64,000 nt of DNA from Octopus vulgaris. Its lineage: Eukaryota. The stretch lies in assembly GCA_951406725.2 (NCBI GenBank), contig OX597826.1, positions 76,818,001 to 76,882,000 on the forward strand, in the 5' to 3' direction. The notes beneath the pieces were generated by a model, which did no database searches, had not been told where the DNA came from, and saw only the letters and a list, made by a program, of their open reading frames with translations. Position 1 is the first letter of the stretch. Every line of letters begins with the position of its first letter. Shown here piece after piece: positions 1-64,000 of this stretch. The translations under genes and the position numbers were made by a program.

Positions 1-90
1 ACGGAATTTGAACTTAGAACGTAGCGGCAGACGAAACACGGCTACGCATTTCGCCCAGCCTGCTTACGATTCTGCCAGCTCGCCGCCCTA
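1..90 (-). mobile_element. tRNA-derived SINE family A, 5' head; copy runs off the window start
   Basis: Minus strand reads GGCGGCGAGCTGGCAGAATCGT (box A-like) ... AGTTCAAATTCCG (box B-like); matches copies at 4390, 27054, 39964. Confidence 0.8.
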
Positions 91-741
91 AAAAAGCAGA
101 TGTATAATTAACCACGTGATATAGCTGCTTAATATGCTAGAATAACAGCGACGTATCCTCCACATCAAACCCTATAATTTTGATGGACAAAAACAACTTT
201 AAACAGTAAGTGTAAGGAGCTCAGTCAGCAAGTCATCAGGGAAATTAACTAAACTGGCTTGATTTTAGTCCTTCTTCAGTTCTGGACCTGGCGATCGTCA
301 AAATCACAAAACAAGTGGCTGTGCGCGAACTGACGCCTTGTCTGTTGATGGTCTGATATGCAATCGACTATATTTTCGCAGATAAGTGATATAAATCACA
401 GGAACCTCCAAAATTTAACGAATTTAATATGGTCCACATATGACCATTCCAGCACTCAAGAGACAAACTATACATCCATTCGGTACGCTAGAAACAGAAG
501 CATAATTTCGCTTAAACTACATTTATTTCACTGGAAAAAAAAGTAAAGATTAAATTAAATTATAAAGATCTGTGTGCATTAAATGAAAGCTGAACTTTTC
601 ACAGCCGACTCGTCTGTGTTCAAATATATTAAACCGAAGAATTAGCCATAACAACTTTGTAGCAAAGCCAAAATGCATTTCTTATTCTAACAATGTTAAT
701 ACAGAAACCTAAAACGCCAGAATAAATATTGGTTTCTAATT

Positions 742-940
742 TTTAGCACAAGGCCAGCAATTTCGAGTGAAGTGGGTCAGTCGATTACATCGACCCCAGT
801 GCTCAACTGTTACTTATTTAATCTACATCAAAAAGATAAAAGGCGAAGTCTACCTAGGCGGAATTTGAACTCAGAAGATGGATAAAATGCCGCTAAGCAT
901 TAGCCTGGCGTGCTTACCATTTTAGCAGCTTGTCGGTTTA
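742..940 (-). mobile_element. SINE family A, diverged copy
   Basis: gcacaaggcc...gtcgattacatcgaccccagt...ggcggaatttgaactcagaa...ccgctaagcatt, colinear with other family A copies. Confidence 0.75.
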
Positions 941-1962
941 ACCTGAATAAATATTAGACGGTAATTACAATCTTATCGCCAGGCCCAGGATATTACCAGC
1001 TTTACTTAAACCTCCATTACGGTCATTTACCTGAAGACAACAAATATACTTTTTCTTTCTTTTTCTTTTCTTTTCTTTTTTTTTTGTCTTTGTTTGCATT
1101 TCATTTTTCATTTTCTCCTCTTATTTACTTCAGCTGAAAGTTTCAGCAAGATATATGCTGAGATATTTAATGAAAGAACATTACTAGAGCTGATTTTTTA
1201 AAAACTTTGTCTTTACTATTTTTTGTTTTTCTTTCTTTTTTGTTTCTATTTGGATTTTTTTTTTTTATCTATTGACTTTTCGTTTTAAATTTATAATTTA
1301 TGTGTTTGTGATTACGGCAAATATATTGCCACTCTTCCATTTGGTTTTATGTTTAGCGCGGTTGGATATGAAAGCAATGACAGGAAAGTTTAAAACTTAA
1401 ATCTATTAATATAAGTGTCTGTTCTTTCATTCCAAACTCACCTAAATCTTAATTAGAGGAAGGAGAAAATACAAACAGAGTATTTAAAACGAAACACAAA
1501 TTAGGAATTACAATTAGAATCAGTGTAAAATGTATGTATATTCAAAAAGAAAAAAAAAAAAGGGGGAAGAAAGAAAGAAAGCCAAAAAGAAAGCAAGCTG
1601 TTCGCAATGAAATGATTTGAACCAGTATTGATTCTGTAACTTAAATAGACGGTGACATATAATTATAAAGAATATCCGAATAGAAGAGAAATAAACAAAA
1701 AAGTCATTGTTAGAGTCGTAAAAAAAATTATGCCAAAGATGAATGCACTTGGAGAAACATTGGAAATGGAATTAAAACAAAGTTGACGGCAATAAGTGAA
1801 AGTCTTAATTAGAAAATACATAAATTAAAAATGGTGTTACACATGGCTGAGTTGATAGTATGTCGGAGTGGCAGCTGGTAGATCGAGGTTTCGCCTCCAG
1901 CATCATGTCATTCATTACCTTTAATGTTATCATGGATTTTAGCCTCCCAAAGAAACCGCTGG

Positions 1963-2139
1963 TATGGCTATGCTTTAAGAACTGTAAGACGTTTGCTTCC
2001 TAAGCACATGGTTCCAGGTTCAGTCCCACTGCGTGGCACCTTGGGGATATGTCGTCTACTTTAGCCTCGGGCCGATTAAGGACTTGTGCGGGAATTTGGT
2101 AGACGGAAGCTGAAAGAAACATGTCGCGTATGTGTGTGC

Positions 2140-2182
<43 letters not shown>

Positions 2183-2310
2183 ATCAAATATATTCAATGA
2201 GAATACAGTATACTGAATTTCGAATAAATGCTCTTGGTAGGGAGATGTCTAAACCTTAAAGGTATTTAGACATTTAATAAGAGCGATTATATATTATAAA
2301 GTAAGAGCAG

Positions 2311-2383
<73 letters not shown>

Positions 2384-2815
2384 GGGTGGCCCAAAAGTCA
2401 CTAGACTTTTAGGATGAGTCCGCCTTTCTCAAGAACAAAATGGTGGCCATTTGAAGGATGTCAGTTTCAAAACTAATTGAAAATATTTTCCAAGTGTGTT
2501 TATTGATTATAGAAGATTAAATGTGAATATTTAATAAATAAAAGGGTGATTATATTTTTAAATGATCTAGTAATTTGTAAGATGGAGAACCCCATGCATA
2601 TGCATATGTGTGTGTATGTATGTATGTGTTTGTCACCCACTACAACGTAACAACAAGTACTAGTGTGTTTAAATTCCAGTAACTTAGGGGTTCAGCAAAA
2701 GAAACTAATAGAATAAATACCAGGTTTTAAAATGTAATAAGTACTGGGGTCTATTCGTTCGACTAAAATACTTCAAGGCGGTGTCCCAGGGTGGCCTCAG
2801 TCTAATGACTAAGAT
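1963..2815 (+). mobile_element. SINE family B (CORE-like), split by nested insertions
   Basis: Head 1963-2130 (ggttcagtcccactgcgtggcaccttggg) and tail ~2625-2815 (taacttagggg...aaggcggtg...cagtctaatgact) match the intact copy at 41903-42305; (TA)n tracts and a mariner-like piece lie between them. Confidence 0.75.
2381..2580 (+). mobile_element. Tc1/mariner-like non-autonomous remnant
   Basis: Starts in (TA)n with agggtggcccaaaagtcactaga; partial inverted match tctagtaattt near 2567; contains aatggtggccatttgaa (NGGH.E-like transposase C-terminus). Confidence 0.55.
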
Positions 2816-3874
2816 ATTTATACAGCACACCAGTACTCTGTACTCCATTTTGATACGATACAATTTACAACGATCCTTCTTCTATATTTACCTCTTTATA
2901 CAAGTTCCTTCCTTTAGATTTTGTTTCTGCATCCAATTCCTGTCAGAAGTAATCAAAAACCATTTGAATCGCTGCTTCAATACCTATTTCAAATATGATA
3001 TTTTTGTTGATTATTGTTGCCCGATTTCTGTTGTTAAGTTGGAATTGCCATTATTGTCGTCTCTTGTTGGTTGTTGTTTGCGTTGTTGATGTTGTTTAGT
3101 TCAGATCAACTCTTATTGAAAGCTTAGATCTCTTTGTTGTTTCGTAAACCAAAGCCGAGCTTGATCCCATTTCCTTCTTTAAGACAGCGGGTTGGGATTT
3201 GAAAGGGATTTCACCATAATTTCTAGAAATTGTAATGTAAAGTAGAAACATTTTCGTTGGTTGAAGCCGGCATTTACAAACACGGGGTACGTCTCCGTCG
3301 TTGATCAAACAACATTCAACTCTTTTCAGACACAAACACACACACACATATACACATCACACCACACGTACGCATACACACACAGATATATATACGCGCA
3401 ACACACGTATATAGAGAGAGTTAGTAGCGACTGCTATACAAACACACATACACACACACACACGTCAGTCAAAATGATTTGTTAATTCTTACAGAGTTGG
3501 AGTGTATCAGTTCTGAAGCGTATCATGAAATATTTAACAATTTCAGAACTATGATTCTTGACTGTCAGATAGAAATGAGACAAATGTACAACAAAACTTG
3601 TTCCACACAGAAGAGATACGGCAAATGTCTTAGTACCATCCGGGTCCGTGCATAATTTCGTTGAGGATATTTGCGATTTGATTTCCTTCGCGTGACCAAA
3701 ACATTTTCAGAGCTAGCCAGTGTTATATAACGGGAACCAGCAAGCAGTCCTGAAGCGACACAAGACCGGACAAAGAAAGAAAACAAAATAGTCATTTACT
3801 GAGTTTGTCCAAAATAGTTTAAGCTTCCATCTTAAATGTTTTTCCCAGGAGAATAATTTAAACATCTGGTTTGG

Positions 3875-4020
3875 CAGGCGTTGCTGCCGTAGGAGGTTAA
3901 TTTAACAAGAATACGGTTCAAGGTCGAGTTCCACTATCTGACACTTTGGTCAAATATCTTCTAATATAGCCTCCGGCAGAGCAAAGCCTTTGTGAATTCA
4001 TTTGGTAGGCGGAAGCTGCT
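3875..4020 (+). mobile_element. SINE family B head, diverged
   Basis: acggttcaaggtcgagttccact...actttggtcaaatatcttctaatatagcctc...tttggtaggcggaagctg. Confidence 0.6.
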
Positions 4021-4190
4021 AATAGAAATTTAATAGTAGTCTCTAATGAAATCTCAAATACTTTTAATATAAAAACAAATTTAGAAATTCAAAGATAAAA
4101 TAAACGTTAACTTTAATATGGATTAAAATCAGAGACTACTTACTCCTTCAAAAATCTGCGTGTAAACATCAAGATTATGATCTTAACTCG

Positions 4191-4388
4191 ATGAATACTT
4201 TATGGTTAATTATTCCATTTGGTAAACAAGTAAATTATAATTTTTCCAAATTGCTTAATATAGCAATTGAAAAATATCTTCCAATCAATCATAAACATAG
4301 AATTTTTAATAAATGTAAGATTCGCATAGCTTATTGTCTTAACAAAAAGGATTGTACAAATTATAGCAACATATGATGTTAAAATAAT
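4191..4388 (+). pseudogene. Penelope-like element RT/GIY-YIG linker fragment
   Basis: LWLIIPFGKQV...IEKYLPINHKHRIFNKCKIRIAYC resembles the PLE motif IWFNPP.S..V...KHFP..H...IFN...K+SYSC (recognised by eye). Confidence 0.55.
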
Positions 4389-4389
4389 C

Positions 4390-4602
4390 TTTTCTACTCA
4401 AGGCACAAGGCCCGAAATTATGAGGAAGGGGGCCAGTCGATTAGATCGCTCCCAGTACGCAGCTGGTACTTAATGTATCGCCCCCAAAGGATGAAAGGCA
4501 AAGTCGACCTCGGCGGAATTTGAACTTAGAACGTGAAGACAGACGAAATACCGCTAAGAATTTCGCTGAACGTGGTAACGTTTCTGCCAGCTTGCCGCCT
4601 TT
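4390..4602 (-). mobile_element. SINE family A, full length (tRNA head plus Meta-domain-like core)
   Basis: Box A/B head; minus-strand core resembling gactttgcctttcatcc...aagtaccag; imperfect TSD atgt(t/c)aaaataat on both sides. Confidence 0.85.
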
Positions 4603-5158
4603 GTAATGTCAAAATAATATCGAAATATGATTTGGCTTTCATCTCCTACTGAGTTGAGCCAGAGGCTGAGGCCAGGCTATATTTCAGTGTATTCTGGAAA
4701 AAACATTTCACTATTATTTCAAGAAAGTCAAGTTGTTGCGTAAGGCTTCCTTGTTTCAGTAAAGGAATAGCGAAGGTGAATGGTGAGTAACTGCCGGTGG
4801 AGGTGAATGTATTATGGTGGCATTTGTGTGTAAAGTGGAATAATCTGTGAATAAATTTGTAGGAAGAGGGCAAAATTTGGGAGAAGTAAGAGAAATGAGT
4901 TGAATGAAAATTGTGTAGGGGTGAGGCAGAAAGGGAGAACGTCGATGGGGAAATGACATTGTTGGACAAGGCAATGATCGGTATGAGGTAGTCGATTAGG
5001 TTGAGGGAGGCAGGAGTGGACAATGGTGTAGTTGTGGAGAATGGATGAGAGAAGAAAGTAGTTGGAGAGCAGGATTCAGTTGAGATACGATGTAGCCAGA
5101 ATGTTGGTTGTTTTGTCCTTGCGCTGTTTCAAAGGGAACCGACGTCCGCGAGTGAATT

Positions 5159-5273
5159 ATACATACACACATACATACATACATACATACATACATACAT
5201 ACATACATACATACATACATACATACATACATACATACATACATACATACACACGCACACATACATACATACA

Positions 5274-5307
<34 letters not shown>

Positions 5308-5353
5308 CATACATACATACATACATGCATACATACATGCATACATACATACA

Positions 5354-5387
<34 letters not shown>

Positions 5388-5462
5388 CATACATACATAC
5401 ATACATACATACATACATACATACATACATACATACATACATACATACATACATACATACAT
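5159..5462. repeat. (CATA)n microsatellite
   Basis: Directly visible, ~300 bp. Confidence 0.97.
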
Positions 5463-6000
5463 CATAAGCAGTTGTCCGAAAATGTCATCACGGCATTATC
5501 TTCCGATGAGACATGTTGTAGCTAGGACACTCGATAATAAGATCTGTTGGAAGGATAATCCCAAGGACAAAGAAATAAGAACCCACAATATGGTGGAATC
5601 CATAGCCACTCATGATGAAAAGGAATACTGGCGGAATGTCCCAGTGAAGACCTTAATAAAATGTAAGCGCAACAGACCTGATATAATGATTTGGGATAGA
5701 GAAGAGAAACTGTACACAGTTGAAGAAATTAGCTTCCCAGCAGATGTTAACATGAAGCTGAAGACCAGTGAAAAAGAGAACTATTGAGAAATCTGTAGTT
5801 GCTCTATCCAGATTACATGTTCAGGTTTATACCTGTAATTATTGAGGCTCTGGGATATGTAACACACTGCTTAAATACCAATCTTGAGAAATTAGGCTTC
5901 TCAAAACCATAAAGGAGAACGCTAATTCGAAGGCTACGGATCCAGTTCATCACTAGAACTGTAAAAATCTGTAAAACTTTCCAGAAGTTTATCCTTTAGA
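5461..6000 (+). pseudogene. 3' end of a restriction-like-endonuclease (R4/Dong-type) non-LTR retrotransposon, 5'-truncated
   Basis: IISSC...Y..RH.VA (end of CCHC knuckle and RH motif), NRPDIMIWD...EIS.P.D.N...K..EK..Y (PD..D/E..K nuclease), then after a frameshift IPVIIEALG...LEKLG...TVKICKTF. Confidence 0.85.
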
Positions 6001-6138
6001 TATATATGAGCATGTCTAGATTTGTAACTATATGTATGAGAATACATACATAAATCATACAAATCTGCACATATATACATACATACAGACACAAACACAC
6101 ACACAATCACATATATATGTACATAAATGTATGTATGT

Positions 6139-6197
<59 letters not shown>

Positions 6198-6207
6198 TGT
6201 ATGTAGG

Positions 6208-6254
<47 letters not shown>

Positions 6255-6531
6255 ATTTACTTTTAATTGGTTATTCCTACAATCGTATGTTTGTGTTTCT
6301 ACTGAATATTGTCAAATTACACTTTATGTAATTTTCGATAACACATATCTGGAACGTAAAAGATTGGACGCAAATGCTTAAAATGTTTTTGAATTCAGAT
6401 CAGTTGGATCAAACATCAGAAACGAAGAGCTTTGGCAAGGGAGTCTCAGCGTCGTGCGTAGTTCTTCTTGAAATGGTGAACCTCTTCCAAAACATAGGAT
6501 ACCAACTTCAAAAATGGTGGAGGTAAATTAA

Positions 6532-6880
6532 CCCTTTAAACCCCTGATATCCGTTGTCCTCGGCACCCTCACCCCAGCTTCCTTGGGTAAAAGAGCCCAA
6601 AAATAAATAAATAAATGATTTCCCACCTAATATTGTTTCAGTGTCAGTAAAATGTGTTTTCTGTCTCTTATATTGAAATAAGTTGCCAAATAGAGGGCAG
6701 CACTGTCCGTATCACTTCTTTTTTTTTGTTTTATCGCCAATACTGGCGCTTGTGGTGCCAGTCGAACTAACAGTTACTGTCTCGTTTTCCAATGTAGAAA
6801 ATACTGACCAATAAACCGGCCGCTGGGGTATTTGTATCTGCGGCTGGCAGCCAGAATAGCGGGCGCTGGGGTTTTTAGGG
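6532..6880. mobile_element. piggyBac-like MITE
   Basis: TTAA at 6528-6531 and 6881-6884; TIRs ccctttaaacccc / ggggtttttaggg (11 of 13 match); CCC...GGG termini. Confidence 0.75.
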
Positions 6881-7462
6881 TTAAATAATGTAGTTTCGAA
6901 TATAGTGCGACAGAAAAATGTACGACGAAATGGTCACATCTGGAATGTCCTTGATCACAAGTGTGTTCAATTGAAATTGTCTTAAGGTTAAGCGATAGCC
7001 AAAATGGCGTAGTTTAATCAAGCTAAAAGCCAAACCGGCAGACATCAGACGTCAATAAGCAAGCAGTCAGATCAAGCAGAAAACGATAGCAGCGACCAAA
7101 ATATTGTTGGACATTGTCAAAAATAATTAGATTCCTTCTTGTCAAAGAACTATTCAGTTCTCTTGAAATTTTTGTCGTTTTCCATCTTTTGTCGCCTTGA
7201 AGGAGATGTGAAAGTTGCGGCGATGAAAGTTAGGGAAACATTTATGGAAGGGTTAAAAGGTCCAGGGAAATTAGCGACAACTTCATAAATTTGGTTAATC
7301 AATCATTAAATATGGTGAAAGAATAGGAACAGAGAGTGGAGGAAGGGGGGGGGGAGAGTGGGGAGGAGGCAGAAAAAGCAAAAAGCAAAAAGAGAGGAAT
7401 AGAAAGGAGGAAGTGATATACGAACATAGGAGAGAGAGAGCAGGGAGAGGAGAAAGATCAGG

Positions 7463-7725
7463 AGAAGAAGAAGAAGAAGAAGAAGAAGAAGAAGAAGAAG
7501 AAGAAGAAGAAGAAGAAGAAGAAGAAGAAGAAGAAGAAGAAGAAATACAATGCAATAAATGGTTGTAGAATAATAGACAAACAAGACAAATATAAATAAA
7601 CAATGAGAGTCAGGGATGCATGAATAGATAAAGAGAGAGAGAAGCAGGCAGACAGACAGACAGACATACAGACATACATACAGACAGACAGACAGACAGA
7701 CAGACAGAGTGACAGACAGAGTGAC

Positions 7726-7794
<69 letters not shown>

Positions 7795-7938
7795 CATACA
7801 TACATACATACATACATACATACATACATACATACATACATACATACATACGTACATAGACATACAGCCACGCAGGCTTGCAGGCAGACAGGCTGAGAGT
7901 CAGAAAGGCAAGCCAGATATAAATATATATATATATAT

Positions 7939-7975
<37 letters not shown>
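7463..7975. repeat. Compound microsatellite (GAA)n, (GACA)n, (GATA)n, (CATA)n, (TA)n, (GA)n
   Basis: Directly visible. Confidence 0.95.
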
Positions 7976-7977
<2 letters not shown>

Positions 7978-8093
7978 CTGTGCAAGCATGCGTATGCATG
8001 AATGTATCGAAGACATAAAGCTAAAAGTGTGGTTAACAATATCAAATGTTTTCGGGCTACGAATAGTTTCTGTTAATGCTCTCACACTCCAAC

Positions 8094-8200
8094 GCGGTGA
8101 ACTGGCGGAGTCGGTAACACACCAAGCGAACTGCTTAGCAGCATTTCGTCGGTCCTTGCGTTCTAAGCTCAAATTCCGACGAGGTCAACTTTGACAGTTC
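8094..8200 (+). mobile_element. SINE family A head, diverged
   Basis: gcggtgaactggcggagtcggtaac...gctcaaattccgacgaggtcaacttt. Confidence 0.65.
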
Positions 8201-8741
8201 CATTTCAGACGATTGCAAAAACGGTGGAAAAAATATCAATGTTAATTTATTTATACATTTGGGGAAGTCTATGTCTCTATTATCAGACACTTGCCAAAAA
8301 CAAATACGTTGAAAAAAAAACTTCAAAACTCTGCAAAAACCCAGTACAAATTCTTCATGGTTTAAAACGTTGCTTACTTTTTACTCAACCAGATATTTAT
8401 CGTCAAACTTCTTTCAGCTATTGCAGTTATTTACCTATTTCTTTATTTGCAGTACTGTCTCTTGAGACGACTATTCTATAAAAGTTATTTTGATTTAAAT
8501 CAACAGCATATTTGTCCCTTTTTAAACAATATTCAAAAGCTTCAAATACTTCCTTAAAAAAATGGAGGAAAACTTTAATATTGTTAGTTTCTTAAAAGAG
8601 GGTATCACAATAACTGAGTATTCAATCTTTAAACTGTTATTAAAGAATTGCGGTTTAGAGATTACAAAACATGGCTTTTTGATAATTGTGTATAAACATA
8701 CATTCATACACACATACATACACACATGTATATAAACATAT

Positions 8742-9131
8742 GTGGAGGCGCAATGGCCCAGTGGTTAGGGCAGCGGACTCGCGGTCATAGGATCGCGGTT
8801 TCGATTCCCAGACCGGGCGTTGTGAGTGTTTATTGAGCGAAAACACCTAAAAAAAGCTCCACGAGGCTCCGGCAGGGGATGGTGATGATCCCTGCTGTAC
8901 TCTTTCACCACAACTTTCTCTCATTCTTACTTCCTGTTTCTGTTGTACCTGTATTTCAAGGGGCCGGCCTTGTCACATTCTGTGTCACGCTGAATATCTC
9001 CGAGAACTACGTTAATGGTACACGTGTCTGTGGAGTGCTCAGCCACTCACACGTTAATTTCACGAGCAGGCTGTTCGTTGATTCGGATCAACCGGAACCC
9101 TCGTCGTCGTAACCGACGGAGTACTTCCATC
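8742..9131 (+). mobile_element. tRNA-derived SINE family C, full length
   Basis: Box A tggcccagtggttag, box B ggtttcgattccc; TSD ataaacatat at 8732-8741 and 9132-9141; near-identical inverted copy at 19747-20134. Confidence 0.9.
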
Positions 9132-9247
9132 ATAAACATATATATTTGTATGAGTATTATAGGTACATAGCGTATAAACCATACACGCATGGACACGCAT
9201 ATCTATATGCAGTTGTGTGTGTACTTGTGTGTGTTTGTGATTGTGTG

Positions 9248-9287
<40 letters not shown>

Positions 9288-11159
9288 GAGGTGTGTGTAT
9301 ACACACATAGTATTTTCTTCTCAATTCCAAACACAAAAAAAAAAATTGTTCAACTCCAATCTCTCTGAGTGATGAAGTCTTATCACTTCCTTTACTCATC
9401 GCATTTTAAAGAGATTCAACGGAATGGTCGATAAATGAATTTACTGGCATTTTATAGTCACACCTCCTACCAGCCGACCGTTTACTTTCTTTGGATAATC
9501 GCAAAAGTGTTTTCTATGGTGCAAACAAAGCATACAAACGTACAAAAGTACAAAAGTACAAAAAAAATAATTTCTCTCTCTCTCTCTCTCACTGTCTACG
9601 ATTTCCTTTAAACATAACATATGCATTAAGTAAACCGCTGGGTCACAAGTAGGGAAGCTGGATGAATTCCTCTGTAGTGCAACTGTGTGTGGCGGCGTGA
9701 GAGCTATCCTTTATATCAAATATATTCTCTCATCAGCTGTATATTCAGACTAAAGTGAGCAACATTTCCTGATGGAGTTCCAACAAGATCCTTCATAAAG
9801 TGCAAAAATGCCCTGCCCTGCTCTGACACCTTAGAAACATCACTGACCATCCATTCCAGAACACTTGTGTGATGTTTAACGGAACTTACTATGTAAACTA
9901 ACCATCATGAAAGCATTTGAGTTACTTTTCGTCAACTTCAATACTCGTAGTCCGCCCTTCACATTTCGATTTACGCCCAACATATGCTATTTATGGGGAA
10001 GGGTTTAAAGTAGATAAAAAAAAATTACCGGTCAGTATCTTTCATTTCACTTGTTATGTCTTGGAACGAATTATCAAGGAAATTGTTTACGTTTGTACTG
10101 ATATTTAATAAACACAATCTCTGTTTGTATAGAATGTGCTGTACACAGAACCGGCTTCTCATCAAGTCAATTATAGATGTTGATCGTAGATTGCAATTAT
10201 ACGAGCTACATGACTGTAGCATAATTAACAGAATAGGGAAGTGGGTGCTTGGTGTTTTAAAAGACAGATGTGGTGCTGTAAACGATGCCCTTTCAAAAAG
10301 AGCAATTTTTCTGGCATCTTCTACAGGTAAACCATCGACGTACGTTTTGCTCCGTATTCTTTTGGAGCCTACTAGCGACGTTGAAAGTGGGTTCTGTTGT
10401 TCTGACAAAAATTTGATCGTTATACACCCAGGTGAGGCTTCTTTCCTGAAGAGGTCAGTTCCCTGCCACTGAGAAAAGTCGTAGTAACAGCGTATCATAG
10501 CACGGTCGGATTGGGTTACACTGGAGCTCAAATTCTGACTGACCTATAGTGCCAAATCCTTTAAAGGTGACGAAAGATGAATTAGTAAAGACATGTGAAT
10601 TGCTAAGTCAGTAAAGTGTCGGACAATATCACTCGAGGTTATTAATTTCAGCTCTTTATATTCTGGCGATATAAACAGACAAACCTACTTATAGGAGAGT
10701 TTTTTCTCATGGTATCTACCGCAGTAAAGTTTGATTTAACACAACTTTCACATTTTAGTGAGAATAAACATTAATGTTAACTTCCTCTGATTTCTCTAAA
10801 GTCTTAAAACAAAGTCCCAGGCCATTTATAGTGGGCCATTTAATTGACTATACCCGTTCCAAACAATTGACTCGTTCTTTTATTAACATATTTAGCATTG
10901 ACTAAATATTCAACGTAGGCTGTTTGTAGTTCTTTGTATAATTTGAAGTAATTTTACAAGTGTATAATAATGCAGTGATTCGAATAGTTTTATGCTATTA
11001 CGATTTATTTGAATTCTAAGACAAATTTTCCAACATCACTCTTAAGAATTTTATGATCTCACTCGCTCATATTTAAAAGTATATCAGAGTTTAATGCTCT
11101 TCGGTTTTTGTTGTTCCTGCTGTTGTTGTTGCTGTGCTGCAAACACGATTATGTGGATC

Positions 11160-11286
11160 GGTGGTGGTGTAGGTAGTCGTACTGACGGCGGCGGAGGCGG
11201 TGGTGGTGGTGGTGGCGGCGGTGGTGGTGATGATGATTGATGATAATGATGGTAATTGATGATAACGATGATGATTATGATGACAT

Positions 11287-11332
<46 letters not shown>

Positions 11333-11334
11333 AC

Positions 11335-11367
<33 letters not shown>

Positions 11368-12300
11368 CGACGATGACGACGACTCAGATGTTTCATCTGG
11401 CTCTCTTTCACTTTGATGTCGATATTGTCATCGTTTTTAATCTGAACGTTGCTGTTGTTGTTCTTGTAATTGTTGTTGCTGATATTGTTGCTAATGATGA
11501 TGATGATGATGACGACGACGTTGATGATGATGAGGATGATGATCATCATCATTATCATTATCATGACGACGACGACGACGACGGCGGCGGCGACGATGCT
11601 GATGTGATCAGTCCGTATGAATATCACAGACAGCGCCCTCTCTCGTTTGATATACAACCACTAAATGATGTATGACGTTATGAAATATTCAAACAATCAC
11701 TGGGCTGTTATTACAGCTGATATAACTCTACTCCGTCATTTGAAATGCCGGACAATGGATGCGGCGGCGGTGGTGGTGGTGGTGGTGGTGGTGGTGGTCG
11801 CAGTCATAGTGTTAACGCTTTCGGCAGTGGTGGCGGCGGCGGCGGCGATGGAATTGTTCTTTATGTCGATGTTGGTGATGGAGTTATTGCCATTTGGTGT
11901 AGTTGATGAAGGTGGCAGTGAAAATTGCGGTGGTGGTGGTTGTGCTAGTGGTGGTGGTGGTGGTGGTGGTGGTGCTAGCGGTGGTGGTGGTTGTGCTGGT
12001 GGTGGTGGTTGTGCTAGTGGTGGTGGTGGTGGTGGTGGTGGTGGTGGTGATTGTGCTAGTGGTGGTGGTGGTTGTGCTAGTGGTGGTGGTGGTGCTTGTG
12101 GTTGTGGTGGTGGTGGTAGTGGTGGTTGTGCTAGTGGTGGTGGTGGTGGTGGTGGTGGTGGTGGTGGTGGTGGTGGTGGTGGTGGTGGCGTGTTGGTGAC
12201 GGTGGCGGTGACGTGGTGGTGATGATGATGATGGTAGCATTGGCGGCGGCGGTGGTGGTGGTGATGATGCTGGCAGTGGCACTGGTGTAGATGTTGTTGT
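11160..12300. repeat. Degenerate trinucleotide tracts (GAT)n, (GAC)n, (GGT)n
   Basis: Directly visible; recurring ggtggtggttgtgctagt variant at 11930-12135. Confidence 0.9.
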
Positions 12301-12788
12301 TAGTGACTGCGAAGTTGCTAGTAGTTGTTTACATTGTTGTTCGTGTTAGTTTATGATTGTCCTAGTCACTGTTGTTTAACCAACCGCAACTCAGGTATGA
12401 TTGATCAGACTGATAATCAAAGGCATTCCAAACGTGCCCATCCCGTCTTTTCTTGCGTACAGGAGTATCAGAACAATATCGTCCAATGTGTTTTTTTCTA
12501 AGACTGAAGAGTTAAAATTCAGGGAAAATCGACAGTGATTTCTAGCAGCTAAGGTGACCATGTAGAGGCACCTTGATAATCGACGGAAGATGATGCTGGT
12601 GATGGTTCCATCGGTGCTTGTAGTAGTGGTAGCAGTGATGAGAGGTCAATGTGGATCGATCGGGTGGCTCTGTGGGTTGTTGTTATTATGGTGGCGTTTG
12701 CAGGGGTAGCAGGGGTAGTGGTGGGCGACGAGAAGAGAAGGGCGAGTAAATGTAATAAATGAGGCTAATTTGAAATAAAATCAAATGG

Positions 12789-12975
12789 AAGGAAGCGAGC
12801 TGGCAGGATTGTCGGCATGCCGGAAAAAATGCTTAGCGGCATTTCGTCCGGTTTTATTGTCTGATTTCAAATTCTGCCGAGGTCGATAAAACGAGTACCA
12901 GTCGAATACTGGGGTTGATGTAATCGATTTACCCTTCCACCGAAATTGCTGATCTAGTGCCAGCATTTGAAACCA
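12789..12975 (+). mobile_element. SINE family A, internally deleted
   Basis: gcgagctggcagga...ttcaaattctgccgaggtcgataaaacgagtaccag...actggggttgatgtaatcga. Confidence 0.7.
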
Positions 12976-13439
12976 ATTTCAAGTTCCAAAACATGAATTA
13001 AGATAACGACTGCAATAGCAGAAAACAAAAGCGACAAACTGTAAAGAGGAAAATGCTGTAGCATTGCCGTAACCTTCTAATAAAGCTAGAAAAAAAGAAT
13101 AAAAGAGTTGTCTGGTTCTGAGTGGCGAATGGTAAATATGGAGTGAAAGAATTCATCGACATTGCTGAATTGATTGCGTTTTGTCCATGTTACCGTTTTA
13201 TAAGGAATTAAATTGCTGAAAGCTCTCACACCAATTTTCACTGTATACATATAAATACCGAAGCAGATGCGCCCCACACACACAGATACATGAGCACACA
13301 AACACACATACATACATGAGGATGATGATGACGATGATGATGATGGCTGTGCACTCGTGACCGAGGTAGACCATCATCCTTGCAAAATGTATTTATCTAT
13401 GTATGTATTTAGTCATTGCTTTAAAACAGTTGATCTCTT

Positions 13440-14300
13440 TCCATAGCTTAAGGTTTTGGGTGTCGGATCTCCAATCTTTATGAAATCTATCCATCTTATC
13501 CTTGCATCTTCTTTGATGCCAACCTCTATTTCTTTGGGGGTTCCCTCGGCATCCAGTTGGTCAAAGTTTCCGTTCACCCCTTATTACTCGCCCTCTGCAT
13601 TTGTCCAACTCAACTCCATTTCAACAATTTCATGAACGTGATTCATTTTGGTCTTATTTTGTCAAACCCATTTCAATTTTGATGGTCTTTCTAAGTCTTT
13701 CTAAACAAAATTCATCAATGGGCAAGATACGCTGTTTTAGCTTGATTGTTAGGAAATTTCTTGGCTTTCGAATTCCATTAACCTTCAACACGTCCATTGA
13801 GCCTTTAAAACATTTTGCTCCTCTTTCACGAATGAAGGTTTCCCACTGAAGATGATTTCCAGTTTTACATCTTTTTCTTCGTCTGGTTGCTTTATTATAA
13901 ATTCCCCGAAATAAATATAATTGTTTTCTATTTGTAAAGAATCAAGAACTTCATCTTCTAATTGGTTGAAATAAGATTCTTTTGAAAGTTCATTTCTTAG
14001 TCCTTCTTTTTCTGTATTGAGTTTTTCTAGCAAAGTTTGGAATTCAGCCTCACCTCCTAACACAAAATTACATCATCTATTAATAGAAAGCATATATAAT
14101 ATATACCGTTAATCTTAGTCCCCTGTTTTCCTTCTCTTTTCTGCAGTTTTCAAATCATTTATAAGTAGACTATGGCTAACTTAAAGAGAGTAGAAACCCA
14201 CCCAACTCCTCAGCCGTTTTCAGAGAAAATTTATCCATATTTTTTCTGTAGTCTGATTAAAAGATGTAACATGGTGCTAGATATTTCTTAAGACGTTGCT
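13440..14300 (-). pseudogene. Decayed RTE-type LINE reverse transcriptase, C-terminal half (probably continues to ~15900)
   Basis: Minus strand GLKING.Y...L.IDDV (cf. GI.INGE.L.HLRFADDI), EFQTLLEKL...GL, YIYFGE, and W.PR...R.RG...R (cf. W.PR..KR.RGRP..RW). Confidence 0.6.
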
Positions 14301-14505
14301 TTTTGCTGTTTTACACCTCAGTTATGGCTTTCACCACTTCTGATAATCCACGAAATCTGTTGTAGATTTTGATGTTATATTTTGTTATGTTTTAATGTGG
14401 TGGTTCACGGCTCGCAGTTGACAAAAGTGAAAATGCAACTGGTCGATGAAAGAGGATTTCGTCTATTTGTTTGTCATGGGCTGTGATAATAGCTTGTATA
14501 TGATA

Positions 14506-14850
14506 AAAAAGGGTAAAGACCCCCTTCGGTCATGAATGACCATGGGATTGCACCTAGAAAGTTACCCTCCTAGACACAAGTCTGGGCAAGGTTGTTTATG
14601 GAAGACCAGCAGTCGCCCATGCATACCAGCCTCCCCTCTCCACGCCACCAGTGTTATCCAAGGGAAAGACAAAGGTCGATACAGCTTGGCACCAGTGACA
14701 TCGCAACTCATTTCTACAGCTGAGTGAACTGGAGCAACGTGAAATAAAGTGCCTTGCTCAAGAACACAACACCCAGCCCGGTCCGGGATTCGAGCTCACA
14801 ACCTCACGATCGTAAGCTCGACGCTCTAACCACTGAGCCATGCGCCTTCA
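14506..14850 (-). mobile_element. tRNA-derived SINE family D (CORE-like middle), full length
   Basis: Minus strand ggcgcatggctcagtggttagagc...ctcgaatccc...gtgttcttgagcaaggcacttt; perfect 13-bp TSD cttgtatatgata at 14493-14505 and 14851-14863. Confidence 0.9.
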
Positions 14851-15086
14851 CTTGTATATGATACTTACAAGGTTTATAGTTTGGCCTTCTTGTTTAATAG
14901 AATGGTGATTGAATTTTCCTTTGCCAGAAACAAGCGCTGAGGAGTTTTGCGACTTGTCTTAATATTGTCTCTCCTGCATCTTTTAAGGCTTAATTTTTCT
15001 TCTCCGGCAGTTTTACTTTCTTCAGTTGTTAATTCATGTGGGTGGCATAATTTCTGAAATTTCTCATGCCATTGTAATATGAATGG

Positions 15087-15476
15087 CTAGCAGTATCGCC
15101 CGGCGTTGCTCGGGTTTGTAAGGGAAATAACTATATAAGCATTTTTAGAGATGTAAAGTATAATAGCCATCTCAATATGGCTAACCACAAAGGGGGGGGG
15201 GTTAATGTAGATTTTTACGTTCTGAGATTTAATAAATTTTTAGAGAGTTACTTCCCTTATATATGCCAAAAATGCATTAAAATGGGAAAAATTGATGGTA
15301 ATTTTTCTTTTAAATCGTAGACTCATCGTAGACGCGCGCTAATACCCAGAAGGGCTCGATATGAATCACGACTATAAGATACCCGGTTTTGGTTAAACTG
15401 CACCGCAAAATGTGGGAGTAGTTAGGAATCTAAATGGTAGGAGACAGACAGCACACAACCTCTCTTTTATATATGA
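15087..15476 (-). mobile_element. Non-autonomous Helitron
   Basis: Minus strand ends aaacccgagcaacgccgggcgatactgCTAG (subterminal hairpin plus CTAG); starts TC...tatataaa. Confidence 0.8.
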
Positions 15477-15967
15477 ATGATATTGCTTTCTATAAGGTTG
15501 CTTTTGTCGTCGCCATTGTCTTCGTTACTGGCACTGGGTTACAGGTTTTGATAGAACACTATTGAAATTCCAGTGGCCCATTTTCTTCTACAGTTTGTCA
15601 AGATTGTAGCTTCATTATAATGGTACCATTTCACCTTATTCCTTGCTTATTTTCTTCATCAGCCGACTTAAATCCCTTATAGTGTAGAATTTCTTCATCG
15701 AAATAACTCGTGCTATCTTTTTCGGTTATTCCGCTCTTTTTCGCATATTTCTTTATAGAATACCGCATCTTCTATGTCTTTTTTCCCTTTTTTTTTTAAT
15801 AGTTTGTTGTTGCTTCCATCACCCACTTACCTGTGATTTTCTGCCACTTTTGCGAGTTTTGAGTAGATTAATATTTAAAGCTTCTGCGCTGCCTGTTTTT
15901 GTAGTATTGAGAACTCTTTATTCCAACAGTCAACATTAAACGTGCGCGTATGCTTTGTGTGTGCATG

Positions 15968-15998
<31 letters not shown>

Positions 15999-16072
15999 TT
16001 GTGTGTAGAAATACAGATATGAAATTAAAGAAAGGGCAAAGGAACTAGAATTGCGTAATCAACGTCATTGTA

Positions 16073-16117
<45 letters not shown>

Positions 16118-16739
16118 ACAGACATATGCATGTTAGTGTGCATGTATTATGTAGGTATTTCTGCTGTCAAAGTAGAAAACTCTTGGTCAATGCCGTAAGA
16201 AGACATTCACTTGAATCGTTGAAACATGTAACTTAAAACTTATGTAAAATTTAAAAGGGAGTTTCTCTTGTTCTTGTCAAAAATATCAAAATATTATTTG
16301 TCATTGCGTAATACCTTTTGGGTTTTTTTCATGACATCATAGTTATTTGTTAATAACCATTTAATGATTCCACCTTTAATTATGTAATGAATTTCATTAT
16401 TATTATAATTTTAGGTGAAGGAATAAAGTGTCTATCAATCTACGTAATACCGTTTGCGTATGTTCAGCTGTAGATACAGCAATAATGAGTCGGCTTCGAG
16501 CTGGTTCTCGATTCTGTTGTAATTACATCTGGTATATCGTCGCATCATCACTCATCTTATGCTTCAGGATGGAATTAAAGTGTAAAGATGGATAACATAA
16601 AATGTTGTAAGGTAACTAACATCTGCAGCAAGACACAAACAGGTACAACAGATTGTCTGCTTCTAATGAATTATTAGTTTAGAAATAGATATTAAATAAG
16701 GTGTACACATTTGACTAATGACCACCTTTAAAAAATGGA

Positions 16740-17250
16740 TTTAAATTACCTTTAATTTTCGTCATTAGTTAGGAAATGAAGGTTCCCTGTTTGAATCCTA
16801 CCTCTGTGTATGGCAATATCTAAGAATAGGACACGCGCTGGCGTTGTGAGATCAAAGAGATAGAAAGTTCCACCTCTGTTGATGAAGTTAACAGTTCCAG
16901 CATTGATAATCGCATTTTGACACATTGTTATAAATTTCTTGGATGTGGTCATAAGAGAAAGAATTTCCTTCGTGTTTCACTAGTAATTATTTTATACATT
17001 CCACAAATGCAAAACGCGAAATTTGAAGCCAGCGATAAAGTGTTTCTGTGTACGTTTGTCTTTGATACTCTTGAAGCAAATTGGTCTTTTTAAGCAAACC
17101 CTGGATACAGAGTATCTTTCTAGGATCATAAACGAAACTAAACTCTTTAAGTCATTAGCACAGTCTCATGTATTGTTTCCGCATTCTTGCAGGATTTTAA
17201 TGCGAATTCCTGTGGTACACGCCAAAGACATAACGACGCGAGCTTAAAAA
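16740..17250 (-). pseudogene. Possible decayed Penelope-like RT fragment
   Basis: NFIN...VLFLDIAIHR...T.. resembles the PLE RT C-terminal F+N...FLD+.I....T motif; heavily degenerate. Confidence 0.35.
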
Positions 17251-17721
17251 TGAATCTAGCTTGATGGATCGAACACTGTACATAGCTGTACTTATCCATT
17301 TCGGGCTGCGTTAGAACTCAGGATACTGGAAGGTATATTAATCTATCATAAAATGCATTTTTGCAACAAGGTATACATATATTAGATTGGCTCTGAGGAA
17401 GCCGATTATATCTAAGCACATTAGAATTAAAGACATCATTAAGAAATGATAATATAGAAAGGTACGCCTGGTTCAGAGTGACATAGCGACACCTTATGAA
17501 ACAAGATTAATGTTCTCTCACAGTATGTTTGCCACTGTAGTGTTTGGCATCACCAGCTCAGAGAAGACATCTGTTGGATTTGCTGAAATAAGTAAGTTTT
17601 TCATTATTATTATTATTTTACGATGCACTTACTGAATTCGTCCACCTTTGATTCCCCTTGACATAAGCTTTTTCTTCAGAGCTTTTGTCAGTTAAAGAAA
17701 ATCTCAATGTAATCTGCTTAT

Positions 17722-18034
<313 letters not shown>

Positions 18035-18322
18035 GATAGACTCTCTCTTCGCTTTGGTGAATAAGGGTTGAGAAAGATACAGCAGTAAATCCACATCCGC
18101 TCCATGCCTGTGAAAGGTCTCCCATTACCGTATGGCAAGCTGTGTGCAGGATCAAACCTGTAGATCTCCAGCAGCATCTTGTATTTCCCTTTGTCACCTC
18201 TTCCTTTATCGCACTGGACTTCGCATGGTGGTGTTGGTGCTGGTGTCTTGGTTTACTGAGCAACCTGCACGATAAATATTATTACAGGGGACAGGGTTGC
18301 GCAGAGCCAGCCCCAGTTCCCC

Positions 18323-18420
18323 GTCTGCGGAGTGCTCAGCCACTTGCACGTTAATTTCACGAGCAGGCTGTTCCGTTGATCGGATCAACTGGAACACTCG
18401 TCGTCGTAACCGATGGAGTA
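18323..18420 (+). mobile_element. 3' tail shared with SINE family C, different upstream sequence
   Basis: gtctgcggagtgctcagccacttgcacgttaatttcacgagcaggctgttccgttgatcggatcaac...tcgtcgtcgtaaccga matches 9026-9122. Confidence 0.75.
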
Positions 18421-19746
18421 ACACGTATAAGCAGTCACTGCAAAATAACAACAACAAAAAAAAAATCAAGGCTAAAAGTTTGCATTGTTCCCCAAACATT
18501 TTAATAAGGAACGCAGTTAGCTGTTCGTTGTTGTAAGGAAGTTGAGCAGTTTCATGGTCCGCGGATGATTGGCCGTTCCTTCATAGGAACGAGTATGACA
18601 AAACAGGCATGCGCAAACTTGTTAATGAGGAAAATGCGCGATCCAATTACAGGAAGTGTTTTATGGCGAAATTGGGGGACATTATAGCTCCCGGAATATG
18701 CTTACTACGAAGGGGAAGCACCCCTATGCCATCAGTCCCTTAAACCTTTATCTTTGTGCAGTTGTAGTCGTTCTATTTTTGTCTTTTGCTTTTTTTCTGC
18801 TGTAGTTGCTGCTCTTGTATGACTGCTTGTTGTTGTTGTTGTCGTGATATTGGTAAGTTATATATTTCTTACATCTTTCGTGATTGTTTTTATTGTCGTT
18901 GCTGTTATAGAAGTTGTGTGTTTGTCTGTTGTAATCGTTTGATATCCGATACATAGTAAACCTAGAATGAAACGAAATCTATAATCATAAACAAGGTACA
19001 TAAGGAATTTTAGTTGAAATAAAAATCAAATCACTAAAGTACACTGCCACACCCATTTAGTAGACTATTCTAGAACAAATCATGGTTTTCATATTCCGCA
19101 ATCTGATAGGTCCAAAATTACCATTTTATATTGTTACGACATTAAAGAAATGGTACGAAACTATTCCACGAAGGTTTTGAAAACGGTTGAAAATCAACTG
19201 CTTCAGAAGAATTTAAGAGCGAAGAAGAATTTGACTTCCAGAAACCCAAAGATCTTAAATATAGGAAAAACAAAATATGGTTTATCCTCAGAGATATTTT
19301 GATAGTTTTTGCAAATGATCAATATTGAATACATTGTATGGTAGATGTGATATAATCCCACCACCAGAATTATTAGTCAGCGTACTAATGAGTTAATCTT
19401 GAAGATGACACCGTATGTTATTCAATAGAACAATTGTTAGAGCATGGTAATGGTCTACAGTATTCTGTAGATATAAGCAGAAACTTGGAAATGCTGATGG
19501 AAACATTGTATTACCTGAAGCAGACATAGTTTTCATACAGCACTTATCAGAGCGTACTAACTGGCTCCATGCTGAAACCGTGAAGCTCTCATAGAAGAAA
19601 ACATTAAAATAACACGATTTGGAAACAAGGCAGAAATTCAGATAAAATTGCGTAAAGTTTCAGCTACACCATCAAGAATTTAACAATAGATTTATTATGA
19701 AAAACAAAAGCCGGAAGGAATTTTTATCGGTTTATCACAAACCTGG

Positions 19747-20134
19747 TGGTGGAAGCACTCCGTCGGTTACGACGACGAGGGTTCCGGTTGATCCGATCAA
19801 CGGAACAGCCTGCTCGTGAAATTAACCTGTAAGTGACTGAGCACTCCACAGACACGTGTACCCTTAACGCAGTTCTCGGGGATATTCAGCGTGACACAGA
19901 GGGTGACAAGACCGGCCCTTTGAAATACAGGTACAACAGAAACAGGAAGTAAGAGTGAGAGAAAGTTGTGGTGAAAGAGTACAGCAGGGATCACCACTAT
20001 CCCCTGCCGGAGCCTCGTCGAGCTTTAGGTGTTTTCGCTCAATAAACACTCACAACGCCCGGTCTGGGAATCGAAACCGCAATCCTACGACCGCGAGTCC
20101 GCTGCCCTAACCGCTGGGCCATTGCGCCTCCACA
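19747..20134 (-). mobile_element. SINE family C, full length
   Basis: Reverse complement of 8742-9131; TSD atcac(a/g)aacctgg at 19734-19746 and 20135-20147. Confidence 0.9.
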
Positions 20135-20696
20135 ATCACGAACCTGGAAGAGTAACATTAATGAAATCAACGGAAAAGAAAACTACCTCGAAACTCTCCG
20201 TTTAGTGTAGCTGTTATTATATTAGTAACTAAAAGCTTCTCTTCGTATTGTAACTACTAAAAAAATTTAAATGCAAACCCCAACAAATTTTTTTACATTA
20301 GCATGCGTAATTTTATAGAAATTATTCCTTCTTCCTAGAAGTTTAAATAAATCCACCTTCAAAAAATTCCAAGACATTATATAATGAAATTACATTAACA
20401 TCAATAACTGCTCCCTTTGTAAATATATATTGTAAAACAAACTTCAGTAGAAAACAATAACATTTAAAAAGCTATATTGTGTCATAATTCTAATCCGTTA
20501 AACTTTCAATATCTTGACATAACATTGCGCTTCACAAGTTAACACTAAATCACAGATCGATATAAATCATAATGGGGAATTGCATCGTCACAGAAATCAG
20601 AGAATATCACAGCTCTATATTTAAGTGACGAGGAAATATATACTTTATTTACTTTATTTATATTTGACGGATATTTGTCCTCATCTTGTTTCTGGT

Positions 20697-20741
20697 TAAC
20701 AACGTTTCGGCTGATATACCCTCCAGCATTCATCAGGTGTC
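20697..20741 (-). ncRNA. Minimal type I hammerhead ribozyme motif in a PLE-like terminal repeat (stems partly decayed)
   Basis: Minus strand gacac-CUGAUGA-a-ugcug/gaggguauau/cagcc-GAAA-cg-UU-gu; palindromic stem III (aacgtt). Confidence 0.6.
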
Positions 20742-20933
20742 TTGGGAAAATTTCGAACCTGAGTTCCTAAGGCATTATTATTATTGTTCAGTAAATTAAT
20801 GATCCTATTTTCAAATAAGCCTTACAGGGCACATATGAGCTAAATTATACATGTGTGTGTGTGTTTATATGTGTAGCTATAAACGTATATATACGTCCCC
20901 TCATGTATGCACATATTTATATTTATACATACA

Positions 20934-20971
<38 letters not shown>

Positions 20972-21031
20972 TGTATGTAATATATATTCGCAAATATCGA
21001 ACAGCGAGAATGAATGTTCAACGCTGCATTC

Positions 21032-21149
<118 letters not shown>

Positions 21150-21164
21150 CATATATATATATTC

Positions 21165-21560
21165 CTTTCTTCTCTAGGCACAAGGTCCGAAATTTGGTGG
21201 GAGGAGACCAATCGATTAGATCAACCCTAGTACGCAACTGGTATTTAATTTATCGACTCTGAAAGGATAAAAGGCAAAGTCGACCTCGGCGGAATTTGAA
21301 CTCAGAACATAAAGACAGATGAAATATCTATTTCTTTACTACCCATAAGGGGCTAAACACAGAGAGGACAAACAAGGACAGACAAACGGATTAAGTCGAT
21401 TATATCGACCTCAGTGCATAACTGGTACTCATTTAATTGACCCAGAAAGGATGAAAGGCAAAGTCGACCTCGGCGGAATTTGAACTCAGAACGTAGCTGC
21501 AGACGAAATACCGCTTAGCATTTCGCCCGGCGCGCTAACGTTTCTGCCAGCTCCACTGGC
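21165..21560 (-). mobile_element. Dimeric SINE family A element
   Basis: Two family A monomers joined at gaaata-tctatttctttactaccca; same junction recurs at ~27215. Confidence 0.8.
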
Positions 21561-21741
21561 TTATAGATAAATAAATATTGGTGAATGAGGGAAGTTGATG
21601 TTGCTGCCCTCATCTACGTAGTGGTACTCTCGAGAGGAGATCCAGTTTCTTTTGAAGACACCTACATACTCCCCATGCAGAGGTTTCTCAGGCTTTTGGG
21701 GAGAACAATACGAAATTGTTGTCGTATTAGGTTTTGTGTAT

Positions 21742-21782
<41 letters not shown>

Positions 21783-21966
21783 TATACACACATACACATA
21801 CATAATATATGTATGTATGTATGTATGTATGTACATATATCTAAATAAATTAATATAAATATATGTATGCATATATGTGTATATGTATGTATATATATAC
21901 CTACACATATATATATATACATATATACATATATATATACATGCATACATATATATATATATAAAT

Positions 21967-22015
<49 letters not shown>

Positions 22016-22695
22016 CTTGAAAAAGGATGCGTGGCGTTCGATCATATAATAATATATAAATATATAAATATATGCATATATACATACATATATGTACATA
22101 CCATCATATATATGTATATATATTCATCTATATATACATATATATGTAGGTATGTACATATATGTATATATACATATATTTATATATTTATATATTTATT
22201 TATATATATATATATATATACATATATATATAACCAATTTATATACATTATATATAAGCATTTATGTACACACACACACACTCCGCACACACACCGCACA
22301 CACACATAAATGTCTGCGTGTTTGTATTTGTATGGATATATGTGCATATAGTTATGATCACGTGTGAGTTTTCACGTTAATGAGGGTGCCTCTGTAAAAG
22401 TGTATATCTATGTACGTCTCGACGTCCGTTTCTTTTCGTGTCCTGTCAAACTCCGACACCTCCGGCCCCTACAAGGTATCTATCAATAATTTAAGCAGAA
22501 CCATTCTGTGTGTGCCTGTGAGCTGGGCAATGCCTTCTTTAATCTGAGTATGTGCGTTAATCATTAGCATCGCCATTATTATTATCATCATTATTGTTAT
22601 CATTATTTTTGGTGGTGATGGTGGTGGGTGTGTTAGTACTAGTAGCAGTAGTTAGTTATAGTAGTAGTGGTAACAGTATTAGTATGACATGTATG

Positions 22696-22776
<81 letters not shown>

Positions 22777-22786
22777 TAATATATAT

Positions 22787-22826
<40 letters not shown>

Positions 22827-23653
22827 GCATGTGTGTACACATATACATTTATATATGTGAGCATTTGTGCTACTGTATAGATGTACTCCTGTGTGTATCT
22901 GTATAGTTGTGAGTGTGTGTGTGTGTATGTGTGTGCATTTGTGAATGTATGTATAGGAGTGTCCAGTCCATCCTGTGTATATCATCGGTCGTCCAGCAGT
23001 AAATCTCGCCGGCTTGACGTGATTCTCGTTGGGATATCAGTTAAAGGTTTGCTCATAGTTTGCTCTAAAGACTTCATTGTTTATTACCTATTACTTCTGA
23101 CAGCATAATGTTTAGAAGAAGGTAACCAACAACAACAACAACAACAACTACAACATCACCAACAACGACGACGACGATGGCAGCACAGTTCGGAGACTTC
23201 TACGAAGGCAATTACTATAAAAGCTACTGCCATCACAACAACAACGACAAACGAATGCGACTACAACAACTCAATCAACAACAACGATTATTATAAATAC
23301 AACTACAACAACTGGATAACAATTCTTACAACAGAAATAATCTCGACAATTATCTAGACCAGTCGGTACAATGACAGCAACAAAGCATACTATGTCTACA
23401 ACAATAACAACAATAACAACTACCCTTACAACAACAACAACAGCATCAACAACAAAATGCTATGATAAGAATCATTACAACAATAAACACAGTAATATCT
23501 CTGCCAGATCTGTCATAAATCACGTCTTACCGTCTAAAAATGAAAAGAGCAATGTAGCCCTGCATATGTAAAAGGATGGAATGGTCATGTCTGGAATGTC
23601 TGCTGAATGAGTGTTGATCTCGTGTTGAACAACAATAACAGCAACAACAGCAG

Positions 23654-24005
23654 TGGAGGCTCAGTGGTTAGGGCAGCGGACTCGCGGTCGGAGGATCGCG
23701 GTTTCGATTCCCAGACCGGGCGTTGTGTGTGTTTATTGAGCGAAAACACCAAAAGCTCCACGATGCTCCGGCAGGGGGTGGTGGCGACCCTTGTTGAACT
23801 CTTTTGCTCCAACTTCCTCTCACTCTTTTTTCCTGTTTTTTGTCCCCGACTTCCTACGCAATCGCTGAGCCTGGATGCGCATTCATCCATCCGTCGATGA
23901 TTTCCGTGTCGGGGGTTGACCTGCTTTCTCTTCTGCGGGTCTTACGAATAGCAAAGGACCACGTTTCGAACTTCTCCTACTCTGGGACGAAGACCGCTTC
24001 GCTCA
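23654..24005 (+). mobile_element. SINE with family C head and alternative 3' half
   Basis: First ~175 bp match 8744-8940; then tgtccccgacttcctacgcaa...ggacgaagaccgcttcgctcaa, also present at 34856-35070. Confidence 0.85.
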
Positions 24006-24344
24006 ACAGCAACAACAACAGCAGCAACAACAGCACAAATAACGAGGCAACGGAGGAGCCTATGTACAGTCACTTACCTGTTAAAAAGAGAAGTTAATCA
24101 CCTTTCACCTTTAAACCGAAAGGTGGAGGGGGGGGCTAAAAACAAATGAAGTATACATTGTGCAAAATGTAATATCCTGAATACACAATAGGACAGGATG
24201 GTCACGAGAGGATGGTCATGAAAGGATCAACACGGTAGATATTACATTGACCAATTTATGCTGGGTGAGGGCTGGCCTGGATCGAGATAACAAAAACTTC
24301 TACAACGATGACAAAATAACAACAAGAGTCATTAAAACAATAAA

Positions 24345-24594
24345 TAAATAAATGCGTCCGTTTCAGGCCTAGCCAGGCTCATGGGCCCGGTTTCCCGGTT
24401 TCAGTGGCGTATGTGTTCCCCAGCTGGACGGGGCGCCACTCCATCGCAGCGTTACTCATTTTTTGCCAGCTGAGGGGACTGGAGCAACGTGAAATGAAGT
24501 GTTTTGCTCAAGAACACAACGCGTCGCCCGGTCCAGGAATCGAAAGCACAATCTTACGATCATGATGCTGACACCACTAAGCCACGCGCCTCCA
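24345..24594 (-). mobile_element. SINE with family D-like head and core but a different tail
   Basis: cagctgag...actggagcaacgtgaaatgaagtg...ttgctcaagaacacaac shared with 14717-14770; tail ends in (TTTA)n on the minus strand. Confidence 0.8.
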
Positions 24595-25124
24595 CCATCA
24601 AAATAATACTTAATAATTAATTAGAACAATGATTAGATCAGCAGTCAATAGGATTGCATAAATCAAAGTAAAATAATTATTTTGTATCTGTACTCTATGC
24701 TCAAAATTACTTAATTATATTGTATATTGTGTTTGTGTTCAAATCGCAGACACAATCGAAGCGTTTAACATAATGAAACAATGTCATGGAGATCTACAGA
24801 TTAAAAGATATATCGATAGGAGTTCAAATAAAAGTGAAATAACCTCATTTAGAAACCACTGGGGTGCTGCATTTTTTTTACGTGTTCCAGACCAAAAGCA
24901 GATGGAAAGATGTATTAATAGATATATACAAAGTGATGCACAGATAAACTGATATGAAATGTTATACCTAAAAGTAGTTTTGATCAAATGGCAGCATTTC
25001 GAAGAATTTTTTTTTTTTTTGAAATTCTTTGCTTTTGTTTAACTGATTAACATAACGCATTCAAATATATATCGTGCAAAGGCCCAACAACTTTAGTAAG
25101 AATCTATAAATTAGTCGATACTCT

Positions 25125-25318
25125 TTTCTACTCTTTGACACAAGGCTTGAAATTTGGGGGAGGGGGCCAGTCGATTAGATCGACCCCTGTACGCAACAGG
25201 TACTTAATTTATCGACCACGGAAGGATGAAAGGCAAAGTCGACTTCGGTGGAATCTAAAGTCAGAACGTAAAGACATTTCGCCCGGCGTGTTAACGTTTC
25301 TGCCAGCTCGCTGCCTTC
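25125..25318 (-). mobile_element. SINE family A
   Basis: cacaaggcttgaaatttgggggagggggccagtcgattagatcgacc...ctgccagctcgctgcctt. Confidence 0.8.
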
Positions 25319-25803
25319 ATAAATTAGTCAAGACTGGAAGAGTAATAGTGGAACAAATAAAGAATGGCTATGAAAGAATGCTGGAATAACAGTTTAAATG
25401 TAGTACCGTATTTGGAATACTCAGAAATATTGAAAGTGCACATACACAAACTCATTCCCACATGCACACATATACACACACTAGACACACACTTGCTTAT
25501 CACATAAGAATATACAATGAGTTGACCAGATTTGCGGTATAAACATAAGCACACCTTCAAATGAACGTAACGTGTTCGAGTATATATATATACATTTCGA
25601 AATATTGAAATTATAATTTACTCCCTGGTCGAAAACTGCAGTTTCTGCGGGATTGCTCGTAACATACACGTGGGTATTAAGGATAAATATGTGTTCACAT
25701 TCGGCTGTATATTGGTGTATGTGTTGGTTAAATATCAGTCACGCGATGGCGCTCGATCGCGTACATATTTCATCCTAGCACTCTCAAATTTATATTTGAA
25801 ATT

Positions 25804-25869
25804 CTGCACTGAAGAGGTGAAATAAGTAAGTAAATATTACTTTACTTTAATCCCGAAACGCGTATGTAG
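25804..25869 (+). ncRNA. Minimal type I hammerhead ribozyme with intact core
   Basis: Stem I cugca/uguag; CUGAAGA; stem II gg...aaguaaguaa/uuacuuuacuu...cc; GAAA; palindromic CGCG stem III; GUA triplet, predicted cut after 25864. Confidence 0.75.
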
Positions 25870-26275
25870 CTAATGTGAGTCGTGTGGATTCGTTATCTTT
25901 TTCTTTTTTCCTACATAAAAAAGTGTGTTACTACTTGGGTGATCTTTACGGTAGCAGAAAATGAATTTTAACTCCTATTTCTAAATTCGGTGCGTGATGA
26001 AGCAATTAGCTGACCCCTAATTATAAAAATGTTTATAATTATAGAACATATATATATATATGTTTGATTTGAGAACATAATCTTTTGTGGAGAATGGCGA
26101 TTTGACGTCTATATCTAGCATGTTGACTGACCACTTTTCGTGTTCAGTCCTTAATTGGTATATATAAATATTTTAATCTTCGGATTCTTTTTTAATATGC
26201 TAGACCACTGGTTTTAATTGATAAATATCAATTTCTACCCTTAATTAATTAATTATATATATATATATATATATA

Positions 26276-26661
26276 TCTCTCTATATATAAACGGCAGTTT
26301 GTCTGTGCGTGTTTCTGTGTGTCTGTTTGCTTGTACCCTCACCCTGACCACGGCTTTCAACCGATTCTGATGAAACTTGACACACACATAGCCCAATGTC
26401 ATAATTCAAAACTAACGCAGCGAAAATTTTGAAAAGTTCCCCCAGTTCTGAAAAAAATCGATAAATTCGACATGGGGTCGACAATGAGAAACACAAACCA
26501 CAAACTGTCATGGGGATGCAACTCCACCTTTTTTAACTCTCAAAAAAAATTTACCATCATTTTTTTCCCCATTTTTTTGCTATTTTTTGGCTATAACTCT
26601 CTAAAAATGCTTTATAGTTATTTCCCTTACAAACCTGAGCAACGCCGGGCGATACTGCTAG
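26276..26661 (+). mobile_element. Non-autonomous Helitron
   Basis: a|TCtctctatatataaa ... cctgagcaacgccgggcgatactgCTAG|t; A^T insertion in (TA)n. Confidence 0.85.
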
Positions 26662-26673
26662 TATATATATATG

Positions 26674-26718
<45 letters not shown>

Positions 26719-26758
26719 GTATATATATATATGTATATATATATATAATTGTATATAT

Positions 26759-26823
<65 letters not shown>

Positions 26824-27053
26824 TATATATATATATATGTATAGTTGAAATTTATAAAAAGACAAAAGACGAAGACAGGTGTATGAACAACAAGTAAGTG
26901 TATTATTTTGCCGCTCGGGAAACATCATGAAAACATCTTTTACGTTGAGAGAGGGGCGGCAATAATGCGAATAAACCTAGTATACATATATGTACACATG
27001 CAAAACAAAGATTGGAGACTTCCAGACGATGAATAATTTTATATAAATATATT

Positions 27054-27457
27054 CTTTTCTACTCCTGGCACAAGGCTTGAAATTTATGAGAGGGGGGCAG
27101 TCGATTAGATGACCCTAGTATGCAACTGGTACTTATTCAATGGGCCCCGAAAGGATGAAAGACAAAAGCAACCACGGCGGAATTTGAACTCAGAACAAAA
27201 TACCGGCAGACGAAATACCTATTTCTTTACTACCCACAAGGGTATAAACACAGAAGGGACAAACAAGGACAGACAAACGGATTAAGTCGATTATATCGAC
27301 CCCAGTGCGTGACTGGTACTTATTTAATCGGCCCCAAATGGATGAAAGGCAAAGTCGACCCCGGCGGAATTTGAACTCAGAACGTAACGGCAGACGAAAT
27401 ACTGCTAAGCATTCCACCCGGCGTGCTAACGTTTCTGCCAGCTCGCCGCCTTTAAAG
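27054..27457 (-). mobile_element. Dimeric SINE family A element
   Basis: Two monomers; a single TSD ataaatatatt (27043-27053, 27458-27468) brackets the whole dimer. Confidence 0.85.
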
Positions 27458-27548
27458 ATAAATATATTGATGTTTATATTAATAGATCCAATTTATACGG
27501 TACATATTTGAACTTCTCTGCATTAAGATCTGGAATATAAGATCTTTT

Positions 27549-27673
27549 GTACCCTGATGACAGAGGATCGTCTTATCCAATGTTAACTGTATCCATTACG
27601 ACTGCATATTGTGATGAACTACAACTACCAACACTATGACGGATACCCGAGCCCCCAGAAACATCTGTTGGAC
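27549..27673 (+). ncRNA. Degenerate hammerhead motif with ~95-nt stem II region
   Basis: cc-CUGAUGA (27554-27560) ... GAAA (27658-27661)-caucug-UU-gga; stem III is one change from the palindrome cagcug. Confidence 0.4.
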
Positions 27674-27899
27674 TTATAACACCTTTATTTCACCCCTTTA
27701 ATTTTCTCTATATCGTTTGTACTCTGTGTAAATTAGATCTATTAATATAAATACCTGCATATTTATATTTCGTTTTTGGATTGACAAGGCTGCAAGACGC
27801 AACGAAAATTTGAGAAGAAAAAAAGAAAGAAGTGGAAATTTTACCGGTGAGTGTGTTACATTATAAGGCATCAGAAGAGAATGACTCTCCCCAGACACA

Positions 27900-28910
27900 A
27901 CAGTATATATTTATAATTAAATATTAAGCGTCTAAAAGTCTCCACGAAGGTGAGAAAGGTGAGAAAGTTTGACGCCCTTCAACACGAAGGAACACGAAGA
28001 AATCAACACAGAGACTATAAAAAAAAAACTTGTGGATTTAGCGGTTAGTCATGGCGACTTGTTGGACAAAAGTAGTTAGATAGGAGAGCTAGGAAGAAAG
28101 GGAGATAATAAAGTACTGGTGGTCCGAAAATGAGGGTGCCTGTGTGTTTTTCAATGTGAGAGTGTATGTGCGTCTGTAATGTGTGGGTGGGTGATTGATG
28201 GTGTGGGTGCTGGGAAGTGGTCAGTGCTAGTGTGTGCGGAGTGGTGTGGAGTGGTGTGATGTGATATGATGGTGTGTCGGTGTGTGATGTGGTGTGGTGT
28301 TAGTGTGGGGATGTGAAGTTGGGTGTGGGTTTAGGGTGAGGTAAGGACGTGCGGGTAAGGGTGGAGTGTGTGGGAGTGAGATTTGTGGGGAGTCGTGGAT
28401 AGAGGTGGTATAAATGAAGGGAGAAGGTCGGTAGGAGTGAAGAGAGGAAATAGGTGTCAGGGCAAGAGAAGAGAGGAGGGGAGTCAGATGAAGAGGTGAG
28501 GGGAGTTGAGCCCATGTAGAGCAAAAGAGCGAAGAGAGAAGATTAAAAAAACTTTTCACGGCGAAGATGGGAGTCTGGATGGCCGCTGTTCAAAGAGAAA
28601 TCGAACACAGGTAGATGTTGTAATGAAAGAAAGGTAGAGCGGAAATGGAACGCGACCGGGGTGTCATTGCCGAGTCTAATGCCTCGGAGGTGCTCCGAGA
28701 ACTGGTCAGCCAAGCGGCGTCCCGTTTGACCGATGTACAGAGAAGGGCAGAAAGAGCAGGAGATGCTGTAAATGACGTTGCTAGAAATGCAGGTAAAGGA
28801 GTCAGTGATATGATAGGTACGATGATGGGTGCCTGTGAGGATGATGGTGTTGGAGAGGCAGAGGCAAGTGCGGCAATCCATTCTACTATCACTTCCATGT
28901 GGTGTCTCTG
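27900..28910 (-). mobile_element. Penelope-like element 3' fragment with GIY-YIG endonuclease (coding remnant ~28490-28881)
   Basis: FTCISSNVIYSISCSFCPSLYIGQTGRRLADQFSEH...VAFHF: C..NVIY.I.C..C...YIGQT.R.L....EH is the PLE GIY-YIG signature; frameshifted C-terminus, pyrimidine-rich 3' UTR. Confidence 0.88.
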
Positions 28911-29140
28911 AACATACTGGCTTATTATGTGCTAGTTTATGATAGAATCCCCTCTAGGTCCTGTCTCTCAAATTTGCCCAAATGAAGTAGTGAATCAGAT
29001 AGAGCTGCCCGTCGCAGCACTTCTTTACCTTTCTTGCCCTCTTGACGGTTCGATAAACATTTGTGGGATTTTTGATTTAATACATCTACATCTTCCCTCA
29101 TAGATCTGCGATTATAGTTTTATATATTATGTGTGTTGTG

Positions 29141-29313
<173 letters not shown>

Positions 29314-29314
29314 T

Positions 29315-29417
29315 TGTATGAAAAGTCCTGAGCCTCAAAAAAATTTAAAAAACATGGTACAAGACTTCTGATGAAGGTACAAGATTCCAAGGCTCAAAAT
29401 TTTTTATACACCCCTCG
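29315..29417. mobile_element. Mariner-type MITE, left terminus eroded
   Basis: tgtatgaaaagtcctgagcct ... aggctcaaaattttttatacacccctcg|ta; homologous to 32261-32368. Confidence 0.7.
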
Positions 29418-29963
29418 TATATATGCACACACACACATGCGCGCACGCACACGCACGCACACACACGTAGGTTATCTCTTTGTCTCTCATCATATATTTA
29501 GGGTTTAACAATATATTTAAATGATAAGTAATCATATTTATATCATATTTAGGACTTAACATTCAAGCTTAACCCTAAAGCATGTTCGTTTTGTAATCAC
29601 TTGGAATCAGATTTTTGTTCTCCTTCCATTTTCTTACCATGTCTTGTATTTTCGTTCTGTTGTAAACTACGTTTAACTACAATGACCTAAAGCTCCCCCT
29701 AAATAATAAATCATAGACGTACCGTATACGCATACAGTATATATATATATATATATATATTTGTGAAGATGTGTGTGTGTATGCGTATCTTTGCACACAC
29801 ATATTTATGCATGAGTGTTCATATTCATATATACACACATATATACTTTGGTACATTTACAAAGTTCCTTTTACATGAAAGTATTAGTATACGTAATATT
29901 TTATTTATATATTTCGCCTAATATATTCATATATAAATATATGATTACATGAATATTCATACA

Positions 29964-30031
<68 letters not shown>

Positions 30032-30064
30032 GTATGTAAGTGTATATATATATATATATATGTA

Positions 30065-30136
<72 letters not shown>

Positions 30137-30151
30137 TTGTATGTGTATGTT

Positions 30152-30185
<34 letters not shown>

Positions 30186-30509
30186 CTTGCCTACATGTGT
30201 GTGTGTGTGTGTGCGCGCGTAAATTATGCATACGTATATCTAAAATCTAATTATTCTTATCAAAAATGAAATATTGATGTAAACTAGTTGACCAATCACT
30301 GTCAAAAGCATGTTTCAAAGCAGCCAAAACACATGGCAGTTTAAATATTGAAGTAGTGAAAAATACTAAGAACTCGCTAACATTTTAAAGATTCATGATA
30401 TATTTGAGAAAAAAAAAGCAAGCATCATGTTGTAAGTGAGAAATATCAATTACAGGGTTCTACCTCGGGCTCGTTCTACCTCGTTGTAACAAGGACAAGA
30501 CTTAGGACT

Positions 30510-33250
30510 GTCTTTCTCTTACTTGAACAGTAGAAACAACAGCCAAAGTGTTTTTCTGAAAATCATATCCTGCAATTATAAATAAAATACAGGCATGTGA
30601 TAATGCGTTTCTAGCAGAGCTTTGTCTGAAAATATGGCGGAATGTTTGTGGCTGGAATAATCTTGATGTTGGGTTTTAGTTGTTAAAGATGTAGTTGAGG
30701 GTAGACACCAGCGATCTCCGATTATCTTAAAAGGAAAGAAGAAAGAAGAAAAGAAAAGAAAGAAAACAAAAAAATGTTATGGATGCTCTACTTTGTTGCT
30801 TGACCTGGTAGAAATAGCAACTAAATGTTCTTGTATTTACTCGCTTGCCTCTTAAAGAGAAAAGTTACGTTTCGTAGAGTGATTCTAGACGTATTTCGAA
30901 ACGATAAACAGTGAGATCGTTGCGATGGGAGCACTGGATCAGTAATGGCATGAACTAAATATCACCATCACCACCACCAACAACAACAGCAACAGCCGTC
31001 CAAGAATTTGGACCTGGAGATCTCTATTTCCAGCGACTTGGAGGGCCACCTCCCAGTGGTGTCGGGCGTCAACGAAGAGCCCTCGACTACAAGACGACCA
31101 AAGATTTTTTCCCCCAAGGTCTGGGGTCTCCTGCCCCTAAGCCCTAGACCATGACCTAATCTTACCCGTCTTGTTGCTTAACAACAACAATAACAACAAC
31201 AACAACAACAACAGCAGCAGCAGCAACATCAATAACAACAACAGTAGCAACTTTGGCTTTATCTTCTGTATATGTACGTAGAATGTTTAGATCCTTCCTT
31301 TTAGCGTAGCGAATCAAGCTGACGTAGCAGAGAATTTGGTTTGAATTCATTATTGTGGATGACGTCCATCTTCGCTTCAATTGAGTCTGCGTACAATTTG
31401 AAACATTGTTAAGAAATCCATAGAAAAGCTGTATAAGGTCTCGGGAAACGCTAGTTGATTTGTCGTGTTTTTTGCGCATCCTGTCACTGACAGGGTAATA
31501 TAATCAAATACCAGCCGACCATTGTTGGATATCAAAGCCCCAGTCTATGCGGATGAAATTAAATTGTGCAGAGAATAATGGGTTATCGCTACAAATATCA
31601 CAAATACCATAAAAATTGGTCAACGCTGGAACATCTCTGGCCAACAAAGGAACGTCAACCCGGTCGCACGTCTTTCTAGAAATAGCAGCCACATCTCCCT
31701 CAAAATAACACTATACCCTTCTGAAAATATATTACATTAGATAGTATATTCTTAGATAAACTATTTCTAAATAAAGATAGGATCGACACGGTTGGAGCGT
31801 CTTTGATTAAAGGTCTACAGCATCAAAGCTGAGTTGGTTTTAAATAGCAACAAATGACAAACTTTGCATTGAAATTTAGTACTGAGTTCAATTTCTGCAG
31901 AGGCTGAAACCAGAGAAATGAAATCTGGGGTAAAAGGGGTTAGTAGAGGTTTTGATTAGGGTCCGCTGTTTTACTCCAGATCAGTTTTGATGAATCCCAT
32001 CTAGCATCAGGAGCATCCCTGCATCGTTCACTCTGTTGCTTTTTTTCTGGATGGGTAGTATGTTCACTATTACATTATCGAAAGGTTCTTTGGTTTTCTA
32101 AGGTAGGTTATGTGATTTAAGATACTTCACCCTCCAAGGACTTCTTTGGTTTCCCATAAGTCAATCTCAGACCATAAGAAATGTGAACAATTGCATTTCA
32201 ACCGTGACCAATCTGTCTTTTTGCTACTACGTAGAACTACACTACTGTCCGTTTATCTTACGAGGGGTGTAAGAACTTAAAAAAAACATAGTCCAAGACT
32301 TCTGATGAAGGTACACGATTTCAAAGCTCAAAGGCCTTGAAGGCTCAAAACTTTTCATACATCCCTCGTACTTAAGGCAGCAGAGTACGATTTCTAGCTG
32401 TTCAAGAGATCATACAGAATCATTGACTAGAATAGTGATGGAAGAACTGAAGCAGGTCGAAAGGGAAAATAACCACCGGCACCAGCACCACCACCACCAC
32501 TGCTTCGTCAAAGAAATATTAGTAGACCAAGATTAAATTACTTAACTTTTGGTGTGCATTTATTTCTTATCAGGTAACGAAAACTCAGTTCAGCTTGGAG
32601 ATATGCATTGCCGGCTTTGAAATTATTCTAAAAACGTAAAGGATTTATCCGCCAACGAACAAGTAATCTCTCATTTTGCTAGTTATAGAAATCTCGCATC
32701 AATAGAAACCTCTTCTGAAGGGACATATTGGTTAATGTATTCTTTGATAAATTGGCTGAAATAATAATAATAGGATGGACATGACTTGACTGGATTTAAT
32801 ATTCAATATCTTAATTCAACGACAACGATGACGACAATAGAAACTTCACATGGTTGACCTCCACCTACAAGAAAATGCAGCCAAATCTCTTATAAATTTC
32901 CACCTACTTCAAACTAAACAGTCTACTGAATACTGAACACAAAATACACAATATTTGAAAGAAGGGAATAAAATTATGATCAGTACTGGGAGGTCTTTAA
33001 TCTGATGCAGCAATCAAGGTTAGTCTATGAATAATCAGTTACAAGAACTATCAAAAGAACCTGTATACTATGTCTCGGTCATTTAGAAATAGAAGCCAAA
33101 TATCTCAAAGATCTGCACTTAAGCTTCATAAATAAAGGAGAACGTATTAGATGTGACACTTCCCGACGTATTGTTTCAAGAGAAAAGAAAAGGACAGATG
33201 GTCGTGGCTTTTAACAGTTTTTCTAGATTAGAGGTAAGACACGAAATTAA
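30510..33250. repeat. Cluster of old ~200-bp dispersed repeat copies in both orientations
   Basis: Recurrent tagaaatagcagccaaatct...ggatggtc...ctgga...ctttgatc...aaacaac variants near 30530, 30810, 31680, 32870, 33085 (+) and 31960, 32150 (-); also near 130, 3090, 12380, 23500, 24070. Confidence 0.6.
32261..32368. mobile_element. Mariner-type MITE
   Basis: ta|cgaggggtgta ... tacatccctcg|ta; TIRs and TA target duplication. Confidence 0.8.
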
Positions 33251-34223
33251 AAACCAAAACACCAAAGCAACAACAAAGACATTACCACCAATATCCGAGA
33301 AGGTAACTCAACATTCAAGAATCATCGAACATTTCTCATATCCACAAAGTGCCATCCAAAAAAATAACAAACAAACAAAAAAAAAACAAGGTGTGGGAAT
33401 ATACTAGATTGGTTTTGTTCGCTTCTATCAGAATCTAAACAAGAGTAATGAAACAATAACAACAAAATGTGTTCAGAGTTGTACGCAAACTGTCCAATTT
33501 ACTGACGACATTAATATTAACGCTGTTATATTTAGTTATTAGTTTGTTAAGAAGCGAAATAAGAAAAAATCTCTCTGCTGCAACACATTAAGTTTTCTGT
33601 TCAAGTACAGCAATTTTAACTGCAAAAATTTCACCTTCCTCTTCGTTTCTTCTCAAACACGGGATTAATACGGTTTTTTCGAGCTTACACATCGAAGATT
33701 ACTTTTGATTTTAGCATTTACTATTCTTTGTTTCACTGTCAAGCTCACGAATAGTATGACACGTATGGGAATTATCGAATAGTCTCCACTTTTAAAAGAT
33801 TTCCTTATCACAGTTTTGACCTTACACAAGTTCCCTGAAGTATTTCTCATATTTTTCTCTTTATTTTCGTTCATTATATGTTTTGTTTTAATTTTTTTTC
33901 TCCTTCCATTTTCTCTGCTAGTTACTGATCCAGATTCTCCGTAAATGACAGCAAGTTTCGTTGTAGTTTTCCTCTTTAAGATTTAATACCATTCGCAATT
34001 CTCTGTTTGTTTATGGTTCTTTTTTCTGTTTTCTTTTGTTTTTCCCTCCCGAGAACAATGCGTGCAAAACTATGAGGAATTAACCTTGACAAACAACTTT
34101 TAACTTCTACATTAAGAATGTTCTACATAAACCTTAAACCAAAGATTCTCCAGAATATCGATGTACCATTATTAACTAGATCACCCTCGCGTGTACAGAC
34201 GCACACACCTATACATACGTATG

Positions 34224-34277
<54 letters not shown>

Positions 34278-34818
34278 TAGATAGTATGTATGTATATATG
34301 CATGTATGCATAACGAGAGAGTCACAGATAAAGAGAAAGACAGGCAGACCGAGTGGTGAATGAAGAGAAAATTATTCACAAAGAATTAAAATTAAGGAAA
34401 GAAAGATTGGACAGAAATCGGTAGAGGAAATACAAAAAAAATAAAAGATAGGATGAGAGACTGATAGAGAGAAAAATAGGCAGAAATAGGTAGGAATAGA
34501 AATATAGATAGAGGAGAGAAAAACAAAGGTGGAGCGGTAAGATAGAAGGACGAGAGAAATTTGGGCTCGATGGAAAGAAATAAGTAAAGAATGAAACGTT
34601 ATTGGAAGATTTGGATGACGAAAGAAACTGGAGAAATATGAAATAAGGTAGAATGAAAGAGGGAAAGTATATGGAGACGAAGGCGAAACTAAAAACAACA
34701 ATTAATGAAATAAAGTGCTTTAAAATTTCTAGAATGAGACGAAACAAAATATAATAGAGAATATAAAAAAGGGGAGCAAAAAACATCGGATGCAATGATG
34801 GAGATAAATCATTATCAT

Positions 34819-34849
<31 letters not shown>

Positions 34850-34855
34850 AGCAGC

Positions 34856-35070
34856 ACTCCACGATGTTCCGGCAGGGGGTGGTGGCGACCCCTGTTGTAC
34901 TCTTTCGCCCCAACTTGCTCTCACTCTTTCTTCCTGTTTCTTGTCCCCGACTTCCTACGCAACCGCTGAGCCACTTGGTGTCGGGGGTTGACCTGCCTTC
35001 TCTTCTGCGGGTCTTACGAATAGCAAAGGACCACGTTTCGGACTTCTAGGACGAAGACCGCTTCGCTCAA
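34856..35070 (+). mobile_element. 5'-truncated copy of the alternative-tail family C SINE, in (CAG)n
   Basis: Matches 23757-24005 with internal deletions. Confidence 0.8.
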
Positions 35071-35085
35071 GAAACAAACAAATAA

Positions 35086-35125
<40 letters not shown>

Positions 35126-36169
35126 GCAGCAGCATCATATTCAAGTTAACTATTGAGCCCGATGTCTGGAAATGTGTCTTCTAGCTTCAGAACTAACGGT
35201 TTTGTGTCCATGTTAGAAATCCTTGTTGCTTATGATTGCTGTTGTTGTAGTTGTAGTTGTTGTCGTCGTTGTTGTTCTTATTGTCACTTGCCGCCAAAAC
35301 CTGGACTGCTCATTAAAAATGCACCAACGCATATTTCTCTTGCTACAATTACAAATGTGTTCGATGTCATTCTACCAGAAACCATGTACAGATATTAAAC
35401 CAAACAGAAAAGAGAAGCAATTCTGTGCAGATGCCTGTCGACGAAAATACACAAATTAAAGCAGATGCCTTCAGACCAAGCTGAACTATATTTAAATAAT
35501 ATATAGAATGGCATCGGTTTTATGGGATATGCCCCCTAATTCGTGTATAACTAGTTATGTTCCAGTCTAAAATTCTAACTCGGAAGCAGTCCACAACCCA
35601 AAAACTTCACGTTCATGCCGATTTATCTTAAATGAAGAATGATCCGACTGAAACTCACAAATATACCAAATTAAACTACATTTTGTGGCTGATAAAATCT
35701 GAAATTTACAAAATTCTTACACGCTTCTATAAATAAAGTGGTATTATTCATTTTTACAAAACGAATGGACGGCGTTAACGTGAAATGAAACGTTTTGCTC
35801 AAGAACACAACGCATAACACGAGGCATGGCTAATTTAACTTTATACACGTTAAGTTCGTTTTTGTATGTCATGGGGGCATTCAAATGTGAGAACTCATAC
35901 GGTGTAATGTGATGAATATATAGGAAATACATGTTGTTGCATTATGTCCAGCTGACGAGCTTAAGTATATTTTTCATACAGAAAGCTAAATCAATTAACC
36001 CCGGAATTTACGCATTCCTTACTTCTGTAGTTCATACACGGTAAGCCTATTTCTATTATGTTTGTTGCATTCACCGTGTGTATTTTAATTGTGAGTAATT
36101 TGTGGTTTTAGAGAGCGATAGGTATGTTTATAGCAAGTGGTATTTTAATACCCTACTGAATTCTGTATA

Positions 36170-36566
36170 TCTCTCTCTATATATATGAAGCTGAGGTTGT
36201 CTGTGGATGGCAGGTTTGGTAGCCTTCAACTAACACTATCTCCTCCGAGGCTCTGCAGTGCAAGTTGACCAAAATTGAGAGTGTGATAAAAGAAGGCTTG
36301 CTCTTCCTTCCGTAGAAGAAAAAATTCAAATCGGACCATGTTAACACCAAAAATTATTTACATAAAAAATGTGCTTTTTTTCTTTAAAAATCCCTATCTT
36401 TTTAACGATTTTTTTACTACTGTGTCGCTATTTTTCGGTGTATTTCAATCAGAAAAATGTTCACTTAAAGAGAATAACAAGCTACATGATGCAAAATTTT
36501 TACTTTTCAAAAATTCCAATTCTAAAGGGTCGAAACAAACCCGAGCAACGCTGGGCGTTACTACTA

Positions 36567-36567
<1 letters not shown>
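36170..36567 (+). mobile_element. Non-autonomous Helitron
   Basis: a|TCtctctctatatata ... cccgagcaacgctgggcgttactaCTAG|t. Confidence 0.85.
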
Positions 36568-36619
<52 letters not shown>

Positions 36620-36750
36620 TAATAAAAGAAAATTGAGAAGAAATATAAGGGATATTTGGTTAATGTATTTGTATCACAGTGTAAAAAAGTAATACATATA
36701 ATATTTGAGGCTTACAGGAACAGAATCGACAAAGGAAATAAACATAAAAG

Positions 36751-36855
36751 AATCTTACACATGTTTCAATCCGGCCATTAGGTTTCGATTATCACCATTG
36801 AAGCGATGTTAGATGTAAAATAACCCTACATTATGACCGGATATCATCGGGGAGG
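36751..36855 (-). ncRNA. Degenerate hammerhead motif with extended stem II
   Basis: Minus strand CCGAUGA-u-auccgguca...uggccggau-u-GAAA-caugug-UA-agau; 9-bp stem II, core U4 changed to C, weak stem I. Confidence 0.45.
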
Positions 36856-37237
36856 ATGTTTACTCTCTGGTGTTGAGCAAAGAAATAACTAACACGAGGA
36901 CCGTATTTTCAAATATTCAAATAACGCAAACAATAATTCATTAAGACGCAGAGGACGTGGGGGGAGAGATTATCGAATGAAATCTTGCTAAAATACTATA
37001 ATGTATTTAAAAAATAGACTTACAAATGTTGATAATAAAGTAGTCGTATAGTTAGAATAAGGGCTCTTAAGTGTATTGAAGACAAATTGAAAGATGAAGT
37101 AGATTTTTGAGGGGAAAAAAATAATCATAAATTTTTTGGGAGATAAACGAGAAAAATAATTAGATATTATATACTAAAATAACTATTCATTATTTAGCAT
37201 TTCAGTATACTAACGTATATATGTGTATATCTATCTA

Positions 37238-37284
<47 letters not shown>

Positions 37285-37286
<2 letters not shown>

Positions 37287-37490
37287 TGTTTGTGTTTGTC
37301 CACCCCACCCCATCACTTGATGATCCGCATTGCTGTTTGCATCTCCGTAACTTAGCGGTTCCACAAATGTGACAGATAGAATAAGTACCAGGCTTAAGAA
37401 CTGTCCAGGGATCGATACATTCGACCAAAAGGTCAAGGCGGTGCTTCAGCATGGCCGTAGTCTAATGACTGTAACAAATAAAAGAACAGA
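37285..37490 (+). mobile_element. SINE family B 3' half
   Basis: ccgtaacttagcggttcc...gatagaataagtaccaggctt...aaggcggtgcttcagcatggccg. Confidence 0.75.
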
Positions 37491-37995
37491 ATTAGTGCAA
37501 CACCCTAACCACGCCCTTCGACACACGCTCATACATGCACACACATATGGGGGAAGTGTGGTATATGTATACGTGAGTGTGTGCGAAAAAGAGAGAGAGA
37601 GAGGGAGAGAGAGAGAAAGAAAGAAAGAAAGAGAGAAAGAAAGAAATAGAGGAGAGAGAAGGAAGGAAAAAAGGGTACAGATATTTCGGATTCACCTGAG
37701 ATTCGAAATTGTGTTAGAGTTTTCAGCTGACCCGGAGGATTTGCCATTGGTTTGCAGTGCTTATGTGACACGATTTTATGCATTTGTTGCAGCCTCGAGT
37801 CAACTAATTAGGGTTTCATGCAAAAGTGCTCTTTTATAAACGCATAGGTAGTTGCACACACACACACACACACTCCACAAATATATGTAACGACACACGC
37901 ATCTGGGTATTCGGTATTCGATCACCCATAAATATGATTATAATGACATATGCATGTGTGTTCTAAAGTGGACATATATATACATACATCCACGA

Positions 37996-38028
<33 letters not shown>

Positions 38029-38896
38029 TACACACTCACATATACATGCATACATATACACACCTATATTTTATATTTTTTATTTTTTTATATTTTATCT
38101 AGTTTCAGCTCACGAGCTGTGGCCATGCTGGGGCACCGCCTATATCTATGCATATGCACATACATATACATACATAGATATGTGTGTGTGTGAGTGTGTG
38201 TGTGTGTGTGTGAGTGCTGTGGCTAAGTCACACACATATAACTGATACTCATATACAGATTGACGCATAAACACACACGTCCAGACACACGTCCACACAC
38301 ACGTCCACACACACGTCCACACGGACACAGGTATGATTAGGCTTTAGTTTATATTGATTTATTTTTCAGAAGGATTTTAATGTTCTATATTCTTTTTATA
38401 CCATTTATTGTTATTATTCCCCCCCCCCACTCCCCACCCTTTTTTTTTTTTTTTTACTTTGTTTCGTTTTTCGTTGCTTTTGGCAACGTAAACACGCTTT
38501 TTTAACCTCGGATCATTCATTATCTGAGATTTCTTGATAATTTATTCATGTAAATTTGCCTATTTTCTTAAAATATAATGACGTCGAATATGTTCTGTTT
38601 AATAATATGAGCATATACAAACCTATTTTGCACTTACACATTCGACACAAAACCAAACTCTCACACACACACACACTCATATATTTACATTTATATATTT
38701 TTCTAATGTATTTCATATTTGATATTTGGTATTTATTGTTTATTTTGTGAATTTTTTATGTCTGCCTTTTCTTTAATTCTTTCCTTTTTTCTCCTTCTTT
38801 TCTTTCTTTGTTTTCTATTTCTATTTGTTCCATTTATGATTTTGTGGTTAGGTTTGTTTCCTAACTAGAAAAAAAATTTATGTCTGTGTGTACATG

Positions 38897-39290
<394 letters not shown>

Positions 39291-39963
39291 TTTGTCTATC
39301 AAGCAATCTATCTATCAATTTATCCTCATACACAGGTCTGTGTGTGTGTGTGTGTCTGTGTGTGTGTATGTATGTGTGGAACCATTTATACTTAAAAAGT
39401 CCTTTAGTCATGTCGGTTTGTACAGACACGATTCCCTAATACACTGAAACGTATAGGCAACGGGTCTTATAATTTTTCAATAACTATCTTAAACCAACTA
39501 GGTGAGTCATGTCATAGGATATTCAACTTTCTCGATGCCACTTTGAACCTAACTAACTCACAGTTCTCTCATTACAGAAAATCAAACTACAAGCATTTAC
39601 TCTCAAACCACCTACATAGATTTTTTGATCCTTCTCTTTAAGTAGTTCTTGACGCTTTTCCAGCCTCTTTTCCAACAAATCTGCATTAACAAACTAGCTA
39701 ATTTCTATAATGTTGCATTAGCATAAGCTGTAATCTCCATAAAATCACCTAAAATGATAGCTTACAGCCCACCACTTAAAGACATTACAGTTCTATTTAA
39801 AAATATTTTTAGTAAAACACTTACCGTTTTAGCTAAAATATTTTCCAGCCTCTTGCTACGATTTCTAAACCTGATCAATTGTAGTAATTTTTCATCAAGC
39901 TGCCATTCATAAACTTGCAGTTCTCCATACATATTTCTCAAATATTATTTACTTTGCTACTTT

Positions 39964-40180
39964 AAGGCGGTGAGCTGGCAGAATCGTTATCACGCCGAAC
40001 GAACTGCTTAGTGATATTTCGCCCGTCGCTACGTTCCGAGTTTAAATTCCGCCGAGGTCGACTTTGCCTTTCATGCTTCCGAGGTCGATAAATTAAGTAC
40101 CAGTGAAATACTGGGGTCGATGAAATCGACTAGTGCTCTCCCCAAAAAAATTTGAGGCCTTATGCCTCCAGTAGAAATGA
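39964..40180 (+). mobile_element. SINE family A, full length
   Basis: aaggcggtgagctggcagaatcgtta...gagtttaaattccgccgaggtcgactttgcctttcatgcttccgaggtcgataaattaagtaccag; TSD tttact(t/c)tgctac. Confidence 0.87.
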
Positions 40181-40334
40181 TTATTTACTCTGCTACCATA
40201 AAAATGAATACACTTCAGTGAAATCTGAAACACGTTGCAATCATATAAAAATCAACGTCTTTCGAAGCAGCAAAAATAATAGTGAAAACTAGATTAATAA
40301 GCGAAGGAAAATACGAGAAACACCCAGACACATA

Positions 40335-40388
<54 letters not shown>

Positions 40389-41319
40389 TATATATTCCTT
40401 CATCATGTGTTGATTGAAGTTCAGCGGTTTCGGTGCAAAAACACGGCTTCTATCTTCAAAGTGCCAAAAGAATTTTAAAGAACTAAGCGAAGACGATAGA
40501 AGACACCAAGTGTACAAGAATATACGAAAAAGTACGAAACAAATTACGGACAACAGTTATTAAGACATTTTCAGCACAAGAAACTGAGTGAGAAATGTTT
40601 ATTCTTTCTCTTTTGCTGAGACAACTTAATGACTCTTTGGGAAGAATCACTGGCTTAAAATAAAATAAACAAATCGAGAGTGTGCACAAATGTAAACGCA
40701 ATGCAACTCTGAAAAATTATAATTAAAATTCGAAAGTTGGTTCTTCAATAAAAGGATACGAGGAAACAGGAAGGAATGAATAGAATAAATAGAGGTAGGT
40801 TGGAGGCAAAAGCTACAGAACGTGTGTGGAAATTTGGATTATGAGAAAAAAATGTATTGTGAGTGAGAAGAAATATCAGAGAAGGTAAGGAGAGGAGAAA
40901 CCAGAGTGGGAGAGAAAGAGGCAGACAGAGGGATAGAGAGAGAAATAGAGAAGAATTTTGTTCTGTAGGTGTGCCATGGAATCTAGCTTGTTCTTTTCAC
41001 CCTTCTCTACAAGCTTTGAAATGTCTATCATCCTTCAGACATGGAAAATATTTGCTTCACATTACAATTAAAGTAAATTTGATAATAATTAAAAAGCCTA
41101 CCCAAGCCGAAATACAAATATTGGGATGATGATCATCGTCATTTCTTCATTAATCATTAAGGGCAAGAGCAGCACGATGAGCAAGAACGGAAGACGATGC
41201 GATTCGATAGGATTCGGGGTCACATGAAAGCCTATCAAGAGTAAAATAACAGAAACAAAGAAACAAAATAATGCAAACAAAAAAATATATATGTATATAT
41301 AAATATGTATATATATATA

Positions 41320-41384
<65 letters not shown>

Positions 41385-41406
41385 TATATATATATATTTA
41401 TATATA

Positions 41407-41494
<88 letters not shown>

Positions 41495-41579
41495 ATATAT
41501 ATATACGCCATGATAGATCGTTAGCTCCTACACGCATTTTTTCCCTCCTGGTTTCTCTCCTTGATTTTTTCTGTGTATA

Positions 41580-41617
41580 TCTTTCTGTCGAAGAGCGTAG
41601 GTTCGAAACGTAAAAGA
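41580..41617 (+). ncRNA. Minimal hammerhead motif in a PLE-like terminal repeat, core A6 mutated
   Basis: ucuuu-CUGUCGA-a-gagc/guag/guuc-GAAA-cg-UA-aaaga; stem I ucuuu/aaaga. Confidence 0.6.
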
Positions 41618-41741
41618 CTTTTTCTATTTCTATTCCTGAGCGCTATACTACTGCAATTGTTTGTTTGTACTCCACCTGCCTTCGTCTTTTGTTTATTTTC
41701 GTAAACCCTCCCGTTATATATATATATGTAAATATATATAA

Positions 41742-41868
41742 ACGACAGGCTTCTTTCAGTTTCCACCTACCAAATCCACTCACAAGGTTTTGGTTGACCC
41801 GAGGCTATTCTAGAAGACACTTGCCCAAATTGCCATGCAGTGGGACTGAATATAGCCATTCCTGCACC
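41742..41868 (-). mobile_element. SINE family B head, internally deleted
   Basis: Reverse complement of 41903-42066 lacking ~35 bp. Confidence 0.8.
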
Positions 41869-41902
41869 TCATAATACATCTGTTTTGATATATATAGATA
41901 TA

Positions 41903-42305
41903 GGCGCAGGAGTGGCTGTGTGGTAAGTAGCTTGTTTACCAACCACAGGGTTCCGGGTTCAGTCCCACTGCATGGCACCTTGGGCAAGTGTCTTCTATTA
42001 TAGCCTCGGGCCGACCAAAGCCTTGTAAGTGGATTTGGTAGACGGAAACTGAAAGAAGCCCGTCGTATATATGTATATATATATAGCTGTGCGTGTATGT
42101 TTGTGTGTCTGTGTTTGTCCCCCAGCATTGCTTGACAAACGATGTGTTTACGTCCCCGTCACTTAGCGGTTCGGCAAAATAGACCGATAGAATAAGTACT
42201 GGGCTTACAAAGAATAAGTCCCGGGGTCGAGTTGCTCGATTAAAGGTGTTACTCCAGCATGGCCGCAGTCAAATGACTGAAACGAGTAAAAGAGTAAAGA
42301 GTAAA
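41903..42305 (+). mobile_element. SINE family B, full length
   Basis: Box A tggctgtgtgg, box B gggttcagtccc, CORE-like ggcaccttgggcaagtgtctt, internal (TA)/(TG) linker, tail ending (gtaaaga)n. Confidence 0.88.
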
Positions 42306-43599
42306 GAGTGTATACACATGTGTGTATGCGTGTGTTTGTGTGTGTGTGTGCGTGTGTGTGTGTGTGAACTCAGAGTGAGAAAGAAAGAAAGAAAGAAAGA
42401 AGGAAAGAAAGAAAGAAGGAAAGAAAGAAAGTAAGGAGGAGAGATGCAGGATTTGGAGTAATGAGGAGACAAACGTATATATATATATCTCTCTCGTACA
42501 CACAATTAAATTGAACCGATGTTTAAAATATATTGATTACTAATTAGACTACACACGCACGAATATGCATGCATGCATATATATATATATGTGTATATAT
42601 GTTTGTGTGTTTTTCTGTGTGTGTGTGTGTTTATGTATGTATGCATGTATGCATATGTATATGTGTGTGTATTACGCCTCTGTGTACAATTTATTAGATG
42701 CCAACCAATTACTGTTTTTGAGTTATTCCATATAATTTGCTTTCTCCTTTTTTTTTTTTTTTGGTTTAACTTGAAGTTGCTGCCTACATATGACTTATAA
42801 GTAAAATTGCTTTTATTAATAATGCAATTTCAGAATTAAATATTGTTATTCAATATTTAGAATTATAAATGTTTTGGTACTAATTTGTAATGTAAACACA
42901 TCGGTTTTTTTTTATAGAAATATATTGCCTTTGCTGCACACATAAACATATTCACAGAAATATACTTAAACGCAAACATATGTGTGTGCATATTTATGTG
43001 TATACACACACAAATGTGGTTATATATATATATTTGTATGTGTGTGTGTGTGTGTATGCATACGTATATATACAAACAACACATATTTATAAATGTGTGC
43101 ACAAATATATGTGTGTGTGTGTATTTATGTCAATTAATATATATAACATTCTCTGAGAAATAATTAAAATGAATAAAATATTTATTAATATTTTCATCAA
43201 TATTTGTTTAAAATTAATTAGCAACTACTATCATTTTTCTGTTATTGTTGTTATTATCGTCGTCGTCGTTGTCATCATCATCATCATCATCATTACTACT
43301 CGCTGTTGACTTGTTCGTGTGTGGTTTTAATATCACATTTGGTGACTCTGGCGTCTACAAATTTAAACTTCGTAAAGTATACTTTTAAATACATTTTCAT
43401 GCAGAGAATTCGAACACTTCGGAATTTGTCGAAACAGGGTCTGAAATAAGAGAAAAAATCTTCTGGTGGAAACTTTAGGATTATGTCTCTTCTTCTCTGC
43501 AAACGTGCAAATGATGTTGTAGCGGAAACTCTACAAATCCAAAATCTACGACGAGGAACACGATTTCTTTGGTAAACACAGGGAAGAATGAAATGTTAG

Positions 43600-43906
43600 A
43601 GGCAAGTAGAGACACCGTTTTTCGCTATGCAACCATAACATACAAACGACTTACAAGTCGATATTGTGTCTTACTGTGCTAACAGTGGTATTTCTTTAGA
43701 GATTATAACCAGCACAATAATTTCTATAGAAAATCTGTAGAGAAATTAAGCATATGTATATCCTTAACAAGAAGAATGAAAGGGAAACTAATACCAATTT
43801 ACTAAGATGTATATCTTGCTTCAGGGTCAAAAATATTGACTCTTGTTCGTCAATATTGTCATATTGAAAACAAGGTCAAGTGAAAGGCAAAAACTTGTCA
43901 TGGGTG
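43600..43906 (+). pseudogene. Decayed R4/Dong-type RT, part upstream of the array
   Basis: With frameshifts: Y.TIT...TTYKSIL (cf. YRPITCL.T.YK), G.K..LL.VN..IL (cf. GCK+QLL+D..IL), KNLS..W at 43888-43906 (cf. KNLS+AW). Confidence 0.55.
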
Positions 43907-46900
43907 GTTCGCCAATCGAGATCGACGAAATGACTTAGCGTGTCACCAATCGAGATCGATAAAATGACGTAGCGGATCTCCAATGGAGTTCGATAAAATG
44001 ATATAGCGGTTCGCCAATCGAGTTCGATAAAATGACATATCGGTTCGCCAATCGAGATCGATGAAATGAATTAGCGGTTCGCCAATTGAGATCGATGAAA
44101 TGACATAGCGGTTCGCTATCGAGATCGATAAAATGACATGGCGGTTCGCCAATCGAGATCGAGAAAATGACGTAGCGGTTCGTTAATCAGGATCGATAAA
44201 ATGACAAAGCGGTTCGCCAATCGAGATCGCTAAAATGACATAGCGGTTCGTCAATCGAGATCGATAAAATGACATACTGGTTCGCTAAACGAGATCGATA
44301 AAATAACATATCTCGCGAATCGAGATCAATAGAATGACATATCGGTTCGCCAATCGAGATCGATAAAATGACTTAGAGGTTCGCCAATCGTGATCGATAA
44401 AATGACATAGCGGTTCGCCATTCGAGATCGATAAAATGACATAGCGGTTCGCCAATCGAGATCGATAAAATGACATAGCGGTTCGCAAATCAAGATCAAT
44501 AAAATGACTTAGTGGTTCTCCAATAGAGATCGATAAAATGACATAGCGGTTCACCAATCGAGATCGATAAAATGACAGCGGTTCGCCAATCGAGATCGAT
44601 AAAATGATGAAGCGGTTCGCTAATCAAGATCGATAAAATGACATAGCGGTTCGATAATCAAGATCGATAAAAGGACATATCGGTTCGCCAATCGAGATCG
44701 ATAAAATGACTTAGCGGTTCGCCAATCGAGATCGATAAAAAGACATATCGCTTCGCGAATCGTGATCGATAAAATGACATAGCGGTTCGCCAATCGAGAT
44801 CGATAAAAGGACATTCCGGTTCGCCAATGGAGATCGATAATATGACATAGCGGTTCGCCAATCGAGATGGATAAAATGACATAGCGGTTCATCACTCGAG
44901 ATCGATAAAATGACATAGCGGTTCGCTAATCGAGATCGATAAAAAGACATATCGGTTCGCCAATCGAGATCGATAAAATGACATAGCGGTTCGCCAATCG
45001 AGATCGATAAAATGACATAGCGGTTCGCCAATCGAGATCGATAAAATGACATAGCGGTTCGCCAATCGAGATCGATAAAAGGACATAGCGATTCGCCAAT
45101 CGAGATCGATAAAAGGACATAGCGGTTCGCCAATCGAGATCGATAAAAGGACGTAGCGGTTCGCTAATGGAGATCGATAAAAGGACATACCGGTTCGACA
45201 ATGGAGATCAATAATATGACATAGCGGTTCGGCGATTGAGATCGATAAAATAACATAGCGGTTTGCCAATCGAGATGGATAAAATGACATTGCGGTTCAT
45301 CACTCGAGATCGATAAAATGACGTAGCGGTTCGCTAATCGAGGTCGATAAAAAGACATATCGCTTAGCCAATCGAGATCGATAAAAGGACATAGCGGTTC
45401 GCCAATCGAGATCGATAAAACGACATGTCCTTTTATCGAAATCGATAAAAGGACATAGCGGTTCGTCAATTGAGATCGATAAAAAGACATAGCGGTTCGC
45501 CAATCGAGATCGATAAAAGGACATAAAAGGGTCGCCAATGGAGATCGATAATATGACATAGCCGTTCGGCAAGTGGGTTCGATAAAAATTACGTAGCGGT
45601 TCGCTAATCGAGATCGATAAAAATGACATAGCGGTTCATCACTCGATATCGATAAAATGACATAGCGGTTCGCCAATCGTGATCGATAAAAGGACATAGC
45701 GGTTCGCCAATCGGATCAATAAAAGGACATAGCGGTTCGCCAATGGAGATCGATAAAATGACATAGCGGTTCGCCATTCTAGATCGATAAAATGACATAG
45801 CGGTTCGCCAATCTAGATCGATAAAATGACATAGCGGTTCGTCAATGGAGATCGATAAAATGACATAGCGGTTCGACTTTCTAGATCGATAAAATGACAT
45901 AGCGGTTCGCCAATGGAGATCGATAAAAAGACAGCGGTTCGCCAATGGAGATCGATAAAATGACATAGATGTTCGCCAATCGAGATCGATAAAATGACAT
46001 AGCGGTTCGCCAATAGAGATCGATAAGATGACGTAGCGGTTCGCCAATCGAGATCGATAAAAGGACATAGCGGTTCGCTAATTGAGATCGATAAAAGGAG
46101 AAAGCGGTTCGCTAATAGTGATCGATAAAAGGACATACCGGTTCGCCAATGGGGAACGATAATATGACATAGCGGTTCGGCAATCGAGATCGATAAACTG
46201 ACATAGCGGTTCATCACCCGAGATCGATAAAATGACAAAGCGGTTCGCCAATCGAGATCGATAAAAAGATATATCACTTCGCCAATCGAGTTCGATAAAA
46301 GGACATAGCGGTTCGCCAATGGAGATCGATAAAATGACATAGCGGTTCGCCAATCGTGATCGATAATAGGACATAGCGGTTCGCTAATGGAGATCGATAA
46401 AAGGACATACCGGTTCGCCAATGGACATCGATAATATGACATAGCGTTTCGGCAATTAGGATCGACAAAAATGACGTAGCGGTTCGCTAATTGAGATCGA
46501 TAAAATGACATAGCGGTTCGGCAATCGAGATCGATAAAATGATGTAGCGGTTCGCTAATCGAGATCGATAAAATGACATAGCGGTTCGCTAATCAAGATC
46601 GATAAAAGGACATAGCGGTTCGCCAATCGAGATCGATAAACGGACATAGCGGTTCGCCAATCGAGATCGATGAAATGATAAATCGGTTCGCGAATAGAGA
46701 TCGTTAAAATGACATCGGTTAACCAATCGAGATCGATAAAATGACATAGAGGTTCGCCAATCGAGAACGATAAAAGGACATAGCGGTTCGCTAATCAAGT
46801 TCGATAAAAGGACAAAGCGGTTCGCCAATCGAGATCGATAAAATAACATAGCGGTTCGCTAATGGTGATCGGTAAAAGGACATACCGGTTCGCCAAGGGA

Positions 46901-49900
46901 GATCGATAACATGACATAGCGGTTCGGCAATTGAGATCGATAAAATGACGTAGCGGTTCGCTAATCGAGATCGATAAAATAACATGGCGGTTTGCCAATC
47001 GAGATCGATAAACTGACATAGCGGTTCATCATTCGAGATCGATAAAATGACATAGCGGTTCGCTAATCGAGATCGATAAAAAGACATATCGCTTCGCGAA
47101 TCGTGATCGATAAAATGTCATAGCGGTCCGCCAATCTAGATCGATAAAAGGACCAAGCGGTTCGCCAATCGAGATCGATAAAATGACATAGCGGTTCGCC
47201 AATGGAGATCGATAAAATGACATAGCGGTTCGCCAATCGAGATCGATAAAGGGACATAGCGGTTCGCCAATCGAGATGGATAAAATGACGTAGCGGTTCG
47301 CTAATCGAGATCGATAAAAGGACATATCGGTTCGCTAATTGAGATCGATAAAAGGACATAGCGGTTCGCCAATCGAGATCGATAAAATGACATAGCGGTT
47401 CGCCAATCGAGATCGATAAAAGGACATAGCGTTTCGCCAATCGACATTGATAAAATGACATAGAAATTCGCCAATCCAGATCGATAAAAGGACACAGCGG
47501 TTCGCCAATCGAGATCGATAAAATGACATGTCTGTTCGACAATCGAGATCGATAAAATGACATAGTGGTTCGCCAATCGAGATCGATAAAATGACATAGC
47601 GATTCGCCAATCGAGAACGATAAAATGACATAACGGTTCGGCAATTGAGATCGAGGAAATGACGTAGCGGTTCGCCAATCGAAATCGATAAAAGGACCTA
47701 GCGCTTCACCAATCGGGTTCGATAAAACGACATAGCGGTCCGTCAATCGAGATCGATGAAATGAATTAGCGGTTCCCCAATCGGTTAGCCAAACGAGATC
47801 GATAAAATGAAAGCGTGTCACAAATCGAGATCGATAAAATAATGTAGCGGTTCTGCAATGGAGTTCGATAAAATGACGTAGTGGTTCTCCAATCGAGATC
47901 GATAAAATGACATATCAGTTCGCCAATCGAGATTGATAAAATGACTTAGCGGTTCGCCAATTGAGATCGATGAAATGACATAGCAGTTCGCTATCGATAT
48001 CGACAAAATGACATAGCGGTTCGCCAATCGAGATCGATAAAATAAAATAGCGGTTCGCCAATCGGGATCGATAAAGGGATATAGCGGTTCGCCATCGCGA
48101 TCAATAAAAGGACATAGAGGTTCGCCAATCGAGATCGATAAAATGACATAGCGGTTCGCCAATCGAGATCGATAAAATGACGTAGCGTTTCGCTAATCGA
48201 GATGGATTAAATGACATGGCGGTTCGCTAATCGATATGGATAAAATGACATAGCGTTTCGTCAATCGAGATCGATAATATGACCTATTGGTTCGCAAATC
48301 GTGATCGATAAAATGACATAGCGTTTCGCCAATCTAGATCGATAAAATAACATAGCTTTTCGCCAATCGAGATCGATGAAAGGACATAGCGGTTCGCTAA
48401 TCGAGATCGATAAAAGGACATAGCGGATTCGCCAATCGAGATCGATAAAATGACATAGCGGTTCGCCAATCGAGATCGATAAGATGACATAGCGGTTCGC
48501 CAATCGTGATCGATAAAATGCATTAGCGATTCGCAAATCGAAATCGATAAAAGGACATAGCGGTTCGCCAATCGAGATCGATAAACTGACATAGCGGATC
48601 GGCAATCGAGATCGATAAAGTGACGTAGCGGTTCGCAAATCGAGATCGATAAAATGACACAGCGGTTTTCCAATCGGGATCGATAAAATGACATAGCGGT
48701 TCGTCAATCGAGATCGGTAAAATGACATAGCGGTTCGCTAATCTAGATCGATAAAAGGATATTGCGGTTCGCCAATCGAGATCGATAAAATGACATAGCG
48801 GTTCGCCAATCGTGATCGATAAAAGGACATATCCGTTCGCCAATCGTGATCGATAAAAGGACATAGCGGTTCGCCAATCGAGATCGATAAAATGACATAG
48901 CGGTTCGCCAATCGAAATCGATAAAATGACATAGTGGTTCGCCAATCGCGTTCGATAAAATGAGCTAGTGGTTCGCCAATCGAGATCAATAAAAGGACAT
49001 AGCGGGTTGCCAATCGAGATCGATAAAATGACATAGCGGTCCGCCAATCGAGATCGATAAAATGACGTAGCGGTTCGCTGGTCGTGATCGATAAAATGAC
49101 ATAGCGGTTCGCAAATCAAGATCAATAAAATGACTTAGTGGTTCTCCAATCGAGATCGATAAAATGACATAGCGGTTCGCCAATCGAGATGGATAAAATG
49201 ACATAGCGATTCGCCAATCGAGATTGATAAAATGACATAGCGGTTCGCCAACCGAGATCGATAAAAGGACATAGCGGTTCGCCAATCGATTCGATAAAAT
49301 GACATAGCGGTTCGCCAATCGGGATCGATAAAAGGACATATCGGTTTGCCAATCGTGATCGATAAAAGGACATAGCGGTTCGCCAATCGAGATCGATAAA
49401 ATGACATAGCGGTTCGCCAATCGAGATCGATAAAAGGACATAGCGGTTCGCCAATCGAGATCGATAAAATGACATAGCGGTTCGCCAATCGAGATCGATA
49501 AAAGGACATAGCGTTTCGCCAATCGAGATCGATAAAATGACCTAGCAATTCGCCAATCGAGATCGATTAAATGACATAGCGGTTCGGCAATTGAGATCGA
49601 GGAAATGACGTAGTTGTTCGCCAATCGAGATCGATAAAATGACATAGCGGTTTGCCAATCGAAATCGATGAAAGGACATATCGGTTCGCCAATCGAGATC
49701 GATAAAAGGACAAAGCGGTTCGCAAATCAAGATCAATAAAATAACATAGCGGTTTGCCAATCGAGATGGATAAAATGAGGTAGCGGTTCGCTAATCGAGA
49801 TGGATAAAATGACAAAGCGGTTCGCCAATGGAGATCGATAAAATGACATATCGGTTCGACTTTCTAGATCGATAAAAAGACATATCGCTTCGCTAATCGA

Positions 49901-50622
49901 GATCGATAAAATGACATATCCGTTCACCAATCGAGATCGATAAAATGAATTAGAGTTTCGCCAATCGTGATCGATAAAATGACATAGCGGTTCGCCATTC
50001 GAGATCGATAAAAGGACATAACGGTTCGCCAATCGAGATCGATAAAAGGATATAGCGGTTCGCCAATCGAGATCGATAAAATGACATAGCGGTTTGCCAA
50101 TTGAGATCGATAAAAGGACATAGCGGTTCGCCAATCGAGATCGATAAATTGACATAGCAATTCGCCAATCGAGATCGATAAAATGACATAGCGGTTCGGC
50201 AATTGAGATCGAGGAAATGGCGTAGTGGTTCGCCAATCGAGATCGATAAAAGGACATAGCGGTTCGGCAATCGAGATTGGTATAATGACATAGCGGTTCG
50301 CCAATCGAGATCGTTTAAATGACATAGCGGTTCGCCAATCGAGATCGATAAAATGACATAGCGTTTCGCCAATCGAGATCGATAAAATGACATAGCGGTT
50401 CGCCAATCGAGGTCGATAAAATGACATAGTGGTTCGCCAATCGAGATCGATAAAATAACATAGCAGTTCGTCAATCGAGTTCGATAAAATGACATAGCGT
50501 TTCGCTAATCGAGATCGACAAAATGACATAGCGGTTCGCTTTGGGGATCGATAAAATGACATAGCTTTTCGGCAATCGATTTCGATGAAATGACATAGCA
50601 GTTCGCCAAACATAGATCGACA
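43903..50622. repeat. 34-bp tandem satellite array, ~197 copies, consensus GCGGTTCGCCAATCGAGATCGATAAAATGACATA
   Basis: Unit read directly; the 34-aa periodicity of minus-strand ORFs equals three 34-bp units; no spacers between units. Confidence 0.97.
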
Positions 50623-51500
50623 ACAAAATATATTTGACAGCAAGCCACACTCTTTGACAGAGAGGGATCTCAGATTTCCAAACTCTGCTCGATCACCATC
50701 AAAGTTATCACTGGCCGTAAAAGATGACGCTGAATATCCACAATACAAATGCGTTGTCTGCATCCTACGCAATCAACGCAACAATTGGAATCTTCCAGTG
50801 GATCTTACACACAAGCATTTTACGTATTGACGGAACAACACAAGTTGAGGTGGTAACTCACATAATAAGAAAATAAACCATTTGTTCTGTATTAATACCC
50901 TCAAGATGTGTCCGCAGCATAAGTATTTCTTCTATGATGTCAAAGTGCAACAAGGAATCGGCGAGTATTCTAAATTTCCCTTCGGGTTATATGAAAATAG
51001 AAAACCTGACTCTGACTGATGGATTCATACTTAAAGATTGCCTCTTTGATCAAAGAACCCGATCAAGATATATAAAACTACCTGGGAGTGTTGACAAAAG
51101 AAGATCCGGAAATATTACAGGAAAATACGTCTGACATTTTGAGCGAATTCAATGCGGTTCACAGGTTGAAATCAATCAAGTCCCGACTTAACCCGTATAA
51201 TACCCGACTTAACGCACAACTACACTGTGTACAACTGAAAACTGAACGATACCAAGAGACTGGACTCCAAGACGTTCGAGTTGTTGATTGTAATACACCA
51301 CTTGAAAGCAAATCCCTACGCGTTCTAGCTTCTAAGGGATTTACGGGGACAAAGCATTGGCTAACACGAACTGACCTTCAAAATTATATCTTTTCATCTT
51401 GACATCAGTTTAACAAAAGCAGAGTGAATCATTAAATATCAGATCAAATTGAAAAAGTGTATTTTCAATCGCTCAGGCCGCTCGAAGTTTCCTTTATGTC
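50616..51500 (+). pseudogene. Decayed R4/Dong-type RT, part downstream of the array
   Basis: Motifs in correct order: ID.K..FDSKPHS (50616-50653), GIFQ (50787), KINHLFCINTLKM (50870; cf. INHL.YMDDLKL), NYLGVL (51076), RLKSIKSRLNPYN, LDSKT..LL...HHLKA. Confidence 0.75.
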
Positions 51501-51575
51501 AGCTATCAAAATTAGTTCGCAAACTTCTGCTCTTCAGTCAAGGGTGTGGCACAACATCGATGCTCTCTCTACTCT

Positions 51576-51978
51576 CTCTTTTACTTGTTTCAGTCATTTG
51601 ACTGCGGCCATGCTGGAGCACCGCCTTTAGTCGAGCAAATCGACCCCGGGACTTATTCTTTGTAAGCCCAGTACTTATTCTATTGGTCTCTTTTGCCGAA
51701 CCACTAAGTGACGGGGACGTAAACACACCAGCATCGGTTGTCAAGCAATGCTAGGGGGGCAAACACAGACACACAAACACACACACATACACATACATAT
51801 ATATATAGATATATACGACAGGCTTCTTTCAGTTTCCGTCTACCAAATCCACTCACAAGGCATTGGTTGGCCCGGGGCTATAGCAGAAGACACTTGCCCA
51901 AGATGCCACGCAGTGGGACTGAACCCGGAACCATGTGGCTGGTTAGCAAGCTACTTACCACATAGCCACTCCTACGCT
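51576..51978 (-). mobile_element. SINE family B, full length
   Basis: Reverse complement of 41903-42305 at high similarity. Confidence 0.88.
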
Positions 51979-52339
51979 CATTTACTATTCCATCACTTCT
52001 CACAAACATTTCAGCGAAGTCTTATCCAAAAACCAAAAAAAAAAGTAAAGAAAGACCAAGCAGTCTATTCGGATCGAACATCAGGCCCCAATTGGATCCA
52101 CCAAAGAACAGAATATAGCTTTGATCCCACACTGACAATTATCCACTCAAGTTCTTAAAAAGTTCTTTATTCCTCTTTGCCAAAATTCACGCATCGTTTC
52201 TTGGACAATCGTTTACCGTTTCACTCCAATGAAATAGTCATGATATCCTCTCTTCTTACCATTCATATATAATGCTTTCTAAAACCAGTATTTTGAGTAT
52301 TTCGACTAATTTTTTGTCTTTTGGTTTGTTTTTGTGTGT

Positions 52340-52720
52340 GTGTGTTCTCCATTAATAAGACAAGCGTGGTCTCCGACAGTTCCTATTTAATTAACTCGTT
52401 AATTCCTTCTCTCTAAGCATTCTGCTGGGAATGATGCCTTCAAATTCTAGTTCCGTGTTCATCTCCCGAAAACCTATCTAGTTTTACAGTAAAGTACATA
52501 ACTTTGAGGTTTGTATAGCTAACTTCGATAACCGGTGAACATCTGTCTCTTTGATAGTTTTGCAAATTCGACATCGAATCCCCGTTGTTGTTTCACCAAG
52601 TCCATATCAGTTAATTCAGGAAATACTTTCGAAACCTATCAGACTGGACCATTCCAATCTTCCATTAAATCTAATGAGTAAGTTATTTCTACGAAAGTGG
52701 CCCAAATTCCCGATGAAACC
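52340..52720 (-). pseudogene. Decayed AP-endonuclease of an RTE-type LINE
   Basis: Minus strand LMEDWNGPV (cf. MGDFNA.V), YGLGET..NG, GDH..LI in the expected order. Confidence 0.45.
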
Positions 52721-52779
52721 AACCGATTAATCATACAGGCCATAAAGCAAGCATAGTTTTTATGCAAAAATTCGAATCT

Positions 52780-53730
52780 TTGCGGAACACCGCAGTCCCC
52801 GGACCCGGTGGAATTTGAACTCAGAACGTAGAGACGAAAGAAAATCATTTTTCTCAATGTGCTAAAGATTGAGCCAGCTTGATACCTGTTTAAAATTTGA
52901 GCACAAGGCCAGCAATATTTTTGTGGGATGGGCTCAGTCATTTACATCGACCACAGCACTTGACTGATATTATATTTTATCGATAATGAAAAGTAAAGTT
53001 GACCTCGGCGGGATTTGAACCCATAATGTAAACAACCGGAAGAAATTCTGCTGGCCTTTTTGTCCGATGTGTGAAAAATTCTGCCATTGAAATGTTATTG
53101 TTACAACAATAACTCTTCCCACAAACGGCACAAAACCTGGAGTTTTAAGAGAGAGGGTTAATCGATTACATCGATCTTAAGGGTCAGTTGGCTCTTATTT
53201 TATCAATCCCGAAAAAGTGAATGACAAAGTAGACCATGGCGGAATTTGAACTCAGAACTTAAAGCTGGGAGAAATGCACCAAGCACCTTATCCGACGCGC
53301 TAACAGCTCTGCAAGCTCACCATTTTGTTTCAAACGTTCGCACGAGGCCAGCAACTTTAGTGAGAAAGGGTTAATCACTTACAAAGACTCCAGGACTTGA
53401 TTGAAGCTTAATTTTATCGACCCTGGAGATCTGAAAGGCATAGTTGAGTTCGCCGGGATTGGAACTCAGAAAGTAAAGACGAACGAAATGCCGCTAAGCA
53501 ATAATAATAATAATAATAACAATAATCCTTCCTACTGGCGACACAAGGCCTCAGATTGGTAGGGAGGGGACCAGTCGACCCCAGTGTTTCACTGGTACTT
53601 AATTTATGGACCCTGAAAGGATAAAAAGCAAAGTCAACCTCCGCGGAACTTGAACTCAGAACGCAGCGATAGGCGAAATATCGCTAAGCATTTCGTGCAG
53701 CGGGCTAACGTTTCTGCCAGCTCACCTTAT
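52780..53730 (-). mobile_element. Head-to-tail stack of about five SINE family A copies
   Basis: ggcggaatttgaactcagaa-like motif near 52808, 53008, 53238, 53453, 53643. Confidence 0.8.
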
Positions 53731-53778
53731 TATCATTATTATTATTAATTATTATTACTACTAATACTACTACTACTA

Positions 53779-53844
<66 letters not shown>

Positions 53845-53910
53845 GATAGATAGATAAAGAGAGAGAGAGACAGACAGGCAAATAGACAGAGAGAGAGAGA
53901 GATGGAAGAA

Positions 53911-53944
<34 letters not shown>

Positions 53945-53973
53945 CATACACACAGACAGACACATAGATAGAC

Positions 53974-54006
<33 letters not shown>

Positions 54007-54434
54007 TAGTTAGGTGGCTTATAACAGTGATAAGTCCGATGATTGCTAGCGTTAGTTATTGATGAGGAGGTAAGAAGCTGTAACAAAATGAAAAAGGAAA
54101 AGAATTCAATTAATTTTCTCCAGAAACTGGTATTTGTTTAAATGATTCAAGAGCGAACCTTCTTCCTCTCACGGTATCTTAACTTTCCGTGGCTTTCCTC
54201 TGCAGAGATATTCCTGTGTTGTGTGTTGCGATCTTTGTTTTTATTGGTTGATTGCTGCTCCTTTTCCATTGTTTGTTGTGTGTCTTTGAACGCAACGTTG
54301 ATTGATTAGTTGGTTTCCTCGGTTTTCTCCTATCCTGTTGTTTTTTTTTGTTTATTGTCTTATTTTTTTGCTTATTATTTATTTGTTTGCTGCGCCCTCT
54401 GCTCCGTTGTGGTGTATTGTGTGTCGTATATGCA

Positions 54435-54741
<307 letters not shown>

Positions 54742-55252
54742 AAATGGGGTAGTTGGTGTATGAGGTCAGATGTTAGCGGAAAACGAAGAGACAAAAGGAA
54801 AAAAAAATAATAATCCGACAAACTAAGGATTTTGAAGATAACAGAAGCGTAAAAAAATCGGAAGGAGGAGATATATATATAGAGGGAGACAGATAGAGAG
54901 AAACAGAGAGACAGAGAGGGGGTGAGAGTGAGGGAATGAGAGAGAGAGAGAGGGGATGATGGCGGAAGGTGAAGAGAGGTTAAATGTCATAGAAAAATAA
55001 ACAAACATGAGCGATATGAGGTATAGCATACGGGAAATGTGAATGCCTGAAAAAGAAAAAAAAAACAGAAAAAAAGAAAGAAAAGAAGAGACGGGAGTAG
55101 AGAGAGAACGTGGCGGAGGAGACAGAGAGAGGGGTGTTTGGTAATTGGTTAGCTTTAAAGATAATAATGATTCCGTTATATTTCGATTTCCCTTGGGTGA
55201 GGTTATATCTACTTTCACACAGACACACACACATATGGTGGCAGTGTGTAGA

Positions 55253-55284
<32 letters not shown>

Positions 55285-55731
55285 AATACGTACATACATA
55301 CATACATAAATATATATATGTATATAAGTATATATTAATATATGTATATATGGATATATGTAGATACACACACACACATATTGGAAAGGTATAAAGATAG
55401 AGATATTCTAGTCAATTGTAAATAAATCTTTGAATAAGCTTGCGTAAGTTTAGCGAGACAGAGAGAGGGCACGTGTCTATGTTTGCTCGACCCCATTGGT
55501 TAGCTTTATAAGATAATAATGATGCACATGCCGTATATTTCGATTTCCCTTGGGTGAGTGTTATATCTACTTCTCACACAGACACACCGTCTGAATATAT
55601 TATAATTTCTATTTATAGTTATTTACGCTAAGTGAGGGGCTCTCCTGCAGTAATCAGCATTTTATTTTCAAACTCTTCTTCTCTCTCCCTTTCTCTCTCT
55701 CTCTCTCTCTCTGTCACACACACACACACAT

Positions 55732-55773
<42 letters not shown>

Positions 55774-56121
55774 TTAGAGATAAAACCACTATTAGGCAAA
55801 TCATACAATGAAAAATTTAAGCCAATACATAAGATTAATTAATTTATATTATTTTAAATATATATCAAAATTATTAAAAAAAGATAATTAGTATAACACA
55901 TATATATTGTTGTAATTCGGGATGGTCGTTATTATTATTATTTTAATTTTTTGTTTTGCCAAATAAACACACGCACTGTATATTCGTTCTTCACTCGTTT
56001 ATTACTGTTCTTATTCTAACTCATGTACATTGTCCAGAAATCTTTTGTCACACTTCTGTGACCGCTTCAGCGACACTTTCAGTCTTCGTGTGTCCTCCTG
56101 CTCCGCTCAGTTCATTTTATC

Positions 56122-56201
<80 letters not shown>

Positions 56202-56268
56202 CCTCGTGTGTACCGTTGGCGATTTTTTTTCCTCTGTCTTCCCTTCTCTGGATCTTTCCTTCTCCTAT

Positions 56269-56303
56269 GTTTCCGACGAAGAGCTCCGCTCGAAACGTTA
56301 AAC
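56269..56303 (+). ncRNA. Minimal hammerhead motif in a PLE-like terminal repeat, core U4 mutated
   Basis: guuu-CCGACGA-a-gagc/ucc/gcuc-GAAA-cg-UU-aaac; perfect stems I and II. Confidence 0.62.
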
Positions 56304-56421
56304 CTTCCTTCTTTCCTTCTTTCCTGAGCGTCCAATAATATTATATTTGTTCCACGTCCACGCGTTGTTGTGTTTTTTGTGCTTTCTTGTTTGGATTAAC
56401 TTTATATATATATATATATAT

Positions 56422-56647
56422 CTTTACTACCCACGAGAGGCTAAACGCAGGAAGACAAACAAGGACAGACAAACGGATTAAATCGATTACATCGACCCCA
56501 ATGCGTAACTGGTACTTAATTTACCTACCCCGAAAGGATGAAAGGCAAAGTCGACCTCGGCGGAATTTGAACTCCGAACGTAGCGGCAGACGAAATACTG
56601 CTAAGTATTTCTCCCGGCGTGCTAACGTTTCTGCCAGCTCGCCGCCT

Positions 56648-56650
<3 letters not shown>
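56422..56650 (-). mobile_element. SINE family A monomer with the alternative tail
   Basis: ctttactacccacgagaggctaaac...acaaacaaggacagacaaacggatta, the tail of the first monomer in the dimers. Confidence 0.85.
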
Positions 56651-56683
<33 letters not shown>

Positions 56684-56767
56684 TTTCGATAGTTATTTCG
56701 ATCTTGAAAGGATGGACTTGGTGCTAACTTAACTGTATCTATTTTTAGTATTTTTTTATTATTATTA

Positions 56768-56817
<50 letters not shown>

Positions 56818-57465
56818 AGTAATTTTTATTAACTTTTATAGCTTTAGAATTTTATGAACTGTACCACGGATTTAATTATTATTTTTCATCTCCATATGTG
56901 TTAGCCCTTTTTTTATATAAAAAAAACTATTAGCCAAATATGTATAATATCGGTACTTATTAATATTAATATATACACTGTTATATATTTTGTTTTATAT
57001 TGTTCTTTTACCTTCTTTTTGAGCGTCCAAATGTGTATTATATTATATAAGTGTAGCATTATGATATATGTTTTTATATTTTACATTTTTATATTTTTAT
57101 ATTTATATGTATATGATTATATATATCTTTACTAATAACAAATTTAATTTAATTCGCAGAGGGGACCAAGGGGCATCAAACTTGATTAATGCCTCATTAC
57201 ATCGACCCCTTTATGGCTAACTGGTACTAAATTATGACTGTCCTCACTGCCGAAACAGCTGTCAGTTTTGATTTATTTGCATAGTCGACCTCGGCGGAAT
57301 TTTTTACTTATATCTCTTTATCGTTTTTAGCGGCAGACGAAATACTGTATATTTCTCCCGGCATTTTAACGTATCTGCCTTTAGCTCGCCGTAATGGTGT
57401 ATATATATATATATATCATCGGATATATGATGTATATATGATATATATATGTTTCTCCATATCTC

Positions 57466-57509
<44 letters not shown>

Positions 57510-57515
<6 letters not shown>

Positions 57516-58298
57516 AGTGCCATGGGTAAATTGTCGATTTTCTACATTTAATTTTACGCATGCGCATTGTTTGTTTTTCATCTATATAGCACCACCAGTT
57601 GGGCACCGTGTGTGATAAAAACATGACCGTAAGGCAATTCAGTCTACCAGAAAATTTTAAACTATATGCTGTACTGCCTGGCATTCATGCGAGAAACTCC
57701 AATATGAACATTTCAGAGTGTTTGTGTGTCAATCTGAGGACAGTGTGATCTGAGGACATGTTCCGAGGGTGATAAAAATCAAACATCCAGTCAACATCAT
57801 GGTGTTTGGAATGATCACTTGTGATGACGACATTATACCTCCATTCATCTTCCCACATGGCCTCACACTCAACACGGACGCCTGCATCTAGTACCTGGAT
57901 CAAGAGGGTGCTTGCTGGGAGACTCTAGGTCTGGCAGTAGGACCTTGCACCATGCCACACAGGCAGGCGAACCCAGGCGACCATATAACCCCTAACATAT
58001 GGCCACCTAACTCCCTAAACTGCAACTCCCTTGATTATCATGTGTAGGGTGCAGTTGATAAACTGAAGACAAGGATTATGGCAGCATTCGCCAACTTAAA
58101 CAAGGAGTCCGCTCAGAAGAGCTGCAGAAGAATCTGAAGTCGTCTGGAGGCTGTGGTTCAAGCCAATGGCGATTTTATTGAATACTCTTTAGTATTTCAA
58201 GATATTTTTATGTAGTTTCGGTAAATATATCTGTTAAAATGCGATGTTTATGTTATTTTCATTTATGTGTAATTTAGACAATTTATTCATCACACCCT
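57510..58298 (+). mobile_element. Decayed Tc1/mariner (DD37D/maT-like) transposon with internal deletions
   Basis: KHPVNIMVFG...PPFIFPHG, VWQ*DLAPCH, WPPNS...NSLDY (58000), SRLEAVVQANGDFIE (58165); ends ...tcacaccct. Confidence 0.85.
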
Positions 58299-58552
58299 TC
58301 TTAACAATTAAGCCATACTGCGCCTACGTAAGTATAATTGTGAGTGTGTGTGAGTTGTGTGTGTGTATGTGTGGGCTTGCGCATATCTTATCTCCTGTCA
58401 TGAATGCTGTATGTGCATCTGGTCTCCCGTGAAGGAACACCGAAGCCAAGACTCTATTAGCACTTTGAATTTCAAGTAGTTTGCAGAATGGACTTCGACA
58501 CAGTTCCTAAACAATTTCCTTCACTCCTGTACTTTATATGTGGTTTGTGCGC

Positions 58553-58636
<84 letters not shown>

Positions 58637-59037
58637 ATGCGTGTGCGTGTGTGTGTGTGTGTATATGTGTGTATTCTGCTTATGACTTCAACAGTTACTT
58701 TAATTTTCGTATCATTCGGGTTGAAGCGGCCATTCTTATTTTGCTTTGGACCTCACTGTTTTGTTATTGAAGAGAAAGAATTGATCTTGATTTTATAGTA
58801 AAAATCAGTTGTTTAACGTAAATTTGAGTTTAGCTTTTCGTATCAGGTTTCCTCATACCCAGACGTGACATAATCCTCGTAAGAACATGATTTTTATTTG
58901 TCTCAGTGACTTGACATTAGCTGTTTGTAGAATTCAACATTGAACTTAGAATTCATTTCTCCTAATTTTTCTACCAAAAGGGCGCAACCATCATAACTAC
59001 GCGCGTCACACTTGACCATGACAACTAAGCAATAATG

Positions 59038-59115
<78 letters not shown>

Positions 59116-59199
59116 AGCAAAAGCCATCGATATGCAAAGAACAAACTCTGCAAATGATCACAAGTAACTCATTAGAATGTCTACAGGAATGTAGAGAAA

Positions 59200-60600
59200 C
59201 AAACCCGAAACCCGGAGCATTTTTCTCATCAGTAAACCTATTAGTACAGTCTTTGCGCCATCGAATCATTTTATTAAGTTCAACAAAGACGTCTGATATT
59301 TTGGATATTCATATGATAAAGAGCATCGTACAGTCGTAGAAACCTTCTGGCCCTCGAACTGTGTAGACTGGAGTCGCCAGAACTAGAACATAAATCGAAT
59401 ACCCTATCTACAAGGCTGCTATGTAATATGAGAAACAAATATATACCCAGGTACCATTCCGCATGTGAGAAGTAAGTTTAAAATCTTTAGTCAAAGATTG
59501 TTTTATTTTCTACATTTAAACTTTGAAGTAAAAGTCTGTTTCTGCTTTGTATATGAGAAATGGGAGTAGTTTTAGATTCTGTGTCATTGCAGATGTAAAT
59601 AGAATCGAGACAAAAGGAAAATATTTTATAGTATCTTCTGCGTAATTTCTTGGGAATTAGGTGGAGCAATTATTTGCGAGTTAGTGTTGAATTTCATAAC
59701 GTCTTAGCTATTTCGGATCTTACGGAGCGTTAAATATAAACGAGATAAATCTGGATTGTATAGAGCCAGTCTTCTTTCTACACACCGGATTGGTTTCCCA
59801 CCGGCAATAAAAACCGATGAATCTACACATCGACATTTACAACTCCGTTACTATTCAGAGTCGATAAGTGATTTTATATTTTGTATTTAATAATGAGACG
59901 TACTGGGCTATTTAAAAGATAAGTGCATGACTGTGAACACACAGAACGACTGGAAGAGTTTATGAATGAGCGACAAATCACTTCATCTATCAAAACTTTC
60001 AAAAGAGCGGAAACGATTATATTAAAATATATGATGTTGTAATAAAGGAAAAAATTATATTAATGAGAAGAGTAATCAATAAGAGGCGTATCGATGAAGG
60101 AATCAACTGAAAATATATTGGAAATATGAGGAAAATGAAGGATGTCATAAATTGCTTGGCCAAAGTGATCAGACGATGAGAGAAAAATATTAATAGTGTA
60201 TGTTGGCCGAAATTTAAATTATGTTTTAGGTTATAACTAGAGACACCGTATCTAAACATGGCAGAAATGTGAAGAGAATTCCCTGGGCAAGCAGATCAGA
60301 GTATGGAAGAAACGATTTATCAAAGCAACCTGGCCAAATTTTAAACAAAATAAATAAACGTAGAAACAAAGTTAAACGAAACGAGCGATAGATGGCGTAA
60401 ATTAACAGAGGACTTTGGTCAATGTATGACACGCGACCTCAAACACAAAACACAAACAATGCTTAAAATATCGTCTAAATGAGAAGAACAGCGAAAGAGC
60501 CTCTTCAGAATAAGACAAAAAAAATGAGCCACATTAGCGTAGAAAGCTAGTCAAAGGACGTTGAAACAGCAATTTCAAACAGATTTATCATTTCGTTGAT
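59200..60600 (+). pseudogene. Possible highly decayed RTE-like LINE
   Basis: Faint DIL.I...EHR (endonuclease) and late-RT-like patches; A-rich plus strand. Confidence 0.25.
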
Positions 60601-60864
60601 GAATTATTAACAACTTTTGGCTGTAAAGCAATTACAAAGAAGATTCACTTAACAAAGACCTAGTTCACTGTTTTGAAATCCCTCTCCCGTCTCCCATCTC
60701 ATTCCCAAACTAATTTACCCTCTCATTTCCTTTCTAATTCTCTCACTCTTTTTCCCATTGTTTCCTACTTTCACTTTATACGCCCCAAGTTTCAGTTTCT
60801 CAGTTTCACTGATTTTCTAATACAAAGATGACTTGTTTTCTTTTTGTTTTTGACACTCTTACTT

Positions 60865-60952
<88 letters not shown>

Positions 60953-61186
60953 CCCCTCTCTTTCACTCTCATACACAAACACAAATACTTGTAACCACAA
61001 ACGCATACATATCCACTCAAAATGACTCCTACACAATTTCGCTCGGAAAATCTTTTCTTCTCCAGTTGCTCCGTGCTGTGATTCTGGAAACCATTCTTCA
61101 CTAATTCTTCTTCTCCGTTTTACCTGTTTTAATAGCAGAAACATACATTTCCTTATTCATTAATAGAAACAAACAAAAACAAAATA

Positions 61187-61371
61187 TCATCATCATCACC
61201 ATCACCATCATCAACGTCGTCGTCATCATCATTATCATTACCATCACCATCATCATCATTACCATCACCATCATCCTCATCACCATCATCATCATCATCA
61301 TCACCACCATCTTCATCATCCTCATCATTACCATCATCCCCATCATCATCATTACCATCATCCCCATCATC

Positions 61372-61403
<32 letters not shown>

Positions 61404-61433
61404 CATCATCACCATCATCACTATCATCATCAC

Positions 61434-61492
<59 letters not shown>

Positions 61493-61506
61493 CCACCATC
61501 ATCATT

Positions 61507-61538
<32 letters not shown>

Positions 61539-61568
61539 CATCATCACCATCATCACTATCATCATCAC

Positions 61569-61627
<59 letters not shown>

Positions 61628-61634
61628 CCACCAC

Positions 61635-61669
<35 letters not shown>

Positions 61670-61701
61670 CCACCATCATCACTATCATCATCACCATCAT
61701 C

Positions 61702-61780
<79 letters not shown>

Positions 61781-61812
61781 CCACCATCATCATTATCACT
61801 ATCAATATCATC
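61187..61812. repeat. (CAT)n/(CAC)n trinucleotide array, ~620 bp
   Basis: Directly visible; variant caccatcatcactatcatcatcac recurs near 61410, 61545, 61672. Confidence 0.95.
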
Positions 61813-62441
61813 GTCAAGAGGAGCAGCATCGATCTATGTCAACTAATAAAAGTTATACCCGTTTACTTTCGTTACAACTCCTGTGTGTGCGTGTGTGTGT
61901 GTGTGTGTGTACTTTGCCTATATTAACCTTCCCACTCCTCAGCCACCTCCTTAGTTTTATATCCTCGTTTTGTCCATCCCGCAAATATATCATAAAATCG
62001 ATATTAGCTTAAACCCTATTCTATTTTACGTCTCTAATTCATCGTTACGCACCCCTATTCAGCCTTTCCTTACCTTTTCCGATTACGTGTGTCTAAAATC
62101 TACGACGGATTCGTAATCAACAATGGCGATGATAAAACAAAGCCGCTGATGCTCTTTCGCTCGTCCCACTTTCCGTTTCAGAGTGAACAATCGCTGTCAT
62201 GTTGTAGCTCTTCCGAAAGTCTACTTTACTCCCTCCGCTTTTGCTCATCAAGATGAATCGTTAGTCTAATAACAGTAATCGTTGTACACAGATTGTAGAG
62301 ATGAAACAAAAAACATTTGGTGTGATACTTCTCAGACCTTCTTATAAAACATCTCGTTTCAAAGTGGAGATAGTTTTTTTCCTCTTTCAAATGTCGATAA
62401 TAATCGACATAGTAGTAGTAGTAGTAGCAGCAAAAATAATG

Positions 62442-62483
<42 letters not shown>

Positions 62484-62823
62484 TCAGAGGCTAAGCTGAC
62501 ACCATATATAACCTGAAGTACAAGAAATGAAAATACGTACGACGGCTATAAGTAATAATGTCGGGAACTGCTACAAAAATGCGAACAACTAATATGAAAG
62601 CTGTTCACAAAGTTAAGAACAACAACAACAACAACAACATATGACAAGATCATTTGAATGGAAGAAAGTCAATTAAAATATCAAAAATAACAACGAAGCA
62701 ATAACAGTAAATATTACAACAAAATCCCTCAAATAAATATAAACGCCATCAGAATATTTGCAAATAAATGTCTAATGTTGTGACTTACAGGGACAGATAT
62801 TTATGCAAATATGTTTATATATG

Positions 62824-62872
<49 letters not shown>

Positions 62873-62922
62873 TTATATAATATGAATATAACATATTTCT
62901 GAAATAATAATAATAATAATAA

Positions 62923-62963
<41 letters not shown>

Positions 62964-63032
62964 TAAAAATAATAGCGTATGGAAAACACTCGGCGAGAAA
63001 CGGAAGAAAATTTGAAGAAAGAAGGAAAAAAC

Positions 63033-63066
<34 letters not shown>

Positions 63067-63068
<2 letters not shown>

Positions 63069-63582
63069 GCCCTGATGCAGTACCAGGAAGTGGCTCTCGT
63101 GGCTTCTGATCTTAACTGATTGGAAGTGTTGTCATGTGCATTGTTTTGTCTTGGTATAAAAGATGGGCTACAGCAAATATTCTGCTCAATACCACAGATT
63201 TGCTTGTCAGTTGTTTGAGCATGTTTCTTGGTGGCTGACGATATGTGCATCTCTGATCACGAGCAGAAGTAGTGGGGGAGCATCATAGCCATGTGTCGAG
63301 AGGGATTCTTTGGGGTTTGAATAATCCACATTTGGAAACATGGGTGTTTCGTTCAACATCTTTAAACAACCCTTATTCAGGGACCTTTTGAGCAGTATGG
63401 GTTACTCGAACAGAATAAAATTCTAACTGGGCCCCATCTGCAAGGTCATGTGCTGTTTATCTTGATATCAGATCACCACGTAGCGCATATATGGTTGTGA
63501 TGCATGTGCCTGGTGTACCCCTATCAGACGGGTAGTCATGATGGGTATACTGGGCTTCGTATATTTTACCCCAGTTTCACTC
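63067..63582 (-). mobile_element. ~515-bp non-coding insertion inside a (TAA)n tract
   Basis: Sharp boundaries with (TAA)n on both sides; no TIRs, no tRNA head; strand inferred from a structured end at 63506-63576. Confidence 0.55.
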
Positions 63583-63586
63583 AATG

Positions 63587-63647
<61 letters not shown>

Positions 63648-64000
63648 TAATAATAATAATAATAATAATAATGATAATAATAATAATAATAATAATTTAT
63701 TGTTGTTAGTATTATTATTATTATCATCATCATCATTATCATTTTTATATCTGTGTGTATGCATGTAAGTATGTATGTATAAACACATACATATGTACCA
63801 CATCCACGTGCAGTCGGTCTCATGTGAGTATACGCACGTGCTGAGCTTGTATGTACAGATATATAAGGATTATGTACAAATAAGTGTATGCGCGCGCGCG
63901 CGCGCGCGTGTGTGTGTGTGTGAGTGCTAGACTGTACGAATATACACGAGTGTCTGTGTGCGAATATTAAGATGTTTAAGTAGGTAGCATGTTGTCGGAT

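Follow-up and report, generated by a model that had tools for sequence, protein, structure and literature searches.

A 34-bp satellite array within a decayed Dong/R4-like reverse transcriptase remnant of Octopus vulgaris: its junctions and possible origin

How did a 6.7-kb array of a 34-bp tandem repeat come to lie within the remains of a retrotransposon reverse transcriptase (RT)? The question is raised by a locus in a 64,000-nucleotide stretch of the Octopus vulgaris contig OX597826.1 (assembly GCA_951406725.2, positions 76,818,001 to 76,882,000, forward strand), which is called here the window and in which all coordinates are counted. An initial annotation had proposed that the array splits an RT motif of the R4/Dong type, that its excision brings the W codon back to I-D, that each flank has a likeness to the repeat unit, and that the satellite either arose in place from RT coding sequence or arrived at this motif as an existing satellite or circle. 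The features of the locus are as follows:

43570–43907, plus strand: left RT remnant, ending in K-N-L-S-(M)-(A)-W, with two 1-bp deletions
43906–50620, plus strand: tandem array of the 34-bp unit, about 197.6 copies, 6.7 kb; its ends include bases shared with the RT
43906–43913, plus strand: left junction; exact 2-bp GG, with 6 of 8 bases matching the empty site (imperfect)
43906–43939, plus strand: first unit, with T at position 30 (9 of 198 units) and C at position 21 (4 of 198)
50600–50620, plus strand: last, partial unit, with A at position 11 (2–3 of 198 units)
50615–50620, plus strand: 6-bp microhomology GATCGA, which reads as the RT (W)-I-D codons and as unit positions 15–20
50615–51412, plus strand: right RT remnant and thumb region, beginning at I-D
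51561–51980, minus strand: dispersed repeat of about 410 bp, beyond the RT remnant and separate from the array

The array and the RT remnant on its two sides

The array is built head to tail from a single unit. TRF delimited it at 43906–50609 (period 34, 197.3 copies, 84% matches) and local alignment to the tandem consensus at 43906–50623 (197.7 units). The unit consensus is identical to the window at 44446–44479; the units diverge from it by 8.5% on average and from one another, within the same array, by 15% pairwise. The nearest blocks of five units differ by a median of 8.2% (minimum 2.4%), and a weak periodicity with a lag of 18 units was detected inside the array. These unit and block divergences, together with the 18-unit lag, suggest that the array has grown by block duplication without recent homogenization, and its shared variants and duplicated blocks form the pattern of concerted evolution. 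No further copy of the unit was found elsewhere in the 64-kb window with up to 12 mismatches allowed, and a 29-base pattern of the unit had no match among metagenome contigs. CpG decay was absent from the units (9.0 versus 10.9 transitions per site). Hairpin-driven instability of the unit was considered and dropped, since 22% of 300 shuffled units were equally stable when folded. The array, in which no sign of function was seen, is likely to be without function at this LINE site.

Relatives of the host element were fetched with a better-preserved LINE fragment of the window (5464–5784) as bait, which led to long RT proteins and through these to 80 related loci; 69 of them carried the motif in a long frame, and the 11 that did not were dropped. 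The separate LINE fragment (5464–5993) has named close relatives from Octopus bimaculoides at 65% and 75% identity, and Pfam RVT_1 was recognized in five of the eight bait relatives scanned, the remaining three being C-terminal pieces. In frameshift-aware alignments to a profile of eight RTs, the right flank ran from the I-D column at 50616 to 51412 with z 23–38 in all four settings (40 shuffles per setting), values that are inflated by selection because these eight RTs were chosen by their score on the right flank. An unselected profile of five sequences gave z 5.5–11.9 in nine of nine BLOSUM settings and z 1.6–5.9 as an HMM, and the strict frameshift penalties tried first yielded z of about 3 or nothing. 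The motifs I-D..F-D-S-K-P-H, GIFQ, KINHLF and YLGV follow one another on the plus strand in different frames, in the order that the initial annotation had read for GIFQ, INHLF and YLGV.

By itself, the left flank was nonsignificant (z −0.5 to 1.9 with the eight-RT profile), and at the DNA level its alignment alone did not rise above shuffles with any of four references. When it was joined to the right flank, the score that it added was exceeded by none of 150 shuffles and by none of 150 other window segments in all four settings; with the weaker profile, the extension was equalled by 2 of 60 shuffles. The right flank starts at I-D, and the claim that excision of the array rejoins W|ID was upheld. 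The cut at 43906/50615 (equivalent to 43907/50616) was the best one with the weaker profile and lay within 1.3 points of the best with the eight-RT profile. A DNA alignment to the reference L008 crosses the join of the two flanks without offset, and the joined remnant is identical to L008 at 93 of 266 residues, with 10 frameshifts and 6 stops. The left remnant is best supported at 43843–43907; further upstream the alignment is weak and the start is uncertain.

Routine searches did not pick up the flanks. Pfam gave no family below E 0.05 on nine flank ORFs, homolog searches returned no matches for pieces of the flanks or for the bait fragment, the comparison with PDB sequences produced one chance match only and that with the ESM Atlas nothing useful (best score 0.78), while tblastn with the long RT relatives missed the flanks (E > 2). 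Downstream of 51424, nothing rose above shuffles, a single-sequence score of 76 against a null of 56 ± 6 having failed to hold.

The colinear alignment to RT proteins marks the host remnant as a non-LTR-type RT domain. Its closest fetched relatives are RTs followed, in six of eight, by a CCHC knuckle, RHD/RHN and a PD motif, which is the RLE-type layout and a likeness to Dong-R4; unlike Dong-R4, the copy at this locus is a fossil, frameshifted and interrupted by stops as counted above, with no detectable endonuclease part. We take the remnant to be of the Dong/R4 type, a name that is given from motifs and not from a tree with named references. The candidate clades are R4, R2, NeSL, HERO and CRE, as set out in PMC4640811, and the supplement of PMC13282606 lists Dong-R4 (RLE group) in Octopus vulgaris with 92.7 Mb in 51 families.

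Taken together, the alignments indicate that the array interrupts a decayed Dong/R4-like non-LTR RT between its W and I-D codons, and that the two flanks represent adjacent RT positions from which essentially no bases have been lost. Thus, the proposed split of the RT motif was borne out, with about 197 units between W and I-D and limits that had been correct within a base or two, and the profile alignments also support the view of the flanks as neighbouring positions in a single R4/Dong-type RT, without a clear target site duplication (TSD).

Junctions and the likeness of the flanks to the unit

The empty site reads TGG ATC GAC. Since the target is a coding sequence with known neighbours, this site can be read without ambiguity, as is seldom possible, and the locus therefore offers a clean, base-resolved junction of what may be a satellite seeding event. 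At the right end, GATCGA belongs to both the RT codons and the unit; such a match has a chance of 3.0e-4 for a random position and phase, or under about 0.01 when two ends and some slack in the cut are allowed. The sequence GGATCGA stands at W-I-D in 6 of the 69 relatives, and hence the microhomology depends on the codon choice of this LINE family.

Beyond these shared bases, the likeness of the flanks to the unit was at chance level. The empty site resembled the tandem unit with p 0.12–0.29, the left flank resembled the unit with p 0.65–0.97 and the right flank with p 0.31–0.42, and anchored extensions gave p 0.24 and 0.39, so that the 12 local and two anchored tests span p 0.12–0.97. Among 240 RT positions, the W-I-D site ranked 159th in likeness to the unit in eight relatives and 121st in 53 loci, that is, in those of the 69 motif loci that had enough sequence. 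Of the supposed resemblance of both flanks to the unit, the GATCGA on the right and the GG on the left stood, and the rest did not.

These figures bear directly on the possibility that the unit was born here, when 13–14 bp were inserted between the W and I codons and some 34 bp of RT sequence then became tandemly duplicated, and that this array later seeded any others. Such a birth also predicts microhomology at the junctions, in a gapped alignment the final 13 bases of the unit match the left flank at 10 positions, the edge units carry C at position 21 as the RT does, and minisatellites and satellites derived from transposable elements, some of them from LINE ORF2, are documented in PMC9659126. 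Against it stand the 14 tests that gave no above-chance resemblance, the 13 unit bases that have no source in the RT, and the W-I-D site, which is not unit-like in either the 8 or the 53 related RTs, all of them distant relatives. Judged against such relatives rather than intact DNA of the family, the unit showed no homology to the host element at this site. We consider a birth in place unlikely.

The ends of the array also limit the ways in which it could have arrived. The net insert (43908–50615) begins at unit position 3 and stops at position 15, which makes 197 whole units and a remainder of 13 phase positions. Integration of an extrachromosomal circle of satellite units, by end joining or by a single crossover, has been proposed for euchromatic satellites of Drosophila and Tribolium (PMC7403614, PMC11610590), and the microhomology and the near-zero target loss would fit it. 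However, the first and last partial units should then sum to one monomer (PMC7403614), and here they amount to whole units plus 13. Because of this remainder a simple circle integration fits poorly, and we regard it as distinctly unlikely. A circle that served as a template with two different microhomologies would be indistinguishable from template-switch repair.

Units abut the RT codons directly at both ends of the array, where no tail, terminal module or clear TSD was found. This speaks against carriage by a mobile element, whether as a satellite transcript retrotransposed by a LINE or within a MITE or Helitron bearing tandem repeats, as does the absence of any Rfam match over 41500–53500. 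On the other side, Dong-R4 and other LINEs have been recently active in Octopus vulgaris according to Table 1 of PMC13282606, and the array ends could be read as a degenerate duplication of 6–8 bp. Such carriage seems very improbable.

The right junction and unit variants in other genomes

Sequence of the right flank, whole or in part, was present in 11 of the 24 listed runs (six studies, four species labels); runs X7 and X8 held small shares of it. Contigs of three of the 11 runs (X4, X9 and X10, of labels B, C and D) were aligned to 50500–51500 at 80% likeness, with which one raw-read run (X13) was also compared. In all three labels, single contigs (records 11, 17 and 2) join the array to the right flank, which is single copy at this likeness in the three runs and differs from the window at 10 of 797 bases in label C and at 20 of 561 in label D. 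Therefore, the right junction is genuine and predates these splits, and the array is already at the RT site in three other species labels. No empty allele appeared in the contigs of the three labels that aligned to the right flank.

For the right junction, the spanning contigs also answer the check for an assembly mis-join that had been called for at the outset. A mis-join, or the fortuitous adjacency of unrelated sequences, could find support in the nonsignificance of the left flank alone, in the fact that read-type support covers the right junction only, and in run X13, whose raw reads (1934 Mb; label of the best-matching run) showed no match to the units and no genuine flank read, where several reads would be expected for a 2.8-Gb genome. 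Yet the RT carries on in register in the left flank, to a degree that none of 150 controls reached, the right junction is spanned in three labels, and adjacent codons are not what a mis-join would bring together. We hold it to be extremely improbable.

The contigs revealed a variant of the unit that is rare in the window. At 50576 (unit position 11), A accounted for 3733 of 6254, 863 of 1020 and 418 of 627 of the depth in X4, X9 and X10 (60%, 85% and 67%), whereas it was absent from the simulated unitigs of this array (0 of 136, 0 of 46 and 0 of 42). The non-A remainder amounted to 47x, 36x and 51x the single-copy depth and agrees with the share that simulation gave to this array alone, which was 42–46x at a minimum length of 40–50 and 136x at a minimum length of 31. 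A linked T30–A11 motif, which does not occur in this array, heads the loose ends of 31, 31 and 25 contigs in the three runs, and 15–17% of 146–177 aligned contigs run on into unlike sequence, versus 2 of 77 simulated ones. From these observations we infer a sister subfamily at other loci, on the order of hundreds of units and not a major satellite, as seen through short-read contigs of other individuals or species that do not include the flanks of its arrays. T30 in the first unit and A11 in the last unit of the window are the alleles of this subfamily.

The depths can be read otherwise, and the simulation worked with plain unitigs from a single haplotype, which the public contigs are not. Run X13, empty on units and flank alike, also counts against the sister subfamily. 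The total depth on the edge units was 98–270x and a single array simulated at a minimum length of 31 reached 100–200x, so the A11 variant could belong to the arrays that are orthologous to this one in those genomes. A total compatible with about one array would suit a birth in place; the dominance of a different variant in three genomes argues against it. In record 2, 21 differences were counted in 423 bases, 11 of them in the flank among the differences listed, and change seems to be quicker in the orthologous edge units than in the flanks. Nevertheless, the median of 8.2% between the nearest five-unit blocks, set against 10 of 797 bases in the flank of label C, makes the array look too old for a wholesale turnover since the split from that label.

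Probable seeding by microhomology-mediated repair and comparable satellites

As to whether the satellite was born here or arrived, the 6-bp microhomology and the signs of a sister subfamily favour a microhomology-mediated arrival, and the in-place birth offered as its alternative found no support in the chance-level p values and the ranks of 159 and 121 among 240. In our judgement, the array was probably seeded from a sister array by microhomology-mediated repair and was then expanded in place. A break at GGATCGA in the LINE fossil would have been repaired by template switching onto an existing array, in a reaction of the SDSA or MMBIR type; the left end would have primed on GGTTCG of the unit and copied some units, and the new strand would have re-annealed to the right end at GATCGA. 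The seed would then have grown to about 197 units through unequal exchange or slippage, and in the course of this expansion the interior of the array would have lost its likeness to the donor, with donor-type alleles surviving in the two edge units. The LINE would have been a passive landing site. The donor array, the repair pathway and the later growth are all reconstructed here from sequence.

T30 in the first and A11 in the last unit would be expected if the edges preserve the donor type, an argument that is post hoc. A caveat on it is that a terminal A-type unit attracts A-type contigs to the edge of the array. The C at position 21 of the edge units lengthens the match to the RT to 9 bp, which is compatible with a birth in place as well. 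Other arrays alone would not reveal the order of origin.

Very roughly, the seeding event may be placed about 5–25 My ago, with a distance of 0.065 for 18 My as calibration (PMC13282606); the date is weak because arrays do not evolve like dispersed copies.

The closest parallel to the proposed seeding is provided by the Rsp-like satellite clusters of Drosophila, which are described in PMC7403614 as seeded at microhomology, with SDSA, MMBIR or eccDNA proposed. There, as here, a satellite interrupts another repeat at a microhomology (4–7 bp in those clusters) with little or no target loss. In contrast to them, the unit at our locus is 34 bp long, the target is a single-copy decayed LINE RT instead of another satellite, and the array is old (8.5% diverged), common to four species labels and with ends that do not sum to a monomer. 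The Cast1–Cast9 satellites of Tribolium castaneum likewise form dispersed arrays with degenerate edge units and microhomology at some junctions, but they prefer poly(A)/(T) tracts at their junctions, where the present array has GATCGA (PMC11610590). PROsat and Pvc 20, linked to LINE-1 ORF2, share with our locus the physical tie of a tandem repeat to LINE coding sequence; they are recognizably derived from transposable elements (88% for PROsat), whereas this unit has no significant similarity to the host RT (PMC9659126).

The process would apparently be an ordinary one of satellite spread, by a family that is apparently undescribed. No description of the 34-bp family was found in the literature searched, including the text available from PMC13282606 and PMC8967140, and it may be among the 80 satellite families that the repeat library of Octopus vulgaris gives as counts (PMC13282606 supplement). 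With this locus, the microhomology model of satellite spread gains an example from a mollusc, and a 34-bp satellite family of octopus comes into view. Its significance would be larger if other arrays had the same LINE target or descended from this locus. We doubt strongly that the family was seeded preferentially at GGATCGA of the Dong-R4 W-I-D codons, with this locus possibly the cradle of the unit; if it were true, the fossils of one abundant LINE would be landing pads for a satellite throughout the genome.

The window as a whole is animal DNA, rich in AT and full of microsatellites. Alignment did not support the idea that the LINE continues past 51980. The dispersed repeat at 51561–51980 is 88.7% identical to 41901–42310 in the opposite orientation and is presumably SINE-like.

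Register and left border of the array

The 34-bp register of the array was interrupted at 47771-47850 by a 46-bp step. The units following this step look like the few with which the array begins, which suggests that the left array edge was duplicated internally at this position. Outside the array, a short palindromic feature was found:

43832-43857, inverted repeat with 9-bp arms separated by a loop of 8 bases, some 50 bp outside the left end of the array

A 12-base insertion, seen in comparison with the related LINE reverse transcriptase locus L008, overlaps this inverted repeat, which is possibly the scar of a template switch.

Repeats bracketing the locus and coverage in X13

The array locus is bracketed by a repeat of approximately 410 bp, presumably SINE-like, with one copy on each side:

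41901-42310 and 51561-51980, two mutually inverted copies, 88.7% identical

Within the window, partial copies also occur near 1984-2163, 37260-37485, and 41720-41850.

In the raw-read run X13 (1934 Mb read), no reads were detected on the 34-bp units or the flank in the 50500-51500 region. The species label of X13 is identical to that of the run best matching the locus; this gap may mean that reads were filtered, that the locus is absent, or that two lineages share one label.

Other coding-like segments in the window

Three further segments were recorded:

28546-28953, minus strand, frame with an endonuclease-like motif
52694-52753, plus strand, 20-residue stretch like the motif that precedes the zinc knuckle in LINEs
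5464-5993, plus strand, better preserved C-terminal fragment (endonuclease region) of an RLE-type LINE

The motif of the first presumably resembles the GIY-YIG endonuclease that Penelope-like elements encode, and the LINE-motif likeness of the second was no better than that of shuffles. The third, used solely as bait, is immediately preceded on its 5′ side by a long (ATAC)n tract, and its nearest named relatives are Octopus bimaculoides proteins.
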